From NCBI RefSeq assembly GCF_003334815.1, contig NZ_QOWO01000090.1: a stretch of 1,979 bases of DNA; one strand, given 5' to 3'. The notes under the pieces were generated by a model that made no database searches, had not been told where the DNA came from, and was given only the letters and a program-made list of their open reading frames with translations. Positions within the stretch are counted from its first letter, which is position 1; the number at the start of each line of letters is the position of its first letter. This document shows positions 1 through 1,979 of this stretch, piece after piece. The position numbers and the translations under genes were made by a program. This stretch comes from Escherichia coli. GTDB taxonomy: Bacteria; Pseudomonadota; Gammaproteobacteria; Enterobacterales; Enterobacteriaceae.

Positions 1-810
1 AACCAGATGGACCCGGTGTACACGCCGGCGCGAAAAATCCACCTGTACCACTGCGACCATCGCGGCCTGCCGCTGGCGCTTGTCAGCACGGAAGGGGCAA
101 CAGAATGGTGCGCAGAATACGATGAATGGGGCAACCTGCTGAATGAAGAGAACCCGCATCAGCTGCAGCAGCTTATCCGCCTGCCGGGGCAGCAGTATGA
201 TGAGGAGTCCGGCCTGTATTACAACCGCCACCGCTATTATGACCCGCTGCAGGGGAGGTATATCACTCAGGATCCGATTGGGCTGAAGGGGGGATGGAAT
301 TTTTATCAGTATCCGCTGAATCCGGTTCAGTATATAGATTCAATGGGACTGGCATCAAAATATGGACACTTAAATAATGGCGGATATGGAGCGAGACCCA
401 ACAAACCGCCTACGCCCGATCCAAGTAAATTGCCGGACATAGCGAAACAATTAAGACTGCCATATCCTATTGACCAGGCCAGTAGTGCGCCTAATGTTTT
501 CAAAACATTCTTCAGAGCATTAAGCCCTTACGACTACACACTGTATTGCAGGAAGTGGGTAAAACCAAATCTGACTTGTACGCCACAGGATGATTCCCAG
601 TATCCAGGGATGGATACAAAGACAGCAAGTGATTACCTGCCACAGACAAATTGGCCAACAACTCAATTACCACCAGGATATACTTGTGCAGAACCCTATT
701 TATTCCCAGACATTAATAAACCCGATGGGCCAGCAACAGCAGGGATAGATGATTTGGGTGAAATTTTAGCTAAGATGAAACAGAGAACATCGAGAGGAAT
801 AAGAAAATGA
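1..810 (+). CDS. Rhs-family polymorphic toxin, 3' portion (5'-partial; gene begins upstream of the window). Core end is 1-351, variable C-terminal tip is 352-807, stop TGA is 808-810.
   Basis: Frame 1 is open from base 1; the ATG at 7 is an internal Met, not the true start. The translation ends in a typical Rhs core terminus (YDEWGNLL...[45 protein letters not shown]) with the DPxGL-(17 aa)-DxxGL boundary motif, followed by an unrelated 152-aa extension. GC content by eye falls from high-50s percent to about 40 percent at position 352. Confidence 0.9.
352..807 (+). other. Variable Rhs C-terminal tip (putative toxin domain, about 152 aa, unassigned family)
   Basis: Begins immediately after DSMGL (ends at nt 351). 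AT-rich relative to the core. Pro/Tyr/Thr-rich, with 3 Cys (residues 181, 191 and 227 of the track ORF). No nuclease, deaminase or ADP-ribosyltransferase motif recognisable by eye. Confidence 0.6.
794..798 (+). promoter_or_regulatory. Ribosome-binding site for the downstream immunity ORF
   Basis: GAGGA lies 8 nt upstream of the ATG at 807, inside the 3' end of the toxin CDS. Confidence 0.45.
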
Positions 811-1376
811 AAAGAGTTTTGTTCTTTTTGCTGATGATATTTGTTAGTTTTGGTGTTATAGCTGATTGCGAAATACAAGCTAAAGATCATGATTGTTTTA
901 CTATTTTCGCTAAGGGTACTATTTTTTCCGCGTTTCCTGTCTTAAATAATAAAGCCATGTGGAGATGGTATCAGAATGAGGACATCGGTGAGTATTATTG
1001 GCAAACAGAACTGGGTACATGTAAAAATAATAAATTCACACCAAGCGGGGCGAGACTCTTAATTCGCGTCGGGTCACTACGCCTTAATGAAAATCATGCC
1101 ATCAAAGGAACGTTGCAGGAGTTGATAAATACAGCAGAAAAAACGGCGTTTCTCGGCGATCGGTTTAGAAGTTATATAAGAGCGGGTATCTATCAAAAAA
1201 AGAGCAGTGATCCAGTTCAGTTGTTGGCAGTCCTTGATAATTCAATCATGGTAAAATATTTTAAAGATGAGAAACCAACTTATGCTCGAATGACAGCACA
1301 TCTCCCGAACAAAAATGAGTCTTACGAATGTTTAATAAAGATACAGCATGAACTAATTCGTAGTGAAGAGAAATAA
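807..1376 (+). CDS. Putative Rhs immunity protein (189 aa) with predicted N-terminal Sec signal peptide; function inferred from position only
   Basis: The ATG at 807-809 overlaps the toxin TGA at 808-810 (ATGA). A GAGGA Shine-Dalgarno sits at 794-798, 8 nt upstream. The N-terminus [22 protein letters not shown] has a basic n-region, a hydrophobic core and a V-I-A signal peptidase I-like site. AT-rich like the toxin tip. Its position directly 3' of the Rhs tip is the canonical immunity gene location. Confidence 0.75.
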
Positions 1377-1446
1377 AATCTCTTCCTGAGAAAACAAATT
1401 AATCATTGTGAAAAATTATATAACTCATGGAATAGGTGTTTATTTT

Positions 1447-1488
1447 GCGTTCCATTTGCAGGGAAAGATCACGTAACGCTACTTTTTT
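1447..1488 (+). terminator. Weak candidate Rho-independent terminator after the immunity gene
   Basis: Imperfect inverted repeat GCGTTCC (1447-1453) / GTAACGC (1473-1479) followed by TTTTTT (1483-1488). The stem is short with one mismatch and the loop is about 19 nt, so support is poor. Confidence 0.2.
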
Positions 1489-1590
1489 GTACTAAATAAT
1501 TCGAATTTTAAGTTCAACAATTGAGATACTACTTATTGTCTAAAGCTGTTTTTCATAGCTTATACATGATCAAATACTCCTTACATAAAT

Positions 1591-1596
1591 AAGGTG
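1591..1596 (+). promoter_or_regulatory. Ribosome-binding site of the H-repeat transposase frame
   Basis: AAGGTG lies 5 nt upstream of the ATG at 1602. Confidence 0.4.
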
Positions 1597-1601
1597 AACA
1601 A

Positions 1602-1979
1602 ATGGAACTTAAAAAATTGATGGAACATATTTCTATTATTCCCGATTACAGATAAGCCTGGAAAGTAGAGCATAAATTGTCAGGCATCCTACTATTGACT
1701 ATTTTTGCCGTTATTTCTGGTGCAGAAAGTTGGGAAGATATAGAGGATTTCGGGGAAACACATCTCGATTTCTTGAAGCAATATGGTGATTTTGAAAATG
1801 GTATTCCTGTTCACGATACTATTGCCAGAGTTGTATCCTGTATCAGTCCTGCAAAATTTCACGAGTGCTTTATTAACTGGATGCGTGATTGCCATTCATC
1901 AAATGATAAAGACGTCATTGCAATTGATGGAAAAACGCTCCGGCACTCTTATGACAAGAGTCGCCGCAGGGGAGCGATT
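1602..1979 (+). pseudogene. H-repeat-associated protein / ISAs1-family transposase, N-terminal part (3'-partial, runs off window), interrupted by an in-frame TAA at 1653-1655
   Basis: Frame 3 translation: [125 protein letters not shown]. From memory this matches the N-terminus of enterobacterial H-rpt (ISAs1-family) transposases, which are classically found next to Rhs elements. The stop sits where I recall homologs having Gln (CAA). Confidence 0.8.
1602..1979 (+). mobile_element. H-rpt / ISAs1-family insertion element, left portion. The true left boundary probably lies somewhere in 1377-1601 but cannot be placed.
   Basis: Transposase reading frame as above. No terminal inverted repeat can be defined because the right end is outside the window. 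Confidence 0.6.

Follow-up and report, generated by a model that had tools for sequence, protein, structure and literature searches.

What does the last part of the Escherichia coli RhsC protein do to another cell, and in which compartment would it do it? The question comes from 1979 bases of E. coli DNA (the window, by which is meant here the whole stretch analysed), in which a frame on the + strand is open from base 1 to a TGA at 808–810. Bases 1–351 (+ strand) are the 3′ part of an Rhs core (Pfam RHS, PF03527, over ORF residues 11–47, E 7.7e-15), and the motifs RYYDP, DPIGL and DSMGL succeed each other in that order ahead of the first residue of what is termed here the tip. A preliminary description had placed the tip at 352–807, 152 amino acids directly after DSMGL (337–351), and had characterized it as rich in Pro, Tyr and Thr with three Cys; both the extent and the composition are borne out, with 21 Pro (13.8%), 13 Thr, 10 Tyr, 3 Cys and a single, non-conserved His. 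The DSMGL variant of the boundary occurs in homologs too, and GC content is 0.56 in the core, drops to 0.43 over the tip and is 0.37 for the following gene, ybfC, as expected for an Rhs core/tip junction. We lean towards reading the tip and YbfC as the toxin and the immunity protein with which the polymorphic-toxin locus of E. coli RhsC ends, the tip being an enzyme-like toxin that would act on the envelope from the periplasm.

The tip family and the search for a known fold

Could the tip be a chance reading frame? A HMMER scan of 1.84 billion representative proteins gave 28 relatives, 22 of them below 1e-10, and a word-indexed search with profile re-search of 5.8 billion proteins returned the same set and no new architectures. 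Nearly all of these 28 representative clusters are clear Rhs tips or tip fragments, and relatives with enough sequence either follow an Rhs DPxGL-type motif or are short orphan fragments. (A repeat protein, P0049, matched at E 1.4e-4; the match is weak and looks spurious.) Identity to the E. coli tip is 68–76% in sequences from Salmonella, Phytobacter and enteric metagenomes, and 29–46% in those from Acidovorax, Paracidovorax, Ralstonia and other metagenomes; the named hosts are E. coli, Shigella, Salmonella (mostly subsp. salamae), Citrobacter, Phytobacter, Acidovorax, Paracidovorax and Ralstonia. With its frame conserved across Salmonella, Phytobacter, Acidovorax, Paracidovorax, Ralstonia and metagenomes, the tip is not a chance ORF, and in other genera it is joined to differing Rhs cores. 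Tip cores at 100% and 98% amino acid identity to that of E. coli are also present on 1.4–2.4 kb scaffolds of a ‘Flavobacterium psychrophilum’ MAG and a ‘Candidatus Nanosynbacter’ MAG (L010, 284–631, and L011, 682–1029); it is all but certain that these copies are E. coli contaminants, wrongly binned, of the species-representative genome set.

Only about residues 46–152 of the tip (some 105 amino acids) are conserved. Residues 1–45 (352–486, + strand) are a Pro-rich variable linker that is not alignable beyond the enterobacterial clade, residues 46–125 (487–726, + strand) are the conserved core with the invariant and near-invariant columns of both alignments made (A1 and A2), and residues 126–152 with the TGA (727–810, + strand) comprise an A.TAG.DD..E motif, a cationic amphipathic helix and an RK end. 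The earlier emphasis on proline is right for the tip overall, but most of the prolines are in the linker, which is non-conserved and modelled at low confidence, and not in the conserved domain. The family signature reads PxD...SPYDYxxYCxKW...C...D..PG.D.K...DY.P....P.GY.C.EPY.FPE....G.A.AG.DD..E, followed by the basic tail with its RK end. Invariant residues in an 11-sequence core alignment include S58, P59, Y62, Y65, C66, W69, C76, D94, P107, G109, C112, P115, F118, A130 and D134, with Y60, D61, P97, R151 and K152 present in at least 90% of its sequences, and P107, C112, A130 and D134 stay invariant when all 19 sequences, fragments included, are considered. Exactly three Cys are present in every core sequence and a conserved His in none. 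The Cys codons in the window are at 547–549 (Cys66), 577–579 (Cys76) and 685–687 (Cys112), and those of three Asp at 532–534 (Asp61), 631–633 (Asp94) and 751–753 (Asp134), all on the + strand. The last two residues (151–152, window 802–807) are dibasic across the family, mostly RK with RR, IK or LR in a few members, and such conservation of the final residues of a toxin is an unusual feature.

Profile and structure searches, which the preliminary description had proposed, brought no known toxin into view. Pfam had no match to the tip even at E 10, irrespective of whether the whole ORF, the core sequence or 11 family members singly were used; NCBIfam and PADLOC had none, and sequence and profile searches of the PDB gave nothing better than E 0.37. 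The best PDB matches of tip and YbfC, at E 0.37–2 (C1s CCP modules, PCPE-1, ERK2 and candidapepsin), were rejected as chance; the profile match at E 0.37, to the CCP/sushi module of complement C1s, spans the CCP1–CCP2 junction and follows a Cys/aromatic pattern, with three Cys in the tip versus the four of the sushi pattern. An AlphaFold2 model of the tip has a mean pLDDT of 62, with about 80 for residues 61–120 and below 50 for 1–14 and 27–51; it has three short strands forming one sheet, plus helices, one of them predicted at 129–149, and Foldseek with this model against AFDB50 retrieved only the tip's own family. Signatures of nucleases, deaminases, ARTs, RNases and peptidases were absent from the tip (Pfam, NCBIfam, PADLOC and a motif check), as were detectable instances of a Cys-His dyad, GxSxG, the HxKxxxxD lipase motif or a lysozyme-like or NlpC/P60 fold, and no metal-binding motif is conserved. 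The remark that the tip has no recognizable catalytic motif thus stands after the Pfam, NCBIfam, PADLOC and PDB searches, the single His being non-conserved, and its candidacy as an undescribed effector gains support from a conserved frame that matches no known toxin family or fold. An in-silico study of EHEC found the RhsC tip to weakly resemble VipE (I-TASSER, TM 0.57) and its partner to have no motif (PMC7216683); the likeness is weak and is not accepted here as evidence.

How new is the family? The Rhs-CT/RhsI architecture is textbook, whereas the tip and YbfC each appear, from Pfam, NCBIfam, the PDB, AFDB and the searchable literature, to be a small undescribed family. Our literature search found no paper characterizing YbfO (the K-12 counterpart of the tip-bearing frame) or YbfC, and no report of growth inhibition by the tip or of protection by YbfC. 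The tip family may correspond to one of the STox families left unnamed or ‘Not determined’ in a Salmonella survey (PMC12994826), whose STox table is without sequences and in which an accession look-up was negative, or to one of the PT families. As unassigned Rhs tips are common, the tip would not astonish a specialist.

A partner with a predicted export signal and the probable site of action

The presumed cognate immunity gene, ybfC (807–1376, + strand, 189 amino acids), starts with an ATG that overlaps the rhs TGA as ATGA. A YbfC-like gene is next after the tip in all 12 loci compared (E. coli, Phytobacter, S. salamae, Acidovorax, Ralstonia and seven metagenome or draft-genome contigs) and encodes 188–207 amino acids, one copy being cut by a contig end. 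Its start overlaps the tip stop or is within a few bases of it in 11 of these, and is 27 bases downstream in the other (L019); stop-codon overlap is the usual arrangement. YbfC-like partners are also present in Kluyvera, Pseudocitrobacter and E. albertii. Additional copies occur: in one locus (L017, 3001–4976) a tandem pair of YbfC-like genes (3735–4301 and 4404–4976) comes after an orphan tip, and the main Rhs protein upstream has a glycine-rich hydrophobic tip that resembles a glycine-zipper membrane toxin. In a Ralstonia MAG (L014) a second, N-terminally truncated YbfC-like ORF (2698–3075) is about 1.5 kb downstream of the cognate copy and adjoins a small PAAR-like gene (3113–3379), which suggests that spare immunity copies accumulate.

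YbfC begins with a predicted Sec-type signal peptide (807–863, + strand, with cleavage between VIA and D), by which it would be exported. Though distant homologs are down to 21–31% identical to E. coli YbfC, all 12 have a basic n-region and a hydrophobic h-region at the N-terminus, and the 11 complete ones all have small residues at −3 and −1. The only hydrophobic segment of YbfC is at residues 3–23, the mature part being without another, and C30 and C175 are invariant in a seven-sequence alignment. Neither sequence nor profile searches matched YbfC to anything in Pfam, NCBIfam, PADLOC or the PDB. In an AlphaFold2 model of the tip fused to YbfC by a (GGGGS)6 linker (11 paired sequences) the YbfC part is beta-rich with pLDDT 80–90, a result that bears on its fold and not on an interface, and Foldseek of the fused model against the PDB gave only non-significant Ig-like noise.

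Where a T6SS immunity protein is localized generally reports the site of action of its effector (PMC12669606), and there are periplasmic T6SS effectors that need the DsbA of the target cell (PMC5792426). Because its partner is predicted to be exported, is probably disulfide-bonded and is strictly paired with it, we hold with some confidence that the periplasm is where the tip acts. Of the results obtained here, this strict pairing with a partner that is predicted to be exported, and is probably disulfide-bonded, tells the most.

We infer a course of events along the following lines. Packed in the Rhs shell, the tip would be released when the aspartyl protease of the core cuts after DSMGL, and would be delivered to neighbouring Gram-negative cells, most likely on a T6SS VgrG spike. 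Its three conserved Cys would be oxidized in the target periplasm to give one disulfide and one free thiol, the ∼105-residue domain would damage an envelope component, and the cationic amphipathic C-terminal helix would hold the tip at the anionic membrane surface. YbfC, Sec-exported to the periplasm of the producer or a sibling and disulfide-bonded there, would bind the tip and block it. As to chemistry and substrate one can but guess, and the best guess is a small hydrolase-type enzyme that would use Asp61, Asp94 and Asp134, with peptidoglycan or a lipid-linked envelope precursor being its substrate.

Tentatively, and as a guess, we favour an enzyme with peptidoglycan or a lipid-linked precursor as its substrate over a binder or a membrane-surface agent. 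Few molecules are delivered per T6SS firing, and for this reason a catalytic toxin is the more attractive. Against the enzyme, the domain seems small for one and an odd number of Cys is unusual. With neither a conserved His nor a conserved metal-binding motif in the tip, no standard hydrolase chemistry can be named, and the want of a conserved His makes it unlikely that the tip works as a thiol peptidase or amidase in the way of Tae, NlpC/P60 or Ldt. That the tip is a new enzyme fold with no catalytic His, Asp/Cys-based and hitting a periplasm-exposed envelope component that no characterized interbacterial toxin attacks, is a bolder proposal and a doubtful one; if true, it would reveal a new vulnerable step of Gram-negative envelope biogenesis and provide functions for K-12 ybfO and ybfC. 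A tip that proved to belong, as a diverged member, to one of the known classes of envelope hydrolase would be an ordinary addition to the catalogue.

The alternative that survives best, though it is unlikely, keeps the periplasm and dispenses with catalysis: a disulfide-stabilized core would bind an essential envelope target stoichiometrically (a lipid-linked pyrophosphate or a periplasmic protein, for example), or the C-terminal helix would perturb the inner membrane. The very small size of the domain, about 105 amino acids, suits it, as do the want of a recognizable catalytic motif or conserved His, the predicted export of the immunity protein, and the conserved cationic amphipathic helix with its RK end. 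In most tip homologs the C-terminal segment is amphipathic and cationic, with a hydrophobic moment above that of shuffled sequence and a net charge of +1 to +3 over the last 25 residues. However, the entire core carries a net charge close to neutral (−1 to +3), and the tip has no glycine-zipper and no membrane-spanning hydrophobic segment, the maximum 19-residue Kyte-Doolittle mean being 0.14, so that a helical pore is unlikely. The scarcity of delivered molecules disfavours stoichiometric toxins in general, and YbfC appears to be a soluble, exported protein, in contrast to the membrane-embedded immunity protein of the pore former Ssp4 (PMC12669606). The helical pore-former class (Tse4, Ssp6, Tse5-CT and Ssp4) was considered and set aside on the same hydropathy maximum and on the lack in YbfC of a membrane segment past the signal peptide; Ssp4 was also rejected as a DsbA-dependent periplasmic analogue of the tip, being all-alpha with a membrane immunity protein (PMC12669606).

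The rhsC locus and a proposed route of delivery

The window is the E. coli RhsC locus. Among the E. coli chromosomes that match all 1979 bp of it at 100% identity are those of O26 and O103 STEC, and in the 100%-matching chromosomes the order is the 3′ end of rhs, ybfC and then a transposase pseudogene of the ISAs1 family (H-repeat), with rhs annotated as ‘RHS element core protein’ or ‘RHS repeat-associated core domain-containing protein’. In strain E2865, where ybfA and ybgA flank the locus, a full-length RhsC of 1399 aa has the tip as its C-terminus; the 1399-aa RhsC of O26-type E. coli bears the identical tip. The rhsCR primer of the EHEC paper, TAGGCGGTTTGTTGGGTCTC (PMC7216683), is the reverse complement of window 393–412, from which it follows that RhsC of EDL933 bears this tip; a table in that paper gives the rhsC locus as z5014 in places and as z0847 elsewhere. 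In K-12 MG1655 the tip is on an orphan fragment, ybfO (annotated as a pseudogene), that is behind rhsC-ybfB and is followed by ybfC. Window bases 1–1638 do not differ from K-12 ybfO-ybfC, so that K-12 has the very same tip and YbfC proteins; divergence begins at base 1639, in the transposase remnant. A tblastn search of plasmids yielded E. coli records only, three of them chromosome-sized, one of 280 kb and one of 10 kb.

Between ybfC and the transposase remnant is a very AT-rich intergenic stretch (1377–1601, GC 0.29). Rfam found nothing above background in the window, with no match in 1377–1601, and a promoter and terminator scan of the window, that stretch included, gave sites no more frequent than expected from shuffling. 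The ISAs1-family (H-repeat) transposase gene starts with an ATG at 1602, continues past the window end at 1979 and is a pseudogene with an internal stop in the identical genomes; an in-frame TAA is at 1653–1655, where K-12 ybfQ has CAA.

Is the tip then an evolutionary relic, inactive, displaced and kept by linkage, with ybfC retained as an orphan immunity gene or for another role? The K-12 copy, on a promoterless fragment annotated as a pseudogene, might be so read, as might the many copies annotated as partial ‘RHS repeat-associated core domain’ fragments and the ISAs1 pseudogene that adjoins the locus. Yet tip and ybfC DNA is present, at a cut-off of at least 95% DNA identity, in 3518 of 5426 complete E. 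coli genomes (∼65%), as a single copy and with the tip frame intact; the tip is fused to full-length Rhs in O26-type E. coli, Phytobacter and Acidovorax; and motifs and partner gene are kept down to about 35% identity in two proteobacterial classes, all of which makes a relic improbable. The module occurs on full-length Rhs and also, displaced, as an orphan that follows another tip, which is how Rhs tip turnover usually looks.

The proposed T6SS route of delivery is suggested by the relatives. Directly upstream of the orthologous 1383-aa rhs in Phytobacter (L012) is vgrG (TIGR03361, E 6e-181), one metagenome locus (L004) has the tip module beside VgrG (Gp5_C), DUF2169 and PAAR-like genes, and in Ralstonia a PAAR-like gene is near the module. 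In E. coli neither the window nor the neighbourhood of rhsC has a T6SS gene, and at the N-terminus of RhsC DUF6531 is present and no significant PAAR motif is seen. One study reported that the EHEC T6SS does not kill bacteria (Wan et al. 2017, as cited in PMC7216683).

Comparison with characterized systems

The module is like the Rhs-CT/RhsI modules of Enterobacteriaceae, such as those of Dickeya dadantii (RhsA and RhsB) and Salmonella (main and orphan), in having a YD-repeat core, a DPxGL-type motif and an unrelated tip of lower GC content (PMC3150448), and shares with such modules a small, translationally coupled downstream gene, full-length and displaced orphan copies, and vgrG linkage in relatives. 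It differs from them in that the tip is without a known toxin domain and the boundary is DSMGL instead of DPxGL. Characterized RhsI proteins are cytoplasmic; YbfC, unlike them, carries a predicted Sec signal peptide. The literature on Rhs is largely one of nuclease, RNase and deaminase tips (PMC6730261), from which a periplasmic site of action would set this tip apart. A cytoplasmic target (nucleic acid or translation), with the YbfC N-terminal stretch being an anchor or an irrelevance, would accord with most characterized Rhs tips being nucleases or other cytoplasm-acting enzymes (PMC6730261, PMC3150448), with a basic tail that could bind nucleic acid and with one database name, ‘putative deoxyribonuclease RhsC’ (a name that is inherited), but is very improbable in view of the signal-like N-terminus that all 12 YbfC homologs keep in spite of their divergence, the cleavage-site-like residues of the 11 complete ones, the conserved Cys in both tip and YbfC that fit an oxidizing compartment, and a tip with no nuclease, deaminase or ART signature.

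For a tip that acts in the periplasm, the nearer parallels are the periplasmic T6SS pairs (Tae/Tai amidases, Tge/Tgi muramidases, Tle/Tli lipases and Tlde1/Tldi1), with which it has in common a partner predicted to be exported; unlike the Tae, Tge, Tle and Tlde1 effectors it is fused to Rhs instead of being a cargo effector, and their catalytic motifs and folds are undetected in it. Its conserved Cys are compatible with oxidation in the target periplasm, as with the DsbA-dependent Ssp2 and Ssp4 (PMC5792426). Tse5 of Pseudomonas aeruginosa and other Rhs-encapsulated toxins target the cell envelope and not nucleic acid (PMC10684867), and like Tse5 the tip is Rhs-borne with a predicted envelope target; unlike Tse5-CT, a hydrophobic glycine-zipper pore former, it has no hydrophobic segment, and the two are not similar in sequence. 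PT4 and PT6 are short, previously unannotated C-terminal toxin domains that are toxic only when directed to the periplasm (Levy lab, 10.1101/2021.10.19.465003). Both are absent from the homology matches of the tip and are set apart from it by description, PT4 being T5SS-linked (ESPR and POTRA domains) with a representative annotated as an adhesin, and PT6 being represented by an 85-aa Moraxella protein.

Rhs tips have proved to yield new antibacterial activities, and a periplasmic site of action, as predicted here, is unusual for Rhs toxins; knowledge of what the tip targets could bring to light a weakness of the Gram-negative envelope that is new. The tip module is very common in E. coli, and the protein-identical K-12 ybfO and ybfC are both uncharacterized. 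Since K-12 carries the presumed immunity gene, a genetic test of the pair is easy. A separate candidate toxin-immunity pair came to light in Salmonella enterica subsp. salamae (L020, 1294–2489), where the orphan Rhs module that comes next downstream bears a tip faintly matching phospholipase A2 (PF09056), followed by an ankyrin-repeat protein.

What the first reader, a model, noticed from the sequence alone, without database searches (positions are those of the whole stretch)
807..1376. Candidate immunity protein carries a signal peptide, suggesting a periplasm-acting toxin
The 189-aa ORF directly 3' of the tip starts [19 protein letters not shown]|DCE, a textbook Sec signal with a V-I-A cleavage site. 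The predicted mature protein has 4 Cys (an even number, compatible with disulfides). An exported immunity protein implies its toxin acts in the periplasm or on the envelope (cell wall, membrane or lipid), which is less common for Rhs tips than cytoplasmic nucleases. The whole pairing is inference from gene order.
Basis: inference. Interest (0 to 1): 0.75.

Follow-up and report, generated by a model that had tools for sequence, protein, structure and literature searches.

The report
Exported YbfC, likely Rhs-toxin immunity protein
The ORF is the known but uncharacterised E. coli gene ybfC, an exported, disulfide-bonded protein that always sits behind one small cysteine-containing Rhs toxin tip, so it most likely protects the cell envelope from that toxin; this is a sensible, untested lead rather than a surprise.

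Summary
Window 807-1376 is E. coli ybfC (189 aa), identical to the K-12 protein. Its start overlaps the Rhs stop by 4 bp (ATGA). The N-terminus has signal-peptide architecture: MKR, a 16-residue hydrophobic stretch, then V-I-A|D, with no lipobox. That architecture is kept in 39-40 of 40 homologues down to about 20% identity. The mature protein has 4 Cys. Cys21 and Cys72 are gained or lost together at least 3 times, and Cys30/Cys175 are near-invariant. This argues for two disulfides and therefore a periplasmic protein.

YbfC homologues lie directly 3' of homologous Rhs tips in Citrobacter, Kluyvera and distant metagenomic lineages. They occur on full-length and orphan Rhs genes and also alone, which is how immunity genes behave.

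The 152-aa tip is hydrophilic and proline-rich, with 3 invariant Cys. It has no Pfam, PDB-sequence or fold match. YbfC models confidently as a beta-sandwich with no close solved relative.

I could not run SignalP, a complex prediction or any experiment, so immunity and periplasmic action remain inference and the toxin's activity is unknown. The tip+ybfC module is in about 65% of complete E. coli genomes.

The parts
1..351 (+). 3' end of the Rhs core (the reading frame runs off the 5' edge of the window). It ends with the DPxGL-type motif DSMGL (nt 337-351), which marks the core/tip boundary.
   Evidence: NCBIfam RHS_core NF041261 positions 1147-1261 of 1261 and TIGR03696 match residues 1-115 of the ORF. 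Pfam RHS PF03527 also matches. In strain E2865 this is the end of a 1399-aa full-length Rhs.
352..810 (+). Rhs C-terminal tip (152 aa plus stop), the candidate toxin. It is hydrophilic, 14% Pro, pI 9.1, with 3 invariant Cys and the conserved core SPYDYTxYCxKWxKxxLxC...PGxDxKT..DYxP...GYxCxxPxxFP.
793..798 (+). Shine-Dalgarno-like AGAGGA, 8 nt upstream of the ybfC ATG and inside the end of the Rhs ORF.
   Evidence: Read directly from the sequence.
807..810 (+). ATGA overlap: the ybfC start codon (807-809) and the Rhs stop codon (808-810). This suggests translational coupling.
   Evidence: The same 4-bp overlap is seen in loci L002-L010 and L014.
807..863 (+). Predicted Sec signal peptide of YbfC (residues 1-19, [19 protein letters not shown]), with predicted signal peptidase I cleavage after A19.
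   Evidence: Rule-based features and their conservation in 39-40 of 40 homologues. Residues 1-20 have low pLDDT (52-54) in the model.
864..1376 (+). Mature YbfC (residues 20-189) plus stop, predicted to be a periplasmic beta-sandwich. Cys codons are at 867-869 (C21), 894-896 (C30), 1020-1022 (C72) and 1329-1331 (C175). Inferred disulfides are C21-C72 and C30-C175.
1602..1979 (+). Start of an ISAs1-family (H-repeat) transposase pseudogene (ybfD-like) with an in-frame TAA at 1653-1655. It marks the end of the Rhs element and is not part of the toxin/immunity pair.
   Evidence: RefSeq annotation of the identical locus and the sequence itself.

Best explanation
ybfC encodes the periplasmic immunity protein for the toxin tip at window 352-807 of the Rhs protein. 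In detail:

1. The Rhs protein and YbfC are made from one transcript with coupled translation, through the ATGA overlap and the internal Shine-Dalgarno sequence. The overlap and SD are shown; the coupling is inferred.
2. YbfC is exported by Sec and cut by signal peptidase I after Ala19. It is then oxidised to two disulfides (C21-C72 and C30-C175) and folds into a soluble beta-sandwich in the periplasm. The signal-peptide architecture, the Cys covariation and the fold model are shown; cleavage and location are inferred.
3. The Rhs protein releases its 152-aa tip after the DSMGL motif and is delivered into neighbouring cells, most likely by a type VI secretion system. This step is inferred.
4. 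The tip is a small hydrophilic domain with three invariant Cys. It folds and acts in the oxidising periplasm of the target, on a soluble or surface-exposed envelope target such as cell-wall synthesis, rather than by inserting as a pore. The compartment is inferred and the target is a guess.
5. YbfC binds the incoming tip in the periplasm and neutralises it. This step is inferred.
For: - The signal-peptide features are present and conserved across 40 homologues.
- The four Cys are invariant in Enterobacteriaceae. Cys21 and Cys72 are jointly present or absent (28 both, 10 neither), with at least 3 independent joint changes. Cys30 and Cys175 are both present in 39 of 40.
- The AF2 model is confident for residues 21-184 and leaves the N-terminal 20 residues detached.
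- The toxin-immunity gene order is conserved with homologous tips at about 70% tip and 60-67% YbfC identity in Citrobacter and Kluyvera, at different chromosomal sites.
- It is also conserved at about 40% tip and 28-31% YbfC identity in metagenomic loci L008 and L014, and with a still more distant Cys-rich tip in L018.
- The pair occurs on full-length Rhs genes (L001, L004, L005), as orphan modules (K-12 L017; L002, L008), and as immunity-only genes (L012, L016).
- Related loci carry vgrG or T6SS genes next to the Rhs.
- The tip and ybfC stay together in 3518 of the 3615 E. coli genomes that have any part of the module.
- The tip has no hydrophobic segment; its maximum 19-residue Kyte-Doolittle value is 0.14.
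- Precedent: T6SS effectors that need DsbA in the target periplasm (PMC5792426, listed).
Against: - There is no experimental evidence for toxicity, binding, export or cleavage, and no trained signal-peptide predictor was run.
- The tip model is only moderately confident. It has no recognisable catalytic motif and no invariant His, so its activity is unknown.
- Three Cys is an odd number, so at most one disulfide can form within the tip.
- The N-terminal PAAR match of the full-length Rhs is weak and partial (E 0.18).
- The window's own locus has no adjacent vgrG or T6SS genes.
- To my knowledge K-12 lacks a T6SS yet keeps the module, so the delivery route is uncertain.
- I had no access to model coordinates, so Cys-Cys distances could not be checked.
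Confidence: 0.65

Rival explanations
1. YbfC is a periplasmic immunity protein, but the tip's real target is cytoplasmic. YbfC would protect by capturing the incoming tip in the periplasm before it crosses the inner membrane.
For: PAAR-Rhs effectors are typically cytoplasm-acting (PMC11996579). The tip is basic (pI 9.1) with a basic C-terminal tail, which would suit a nucleic-acid target. The Rhs cage could shield the producer's own cytoplasm, which is general knowledge about Rhs proteins (the review literature is listed).
Against: To my knowledge, immunity proteins of characterised cytoplasm-acting Rhs or CDI toxins are cytoplasmic. The tip has three invariant Cys, and its partners in distant loci are also Cys-rich, which suits an oxidising compartment. 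The tip matches no nuclease, ART or deaminase family.
Confidence: 0.12
2. YbfC is membrane-tethered rather than soluble. It would be either a lipoprotein acylated on Cys21 or a protein held by an uncleaved N-terminal anchor, with the domain still in the periplasm, protecting at a membrane surface.
For: Several homologues have lipobox-compatible sequences ending at the Cys21 position (ALAC, ASAC, SFAC, VFAC), and P0123 has ISSC. The EHEC RhsE immunity protein was predicted to be a lipoprotein (PMC7216683).
Against: E. coli YbfC has D (or N) at -1 of Cys21, which violates the lipobox. Cys21 co-varies with Cys72, as expected for a disulfide partner and not for an acylated Cys. The hydrophobic stretch is 16 residues here and 10-13 in many homologues, which is short for a transmembrane anchor. 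A (-3,-1) site follows it in all 40 sequences.
Confidence: 0.08
3. YbfC is not an immunity protein. It would be a secreted accessory or unrelated cargo of the Rhs element, for example an adhesin-like or carbohydrate-binding beta-sandwich, with immunity provided elsewhere or not needed.
For: The fold has weak resemblance to Ig V-set, carbohydrate-binding and DOMON-like sandwiches. There is no experimental evidence of neutralisation. K-12 keeps the gene although, to my knowledge, it has no T6SS.
Against: YbfC is strictly adjacent to the tip and translationally overlapped with it, and it diverges together with one tip family across distant taxa. No other small ORF lies between the tip and the IS element. 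Orphan tip+ybfC modules and immunity-only copies are typical of immunity genes.
Confidence: 0.1
4. The tip is a membrane-inserting, pore-forming toxin like Tse5-CT, and YbfC blocks it at the inner membrane.
For: Rhs pore-formers that act on the envelope exist (Tse5, PMC10684867, listed).
Against: The tip has no hydrophobic or amphipathic segment long enough to insert. Its maximum 19-residue hydropathy is 0.14, its GRAVY is -0.82, and it is 14% Pro. YbfC has no membrane segment apart from its signal peptide.
Confidence: 0.05

Closest known systems
Periplasm-acting T6SS effector/immunity pairs (Tse1-Tsi1, Tae-Tai, Tle-Tli, Tox-Act1/Imm-Act1)
   Same: The immunity protein carries an export signal and is encoded directly 3' of the toxin. 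Protection is needed in the periplasm because sister cells inject the toxin there. Tox-Act1 is toxic only in the periplasm (PMC11996579), and the Tli1 lipoprotein binds Tle1 1:1 (PMC6730261).
   Different: YbfC and the tip match none of these families by sequence or fold. Here the toxin is the tip of an Rhs protein rather than a free cargo effector, and no amidase or lipase catalytic motif is present.
Serratia marcescens Ssp2/Ssp4, T6SS effectors that depend on DsbA in the target cell
   Same: These are small periplasm-acting effectors whose activity needs disulfide formation in the recipient's periplasm (PMC5792426, abstract). The tip's three invariant Cys suggest the same dependence.
   Different: No homology was detected, and the dependence on DsbA is only inferred here.
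Tse5 (RhsP1) / Tsi5 of Pseudomonas aeruginosa
   Same: It is an Rhs protein whose tip acts on the cell envelope rather than on a cytoplasmic target (PMC10684867).
   Different: Tse5-CT is a hydrophobic pore-former. The window's tip is hydrophilic with no insertable segment, and YbfC is predicted to be soluble.
Colicin M/Cmi and pesticin/Pim (from my own knowledge, not tested here)
   Same: These are periplasm-acting bacteriocins neutralised by exported, periplasm-facing immunity proteins.
   Different: The delivery route is different (Ton/Tol import). The tip lacks the colicin M catalytic signature and any lysozyme-like fold.
EHEC RhsE and its predicted lipoprotein immunity RhsEI
   Same: This is another E. 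coli Rhs locus whose downstream small ORF carries an export signal, already taken to imply envelope action (PMC7216683).
   Different: It is a different tip and a different immunity protein (61 aa, lipoprotein). That paper examined the rhsC immunity candidate of EDL933 (z0853) but reported only weak motifs and no signal peptide.

Membership tests
Sec-type (signal peptidase I) cleavable signal peptide | Positively charged n-region | tested here: met
   K2 and R3 give a net charge of +2 before the hydrophobic core. 39 of 40 homologues have at least 1 K or R there.
Sec-type (signal peptidase I) cleavable signal peptide | Hydrophobic h-region shorter than a transmembrane span | tested here: met
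   Residues 4-19 form a 16-residue stretch with mean Kyte-Doolittle 2.9. Many homologues have only 10-13 residues. 39 of 40 have a 10-residue core with KD of at least 2.0.
Sec-type (signal peptidase I) cleavable signal peptide | Small or neutral residues at -3 and -1 of the cleavage site | tested here: met
   The site is V17-I18-A19|D20. A (-3,-1)-compatible site follows the h-region in 40 of 40 sequences.
Sec-type (signal peptidase I) cleavable signal peptide | Positive call by a trained predictor (SignalP, DeepTMHMM) or experimental N-terminus | not testable with these tools
   No such predictor or experiment was available.
Bacterial lipoprotein (signal peptidase II lipobox) | [LVI][ASTVI][GAS]-C lipobox, with Cys as the first mature residue | tested here: not met
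A PROSITE-like pattern is absent in the window protein and in all Enterobacteriaceae homologues. Cys21 co-varies with Cys72.
Polymorphic-toxin (Rhs) immunity protein | Encoded immediately 3' of the toxin tip on the same strand | tested here: met
   There is a 4-bp overlap in the window and in L002-L010 and L014.
Polymorphic-toxin (Rhs) immunity protein | Co-occurs and co-diverges with one toxin family across genomes and contexts, including orphan modules and immunity-only copies | tested here: met
   Tips next to YbfC homologues are homologous at 70% and about 40% identity, and more distantly. Orphan modules are seen in K-12 and L002/L008. Immunity-only copies are seen in L012 and L016.
Polymorphic-toxin (Rhs) immunity protein | Binds its cognate toxin and neutralises it | not testable with these tools
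No complex prediction or experiment was possible.
PAAR-Rhs type VI secretion effector (the upstream gene) | Rhs/YD-repeat core ending in the Rhs-associated core domain with a DPxGL-type motif | tested here: met
   NF041261 and TIGR03696 match up to DSMGL. Pfam RHS also matches.
PAAR-Rhs type VI secretion effector (the upstream gene) | N-terminal PAAR domain | tested here: inconclusive
   The N-terminus reads MSGKPAARQGD.... The Pfam PAAR_motif match has E 0.18 and covers only model positions 51-69 of 70. DUF6531 is clearly present.
PAAR-Rhs type VI secretion effector (the upstream gene) | Genetic linkage to vgrG or T6SS genes | tested here: inconclusive
   None is present at this locus (kdp-ybfA-rhsC-ybfC-IS). 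Linkage is present next to homologous modules in L002/L003 (vgrG), L008 (Gp5/DUF2169/PAAR-like) and L014/L015 (SciN, VasE, DotU).
Known immunity or toxin domain families (Pfam, NCBIfam, PADLOC, PDB) | Significant sequence or fold match | tested here: not met

The most novel reading that the evidence does not exclude
The tip and YbfC define a new, structurally unassigned family of periplasm-acting Rhs toxin and exported immunity protein. The toxin would be a small disulfide-dependent domain that is inactive in the reducing cytoplasm and is switched on by the target cell's own Dsb system, and it would hit an envelope target by a mechanism unlike the known amidase, muramidase, lipase and pore-former classes. 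Because about 65% of complete E. coli genomes carry the module, including K-12, orphan copies could act as a widespread immunity reservoir.
Probability: 0.4. Interest if true: 0.6.

Novelty: new member of a known kind. Interest (0 to 1): 0.4.

Why it matters
Most characterised Rhs tips are cytoplasmic nucleases, ADP-ribosyltransferases or NADases. An Rhs tip that acts in the periplasm, paired with an exported immunity protein, would widen the known range of Rhs payloads. The pair has no Pfam family and no solved relative, yet it sits in roughly two thirds of complete E. coli genomes, including the laboratory strain K-12. It is therefore cheap to test, and the result would assign a function to two long-standing 'y-genes' (ybfC and the ybfO-type tip). 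It could also reveal a new envelope target or a toxin fold that depends on disulfide formation.

Tried and rejected
- Family searches. Pfam, NCBIfam and PADLOC scans of YbfC and the tip, singly and for every alignment member, gave no family.
- PDB sequence profiles. The best tip hits were 4hcs (uncharacterised 81-aa protein, E 0.23) and complement C1s CCP domains (E 0.33). The best YbfC hit had E 0.12. None is significant, and I rejected all of them.
- Spurious homologues. Two 'homologues' with many repeated matches (P0102, 4825 aa; P0110, 695 aa) were discounted. P0110 is a low-complexity repeat protein. The P0102 sequence was not retrieved, so I set it aside by analogy only.
- Lipoprotein reading. 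Rejected for E. coli because D precedes the Cys and because of the Cys21-Cys72 covariation.
- Uncleaved anchor with a cytoplasmic domain. Rejected because of the positive N-terminus, the short h-region and the covarying Cys pairs.
- Pore-former reading. Rejected on hydropathy.
- Literature. Searches for YbfC, YbfO, b0704, Rhs-CT and orphan Rhs found no functional study of this pair. The supplementary tables of the Salmonella survey were not held.
- L011 (next to P0080). The upstream gene is not an Rhs tip, but the contig is only 2 kb, so this is uninformative.

Full report
**What the window is.** The 1979-bp window is 100% identical to the rhsC locus of many Shiga-toxin-producing E. coli chromosomes. 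In strain E2865 the annotated order is kdpFABCDE, ybfA, a 1399-aa 'RHS element core protein', ybfC, an ISAs1-family transposase pseudogene (ybfD), then ybgA.

- Window 1-351 is the end of the Rhs core. NCBIfam RHS_core and TIGR03696 match up to the DSMGL motif, and Pfam RHS also matches.
- Window 352-810 is the variable C-terminal tip (152 aa).
- Window 807-1376 is ybfC.
- Window 1602-1979 is the start of the IS pseudogene, with an in-frame stop at 1653-1655.

GC content falls from 0.60 in the core to 0.44 in the tip and 0.33-0.41 in ybfC, the usual composite structure of Rhs elements.

**Checking the observation.** The ybfC ATG overlaps the Rhs TGA (ATGA at 807-810), and an AGAGGA lies 8 nt upstream.

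The N-terminus has a +2 n-region and a 16-residue hydrophobic stretch (residues 4-19), followed by V-I-A before D20. The Cys at position 21 is preceded by D, so there is no lipobox.

I could not run SignalP, so I tested the prediction by conservation instead. In 40 homologues spanning 20-99% identity:

- 39 have a basic residue before the hydrophobic core.
- 39 have a strongly hydrophobic 10-residue core within the first 30 residues.
- All 40 have a (-3,-1)-compatible site just after it.
- Sequence identity in this segment (0.17-0.24) is lower than in the mature part (0.29-0.33).

A conserved pattern on a drifting sequence is how signal peptides behave. In many homologues an Asp limits the hydrophobic core to 10-13 residues, which is too short for a membrane anchor. 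In the AlphaFold model (mean pLDDT 88.5) residues 1-20 are low-confidence and lie outside the globular domain.

**Is the domain really extracytoplasmic?** The four Cys are invariant in the Enterobacteriaceae homologues. In the wider family found by the exhaustive HMMER search (alignment), Cys30 and Cys175 are both present in 39 of 40 sequences.

Cys21 and Cys72 are both present in 28 sequences and both absent in 10. The two apparent exceptions (P0122, P0123) have a signal-peptide Cys misaligned into that column. On a neighbour-joining tree built without the Cys columns, the joint state changes at least three times, and always for both positions together.

This is the signature of two structural disulfides, C21-C72 and C30-C175, which form in the periplasm and not in the cytoplasm. 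It also argues that Cys21 is a disulfide partner rather than a lipidated Cys, even in the homologues where the preceding residues would fit a lipobox. I could not check Cys-Cys distances because model coordinates are not exposed.

**Is it the immunity protein of the upstream tip?** The evidence here is conserved gene order:

- YbfC homologues at 60-67% identity in Citrobacter and Kluyvera lie directly 3' of an Rhs ORF, with the same 4-bp overlap. They sit at different chromosomal sites (priA/rpmE-metJ and mpl-pmbA), on full-length Rhs genes and on orphan fragments behind vgrG-linked Rhs genes.
- The tips of those Rhs genes are about 70% identical to the window's tip.
- Homologues at 28-31% identity in metagenomic contigs L008 and L014 again follow an Rhs tip with a 4-bp overlap. 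Those tips are recognisably the same family at about 40% identity, with the shared core SPYDYTxYCxKW...PGxDxKT..DYxP...GYxC..P.YFP. L008 and L014 also carry T6SS genes.
- A 22%-identical homologue (P0123) follows an Rhs tip that keeps a diverged form of the motif (VCYKWEC...NDFIP...PGCKC).
- P0109 follows another small Cys-rich Rhs tip.
- Some homologues occur alone or in small arrays (L012, L016, L019), as orphan immunity genes do.

Within E. coli, the tip+ybfC module is present in 3518 of 5426 complete genomes. The two parts are nearly always together.

In K-12 MG1655 the identical module is an orphan behind rhsC-ybfB, whereas in the window's strain it is fused to the full-length rhsC. So the module moves by recombination, as polymorphic-toxin cassettes do.

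**What the two proteins look like.**

- *The tip.* It is 152 aa, pI 9.1, 14% Pro and strongly hydrophilic, with no insertable segment. All homologues found are Rhs-associated. Invariant positions include three Cys, several Tyr/Trp/Pro and a few Asp, but no His. It has no Pfam hit in any member and no significant PDB hit. Its model is moderate: core pLDDT is 77-86, the flanks are poor, and the mean is 65. It has no fold match. Its biochemical activity therefore cannot be assigned.

**Most likely mechanism.** The Rhs protein and YbfC are co-translated. YbfC is exported by Sec, cleaved after A19 and oxidised, and it stays in the periplasm. The Rhs tip is released after DSMGL and delivered into neighbours, most likely by a T6SS. 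The small Cys-containing hydrophilic tip folds and acts in the periplasm on a soluble or surface-exposed envelope target, and YbfC binds it there.

- *Shown:* the signal-peptide architecture, the Cys covariation, the conserved pairing and the hydrophilicity of the tip.
- *Inferred:* cleavage, localisation, binding, delivery route and compartment of action.
- *A guess:* the target.

A DsbA-dependent, periplasm-acting effector has precedent in Serratia (PMC5792426, listed), and an envelope-acting Rhs tip has precedent in Tse5 (PMC10684867, listed).

The delivery step is the weakest inferred link:

- The N-terminal PAAR match is partial (E 0.18).
- No T6SS genes flank this locus.
- To my knowledge K-12 has no T6SS.

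**Rivals.**

- *Periplasmic interception of a cytoplasm-bound toxin.* This cannot be excluded (about 0.12).
- *A membrane-tethered YbfC.* This is unlikely for E. coli (about 0.08).
- *A non-immunity accessory role.* This is hard to reconcile with the co-divergence of the pair (about 0.1).
- *A pore-former.* This is disfavoured by hydropathy (about 0.05).

**Comparison with what is known.** The ORF itself is the known gene ybfC. It is named as such in RefSeq and was listed as a 'putative secreted protein' co-upregulated with rhsC in HUS-associated STEC (PMC6033998).

An in-silico study of EHEC Rhs loci treated the gene after rhsC as the candidate immunity protein but reported no signal peptide for it. 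It did note a lipoprotein signal on the RhsE immunity candidate (PMC7216683).

I found no functional study of this pair. A recent survey states that PAAR-Rhs effectors typically reach cytoplasmic targets (PMC11996579), so a periplasm-facing Rhs immunity protein is uncommon but not unprecedented.

I therefore class it as a new member of a known kind: a periplasm-acting T6SS-type effector/immunity pair carried on an Rhs scaffold, whose toxin and immunity folds have no assigned family.

**Verdict.** Interest is moderate at 0.4. The module is widespread, uncharacterised and easy to test, but the idea fits existing T6SS paradigms and the gene was already flagged as secreted.

Noticed in passing
window 1602-1979: This is the start of an ISAs1-family (H-repeat) transposase pseudogene (ybfD-like) with an in-frame TAA at 1653-1655. 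It bounds the Rhs element on the 3' side.
   Followed up: partly
L001 8611-13376 versus L017 1401-8037: In the window's strain the tip is fused to the full-length 1399-aa rhsC. In K-12 MG1655 the identical tip+ybfC is an orphan module behind rhsC (different tip) and ybfB. This looks like a tip replacement by recombination between the main gene and the orphan.
   Followed up: partly
window 1-1400: GC content steps down from 0.60 (Rhs core) to 0.44 (tip) and 0.33-0.41 (ybfC). This is consistent with a horizontally acquired cassette.
   Followed up: no
homologues P0084, P0090, P0099, P0108, P0119, P0123: Some family members have lipobox-compatible sequences ending at the first Cys, while E. coli does not. 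Parts of the family may be lipoproteins, or the A-x-A|C context may simply serve signal peptidase I.
   Followed up: partly
L019 2221-2589 and 3783-4151; L012 5898-6491; L016 158-775: YbfC-family genes occur as truncated duplicates or as lone genes without an adjacent homologous tip. In L012 the gene sits behind a different Rhs tip and its own small ORF. These look like orphan immunity genes.
   Followed up: partly
window 778-807 and tips in A5: The tip ends in a conserved basic tail (R..RGxRK). The last codons are constrained by overlap with the M-K start of the immunity gene's signal peptide, so part of this conservation may reflect the dual coding.
   Followed up: no
L001 8611-9210, Pfam scan: The full-length Rhs starts MSGKPAARQGD..., but it matches only the last 19 positions of the Pfam PAAR motif (E 0.18), followed by DUF6531. 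Whether this class of 'neighbourless' E. coli Rhs protein is loaded on a T6SS spike is unclear.
   Followed up: partly
L020 2200-2817 and L018 1-606: Rhs tips paired with the most distant YbfC homologues are also small and Cys-rich (5 Cys each). This suggests that the whole immunity family serves disulfide-rich toxins.
   Followed up: partly

Follow-up and report, generated by a model that had tools for sequence, protein, structure and literature searches.

The end of the core in Rhs proteins has been defined as a pair of motifs, DPXG-(18)-DPXG (Jackson 2009, PMC2935791). Substitution of the Asp residues in these motifs has marked effects on the release of the C-terminal tip. In P. protegens RhsA either D1324N or D1346N kills C-terminal cleavage, and the density of the protein ends after W1350 (Gunther 2022). 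In P. laumondii Rhs1 the substitution D1338N abolishes cleavage, with the toxin beginning at A1343 (Jurenas 2021), and in A. dhakensis TseI cleavage is abolished by D1407A or D1429A (Pei 2020). Release of the tip was needed for toxicity in these tested systems (Gunther 2022, Jurenas 2021, Pei 2020). The original prediction for the E. coli DNA studied here held that the motif pair near its 5' end is of the kind that marks the aspartyl autoproteolysis site in Rhs/YD-repeat proteins, and this assignment is supported by the published work (Jackson 2009, Gunther 2022, Jurenas 2021, Pei 2020). A second body of work describes C-terminal displacement and orphan recombination in Rhs genes, in which a GC-rich core is followed by an AT-rich tip and immunity gene, and in which dissociated tips keep a piece of the core (Jackson 2009, PMC2935791; Koskiniemi 2014, PMC3967940).

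The stretch of DNA that we analyzed, referred to here as the window, is 1979 nt long and was 100% identical to E. coli strain E2865. In that strain it comprises the last 810 nt of a 4,200-nt gene annotated as 'RHS element core protein', ybfC, an AT-rich spacer and the start of an ISAs1/H-repeat transposase pseudogene. The Rhs gene of E2865 (L001:5611-9810) is flanked by ybfA and ybgA and encodes a 1399-aa protein with an N-terminal DUF6531 domain, at least 10 RHS_repeat matches and the RHS domain PF03527, which identify it as an Rhs/YD-repeat protein. The window is the 3' end of an Rhs gene at the E. coli rhsC locus, with ybfC and then a dead ISAs1/H-rpt copy downstream. All of its features lie on the plus strand. 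The 3' end of the Rhs core, its C-terminal plug and aspartyl-autoprotease region, occupies nt 1-351 in an ORF that enters from upstream (NF041261, TIGR03696 and Pfam RHS PF03527), and is followed by a YbfO-type C-terminal tip of 152 aa, an uncharacterized toxin domain, at nt 352-810, with its stop codon at nt 808-810. The annotated ybfC gene (189 aa) is at nt 807-1376, and the 5' part of the transposase pseudogene, which runs off the window, is at nt 1602-1979. The pseudogene has an in-frame TAA at nt 1653-1655 and is annotated in E2865 as 'ISAs1 family transposase, internal stop'; by the K-12 annotation this dead transposase is the same copy as K-12 ybfQ and related pseudogenes. The spacer between ybfC and the IS remnant (nt 1377-1601) is very AT-rich, with a GC content of 0.29. 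A scan with promoter and terminator consensus sequences returned 8 promoter-like sites where 5.0 +/- 2.5 were expected, with nothing above background, the spacer included.

The core portion of the window was matched by two curated models, NCBIfam NF041261 RHS_core (E 2.8e-70, profile positions 1146-1261 of 1261, with an equivalog cutoff of 2000 bits that is out of reach for the window fragment alone) and TIGR03696 Rhs_assc_core (E 4.5e-24, positions 1-76 of 76, 84.7 bits vs a cutoff of 32.5). Both matches stop exactly at residue 117, the Leu of the second motif, DSMGL. Because both models finish at this residue, the motif pair is a genuine Rhs core end and not a chance occurrence. The position of DSMGL (nt 337-351) and the 17-residue gap before it were as originally predicted, but the first motif, DPIGL, had been placed at nt 265-279. 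Those nucleotides encode TQDPI in frame 1, and DPIGL lies 6 nt further on, at nt 271-285.

DPIGL was invariant in 10 of 10 E. coli core ends compared, and its Asp (nt 271-273) corresponds to D1324 in P. protegens RhsA and to D1407 in TseI. The Asp of DSMGL (nt 337-339) is 22 residues from it, and Leu|Ala at nt 351/352 lies four residues past this second Asp. This is the geometry of the aspartyl autoprotease, in which ~22 residues separate the two Asp and the scissile bond follows G-[LWF], and it equals the arrangement of D1324/D1346/W1350 and of D1338/A1343. By homology to those proteins, the scissile bond is predicted to be Leu(349-351)|Ala(352-354). With respect to the published consensus, DPXG-(18)-DPXG or PxxxxDPxG[LWF], the window has the DPIG and the 18-residue spacer, and departs from it in the second motif, where Ser (nt 340-342, TCA) replaces Pro. 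The strict PxxxxDPxGL consensus is missed by one non-catalytic residue, and in its other testable features the locus is a normal member of the Rhs polymorphic-toxin architecture.

How unusual this Ser is was addressed by a survey of one genome per species, which took as its seed a peptide pattern lying ~25 residues before the first motif and so favors neither residue. The survey yielded 84 diverse Rhs core ends with a second motif. Pro followed the second Asp in 79 of these, Val in two, and Gln, Ser and Ala in one each, so that Pro at this position is strongly but not absolutely conserved (~94%). The one Ser case was a DSLGL in Acidovorax, and since it carries an unrelated tip, non-Pro variants arise independently. 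The other K-12 core ends have DP[LMQ]GL (7/7), and in the best-aligned solved Rhs structures (RhsA 7q97, Tse15 and V. parahaemolyticus RhsP 8h8a) DPxG precedes W, L or F. Pro was present in every solved or biochemically tested Rhs/TcC protein that we retrieved. When the core alone was used as the query in a protein word-index search, whose matches were mostly short fragments, DPxGL preceded 25 of 25 unrelated enterobacterial tips and DSMGL was found only with YbfO-type tips. The Ser codons were TCA or TCG, each a single transition from CCA or CCG. Pei et al. describe the conservation of the cleavage residues as holding 'except for RhsA in E. coli EDL933'. This exception was not tied to the DSMGL allele; the O157:H7 rhsA-locus protein has the canonical DPIGL...DPQGL.

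The second Asp position was itself slightly variable among the 84 core ends, being Asp in 81, Glu in two and Gly in one. Among these, Nitrincola has GPLGL, and both Pseudocitrobacter and Vreelandella have EPLGL (contigs L055, L020 and L025). Such ends are better candidates than the Ser variant for sites that are cleavage-dead or mechanistically altered.

Homologues of the tip were rare, with 28 clusters among 1.84 billion representatives. In alignments, a linker rich in Pro precedes a conserved domain of ~95 aa, in which three Cys are invariant. The tip had no match in Pfam (searched with the single sequence and with 16 family members), NCBIfam, PADLOC or a PDB profile search, and a literature search on ybfO and ybfC found no functional study. 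The junctions that precede tips of this family vary at the residue in question: E. coli, Salmonella enterica and Phytobacter have DSMGL, one homologue has DSLGL, a relative with an identity of only 43% has DSIGL, one lineage has DALGL, and a further seven have DPxGL. In the metagenomic locus with the DALGL tip (L010), a second downstream orphan at 9276-10154 also has DALGL, with its second motif at nt 9621. The locus (L010 and L011) also has a vgrG-DUF6531-Rhs gene that appears to be split into many short ORFs, probably as a result of sequencing frameshifts.

DSMGL is present in intact, full-length 1399-aa genes in E2865, strain 222, E700025 and O157:H7. The dN/dS of the tip (Nei-Gojobori) was 0.10 between two E. 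coli alleles, which have 8 synonymous and 3 non-synonymous differences, and comparison with one homologue of each junction type gave 0.19 (DSMGL), 0.33 (DSIGL) and 0.37 (DALGL). These tips are under purifying selection. Based on these analyses, our preferred reading, to which we give a probability of roughly 0.7, is that the window contains an ordinary and probably cleavage-competent Rhs junction carrying an uncharacterized toxin. Because tips fused to DS/AxGL have stayed under long-term purifying selection, we consider it probable that DSMGL is compatible with cleavage, that is, a tolerated variant rather than a dead site.

A residue conserved at ~94% must be under selection for something, and this counts against the preferred reading. 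The replacement of Pro by Ser might weaken or delay autoproteolysis, in which case the toxin would remain largely tethered in the shell and the family would be attenuated or conditionally activated. The near uniformity of Pro in the surveyed ends (79/84), and its presence in all of the solved and tested proteins, would be expected if this were so, but the catalytic Asp pair, the Gly-Leu and the spacing are all intact in the variant, and P, S and A interchange among near relatives of the same tip. Moreover, Ser or Ala has persisted across genera, with the tip under purifying selection at dS values of up to ~1-2. One strain bears on this question from another side. In O157:H7 F6294 (L095:7158-7728), ybfC is frameshifted by one additional T in a T-run at approximately codon 6, and upstream of it the gene for the 1399-aa Rhs, DSMGL and tip included, is intact. 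An intact toxin gene beside a frameshifted ybfC would be tolerable in a strain that failed to release or deliver the toxin. The frameshift, however, consists of one T added within a T-run and might stem from the assembly; it could also be a real inactivation, with the toxin kept without its immunity gene. Taken together, we regard a weakened or delayed cleavage as rather unlikely.

We also weighed whether the junction is a decaying relic, with the tip and motif being non-functional leftovers of an old cassette, as the pseudogene annotation of K-12 ybfO might imply. The K-12 copy is without the N-terminal two thirds of the protein, and a dead IS copy adjoins the locus. By contrast, E2865, which matches the window, has a complete ORF for a 1399-aa Rhs, and the junction and the start of the tip (nt 150-520) were found at a coverage of at least 80% in 3,522 of 5,426 complete E. 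coli genomes (~65%), with approximately 11 of 36 sampled full-coverage matches annotated as full-length 'RHS element core protein'. The low dN/dS of the tip (0.10-0.37) and the conservation of the immunity gene in synteny are likewise not what would be expected of a relic, and we consider this account very improbable. The status of the K-12 copy as an orphan annotated as a pseudogene was nonetheless counted against our preferred reading of an ordinary junction.

The composition of the window changes sharply near the junction. GC content is 0.594 to the left of the break and 0.426 to its right, a difference whose log-likelihood ratio of 10.65 was reached by 0 of 300 shuffles, and GC3 drops from 0.74 to 0.34 across it. 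A computed GC profile had been named beforehand as a possible refutation of the original prediction, and the discontinuity is present. The fall had been expected to follow DSMGL, after nt 351, but it starts near nt 293: a change-point placed after nt 293-297 fits best (2-unit support interval, 234-303), and a break at 351 scores only 6.4. By segment, the GC content is 0.589 for nt 1-285, 0.447 for nt 286-323, 0.393 for nt 324-351 and 0.431 for nt 352-810. The possibility that the GC change-point is itself the recombination junction was rejected, as nt 286-323 are AT-rich yet near-identical in the K-12 genes rhsA, rhsC and yibJ, which differ only at nt 316, with rhsC differing additionally at nt 288. 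Since these three genes have the stretch essentially unchanged, its lower GC is a property of the conserved core and not a sign of foreign origin. The AT-rich core stretch uses Lys, Asn, Phe and Tyr codons.

The location of the junction was determined by aligning the surroundings of the predicted cleavage site (350 nt upstream and 120 nt downstream) from all eight core ends of K-12, from E2865 and from one other strain. Relative to rhsA, rhsC and yibJ, which belong to the same core subfamily, the window had 2-4 mismatches in nt 200-323 and no similarity past nt 351. With rhsA there were 2 mismatches in nt 200-323 and then 11 in the 28 nt from 324 to 351, and rhsC and yibJ behaved alike. DNA homology to the paralogous cores stops at nt 323/324, nt 322-324 being the Pro codon of PxxxxDxxGL. 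In the PxxxxDxxGL codons on the cassette side of the junction (nt 324-351), the protein is conserved and the DNA has diverged. As the ten PxxxxDSMGL codons have been kept as protein and not as DNA, they are part of the incoming cassette. The break that had been placed at nt 352 was therefore not upheld, as GC falls from ~nt 293, DNA homology ends at nt 323/324 and DSMGL came with the cassette. Because the last 28 nt of the 'core' are exchangeable, the cleavage motif is inherited with the toxin and not with the shell. The rhsB core DNA diverges already from the window-equivalent nt 300, ~24 nt before that of rhsA, rhsC and yibJ, which indicates that the junction position is tip-specific.

Comparison of the whole E2865 gene with K-12 located the exchange further upstream. 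The first 3,729 nt of the gene match K-12 rhsC at 97.4%, and the last 1,506 nt, comprising ~1.05 kb of core and the tip, match the K-12 ybfO orphan at 99.8%. Because the E2865 gene has an rhsC-like front and a ybfO-like end, the exchange of tips uses homology ~1 kb inside the core. The earlier proposal that the cassette was acquired by recombination at the core boundary is consequently sustained for the foreign composition of the tip and immunity gene but not for the site, since the homology lies far within the core.

The start of ybfC overlaps the rhs stop codon, with ATGA at nt 807-810. A YbfC homologue (34-67% identity) was located directly 3' of a homologous tip in three unrelated contigs (L010, L012 and L013). 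By position and synteny this is a toxin/immunity cassette, a variable tip followed by a co-inherited gene, and ybfC is the presumed cognate immunity gene, whose product would be predicted to neutralize the toxin. YbfC matched no Pfam, NCBIfam or PADLOC family. YbfC and its homologues open with a positively charged, then a hydrophobic and then an AxA-like segment (ending AMA|T and ASA|M in homologues), which suggests that the N-terminal segment is a Sec signal peptide. Based on this signal-peptide-like start, a periplasmic immunity protein and a periplasm-acting Rhs toxin are suggested, and YbfC is likely the periplasmic immunity protein.

A periplasmic site of action has also entered a different account of the junction, in which Ser or Ala in place of Pro is an adaptation of the YbfO tip family that retunes autoproteolysis, for instance by delaying it until delivery, and DS/AxGL marks a functional subclass rather than neutral drift. 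In that account the toxin may act in the periplasm, because the immunity protein carries a signal peptide. We give such an adaptation little credence, and return to the preferred reading of a tolerated variant at an ordinary junction.

As to export, homologous tips in other taxa adjoin VgrG, DUF6531 and T6SS genes, in two of the three contigs with a YbfC homologue. The E2865 Rhs protein begins MSGKPAARQGD..., with a literal PAAR at residues 5-8, and continues with DUF6531. It had no match to Pfam PAAR and no PVxxxxGE N-terminal cleavage motif, and no vgrG adjoins the rhs gene at the E2865 locus.

From these observations and by homology to the studied proteins, we infer the following model of cleavage, toxicity, immunity and export. 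Nucleotides 271-351 would carry the active-site end of the C-terminal aspartyl autoprotease of Rhs proteins, the domain that plugs the YD-repeat shell. After folding, the Asp residues at nt 271-273 and 337-339 would hydrolyze the Leu|Ala bond at nt 351/352 within the same molecule, freeing the 152-aa YbfO-type toxin within the shell for T6SS-type delivery. Sibling cells would be protected by YbfC, which would neutralize the toxin, probably in the periplasm. As for the Ser at nt 340-342, it is a one-step CCA to TCA replacement of a structural, non-catalytic Pro, and it travels with the YbfO tip family because of the position of the last 28 nt of the 'core' in the exchangeable cassette.

The architecture of this locus is textbook Rhs and the YbfO-type tip is an uncharacterized toxin of a known kind, so that there is little conceptual change. 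The original interpretation was right in kind and needs refinement in three respects: the boundary of the cassette lies at nt 323/324, the cassette includes the variant motif, and recombination occurs within the core and not at its edge. There is a practical consequence for the detection of Rhs toxins. Some pipelines cut Rhs proteins at PxxxxDPxG[LWF], or else at DPxG[LWF] (e.g., bioRxiv 10.1101/2024.02.26.582050). In a protein such as this they would see only the first motif, DPIGL, and would either start the toxin 22 residues too early or drop the protein. Cutting based on DPxG[LWF] would affect ~6% of the sampled Rhs ends. In addition, the YbfO-CT/YbfC pair, a rare toxin family, unclassified so far, whose immunity protein is probably periplasmic, is present in approximately 2/3 of complete E. 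coli genomes, including K-12, making it an accessible target for characterization.

The closest relative of the locus is in K-12, where ybfO and ybfC have the same DSMGL, tip and ybfC over the stretch of 99.8% identity that ends the E2865 gene (1506 nt). In K-12, ybfO is a displaced 477-codon fragment downstream of rhsC-ybfB, an orphan pseudogene, whereas in E2865 the same tip is that of the main full-length gene. The plug domains of P. protegens RhsA (7q97), P. laumondii Rhs1 (7pq5) and TseI are homologous to that of the window (E 5e-25 to 2e-17), with the same Asp pair 22 residues apart and a cut 4 residues past the second Asp, after G-[LWF]. These proteins differ in having DPLGW or DPLGL where DSMGL is present here, and in their unrelated toxins, and their cleavage is experimental whereas that of the E2865 protein is predicted. 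More distantly, the TcC subunits of Tc/ABC toxins (TccC3 and YenC2) share the YD-shell plug and autoprotease motif (E ~1e-6); they belong to insecticidal complexes exported with TcA/TcB, in contrast to antibacterial effectors of the PAAR/DUF6531 type. Lastly, the displacement model described for Rhs C-terminal ends is fitted exactly by the comparison of E2865 with K-12, with nothing essential being different, and the break in the DNA is here placed at nt 323/324, inside the PxxxxDxxGL codons.

Follow-up and report, generated by a model that had tools for sequence, protein, structure and literature searches.

The annotated ybfO/ybfC stop-start overlap of Escherichia coli as a conserved, plausibly coupled junction between a Rhs C-terminal tip and a presumed immunity gene

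The ATGA studied here, in a 1,979-bp stretch of E. coli DNA (the window), is the already annotated junction between ybfO and ybfC of the RhsC element, and as a stop-start overlap it is ordinary and already known. Read together with its relatives, we hold with moderate confidence that it forms the conserved boundary between the two genes of a Rhs cassette, in which a toxin tip is followed by a Sec-exported, presumed immunity partner, and that the two genes were translationally coupled ancestrally, the overlap in the present copy being mostly a relic.

The window was 100% identical to positions 819751-821729 of the chromosome of E. coli O26:H11 11368 (NC_013361.1), and full-length 100% matches were also found in many further E. 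coli chromosomes of the O26/O103/O111 type. Gene order in NC_013361.1 is rhsC, ybfB, a Rhs pseudogene, ybfC and an ISAs1 pseudogene; by that annotation the window lies directly 3' of rhsC and ybfB and spans the 3' part of the Rhs pseudogene (product name 'RHS repeat-associated core domain-containing protein'), ybfC and the start of the ISAs1 transposase pseudogene (Table 1). The Rhs element ends at the ISAs1-family pseudogene, which lies outside the junction. In the RefSeq annotation of K-12 MG1655, ybfO (b0703, pseudogene; 734220-735653) and ybfC (b0704; 735650-736219) have the identical 4-nt overlap. The tip/ybfC segment (661 nt) was 100% identical across K-12 strains, and of 5426 complete E. 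coli genomes, 3605 carried the tip/ybfC module. A scan of the window against Rfam returned 0 matches at E ≤ 1.

Table 1. Features of the 1,979-bp window, with positions counted from its first base and the basis of each assignment.
Feature	Position	Strand	Basis
Orphan Rhs fragment, 3' part (K-12 ybfO; RefSeq pseudogene 'missing N-terminus')	1..810	+	Open from window edge; TGA 808-810
End of conserved G+C-rich Rhs core	7..351	+	Pfam RHS aa 11-47; TIGR03696 Rhs_assc_core aa 38-115; DPIGL at 271-285
Variable C-terminal tip, 152 aa, presumed toxin domain	352..807	+	Family searches, alignments
Shine-Dalgarno (SD)-like GAGGA in codons R263-G264	794..798	+	Sequence; 8 nt before ATG
ATGA: ybfC start ATG 807-809 overlapping presumed toxin stop TGA 808-810	807..810	+	Sequence, annotation
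ybfC, 189 aa, presumed cognate immunity protein, predicted beta-sandwich	807..1376	+	ORF, annotation, alignments, AF2 model
Predicted Sec-type signal peptide of YbfC, aa 1-19	807..863	+	Alignments; low pLDDT of residues 1-18
Predicted RNA hairpin: SD region 792-804 pairing with U-rich signal-peptide codons 817-829	792..829	+	Folding; allele-specific
T-rich run TTTGTTCTTTTT	818..829	+	T8 or T9 homopolymer in O157:H7-lineage genomes
ISAs1-family (H-repeat) transposase pseudogene, 5' part, internal stop TAA 1653-1655	1602..1979	+	Sequence, annotation

Positions 791-811 read c g a g a g g a a t a a g a a a A T G A a. The ATG and the TGA have two bases in common and GAGGA lies inside the last codons of the upstream ORF, just as the earlier note had described from the letters. 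The upstream ORF (7..810) extends leftward to the window edge without a stop, over at least 269 open codons, and its tail is R-G-I-R-K-stop, with R263 (AGA) and G264 (GGA) forming the SD-like core; the spacer between this core and the A of the ATG occupies 799-806. The duplex energy of GAGGA with the anti-SD was -6.0 kcal/mol, a value that was reached at 10.9% of the positions of the region, and the SD was therefore graded as moderate and not strong. On the + strand, the tetramer ATGA was observed 20 times versus 12 expected from base composition, and the one at 807 is the only meeting point of two long ORFs (at least 269 and 189 codons). At the other ATGAs except the one at 834, the downstream ORF never exceeded 52 codons, nor the upstream open run 40; the ATGA at 834 is the M10 codon inside ybfC, with 0 open codons upstream. 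The TGA comes free with Met1 and a second codon starting with A (Lys AAA). What does not come free is that the presumed toxin frame is open and in register up to exactly the ATGA in all relatives.

The ybfC frame has a TAA at 771-773 and no ATG, GTG or TTG from there to 807, which makes 807 the first possible start. Among 21 YbfC homologs (59-92% identity), Met1 was invariant, Lys2 nearly so, residues 4-18 were hydrophobic, and Ala19 was nearly invariant. A different start, for example the ATG at 834 (Met10), in which case the ATGA would not be a functional stop/start overlap, is extremely improbable. That ATG is in frame, opens an ORF of 180 codons and is the only ATG still in register with the rest of YbfC in the T9 frameshift allele of O157:H7. 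Across the homologs, however, residue 10 is M, V, I, A, P, T or S; no SD precedes the codon, a start there would strip the signal peptide of its positively charged n-region, and 807 is the start chosen by gene callers and by RefSeq in all loci. With Met1 invariant, Met10 variable and the predicted signal peptide beginning at Met1, 807 was taken as the true start of ybfC, and the alternative start that the earlier note had allowed for was not borne out.

The N-terminus of YbfC consists of MKR, a hydrophobic stretch of 15 residues, and V-I-A before D20. The pattern V-I-A/D fits cleavage by signal peptidase I, and in some relatives, which read I-A-A-C or L-A-S-C, a lipobox also fits. Partners of YbfC at 20-34% identity also have predicted N-terminal signal peptides. 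In the AF2 model of YbfC the beta-sandwich body was confident and residues 1-18 were poorly modelled (low pLDDT). YbfC had no relative in Pfam or in the PDB, and it is called a 'putative secreted protein' in a source annotation (PMC6033998). Judged from these features of its sequence, YbfC is probably exported via a Sec-type signal peptide.

Within aa 1-115, the upstream ORF matched the end of the Rhs core, both in NF041261 RHS_core (positions 1147-1261) and in TIGR03696 (84.7 bits versus a cut-off of 32.5 bits), with Pfam RHS (PF03527) matching the first part of the same region. The encoded DPIGL is a core end of the PxxxxDPxGL type, and a variable tip follows it, as is required of a Rhs cassette. 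The GC fraction was 0.57-0.59 in the Rhs core and 0.30-0.44 in the tip and ybfC; a fall in GC from the core to the tip and downstream gene is the usual Rhs pattern. The assignment of the upstream ORF as a Rhs C-terminal tip, i.e., the place where Rhs toxins sit, is supported.

The tip has the invariant motifs SPYDY..YC..W and P.GY.C..P..FP, three invariant cysteines, and a conserved tail R-G-x-R-K. Single-sequence and profile searches returned no relative of the tip in Pfam, NCBIfam or the PDB, and by Pfam and PDB searches neither the tip nor YbfC was related to any characterised toxin or immunity family; the AF2 model of the tip had a pLDDT of 40.4. A profile search of 1.84 billion representatives returned only 27 tip relatives (clusters), all of them Rhs C-termini. 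All first matches to the tip were of at most 253 aa; that it exists only as fragments was ruled out by the full-length Rhs genes found in genome context. The probable export of YbfC and the three invariant cysteines of the tip together point to the periplasm of attacked cells as the likely place where the toxin acts; we infer this site of action, as well as the toxicity of the tip and the immunity function of YbfC.

The window holds an orphan member of the cassette, as its ORF is N-terminally truncated while relatives carry full-length Rhs. In locus L001, the open frame spans 8260-9810 and starts immediately after the ybfB stop codon; what lies behind rhsC-ybfB is an N-terminally truncated pseudogene and not a delivery-competent, full-length Rhs. 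A scan of in-frame starts and their anti-SD pairing found no canonical start in the orphan ORF. Anti-SD energies at its in-frame ATGs ranged from +0.6 to -5.6, with just -3.2 kcal/mol at the first ATG, which is the K-12 ybfO start; the sole good in-frame SD is a GAGGAG (-8.9 kcal/mol) before a CTG at 214, 57 nt before the DPIGL codons. Orphan tips are generally reported to lack translation initiation signals, their immunity genes being expressible (PMC3150448). The label 'toxin' given earlier to the upstream ORF thus holds insofar as a Rhs C-terminal tip lies there, but has to be qualified in that the ORF is a displaced fragment (a RefSeq pseudogene) without N-terminus or canonical start.

Loci of YbfC relatives came from a genome collection or from exact-protein look-ups, and those bearing the presumed toxin came from E. 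coli, Phytobacter, Citrobacter, Kluyvera and Salmonella. The junction AGA GGA NNN AGA AAA TGA AA was identical in every toxin-bearing relative fetched, except for AAA in place of the first AGA in L008. It was kept in full-length Rhs genes of E. coli at the rhsB locus (L015, 1395 aa) and at the rhsC locus (L016, O157:H7-type, 1399 aa), of Phytobacter ursingii (L007, 1392 open codons), of C. portucalensis (L019, 1381 aa), of Kluyvera intermedia (L020-22, 1384 aa) and of S. salamae (L023, 1394 aa), the full-length Rhs with the tip in these loci being of 1381-1399 aa. It was also kept in the E. coli orphan, in two orphans of C. portucalensis (L017 and L018, 272 aa) and in two decayed orphans (L008 and L009), found in C. 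youngae and Phytobacter. DUF6531 was recorded for L019-L023, and vgrG-like genes were found nearby in L017, L018 and L025.

The variable codon of the tail took six forms (ATA, GTG, GTT, GGG, GCA and GCG), and the five conserved tail codons were synonymously fixed; an invariant codon was found in 29/72 of the conserved-residue columns of the tip, which gives a naive p of ~0.01, uncorrected for phylogeny. Codon rarity was discarded as a sign that AGA-GGA is a selected SD, as AGA is the main Arg codon of the AT-rich module (11/17); it carries no weight, and synonymous invariance across genera alone remains. Part of the conservation of the junction is uninformative on coupling, since Met1 and an A-starting codon 2 (Lys2) keep the TGA automatically.

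Four distant tip relatives, with YbfC partners at 20-34% identity, had ATGA in two cases (L025 and L029), a 14-nt overlap in L027 (GTG start, TAA stop), and a 1-nt gap in L030 (TAG-t-ATG). A YbfC-like gene of 188-194 aa followed every tip relative fetched, down to a profile E of ~1e-11. By comparison of these loci, the tight juxtaposition of tip and YbfC is read as ancestral, and ATGA as its dominant state. Because the junction is common to all toxin-bearing relatives fetched from those five genera, including the full-length genes, and ATGA also to two of the four distant ones, ybfO-CT and ybfC were taken as one inherited cassette. The proposal that the two ORFs are one functional unit is in this sense sustained, as a unit of inheritance: tip and YbfC-like gene co-occur at a tight junction even where the partners are that distant.

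In the ancestral full-length context, which is extant in O157:H7-type E. coli, E. coli WCHEC4533, Phytobacter, Citrobacter, Kluyvera and Salmonella salamae, both genes would be on one mRNA. A ribosome ending the Rhs protein of ~1,400 codons would terminate at the UGA, one base after the AUG of ybfC, and the GAGGA/GGAG 8 nt upstream would retain a 30S or 70S particle, so that ybfC would be re-started by termination-reinitiation. Reinitiation would have immunity made whenever the toxin is. Co-transcription and this coupling mechanism are what we infer from the arrangement of the loci. No terminator-like site was found on the + strand between the genes within positions 1-1700; (ybfOC) is listed as one operon (PMC3946193), and in STEC, transcript levels of ybfC and rhsC increase jointly (PMC6033998). 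A literature search on ybfC and ybfO returned passing mentions only, with no experiment, ribosome profiling, expression or function study found.

Strict coupling was measured in 4/5 E. coli ATGA pairs with an internal SD, and without the SD reinitiation fell by 60-90% (PMC6728339). The arrangement had been called typical of translationally coupled toxin-immunity pairs; those measurements uphold coupling for ATGA with an internal SD, but ATGA is not distinctive of Rhs toxin-immunity pairs, whose eight junctions in K-12 vary. Translational coupling at ybfO/ybfC is plausible. In the window, the cassette would have been displaced downstream of a newer tip (rhsC-CT/ybfB) and so become an orphan. 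Since the presumed toxin ORF has lost its N-terminus and start, the overlap here was taken as mostly an inherited relic, and coupling in the orphan copy is possibly vestigial. From the orphan copy, YbfC would be made via direct SD-dependent initiation at 807, or via coupling to low-level translation entering the orphan frame.

It is rather unlikely, though with several observations in its favour, that the overlap is a by-product of compact packing and that YbfC arises from de novo SD-dependent initiation at 807 only. ATGA is the commonest overlap in prokaryotes, and even the few flanking regions fetched contained other ATGA pairs (ybgA/phr and nikD/nikE). About 15% of co-directional prokaryotic gene pairs overlap, and bioBF is the uncoupled one among five E. 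coli ATGA pairs (PMC6728339). Independent initiation is further consistent with an orphan without canonical start, as orphan tips in general are without initiation signals (PMC3150448), and with GAGGA at its 8-nt spacing being a usable SD. It is also consistent with three toxin-less loci (L004-L006; Citrobacter sp., Pseudocitrobacter vendiensis and Escherichia sp.), which keep an intact ybfC of 188 aa behind ISAs1 fragments. In these loci the tail of the presumed toxin has decayed to GAA GGT ATT AGA TAA TGA, with a stop directly before the ATG and a weaker SD; coupling is therefore dispensable for keeping ybfC. Against initiation at 807 as the only route stand the synonymous invariance of the tail codons across genera, the full-length versions, which put a translated ORF before the junction, and the predicted structure of the window's own mRNA.

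In the window allele, a hairpin masking the SD was predicted (MFE -24.8, z = -2.64), with the SD nearly fully paired (P unpaired 0.01), and initiation would be hindered unless an upstream ribosome opened the structure. In the L015 allele, which is 97% identical, the SD was unpaired with a probability of 0.45, and in other relatives with one of 0.5-0.66. The hairpin as a family feature proving obligatory coupling was ruled out by its absence in the L015 allele and in most relatives. Anti-SD energies at the junction ranged from -6.0 to -12.5 kcal/mol across relatives, with the SD of the window at a usable spacing of 8 nt.

An arrangement resembling a type II toxin-antitoxin system was also considered, in which an internal promoter and a non-canonical start in the end of the core would yield a cytoplasmic tip, ATGA-coupled to YbfC as antitoxin. 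For Salmonella rhs, a promoter inside the gene, 89 nt ahead of the motif, and CTG/ATG starts in main and orphan copies are reported, with similar promoters in E. coli (PMC7043789), and the best start in the orphan frame of the window is the CTG at 214 behind its GAGGAG. A promoter consensus scan found none there, however, with a total of 8 sites versus 5.0 ± 2.5 expected from shuffling, which is not above chance, and the E. coli counterpart of the -35/-10 of Salmonella P2 is degenerate (ATGATG/TACAAC); an internal cassette promoter was rejected on these two grounds. In addition, a signal peptide is predicted in YbfC and in all its relatives, and an exported protein would be a poor cytoplasmic antitoxin, while the three invariant cysteines of the tip suggest action outside the cytoplasm. 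A cytoplasmic toxin-antitoxin module at this locus is accordingly judged very improbable, and the preferred reading remains that of a junction inherited from a full-length Rhs cassette with an exported partner.

Genomes of O157:H7 carry the tip on full-length RhsC. In ybfC of the O157:H7 lineage, a T tract is in frame as T8 and frameshifted as T9, and ybfC was frameshifted in 222 genomes. A bolder proposal is that the tip and YbfC are an uncharacterised, periplasm-acting Rhs toxin/immunity family strictly coupled by the ATGA and its SD, so that synthesis of the secreted immunity partner is bound to that of a T6SS cargo in the cytoplasm, and that T8/T9 slippage 15 nt after the start switches immunity on and off in O157:H7; in this complete form it is speculative and quite unlikely to hold.

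The junction itself matters little, as the overlap is in the K-12 reference annotation and termination-reinitiation is a frequent outcome of an ATGA with an internal SD. What the comparison adds is that ybfO-CT and ybfC are a genuine co-inherited cassette, which is full-length in O157:H7 and in other enterobacteria, and the predicted exported partner points to a Rhs toxin acting in the periplasm. The full-length, orphan and toxin-less loci are three natural contexts in which the contribution of the ATGA to expression of immunity could be gauged, and ybfO-CT/ybfC is a concrete candidate pair for toxicity and immunity.

Compared with known systems, the junction of the window does not differ from that of K-12 ybfO/ybfC, which is the same locus with the same annotated overlap. 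In K-12 rhsC/ybfB and other Rhs pairs, as here, the tip is followed by a small co-directional ORF with an SD in the last codons of the tip, but rhsC/ybfB has TAATG with GGAG 7 nt upstream, in contrast to the ATGA of ybfO/ybfC. The eight tip/downstream junctions of K-12 Rhs elements comprise overlaps of 1, 4, 17, 20 and 29 nt and gaps of 20, 39 and 254 nt, with ATGA in ybfO/ybfC only. [quoted passage not shown] Coupling was measured in those pairs, whereas ybfO/ybfC is known from sequence and its upstream fragment has no defined start; moreover, the ybfC product is predicted to be a secreted protein rather than a complex partner.

The closest parallel in organisation is with the orphan rhs-CT/rhsI and cdiA-CT/cdiI modules (Poole et al., 2011, PMC3150448; Koskiniemi et al., 2014, PMC3967940; Starsta et al., 2020, PMC7043789), in which a displaced tip with some core and its own immunity gene likewise lie behind the main pair. 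Toxicity and protection were demonstrated for the published orphan pairs, whereas ybfO-CT/ybfC is so far a pair defined by its sequence. The RhsI proteins studied in Salmonella are cytoplasmic, unlike YbfC with its predicted signal peptide. The internal type II toxin-antitoxin-like module of Starsta et al. (2020; PMC7043789) is characterised by a promoter and a cytoplasmic antitoxin, neither of which was found for ybfO/ybfC.

An N-terminal signal peptide (window 807-863) was present in YbfC, the presumed immunity protein, and in every relative, down to 20% identity (alignments A1 and A5). In the same alignments, C30 and C175 of YbfC were invariant across the whole family, and C21 and C72 inside the close clade; the tip, the variable C-terminal part of the Rhs protein, had three invariant cysteines. 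Neither the tip family nor the YbfC family had a Pfam or PDB relative. The signal peptide and the invariant cysteines of both proteins suggest a periplasm-acting Rhs toxin with YbfC as its exported beta-sandwich immunity protein.

Full-length RhsC (1399 aa) bore the same tip as the window in O157:H7-lineage genomes. In those genomes, a T homopolymer lay within codons 5-8 of ybfC (see table). The T8 form was in frame (strains NE92 and 53_142304). The T9 form was frameshifted, and its ybfC carries a pseudogene annotation; exact matches to the T9 junction occurred in 222 of 5426 complete genomes. The difference between T8 and T9 could reflect slippage-prone phase variation, or else fixed loss of the immunity gene where the full-length toxin was kept. 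The predicted hairpin sequestering the Shine-Dalgarno sequence (SD) was confined to the K-12/O26 allele, and the single change T817C in the allele of L015, a full-length Rhs at the rhsB locus, abolished it.

Coordinates of features at and around the presumed toxin-immunity junction
Feature	Location	Strand	Detail
T tract in ybfC	window 818-829; L016 (O157:H7-type rhsC locus) 7479-7494; L032 and L033 about 749-764		
Predicted hairpin	window 792-829	+	13 pairs, mainly A-U/G-U, between the SD and U-rich codons of the signal peptide
ISAs1-family (H-repeat) transposase pseudogene	window 1602-1979	+	17 codons, then an in-frame stop (TAA, 1653-1655)
Candidate CTG start at 214, toxin frame	window 203-216	+	GAGGAG before CTG; anti-SD -8.9 kcal/mol

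Homologs of ybfC without toxin (71-72% identity) were intact at 188 aa in Citrobacter sp. (L004 1660), Pseudocitrobacter vendiensis (L005 7001) and Escherichia sp. (L006 222). All three were preceded by a decayed ex-toxin tail (...GAA GGT ATT AGA TAA TGA) and had ISAs1/H-repeat transposase fragments directly 5', whereas in the window the H-repeat element was 3' of ybfC. The K-12 name of the window's transposase pseudogene is ybfQ, "inactive transposase", and a constitutive sigma-70 promoter is listed between ybfC and ybfQ (PMC3946193).

In L001, a longer E. coli locus, the main pair rhsC/ybfB overlapped by one base (TAATG, 7931-7935) with GGAG 7 nt 5'. The orphan ORF opened straight after the ybfB TAA stop, in the ybfB frame (8257-8290), and its Rhs core homology began about 30 nt past that stop. 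On the 3' side of full-length Rhs, L015 (8206-10418) and L016 (8309-9365) have arrays of additional orphan immunity genes; these small genes carry the annotations NTF2-fold immunity protein, DUF6258 and yibA (HEAT-repeat protein). Two short contigs with 98-100% identity to the window's locus were part of MAGs that bear the labels Flavobacterium psychrophilum and Candidatus Nanosynbacter, almost certainly through binning contamination.

Within the orphan ORF, CTG 214 and its GAGGAG formed the top SD-start pairing, and the DPIGL codons began 57 nt 3' of this CTG. It may be an internal start, as a CTG is reported to be in Salmonella rhs (PMC7043789), although the E. coli counterpart of the Salmonella rhs promoter position (PMC7043789) was degenerate.

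Follow-up and report, generated by a model that had tools for sequence, protein, structure and literature searches.

A probable orphan Rhs tip and its predicted immunity gene in the distal part of the Escherichia coli RhsC element

Results

Features of the window and its chromosomal locus

Here we analysed a stretch of Escherichia coli DNA of 1,979 nucleotides (positions 1-1979, hereafter the window), in which the following features were placed:

1-351, plus strand: 3' end of an rhs core, last 117 codons (NCBIfam and Pfam matches, DNA comparison)
352-810, plus strand: Rhs C-terminal tip (C-terminus of K-12 YbfO), 152 amino acids and TGA, putative toxin (homologues all Rhs C-termini; GC 0.43)
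807-1376, plus strand: ybfC, 189 amino acids, predicted Sec-exported periplasmic cognate immunity protein (RefSeq 'protein YbfC', WP_000832338.1)
807-863, plus strand: predicted signal peptide of YbfC, 19 residues, cleavage before D20 (read directly from the sequence, with no predictor score)
1377-1458, no strand: AT-rich spacer between ybfC and H-rpt, GC 0.28 (identical in K-12)
1459-1470, plus strand: left terminal inverted repeat of H-rpt / ISEc1, CAGGGAAAGATC (start of similarity to other copies)
1550-1578, plus strand: sigma-70 promoter TTTTCA-17-AATACT for the H-rpt transposase gene (RpoD site in K-12, PMC3946193, placed in the window)
1602-1979, plus strand: 5' part of the H-rpt (ISAs1-family) transposase gene, a pseudogene running off the window end (comparison with YhhI and YdcC; RefSeq)

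The window is 100% identical over its whole length to many E. coli chromosomes, for example in the RhsC element of O26:H11 11368, and at least 80% of it is covered in 3,033 of 5,426 complete genomes, so that chance resemblance is no issue. A sequence-only reading of the window had proposed that it corresponds to a known enterobacterial Rhs locus laid out as a core end, a tip, a secreted ORF of 189 amino acids and a defective H-rpt; the locus is indeed the E. coli RhsC element, flanked by ybfA and ybgA, and all four parts lie where that reading had put them. The gene order is ybfA-rhsC-ybfB-[rhs fragment without N-terminus]-ybfC-[ISAs1 pseudogene]-ybgA in O26:H11 11368 and rhsC-ybfB-ybfO'-ybfC-ybfQ-ybfL'-ybfD in K-12. 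The locus is thus already known, its sequence and annotation going back to the early work on K-12, and as a finding it is ordinary.

Compared with the distal part of the K-12 element, made up of ybfO' (b0703), ybfC (b0704), ybfQ (b4514), ybfL' (b0705) and ybfD (b0706), the window has the same gene order and is 99.3% identical to ybfO'-ybfC-ybfQ. Positions 1-1638, which include the whole tip and ybfC, agree base for base, and the 13 mismatches all fall within 1639-1820, where the window is ybfL-like and not ybfQ-like. Only K-12 has an extra 380-bp left-end fragment of H-rpt (ybfQ) before ybfL as well as a further copy (ybfD), whereas the lineage of the window has a single H-rpt copy with an internal deletion beyond the window.

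The core end and the tip

The translation of positions 1-351 matches the NCBIfam model RHS_core (NF041261) over model positions 1146-1261 of 1261 (E = 2.8e-70), TIGR03696 Rhs_assc_core over 1-76 of 76 (E = 4.5e-24) and Pfam RHS (E = 7.7e-15), and all three matches stop at L117. At the DNA level, identity is 95.7% between window 1-348 and the main rhsC core of O26 and 94.4% between window 1-324 and the rhsB core of K-12, the likeness to other rhs cores running out near 324-348. A core boundary motif of the PxxxxDPxGL type is present with S replacing P, a variant also found in several homologues of this tip family, and the GC content falls abruptly at the core/tip junction, from 0.57 in the core (1-324) to 0.43 in the tip and then to 0.37 in ybfC.

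The homologues of the tip that we found (27-42% identity) are all Rhs C-termini, and an exhaustive profile search returned 28 proteins among which every informative one is an Rhs C-terminus and none carries a named toxin domain. Searches with the tip against Pfam, NCBIfam and PDB sequences, using single sequences or profiles, gave no usable match; MAPK matches from the domain and PDB sequence searches (E about 0.8) were rejected as noise. The AlphaFold model of the tip was poor (pLDDT 53), and a Foldseek search of the PDB with this model returned nothing below E 5. The putative toxin core comprises about 115 amino acids, with three conserved cysteines (tip residues 66, 76 and 112), no conserved histidine, and the motifs SPYDY...YC.KW and YFPEL. 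The tip and ybfC are identical between K-12 and O26, and at tip residue 82 the orphan allele departs, with S, from the P conserved in all other alleles and genera. Against the alleles of O157, ES5 and elppa9, the dN/dS ratios were 0.10-0.18 for the tip and 0.14-0.35 for ybfC.

The ybfC gene and its pairing with the tip

The ATG of ybfC overlaps the TGA of the tip (ATGA), and a GAGG located 9 nt upstream of this ATG provides the gene with its own ribosome-binding site. Read directly, the N-terminus of YbfC consists of a basic n-region (MKR), 16 hydrophobic residues and V-I-A at -3 to -1, followed by D. The hydrophobic N-terminal segment is conserved and four cysteines are invariant across 21 YbfC homologues, which fits two disulfides, and distant homologues have signal-peptide-like N-termini ending in ALA, ASA or AFA. 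We also considered a lipoprotein reading of YbfC (Cys21) and rejected it, given D or N at -1, the displacement of this cysteine from +1 in distant homologues and the invariance of all four cysteines. Neither Pfam, NCBIfam nor PDB sequences (single sequence or profile) yielded anything usable for YbfC, the model of which is a beta-sandwich (pLDDT 74).

Distant homologues of the tip are followed by a YbfC homologue (24-34% identity) in the three loci examined out of three, and the relatives of the two proteins come from partly the same Enterobacteriaceae genera, with contigs that hold both. The pairing is kept down to about 25-40% identity, and the partner always has a signal peptide. YbfC is accordingly predicted to be an exported cognate immunity protein. 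The constant presence of a signal peptide in the partner suggests that the tip is a toxin acting in or from the periplasm, and the conserved cysteines also point there. In the literature searched we found no report of growth inhibition by the tip or of its block by YbfC, and ybfC is listed among the differentially expressed genes in a transcriptome study of non-O157 STEC (PMC6033998).

The H-rpt copy and regulatory signals

Likeness to the H-rpt copies linked to yhhI, ydcC and ybfL opens exactly at position 1459, which is also the start of many genomic ISEc1 matches. The right end of a K-12 H-rpt copy, AATCTTTCCCTG, is a near-perfect reverse complement of the left repeat CAGGGAAAGATC. Compared with the yhhI and ydcC copies of K-12, the window copy shares the left inverted repeat, the 143-bp leader and the transposase N-terminus, with 90-92% DNA identity over 1459-1979, and its translation follows YhhI and YdcC residue for residue except for a stop and a few substitutions. 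It differs from them in a nonsense codon 18 and, in O26 11368, in the loss of most of the C-terminal third. The stop is an in-frame TAA at 1653-1655, counted from the ATG at 1602, where the intact YhhI and YdcC genes have CAA; K-12 ybfL has the same TAA at codon 18, and the frame is open from after the stop to the window end. An intact DDE transposase ORF of about 378 amino acids is therefore lacking, codon 18 being TAA and the C-terminal part being missing in matching genomes, and the right end of the copy lies outside the window. RefSeq labels the gene 'ISAs1 family transposase; internal stop; incomplete'. Judged from its sequence, the H-rpt copy is a defective member of the ISAs1 family by descent and no functional IS.

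In K-12, an RpoD-holoenzyme binding site is listed between ybfC and ybfQ (PMC3946193), and this is the site placed at 1550-1578. A promoter scan of the window found eight sigma-70-like sites against 5.0 +/- 2.5 in shuffled sequences, which is not above chance, and the sigma-70-like site at 349-378 matches at just 9 of 12 positions. The terminator scan of the window was likewise not above the shuffled expectation, and Rfam gave no match in the window at E up to 1.

Orphan and armed states of the tip

In O26:H11 11368 and K-12 the core end is part of a 5'-truncated rhs fragment located 3' of an intact rhsC and its partner gene ybfB. RefSeq describes the fragment as 'incomplete; missing N-terminus', and in these two genomes the tip is consequently an orphan. 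Its core portion measures 1,044 bp (348 codons) and shares 96.9% identity with the main gene, and the first in-frame ATG of the fragment, which opens the 477-amino-acid 'YbfO', is preceded by no Shine-Dalgarno sequence. Among the exact matches listed, 29 of 30 are annotated as a truncated fragment, and E2865 alone as a full-length gene.

Strain E2865 has the identical 1,979 bases. There the tip is fused to a full-length Rhs protein of 1,399 amino acids, for which RHS_core gives 2,641 bits (cut-off 2,000), and both the main tip and ybfB are lost. The flanks of the locus differ from those of O26 11368 by one mismatch in 3,610 bp upstream and none in 6,900 bp downstream. From gene nt 2970 onward, E2865 is orphan-like at 30 of 30 sites distinguishing the two core copies, which places the crossover between gene nt 2695 and 2970, an interval of 275 bp within the 1,044-bp core repeat. 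E2865 is hence a deletion product in a near-isogenic background, and the orphan tip can be fused to the main gene through the shared core. The same tip is detached in some strains and attached in others, and in elppa9 it also occurs at the nikR/RhsB locus.

The first 500 amino acids of RhsC from O26 match DUF6531 (E = 4.5e-17) and RHS repeats; no complete PAAR domain was detected in them, the match to PAAR_motif being partial (residues 2-20, E = 0.24). No vgrG or T6SS genes adjoin the RhsC locus, the flanks of which are kdp/ybfA and ybgA/phr. At the locus of one distant homologue (L006), genes for VgrG, DUF2169 and PAAR-like proteins lie nearby.

Distribution across E. coli genomes

The tip and ybfC are present together in 3,509 of the 5,426 complete genomes (about 65%, K-12 included), at 99% identity or more in 2,770 of them. 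The orphan layout was found in 2,396 genomes, and most of the remaining genomes with the pair, those of O157:H7 included, have the tip as main tip. The fused layout was estimated as 3,509 minus 2,396, which is an upper bound, together with a sample of annotations; stored and armed states thereby coexist at roughly 2:1 among complete genomes. A fused count of 1,799, obtained with a query of core, tip and ybfC, was set aside as unclean, main and orphan pieces having been joined in some genomes of orphan layout.

Between the window and the common fused alleles of O157, ES5 and elppa9 the divergence is 1.4-3.6%, and tip residue 82 is P in these alleles, not S. Of five O157:H7 genomes sampled, four have the armed allele with a match longer by 1 nt. 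In the one O157:H7 genome inspected, RefSeq marks ybfC as frameshifted, which is unexpected in an armed strain if the toxin is active there. The O157:H7 ybfC has a T8/T9 run, so that a homopolymer error may account for the mark as well as a genuine frameshift or phase variation.

Discussion

Taking these results together, the window corresponds to the distal part of the RhsC element and very probably holds a displaced orphan rhs-CT/immunity module 3' of rhsC-ybfB, followed by a dead IS of the ISAs1 family (H-rpt/ISEc1). The sequence-only reading, which had raised an orphan tip as a possibility, holds for O26 11368, for K-12 and for 29 of the 30 exact matches listed, but fails for E2865, where the same 1,979 bases belong to a full-length rhs gene. 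The arrangement that it had set against its own proposal, an intact rhs gene contiguous with the core, occurs in some genomes with an identical window and in about one third of the genomes with the tip. Because the identical window occurs in both states and stops short of the 5' end of the core, orphan status is a property of the source genome and not of the window, and a 2-kb window cannot tell an orphan Rhs tip from a main one.

From its orphan position the tip would be neither made nor delivered. Recombination of the RecA type between the two core copies would join it to the part of RhsC that serves delivery and thus arm it, as experiments have shown for Salmonella. Translation of YbfC would start from the gene's own ribosome-binding site, and Sec export would bring the protein to the periplasm, where it would acquire disulfides on folding and may bind and neutralise the tip, which would be a toxin striking the envelope from the periplasmic side. 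The orphan cassette would then serve mainly as immunity against sibling strains carrying the armed allele, and H-rpt, an inactivated IS at the edge of the element, would have no part in toxin function.

A different possibility is that the orphan module is not silent, with ybfC kept and expressed as stand-alone immunity against neighbours that have the armed allele or with the tip made at low level from an internal start in the manner of a type II toxin-antitoxin system, as reported for Salmonella. We regard this as a real possibility, although somewhat short of an even chance, and it overlaps with the displaced-module explanation and does not exclude it. The GAGG 9 nt before the ybfC ATG and the differential expression of ybfC in non-O157 STEC (PMC6033998) argue for it, and these same two observations cast doubt on the silence in the earlier proposal of a silent reservoir, the reservoir part of which is supported by the natural fusion in E2865. 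Both main and orphan Rhs tips of Salmonella have internal promoters and non-ATG starts (PMC7043789), E. coli has armed alleles as well as orphan ones, which gives immunity a purpose, and all dN/dS ratios are below 0.35. However, the promoter signal in the window (8 against 5.0 +/- 2.5 in shuffles) is not above chance, and a toxin that requires the periplasm would be harmless to its producer from the cytoplasm, which counts against a toxin-antitoxin role.

That the cassette is a decaying, functionless remnant of tip displacement and IS activity appears unlikely. In its favour, the rhs fragment and H-rpt are annotated as pseudogenes in RefSeq and K-12, the orphan allele has P82S at an otherwise conserved position, and the locus is carried by K-12, with ybfC marked as frameshifted in one inspected O157:H7 genome. 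On the other hand, neither ORF is interrupted and each is 100% identical in K-12 and O26, the pair occurs in 3,509 of 5,426 genomes (2,770 at 99% identity or more), dN/dS lies at 0.10-0.35, the pairing of tip and YbfC is conserved to about 25-40% identity, and a near-isogenic armed derivative exists in E2865. Still less likely is that the tip of the window is the main rhs gene's own C-terminus, armed as in E2865, O157:H7 and ES5, and hence an ordinary full-length toxin with its immunity gene, since all but one (E2865) of the 30 listed exact matches are annotated as truncated and the common fused alleles are 1.4-3.6% off the window with P instead of S at tip residue 82.

The displaced-module explanation finds close counterparts in published systems. 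Orphan rhs-CT/rhsI modules were described in 2011 (PMC3150448), and a model of Rhs C-terminal displacement has been proposed (PMC2935791). In the displacement of 'dissociated tips' (Jackson et al.; PMC3150448), a core fragment, a variable low-GC tip and a small ORF lie 3' of an intact rhs gene, as they do here; from such displacement models the RhsC cassette shows no essential difference, being one such case. In Salmonella, an orphan Rhs toxin becomes armed when it recombines with the main gene (Koskiniemi et al. 2014, PMC3967940). The main/orphan rhs locus of Salmonella Typhimurium (PMC3967940; Starsta et al. 2020, PMC7043789) likewise has a full-length rhs gene followed by a 5'-truncated fragment, the tip of which is different and comes with an immunity gene of its own. 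The Salmonella orphan has signals neither for initiation nor for export and becomes armed through recombination with the main gene, and E2865 against O26 11368 is its natural E. coli counterpart. The two systems differ in that their tip and immunity families are unrelated, in that the Salmonella locus adjoins the SPI-6 T6SS whereas RhsC has no adjacent vgrG, and in that the immunity protein of the RhsC cassette has a predicted signal peptide.

The tip and YbfC can be likened to T6SS effector pairs such as Tse1/Tsi1 and Ssp6/Sip6 by analogy alone, through the exported immunity partner; we found no sequence or fold similarity to them. In those systems, an immunity partner with an export signal implies a toxin acting in or from the periplasm.

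The architecture of the RhsC cassette agrees with the models already published for orphan tips and for tip displacement and in itself has little discovery value. O26:H11 11368 and E2865, however, make up a natural near-isogenic E. coli pair in which the arming of an orphan Rhs tip can be seen. Given the lack of a recognised domain or structure in the tip and YbfC and the apparent export of YbfC, this toxin/immunity pair is a cheap experimental target for what may be a new envelope-acting toxin. We suggest, tentatively and at somewhat less than even odds, that the YbfO-type tip and YbfC may represent an Rhs toxin/immunity family that is so far uncharacterised, in which both the fold and the envelope-directed activity would be new and which would alternate in natural populations between being stored and being armed.

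Identity and layout of the locus

The sequence-only reading had suggested that the window corresponds to a known enterobacterial Rhs locus, and a megablast search of the window against 5,426 complete E. coli genomes bore this out: many chromosomes are 100% identical to it across all 1979 bases, and 3,033 of the 5,426 genomes cover at least 80% of it. The gene order in E. coli O26:H11 strain 11368 is kdpFABC, ybfA, rhsC (full length, 1,397 aa), ybfB, an rhs fragment annotated as 'missing N-terminus', ybfC, a gene annotated as 'ISAs1 family transposase, internal stop, incomplete', ybgA and phrB. K-12 MG1655 has the same order (rhsC, ybfB, the pseudogene ybfO, ybfC, ybfQ, the pseudogene ybfL and ybfD) and agrees with the window without mismatch over 1-1638, all 13 mismatches falling within 1639-1820. 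The window belongs to the RhsC element, a locus that is already known and annotated; the finding is correct and ordinary, and consistent with published models.

The proposed succession of core end, tip, 189-aa open reading frame (ORF) and defective H-rpt was likewise confirmed by the frames and profile matches. The frames are:

1-810, first open frame, uninterrupted
807-1376, 189-codon ORF (ybfC), overlapping the first frame
1602 to window end, third frame (H-rpt transposase), with one interruption

In the first frame, residues 1-117 align with the final 116 positions of NCBIfam RHS_core (E 2.8e-70); they also match TIGR03696 over its full length (E 4.5e-24) and Pfam RHS (E 7.7e-15), and all three matches have a common end point. 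The 152 residues after the core (the tip) gave no match in Pfam or NCBIfam. G+C content drops stepwise, being 0.57 for the core, 0.43 for the tip, 0.37 for the 189-aa ORF and 0.28 for the spacer. Translated, the third frame matches the N-terminal part of the H-rpt transposases YhhI and YdcC, except that codon 18 is TAA instead of CAA. The core/tip boundary motif (337-351) reads IDSMGL, as against the canonical DPxGL, and the serine variants IDSLGL, TDSMGL and YDSIGL were seen in several members of the same tip family; its recurrence within this family suggests that the final few codons of the core move together with the tip.

Orphan and armed states of the tip

The rhs fragment of O26:H11 11368 has 1,044 bp in common with the main rhsC (348 codons, gene nt 2695-3738, 96.9% identity) and departs from it after YPLNP, into the tip of the window, the main gene having a separate tip and a separate small partner, YbfB. 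The orphan frame is open from immediately past the ybfB stop, and its first ATG, which in this strain has no Shine-Dalgarno sequence upstream, gives the 477-aa 'YbfO'. This anatomy matches published descriptions of displaced tips (PMC2935791) and of orphan rhs-CT/rhsI modules (PMC3150448). The view that the tip is an orphan, on a fragment without the Rhs N-terminus, holds for O26:H11 11368, K-12 and 29 of the 30 whole-window exact matches listed, but fails in strain E2865, where a full-length Rhs lies upstream in frame. The window by itself cannot prove the orphan state; given the 29 orphan forms among the 30 exact matches listed, the source genome is likely orphan.

Strain E2865 also contains the window at 100% identity, yet its core continues upstream into a full-length Rhs of 1,399 aa (RHS_core score 2,641 bits, cut-off 2,000 bits), and the main tip and ybfB are both missing at the locus. 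Compared with O26:H11 11368, its upstream flank has a single differing base over 3,610 bp, and its downstream flank has no difference over 6,900 bp. The E2865 rhs gene equals the O26 main copy without differences from nt 672 to the start of the core repeat, and from nt 2970 on it is orphan-like at 30/30 sites that distinguish the two core copies, which places the crossover between nt 2695 and 2970. This fusion is the type of event selected in Salmonella by Koskiniemi et al., in which the main rhs gene recombined with an orphan fragment and the orphan toxin was then expressed and delivered (PMC3967940). Within nt 411-671 (L003 4021-4281) the E2865 gene has a cluster of 10 mismatches to O26 rhsC, with which it is otherwise identical; they look like a short gene-conversion patch donated by another rhs copy.

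The tip and ybfC together (325-1376) are present at a coverage of at least 80% in 3,509 of the 5,426 genomes, nearly always as a single copy per genome, and a query with the orphan layout (main tip, ybfB, orphan core plus tip, ybfC) was covered contiguously in 2,396. In EDL933, rhsC was reported by PCR to be fused to this tip type (PMC7216683), and the primer rhsCR of that study is the reverse complement of window 393-412. In strain elppa9 (L013 2299-7052) a 96.4% identical tip and ybfC serve as main tip and partner in a full-length Rhs located at nikR, the RhsB locus, instead of at RhsC, so that different rhs loci host one cassette in different lineages.

The alleles differ at tip residue 82 (595-597), a nearly invariant position that is Ser, in DDSQYP, in the window, K-12 and E2865, and Pro in the O157, ES5 and elppa9 alleles and all homologues of other genera; the serine may reflect a weaker constraint on the stored copy. 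Genomes with armed alleles (L012 7324-8380; L015 6796-7023; L013 7296-9433) have additional small genes between ybfC and H-rpt, annotated 'NTF2 fold immunity protein' and 'DUF6258' and not present in the window's lineage, which look like additional orphan immunity genes.

The tip and YbfC as a proposed cognate pair

The ATG of ybfC overlaps the TGA of the tip (ATGA), with GAGG 9 nt upstream, and YbfC begins with 19 residues followed by DC after the predicted cleavage point. All 20 YbfC homologues (59-92% identity; Escherichia, Salmonella, Citrobacter, Kluyvera and Pseudocitrobacter among the sources) have a hydrophobic N-terminus and four invariant cysteines. Close tip relatives come from genera overlapping those of the YbfC relatives (Salmonella and Phytobacter are named), on shared contigs. 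When 1.84 billion representative proteins were searched with a tip profile, no more than 28 relatives emerged; the distant members of this set (27-42% identity) are all Rhs C-termini with a DPxGL-type motif in front. In each of three distant loci examined, the tip relative is itself a short, orphan piece of rhs, and its stop overlaps the start of a YbfC-like ORF of 188-194 aa (24-34% identity) with a signal-peptide-like N-terminal segment; one of the three has VgrG, DUF2169 and PAAR-like genes close by. Comparison with the O157, ES5 and elppa9 alleles gives dN/dS values, from small counts, of 0.10-0.18 (tip) and 0.14-0.35 (ybfC). From these results we infer that the tip and YbfC are a cognate toxin/immunity pair whose protector is active in the periplasm, and the putative toxin would therefore act in or from the periplasm.

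Distant locus L009 has an orphan tip homologue followed by two tandem YbfC-like genes (4735-5301, 5404-5976), each of which has a signal peptide; no toxin gene accompanies the second, so it may represent orphan immunity.

Across the wider tip family S58, P59, C66, W69, P107, C112, A130 and D134 are invariant and D61, Y62, C76, D94 and G109 nearly so, and the alignment contains no conserved histidine. The AlphaFold model of the tip is poor (pLDDT 53) and a PDB search with it found nothing; PDB sequence searches gave no solved relatives of the tip or YbfC. The YbfC model matched, by Foldseek against AFDB50, uncharacterised proteins of 178-209 aa (E 1e-5 to 1e-8, 9-28% identity) from Paracidovorax, Delftia, planctomycetes (Roseiconus, Stieleria) and Lentisphaera, and its predicted fold may be part of a wider unannotated family of exported proteins. 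The RhsC N-terminus has DUF6531 and RHS repeats with a partial PAAR_motif match (E 0.24), and no vgrG adjoins the locus in O26:H11 11368 or K-12; a T6SS delivery route is assumed for RhsC by analogy with the family.

The H-rpt insertion sequence

Likeness to other H-rpt copies starts at window 1459, with CAGGGAAAGATC, of which the right end of one K-12 H-rpt copy is a near-perfect reverse complement, and many ISEc1 matches across E. coli begin at the same position. The copy is closest to K-12 ybfL (98.5%, with the TAA in common), not ybfQ, an additional 380-bp left-end fragment in K-12 that is cut exactly at the start of the new left end. The O26:H11 11368 copy also lacks about one third of the gene. 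H-rpt is a dead insertion sequence at the edge of the element, with no evident part in toxin function.

The K-12 arrangement is nested, ybfQ breaking exactly at the second left inverted repeat (ybfL), and the window's lineage has the ybfL-like copy alone; the 13 window/K-12 mismatches form one 182-bp cluster of H-rpt (window 1639-1820; L002 9483-9664, 9863-10044). A 16-nt inverted repeat (1443-1458 and 1599-1614, 88% complementary, 140 nt between) has one arm directly next to the left end of H-rpt, on its outer side, and a second over the transposase ATG. By such pairing a ybfC read-through transcript could mask the transposase start codon, and the repeat may be chance, as its outer arm is specific to the RhsC locus.

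Expression of the cassette

The ybfC gene has a ribosome-binding site of its own, and both ybfC and rhsC are on the differential-expression list of a transcriptome study of non-O157 STEC (PMC6033998). In Salmonella, internal promoters transcribe both orphan and main tips (PMC7043789). Sigma-70-like matches in the window were not above shuffled-sequence frequency in our promoter scan; an RpoD site reported between ybfC and ybfQ, with the promoter TTTTCA-17-AATACT (PMC3946193), is located at window 1550-1578, within H-rpt. The most economical reading is that of a stored toxin accompanied by an expressed immunity gene, in keeping with armed and stored alleles occurring side by side within E. coli.

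Follow-up and report, generated by a model that had tools for sequence, protein, structure and literature searches.

The RhsC locus and the question of the spacer

In Escherichia coli, the Rhs immunity gene ybfC is separated from the H-rpt transposase gene by a short AT-rich spacer, and the question is whether this DNA is a place where new toxin tips are acquired, a regulatory element, or the junction left by an insertion sequence. We analyzed a stretch of 1979 bases (the window), which matched the RhsC locus of many E. coli chromosomes with 100% identity, among them those of E2865 and the O26:H11 strain 11368. The RefSeq annotation under the match comprised an RHS core protein, ybfC, and an ISAs1-family transposase pseudogene. 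The E2865 locus (L002) provided the coordinates outside the window, with window base 1 corresponding to L002 5001, and its gene order was ybfA, a full-length Rhs gene with a ybfO-type tip, ybfC, a single defective H-rpt, and ybgA.

The genes of the window are all on the plus strand. The 3' end of the Rhs gene (1..810) contains the end of the conserved core, to about position 350, followed by the ybfO-type C-terminal toxin tip. Residues 2-117 of the product matched the NCBIfam models RHS_core and Rhs_assc_core, RefSeq names it 'RHS element core protein' in E2865, and the GC content changes from 58.7% in the rhs core end to 42.9% in the tip. The next open reading frame is ybfC (807..1376), annotated by RefSeq as 'protein YbfC' and presumed to be the immunity gene of the tip; YbfC was assigned to no NCBIfam family in the profile comparison. 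The 5' part of the H-rpt transposase pseudogene (1602..1979) continues past the window end. It matched the ISAs1 family transposase model NF033564 at window 1656-1979 with 127.4 bits (cutoff 70), the intact O157 relative scored 405.2 bits, and RefSeq flags the gene with 'internal stop; missing C-terminus'.

The stop codon of ybfC (TAA) occupies 1374-1376 and the ATG of H-rpt starts at 1602, leaving a gap of exactly 225 bp (1377-1601). Its GC content was 28.9%, compared with 41.2% for the window, 36.7% for ybfC, and 39.2% for the coding part of H-rpt. No ORF of at least 25 aa was contained within 1377-1601, and a minus-strand ORF of 30 aa (1581..1673) overlapped only its 3' edge. The description of the spacer as AT-rich and devoid of an ORF, given in the first-pass annotation, was thereby upheld. 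We consider the 225-bp interval not to be a functional unit but a fossil junction at which an Rhs toxin/immunity cassette meets an insertion sequence (probability of about 0.9). The RhsC-linked H-rpt junction of E. coli has itself been known for a long time.

The left end of H-rpt

Six left flanks of H-rpt, placed side by side, were unrelated right up to CAGGGAAAGATCA and homologous from that base onward. Likewise, the alignment of nine H-rpt copies with unrelated flanks (alignment A1) became homologous exactly at window position 1459, which, judged by these sequence comparisons, is the left end of H-rpt. The first-pass annotation had expected the junction of the insertion sequence inside the interval and proposed an alignment to H-rpt left ends; when this alignment was run, the junction was located there, with the copies homologous from 1459 onward. 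The interval 1377-1979 was also not continuously homologous in genomes lacking H-rpt, as H-rpt homology begins at 1459 and the homology of ybfC haplotypes ends at about 1415-1419.

The same annotation had identified no clean terminal inverted repeat, and we found that one exists. The left terminal inverted repeat (IRL, CAGGGAAAGATCACGTAA) lies at 1459..1476 on the plus strand and was defined by the nine-copy alignment and by pairing in the K-12 ybfL copy. In this intact copy of 1290 bp, the first 18 nt are complementary at 16 of 18 positions (89%) to the last 18 nt (IRR). The eight right ends terminate in ...CGTAATCTT(T/G)CCCTG or a close variant, an ending also given in the common form ...TCGTAATCTT(T/G)CCCTG or a close variant. 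The element starts with CAGGG, which we take to be the consensus end of the ISAs1 family in ISfinder.

H-rpt has the attributes of an ISAs1-family insertion sequence. It carries short terminal inverted repeats at both ends, its transposase exceeds the cutoff of the family model, and its intact relatives measure 1290-1291 bp with a single transposase ORF of 378 aa, within the size range of about 1.2-1.5 kb.

From the left end to the transposase start, the element has a 5' untranslated leader of 143 bp (1459..1601, plus strand), corresponding to element positions 1-143 of every intact 1290-1291 bp copy, with a mean column identity of 87% in alignment A1, unrelated flanks counted in. The RefSeq 'ISAs1 family transposase' pseudogene feature omits these 143 bp of leader and IRL. 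The left boundary of H-rpt in this common RhsC haplotype is now set to the base, at 1459; outside annotation, the significance is slight. Dam sites (GATC) were observed at 1467-1470 in the IRL and at 1568-1571 in the leader, about 30 nt 5' of the ATG, and the right repeat has GATT instead. This asymmetry is reminiscent of the Dam-regulated elements IS10 and IS50.

Composition of the spacer

The spacer was submitted to BLAST against 5426 complete E. coli genomes. As a result, the entire spacer was found in about 2736 genomes; the other matching genomes, and extra places in the first class, matched only from query positions 81-84 (one from 79) to 225, with 85-90% identity. With window 1150-1600 as the megablast query, most of the H-rpt-only matches listed started at query position 310, which is window 1459 (range 302-335), and the ybfC-only matches, in O157:H7, BL21, and SCU-109, stopped at query 265-270, which is window 1414-1419. 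The spacer is composed of a cassette tail (1377-1419), a haplotype-specific stretch (1420-1458), and the IRL with the leader of the insertion sequence (1459-1601).

The ybfO/ybfC cassette 3' tail (1377..1419, plus strand) travels with ybfC and was delimited by homology to the O157:H7, BL21, and SCU-109 haplotypes, which runs about 39-43 bp beyond the stop codon, 1377-1419 being about 90% conserved. The 39-bp flank (1420..1458, plus strand) is specific to this haplotype according to a 41-mer search and local alignment. The overlapping 41-mer (1418-1458) occurred in 2745 of the 5426 E. coli genomes, at 2747 places in total. A distant BLAST of this 41-mer in all E. coli genomes gave no source for 1420-1458, and local alignment of the 39-mer itself to 10 fetched loci gave nothing above shuffled controls.

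The low GC content of the spacer is the sum of two unrelated low-GC pieces and not the property of a single spacer. The cassette tail plus flank has 28.0% GC and the leader 29.4%, and the leader is comparably A+T-rich in every H-rpt copy of alignment A1.

A defective and mosaic H-rpt copy

The H-rpt copy of the window is 977 bp long (L002 6459-7435) and ends outside the window, at L002 7435 or window coordinate 2435. Element positions 911-1223 are missing through a 313-bp internal deletion, also outside the window, and the right repeat is degenerate (CAGGACAAATTTA on the complement). The search beyond the 3' end of the window that the first-pass annotation had suggested was thus productive for the matching right end, in this degenerate form, and gave no target-site duplication. 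Within the coding part, codon 18 is an in-frame TAA (1653-1655) where other copies have CAA, and the C>T change at 1653 is common to K-12 ybfL. With the nonsense codon, the 313-bp deletion, and the degenerate right repeat, this copy cannot encode a transposase.

The single copy was then compared with the H-rptC array of K-12 RhsC (ybfQ, ybfL, ybfD). The two share the left junction base for base (225 of 225, with the 82-bp flank and the IRL among them), and their right junctions by ybgA are identical. In addition, the CAA>TAA change matches ybfL, and the 313-bp deletion with the degenerate IRR matches ybfD. They differ in copy number: three stand in tandem in K-12 (a fragment of 380 bp, a full copy of 1290 bp, and one without the first 25 bp), whereas the window haplotype has one 977-bp hybrid. 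In the K-12 array (L001 6083-8706), copy 2 is joined by its right end to copy 3, the one that lacks its first 25 bp.

The SNP pattern of the window copy is that of K-12 copy C1 in the leader, is of the C2 (ybfL) type between about 1639 and about 2024, and agrees with C3 (ybfD) after that. The window copy is best read as the recombinational collapse of a K-12-like three-copy array, the direction being suggested by parsimony. RecA-type recombination between H-rpt repeats would account for the reduction of three copies to one hybrid. As the transposase is a pseudogene, the only plausible remaining activity of the window copy would be to provide repeated homology for such recombination. The mosaic copy indicates that H-rpt copies recombine with one another, and in this way they may help to reshuffle Rhs cassette arrays.

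Target-site duplications and empty sites

The first-pass annotation had also proposed a search for target-site duplications and a comparison with empty-site homologs; neither yielded a hit. Comparison of 30 nt on each side revealed no target-site duplication around the window copy or the seven others. Simple transposition into this exact spot therefore cannot be shown, with no duplication at any of the 8 copies. The window copy has its left end from one member of the former array and its right end from another, and any duplications would be erased by recombination between copies.

Empty sites were counted with an 82-mer, the 41-mer, and a junction-spanning 70-mer in the 5426 E. coli genomes, together with two pattern scans of metagenomes, and none was found in either. 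The 70-mer occurred in 2745 genomes, the same number as the 41-mer, so that the flank was joined to the IRL in 2745 of 2745. In the metagenomes, the last 24 nt of the flank were followed by C in 62 contigs, all 62 of which continued with CAGGGAAAGATCACGTAACG into the IRL, and no contig had a base other than C at this point. Polymorphic presence and absence of H-rpt, as expected of a mobile element, was not detected at the ybfC junction.

Such a polymorphism does exist for the composite Rhs element and not for H-rpt at the junction. UTI89 lacks the whole RhsC element and has ybfA, 100 bp (L018 23340-23439), and ybgA. Relative to UTI89, the right border of the island is 37 bp past the right end of H-rpt, which places H-rpt near the edge but not at it. 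The ybfC/H-rpt junction is an old, fixed relic common to about half of the sequenced E. coli.

The one partial match was in strain MSB1_9D (L006), where an IS1A lies within the spacer at the equivalent of about window 1423. The DNA to the left of IS1A is linked to corA/rhsB and not to ybfC, which points to a rearrangement mediated by IS1 whose breakpoint falls in the A+T-rich flank.

Among the fetched loci with YbfC relatives in other species, no H-rpt-free orthologous junction was present, only differing arrangements. Homologs of ybfC with 71-72% amino acid identity and no toxin tip occur in Citrobacter sp., Pseudocitrobacter vendiensis, and Escherichia sp. MOD1-EC7003 (L009 1560-2223, L010 4606-6567, and L011 2-785). 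In the Citrobacter and Pseudocitrobacter loci, an H-rpt right end precedes the ybfC homolog by about 60 bp. A 46-bp fragment of the H-rpt right end lies just 5' of the ybfC homolog in L010 and L009, in L010 directly after a complete right end, and in L011 the homolog follows a truncated internal fragment of H-rpt.

Signals in the leader and flank

In an intact element, the IRL would be the end bound by the transposase, and a leader hairpin (CTCCTTA...TAAGGAG) would sequester the Shine-Dalgarno sequence and limit translation. The predicted conserved hairpin, CTCCTTA/TAAGG(A>T)G, covers the Shine-Dalgarno at 1577..1596 on the plus strand and was obtained in the consensus fold of 8 copies and in the single-sequence fold. 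With A>T at 1595, the window copy loses one pair of the predicted hairpin and has a weaker Shine-Dalgarno. No covariation was detected among the 40 predicted leader pairs of the 8 copies, the sequences being too alike.

The search for other signals in the spacer gave neither an RNA family match nor a fold or signal above background. There was no Rfam match at E<=1, no terminator-like site in the spacer, and no sigma-70-like promoter on the plus strand of the spacer region; in the consensus scans, promoter-like and terminator-like matches were no commoner than in shuffles. The fold z-scores of the leader (-0.55) and of the flank 1372-1458 (about -1.0) were not significant, and the fold of 1377-1640 had z = -2.2. 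A promoter-like site was seen on the minus strand at 1442-1415 (TAAACA, 16-nt spacer, TATAAT; 10/12), directed into ybfC; such sites are at shuffle expectation.

The last 16 nt of the flank (1443-1458, TTTTGCGTTCCATTTG) are complementary at 14 of 16 positions to the start-codon region of H-rpt (1599-1614, CAAATGGAACTTAAAA). This value was reached by 7 of 2000 flank shuffles against the start region and by 8 of 400 against the whole leader, and the complementarity was absent from seven other H-rpt flanks. It resembles the fold-back inhibition of read-through transcripts, with the arm outside the insertion sequence and the gene dead. Another 10-nt complement (1506-1515 with 1605-1614) was dismissed as chance, as it is made by substitutions unique to the window copy.

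Tip exchange and alternative explanations of the junction

In K-12, rhsC carries another tip and is followed by ybfB, and the ybfO tip stands behind them as an orphan; in E2865, the window haplotype, the ybfO tip is fused to the full-length Rhs gene. A 1035-bp rhs core segment (L002 4305-5339), present twice in K-12, lies more than 1 kb upstream of the spacer. K-12 and E2865 were 99.4% identical over the region that starts with the orphan core fragment, includes ybfC and the spacer, and extends 380 bp into H-rpt; within it, the spacer was 100% identical. No homology to the rhs core was found in 1377-1601, the core ending at about window 350, and no tip/immunity module was inserted at the spacer between these two close strains. 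As read from the sequences, the tip difference between K-12 and E2865 bears the mark of recombination in the rhs core, and the spacer has no part in it. This agrees with the published C-terminal displacement model, in which homologous recombination occurs in the rhs core (PMC2935791). New toxin tips would accordingly enter through recombination in the rhs core and not at the spacer.

The first-pass annotation had regarded the spacer as an orphan-tip acquisition site, where new modules are inserted between the immunity gene and H-rpt. This proposal has a basis in the haplotypes, which differ just past ybfC: O157:H7, BL21, and SCU-109 hold 1.4-1.6 kb of additional orphan immunity genes (NTF2-fold immunity protein, DUF6258) after ybfC and before H-rpt (L003 5228-6669, L004 5228-6838, and L005 5228-6756, respectively), and this cargo starts at the equivalent of about 1416-1420. 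However, the ybfC regions of these three strains are 6-10% diverged from the window, and because of this divergence we regard them as old alternative arrays and not as recent insertions. Among close relatives, only K-12 and E2865 show a clear gain or loss of a tip, and it maps to the duplicated 1035-bp core and leaves the spacer unchanged; in Phytobacter ursingii, 33 bp separate the ybfC homolog from the core fragment that opens the next orphan, and H-rpt is absent; and the published mechanism also operates in the core (PMC2935791). We consider acquisition at the spacer highly improbable, and the idea of new Rhs tips entering beside the immunity gene is corrected to an exchange point in the rhs core at this locus. 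An even more remote prospect is that the interval is an active regulatory element, acting as a ybfC terminator, as a promoter or sRNA, or as a fold-back structure shielding the transposase start from read-through. The 14/16 complementarity between flank and start codon (7/2000 flank shuffles) and the z-score of -2.2 for 1377-1640 favor such a role, but the complementarity was spotted post hoc, is less exceptional against the whole leader, and is missing from the seven other flanks. Moreover, Rfam matches and terminator-like sites are lacking in the spacer, promoter-like sites occur at shuffle expectation, the fold of 1372-1458 reaches only z = -1.0, and the transposase to be regulated is a pseudogene.

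Two further proposals concern how the fossil junction arose and what H-rpt does beside it. By adjacent deletion mediated by H-rpt, an ancestral array like that of O157 or BL21 could have lost DNA beside the left end of the insertion sequence, which would have brought the IRL near ybfC. Three left junctions at one chromosomal locus, all with an intact IRL, are consistent with this: ybfC plus 82 bp in the window and K-12, ybfC plus 1442 bp in O157, and ybfC plus 1611 bp in BL21, where the left end of H-rpt cuts into an rhs core fragment. Over its first 1447 bp, the BL21 cargo runs collinear with that of O157, and the right junction is common to K-12, BL21, and the window strain. Yet 1420-1458 has no counterpart in the cargo of O157, BL21, or SCU-109, as a simple nested deletion would need, and the ybfC alleles are diverged, which leaves adjacent deletion unlikely. 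In the second proposal, H-rpt may act as a downstream homology anchor that, together with the rhs core, brackets the variable toxin/immunity region, so that a double crossover swaps whole cassette arrays between Rhs loci or strains. Compatible with an anchor are the different cassette arrays that abut an intact IRL at one locus, the O157-like ybfC array of SCU-109 at a different, nikR-linked Rhs locus with H-rpt farther downstream, and the orphan ybfC homologs that flank H-rpt ends in other genera. We regard the anchor as a tentative proposal with a low probability; under it, the complementarity of the flank to the transposase start could be a by-product.

Comparison with known systems

The intact ISEc1/H-rpt copies (ydcC and the RhsC-linked copies of O157:H7 and BL21), named 'ISAs1-like element ISEc1 family transposase' by RefSeq, resemble the window copy in the IRL start CAGGGAAAGATCA, the leader, the predicted Shine-Dalgarno hairpin, and a nucleotide identity of 91-96%. 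They differ from it in having 1291 bp, an uninterrupted transposase of 378 aa, and a good IRR, whereas the window copy carries a deletion and its gene is a pseudogene. The ISAs1 family, whose prototype is from Aeromonas salmonicida, has in common with H-rpt a DDE transposase matching NF033564, a single ORF, short terminal inverted repeats, and a length of about 1.3 kb. In contrast to the family, no target-site duplications surround any H-rpt copy examined. No transposition of H-rpt has been observed (PMC3032704).

In the O-antigen locus of Salmonella group D2, an H-repeat remnant likewise lies exactly at the boundary of DNA blocks of different origin (PMC3715488). This remnant has been proposed as the mediator of the rearrangement, in a model that combines replicative transposition with homologous recombination (PMC3715488); the locus and the cargo differ, with O-antigen genes in place of an Rhs cassette. 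The mosaic structure of the window copy and the published H-repeat relics at recombination junctions fit a role of H-rpt as repeated homology.

The C-terminal displacement of Rhs proteins (Jackson et al. 2009; PMC2935791) is similar to the case described here in that a tip that is attached in one strain stands downstream in the other, as an orphan accompanied by a duplicated core fragment. The exchange point in that model is the core and not the spacer past the immunity gene, and H-rpt has 0 occurrences in the text of that paper (PMC2935791).

Finally, two contigs assigned to other organisms match this E. coli RhsC DNA, namely QFQM01000662.1 from a 'Flavobacterium psychrophilum' MAG (100% identity) and JARKOR010000224.1 from a 'Candidatus Nanosynbacter' MAG (97% identity) (L007 and L008). 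These assignments are almost certainly binning contamination.

What the first reader, a model, noticed from the sequence alone, without database searches (positions are those of the whole stretch)
1602..1655. H-repeat transposase frame interrupted by TAA at codon 18
The frame reads ...[17 protein letters not shown]... and is open from there to the window end. I recall homologs having CAA (Gln) at this codon, so a single C-to-T change would explain the nonsense codon and an inactive element. There is no in-frame ATG soon after; in-frame TTG codons at 1677 and 1695 are the only conceivable restarts. The six-frame track missed this gene because of the stop.
Basis: partly seen in the sequence, partly recalled or inferred. 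Interest (0 to 1): 0.45.

Follow-up and report, generated by a model that had tools for sequence, protein, structure and literature searches.

The report
Known nonsense mutation in H-repeat transposase
The stop codon is real: it is a long-known, widespread C-to-T nonsense mutation (Gln18 to TAA) in the defective H-repeat (ISEc1, ISAs1-family) insertion sequence next to the E. coli RhsC element, the same lesion as in the K-12 pseudogene ybfL, so the finding is correct but ordinary.

Summary
An ATG at 1602 follows a good Shine-Dalgarno site. It opens a frame that reads MELKKLMEHISIIPDYR, then TAA at 1653-1655 (codon 18), and stays open to base 1979.

The window is the 3' part of the E. coli RhsC locus: an orphan Rhs tip, then ybfC, then the left end of an H-rpt/ISEc1 element (left inverted repeat at 1459-1476). 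It is 100% identical to at least 30 listed complete genomes, including O26:H11 11368. RefSeq already annotates the gene there as "ISAs1 family transposase; internal stop".

K-12 ybfL carries the same TAA on the same haplotype. The paralogs ybfQ, ybfD, yhhI and ydcC have CAA. All 88 listed homologs that retain this region, down to 65% identity, have Gln here. The stop lies inside Pfam domain PF13808 (residues 8-94).

The exact 81-mer with TAA occurs in 2621 E. coli records. The same 81-mer with CAA occurs in 5. This rules out a sequencing error.

Downstream of the window, genomes with an identical window differ. Some have a full-length ORF whose only lesion is this stop. Others add W253-to-TAG and a 313-bp deletion.

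Verdict: already known, low interest.

The parts
1..810 (+). 3' end of an orphan Rhs core fragment (ybfO-type). It carries the core-end motif DPIGLKGG and a roughly 150-residue C-terminal tip, presumed to be a toxin. This is context, not part of the IS.
   Evidence: TIGR03696 Rhs_assc_core scores 84.7 bits (cut-off 32.5) over residues 38-115. NF041261 RHS_core positions 1147-1261 match, and Pfam RHS PF03527 matches. RefSeq annotates a partial 'RHS repeat-associated core domain-containing protein'.
807..1376 (+). ybfC, 189 aa with an N-terminal hydrophobic leader. Its ATG overlaps the Rhs stop codon (ATGA at 807-810). It is presumed to be the cognate immunity or partner gene. Context only.
   Evidence: ORF list. 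RefSeq annotates 'protein YbfC', WP_000832338.1. It has no Pfam or NCBIfam family.
1459..1979 (+). Left part of an H-rpt / ISEc1 (ISAs1-family) insertion sequence, which runs off the window.
   Evidence: Similarity to other H-rpt copies across E. coli begins at window 1458/1459 (query positions 82-83). The four-copy alignment agrees. The complete K-12/KL53 copy is 1290 bp between its inverted repeats.
1459..1476 (+). Left terminal inverted repeat, CAGGGAAAGATCACGTAA.
   Evidence: In the identical K-12 ybfL copy it pairs with TTTCGTAATCTTTCCCTG at the right end: 18 nt, 89% complementary, 1254 nt apart.
1591..1596 (+). Shine-Dalgarno-like AAGGTG, 5 nt upstream of the ATG.
   Evidence: Read directly from the sequence.
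1602..1652 (+). ORF-H codons 1-17 (MELKKLMEHISIIPDYR).
   Evidence: Translation. Eighty listed homologs start at the same Met with the same motif.
1653..1655 (+). TAA nonsense codon at codon 18; the ancestral codon is CAA (Gln).
   Evidence: The paralogs have CAA. All 88 homologs retaining this region have Q. The exact 81-mer with TAA is in 2621 records, the CAA version in 5.
1656..1979 (+). ORF-H codons 19-126, open to the window end. They encode the rest of the PF13808 domain and the start of the PF01609 DDE domain.
   Evidence: The sequence is identical to K-12 ybfL over ORF nt 1-378.
1677..1679 (+). In-frame TTG (codon 26). It is the annotated start of the K-12 ybfL pseudogene and has no convincing ribosome-binding site.
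1695..1697 (+). In-frame TTG (codon 32). Automatic gene callers use it as the start for this allele ('[15 protein letters not shown]...'). There is no Shine-Dalgarno site upstream.

Best explanation
The window ends in the left part of an H-repeat element (H-rpt, ISEc1; ISAs1 family). This element sits downstream of the RhsC element of E. coli, after an orphan Rhs tip and ybfC. Its transposase gene (ORF-H, normally 378 codons) carries a CAA-to-TAA transition at codon 18. Translation from the native ATG at 1602 therefore ends after 17 residues, inside the N-terminal DDE_Tnp_1-associated domain, and no transposase is made. The mutation is old and inherited, not a sequencing error. It is the allele of the K-12 pseudogene ybfL (the middle one of the three tandem RhsC H-rpt copies). 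It is present in about half of complete E. coli genomes and at more than one locus. The copy in the window is a recombinant: its left end resembles K-12 copy 1 (ybfQ), and its 5' ORF is identical to copy 2 (ybfL). In O26-type genomes its 3' part is that of copy 3 (ybfD), with a further stop and a 313-bp deletion. The most economical account is unequal homologous recombination among tandem copies that collapsed three copies to two (KL53 type) and then to one (O26 type). What is shown: the stop, the ancestral Gln, the family assignment, the population frequency and the mosaic structure. What is inferred: the order of the recombination events and the absence of any residual function.
For: The stop and the frame are. 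The window is 100% identical to at least 30 listed complete genomes, and 3033 genomes cover at least 80% of it. RefSeq annotates 'ISAs1 family transposase; internal stop; incomplete; missing C-terminus' or 'internal stop' alone for the full-length copy. K-12 ybfL has the same TAA and haplotype, while ybfQ, ybfD, yhhI and ydcC have CAA/Gln. NCBIfam NF033564 scores 293 bits for the 252-codon copy and 415 bits for the full-length copy (cut-off 70). Pfam PF13808 covers residues 8-94 and PF01609 residues 102-343. All 84 motif-matching homologs, plus 4 with variant motifs, have Q at this position. The exact TAA 81-mer is in 2621 records and the CAA version in 5; those CAA alleles lie on the same 5' haplotype. 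The mosaic map shows the O26 copy identical to C2 over ORF nt 1-467 and identical to C3 from nt 510. The 313-bp deletion spans ORF nt 768-1080 and removes the HWHVENKLHW region. The terminal inverted repeats are 18 nt and the element is 1290 bp. The KL53 ORF is identical to K-12 ybfL, with the TAA as its only internal stop.
Against: Nothing contradicts the pseudogene reading. Three caveats remain. First, the window's source genome is unknown, and identical windows have two different downstream structures, so I cannot say whether the TAA is the only lesion in this particular copy. Second, the NCBIfam ISAs1 model starts at residue 29, so a product restarted at TTG codon 26 would still contain the whole NCBIfam model region. 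Restart is therefore not excluded by domain content alone, but it would remove about 18 residues of PF13808 and there is no good ribosome-binding site. Third, pairwise dN/dS between copies is low (0.1-0.15). That reflects constraint before inactivation and gives no independent sign of decay after the stop arose.
Confidence: 0.93

Rival explanations
1. Sequencing or assembly error: the true codon in the source genome is CAA and the gene is intact.
For: It is a single-base difference from the paralogs. Five genomes do carry CAA on this haplotype.
Against: The whole 1979-base window is 100% identical to at least 30 independently sequenced complete genomes. The exact 81-mer with TAA occurs in 2621 records, including K-12 MG1655, whose sequence has been re-verified many times.
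Confidence: 0.01
2. The stop is tolerated because translation restarts at an in-frame TTG (1677 or 1695). This would give an N-terminally shortened protein that keeps some activity, for example as a transposase or as a transposition inhibitor.
For: The frame stays open for at least 108 codons after the stop, and for 360 codons in KL53/K-12 ybfL. The NCBIfam ISAs1 model begins at residue 29, downstream of TTG codon 26. The allele is very common. Pairwise dN/dS is low.
Against: There is no Shine-Dalgarno-like sequence at a proper distance from either TTG, whereas AAGGTG precedes the native ATG. A restart would remove residues 8-25 or 8-31 of the conserved PF13808 domain. All 88 homologs that retain this region have Gln here, and 80 of the 84 that match the motif share the upstream start Met. 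In O26-type genomes the downstream part is itself destroyed by W253 TAG and the 313-bp deletion that removes the HWHVENKLHW region. The low dN/dS is explained by divergence that predates inactivation. Transposition of H-rpt has not been observed, even for copies with an intact ORF (PMC3032704).
Confidence: 0.04
3. Programmed stop-codon readthrough or recoding at TAA yields a low level of full-length transposase.
For: None specific. Low-level transposase expression through recoding is known in other IS families (established knowledge, for example frameshifting in IS1 and IS3).
Against: All homologs encode Gln with a sense codon, so the stop is not a conserved feature. The predicted fold of the 5' region is no better than shuffled sequence (z = -0.55), although this fold ends before the stop and does not cover the region downstream of it. 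From general knowledge, UAA is the most efficiently terminated stop codon in E. coli.
Confidence: 0.01

Closest known systems
E. coli K-12 pseudogene ybfL (b0705), the middle of the three tandem RhsC-linked H-rpt copies
   Same: ORF nt 1-378, which is all of the ORF inside the window, is identical and includes the TAA at codon 18. The copy in strain KL53, whose window region is 100% identical, is identical to ybfL over all 1137 nt. The chromosomal neighbourhood is the same: rhsC, ybfB, orphan Rhs, ybfC, H-rpt, ybgA, phr.
   Different: In K-12 a 380-bp H-rpt left-end fragment (ybfQ, with CAA) lies between ybfC and ybfL. In the window the TAA copy follows ybfC directly, and its 5' untranslated part is ybfQ-like. 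In O26-type genomes the 3' part is ybfD-like.
Intact-ORF H-rpt copies YhhI (H-rptB) and YdcC (H-rptE) of E. coli K-12; ISEc1 in ISfinder nomenclature (naming from my own knowledge and from PGAP product names)
   Same: It is the same element. The ORF has 378 codons with the same start Met, and the ORF differs at 28-39 positions over the first 756 nt. The domain architecture is the same, PF13808 plus PF01609.
   Different: These copies have CAA (Gln) at codon 18 and an uninterrupted ORF.
ISAs1 family of insertion sequences (NCBIfam NF033564)
   Same: The transposase scores far above the curated cut-off. The complete copy is about 1.3 kb with short terminal inverted repeats.
   Different: This copy is a non-functional relic. 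It has a nonsense codon, and in some genomes a deletion and a degenerate right end as well.

Membership tests
ISAs1-family insertion sequence (H-rpt / ISEc1) | The transposase matches the curated family model NF033564 above its cut-off. | tested here: met
   With codon 18 read as Gln, the 252-codon copy scores 293.4 bits and the full-length ybfL/KL53 copy 414.6 bits, against a cut-off of 70.
ISAs1-family insertion sequence (H-rpt / ISEc1) | Domain architecture of DDE_Tnp_1_assoc (PF13808) followed by a DDE_Tnp_1 (PF01609) catalytic domain. | tested here: met
   PF13808 covers residues 8-94 (E 1e-31) and PF01609 residues 102-343 (E 7e-31) on the full-length copy, which is identical to the window over its first 126 codons. 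Only PF13808 and the first ~25 residues of PF01609 lie inside the window.
ISAs1-family insertion sequence (H-rpt / ISEc1) | Short terminal inverted repeats bounding an element of about 1.2-1.5 kb. | tested here: met
   The left repeat CAGGGAAAGATCACGTAA is at window 1459-1476. In the K-12 ybfL copy it pairs with the right end (18 nt, 89%), giving a 1290-bp element, and the same right-end sequence is present in KL53. The right end is outside the window and is degenerate in O26-type genomes.
ISAs1-family insertion sequence (H-rpt / ISEc1) | An uninterrupted transposase ORF, as needed for an active member. | tested here: not met
   TAA at codon 18. O26-type genomes also have W253 TAG and a 313-bp deletion. 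It is a member by descent but a pseudogene.
ISAs1-family insertion sequence (H-rpt / ISEc1) | Target-site duplication and demonstrated transposition. | not testable with these tools
   The right neighbour is another H-rpt copy or a deletion junction, so direct repeats cannot be read. The literature states that transposition of H-rpt has not been observed (PMC3032704).
Rhs element (context of the IS) | Rhs-associated core end (TIGR03696) followed by a variable C-terminal tip and a small downstream partner gene. | tested here: met
   TIGR03696 scores 84.7 bits (cut-off 32.5) at residues 38-115 of the 7..810 ORF. The ~150-residue tip has no family, and ybfC overlaps the stop codon.

The most novel reading that the evidence does not exclude
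The TAA-bearing 5' segment is identical over ORF nt 1-199 in three differently mosaic copies at two chromosomal loci, and it is present in about 48% of complete E. coli genomes. The most novel reading is that this spread is not just hitch-hiking. The allele might be maintained and copied by gene conversion because a restart product from TTG codon 26 or 32, or the 17-residue leader peptide, has a domesticated role, for example damping H-rpt/Rhs recombination or transposition.
Probability: 0.03. Interest if true: 0.35.

Novelty: already known. Interest (0 to 1): 0.07.

Why it matters
It matters little biologically. The finding confirms that this RhsC-linked H-repeat copy is a dead insertion sequence, which reference annotation already states.

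Its practical value is for annotation. The gene should be called a pseudogene with an internal stop. Public protein databases contain many N-terminally truncated "ISAs1 family transposase" entries that start at TTG 1695 (MTIFAVISG...) and derive from this allele.

The tandem H-rpt copies also give a clean small example of unequal recombination collapsing three IS copies to two and then to one.

Tried and rejected
1. Sequencing error. Rejected: there are 2621 exact matches of the TAA 81-mer and at least 30 listed genomes with 100% identity over the whole window.

2. Homologs that start downstream of codon 18. Rejected: PF13808 spans residues 8-94, and 80 of 84 motif-bearing homologs start at the same Met. 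The NCBIfam model does start at residue 29, so that model alone could not settle the point.

3. An RNA structure in the 5' untranslated region that sequesters the start codon. The repeat finder gave two inverted repeats, 1443-1458/1599-1614 and 1506-1515/1605-1614. The first has one arm outside the element. The fold of 1459-1640 is no better than shuffles (z = -0.55). Rejected.

4. Promoter and terminator scan of 1300-1979: counts are near the shuffled expectation and nothing is usable.

5. dN/dS between copies as a test of relaxed constraint after the stop arose. Values are 0.09-0.35 and dominated by divergence that predates inactivation, so the test is uninformative.

6. Literature. The primary description of H-rpt (Zhao et al. 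1993, J Bacteriol 175:2799, recalled from memory) is not held in the library. A search for 'ybfL' returned nothing relevant among the 10 papers listed. Only a secondary statement on H-rpt was found (PMC3032704).

7. Pfam and NCBIfam scans of the Rhs tip and of YbfC found no family.

Full report
**Observation**

The window has ATG at 1602-1604, preceded by AAGGTG at 1591-1596. Translation of 1602-1979 gives [45 protein letters not shown]...RRRGAI. The only stop is TAA at 1653-1655, which is codon 18. The frame then stays open for 108 codons to the window end. The in-frame start-type codons after the stop are TTG 1677, TTG 1695, TTG 1773 and ATG 1881.

**What the window is**

The whole window is 100% identical to at least 30 listed complete E. 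coli genomes, including O26:H11 11368, O103, O112ab and KL53. In 3033 of 5426 genomes one place covers at least 80% of it.

In O26:H11 11368 the surrounding gene order is ybfA, rhsC, ybfB, a partial orphan Rhs core, ybfC, an "ISAs1 family transposase" pseudogene, ybgA, phrB. The window therefore holds three things:
- The end of the orphan Rhs fragment lies at 1-810. TIGR03696 scores 84.7 bits on it.
- ybfC lies at 807-1376.
- The left part of an H-repeat element starts at 1459.

Similarity to other H-rpt copies in E. coli begins precisely at 1458/1459. Bases 1459-1476, CAGGGAAAGATCACGTAA, form the left terminal inverted repeat. In the K-12 ybfL copy this repeat pairs with the right end (18 nt, 89% complementary), giving an element of 1290 bp.

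**Family assignment**

With codon 18 read as Gln, the frame scores 293 bits against NCBIfam NF033564 (ISAs1 family transposase, cut-off 70) for the 252-codon copy. It scores 415 bits for the full-length copy. Pfam finds DDE_Tnp_1_assoc (PF13808) at residues 8-94 and DDE_Tnp_1 (PF01609) at residues 102-343. The stop therefore lies inside a conserved domain and not upstream of a natural start.

**Is the ancestral codon CAA?**

Yes, on three lines of evidence.
- The K-12 paralogs ybfQ, ybfD, yhhI and ydcC read ...PDYRQ(A/T)WK... The DNA alignment shows AGACAAGCC in ybfQ and ybfD against AGATAAGCC in the window.
- Of the 120 best homologs in the large protein collection, 84 match the motif and all have Q. 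In 80 of these it is at position 18 counted from the same Met. Four more with variant motifs (PDIRQ, SNERQ, PYYRQ) also have Q. These homologs come from Escherichia, Salmonella, Citrobacter, Serratia, Dickeya, Enterobacter and Raoultella, and go down to 65% identity.
- Five E. coli genomes carry the same local haplotype (G27, F34, S43) with CAA.

**It is not an error and it is not new**

The exact 81-mer centred on the TAA occurs in 2621 records. The same 81-mer with CAA occurs in only 5.

K-12 ybfL is the middle of three tandem RhsC-linked H-rpt copies. It has the same TAA and is identical to the window over ORF nt 1-378. RefSeq already labels these genes "internal stop".

From memory, Zhao et al. 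(J Bacteriol 1993, 175:2799) described the three RhsC H-rpt copies as defective through deletions or interrupted frames. That paper is not in the held library. A held paper states that transposition of H-rpt has not been observed (PMC3032704).

**Structure and history**

K-12 has three copies in tandem:
- C1 (ybfQ) runs from the left end to codon 79 and has CAA.
- C2 (ybfL) is a complete 1290-bp element with TAA.
- C3 (ybfD) lacks the left repeat, has CAA, carries W253-to-TAG, and has a 313-bp deletion of ORF nt 768-1080. That deletion removes the HWHVENKLHW region.

The window copy follows ybfC directly. Its untranslated left part is C1-like and its ORF 5' part is C2-identical.

Downstream of the window, genomes with identical windows fall into two types:
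- In KL53 the ORF is 1137 nt and identical to K-12 ybfL. The TAA is its only internal stop, and ybfD follows it.
- In O26 11368 and O112ab the copy switches from C2-type to C3-type between ORF nt 509 and 513. It therefore carries the W253 TAG and the 313-bp deletion and abuts ybgA.

The arrangement with the TAA copy directly after ybfC (at least 99% identity over 1377-1700) occurs in 210 genomes. The K-12-like ybfQ arrangement (95-99% identity) occurs in about 2500.

I infer successive unequal homologous recombination, from three copies to two to one. The order of events is an inference and is not shown.

A further full-length TAA copy lies next to yafV, beside a degraded Rhs/T6SS region, in strain E2865. 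It is identical to the window over ORF nt 1-199 and differs downstream. The mutated 5' segment has therefore been shared between loci by duplication or gene conversion.

**Mechanism**

Translation from the native start ends after 17 residues. A restart at TTG 1677 or 1695 has no convincing ribosome-binding site and would lose 18-24 residues of PF13808. In O26-type genomes the catalytic C-terminal third is gone in any case.

The 5' region shows no significant RNA structure (z = -0.55), and promoter and terminator scans are at background. Pairwise dN/dS among copies (about 0.1-0.2) reflects constraint before inactivation and is uninformative about decay.

**Verdict**

One refinement is needed: depending on the genome, the TAA is either the only lesion or one of three lesions. 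The feature is a well-known annotated pseudogene, so the novelty class is "already known" and the interest is low.

Noticed in passing
window 1-1376: An orphan Rhs C-terminal tip (residues ~116-267 of the 7..810 ORF) is followed by ybfC. The ybfC ATG overlaps the Rhs stop codon (ATGA at 807-810), and YbfC has an N-terminal hydrophobic leader. Neither the tip nor YbfC matches any Pfam or NCBIfam family, so this presumed toxin/immunity pair is uncharacterised.
   Followed up: partly
L004 1-2820 and L006 1-2818 (strains VCSW8 and UTAK-6): In these genomes the same ybfO-type tip plus ybfC is attached to a full-length 'RHS element core protein' rather than being an orphan. This suggests tip swapping by recombination at the Rhs core.
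   Followed up: no
L009 (strain KL53) compared with L001 and L010: Genomes 100% identical over the window differ just downstream. KL53 has a full-length ORF-H identical to K-12 ybfL plus a separate ybfD. O26 11368 and O112ab have a single ybfL/ybfD hybrid. In KL53 the main rhsC gene is also reduced to fragments.
   Followed up: yes
L003 3761-6126 (strain E2865, next to yafV): A second locus carries a full-length H-rpt with the same TAA at codon 18. Its ORF nt 1-199 are identical to the window. It lies beside another frameshifted ISAs1 pseudogene, a frameshifted ydcD and a truncated Rhs/tagH.
   Followed up: partly
protein P0023 (E. coli, 346 aa): This allele reads [23 protein letters not shown] 30-nt in-frame deletion has removed codons 9-18, including the TAA, and so re-opened the frame. 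It is a single sequence in the collection.
   Followed up: no
window 1695 onward; proteins P0002, P0005, P0050, P0052, P0061, P0092: Automatic gene calls for this allele start at TTG 1695 ('[15 protein letters not shown]...'). P0092 alone stands for 1249 member sequences. Databases therefore hold many N-terminally truncated 'ISAs1 family transposase' entries that are really this pseudogene.
   Followed up: no
L004, L005, L006 at 3990-4748: Five genomes keep CAA on the TAA haplotype, each with a different downstream mosaic of C2-, C3- and yafV-type sites. This fits retention of the pre-mutation allele better than independent reversions.
   Followed up: partly
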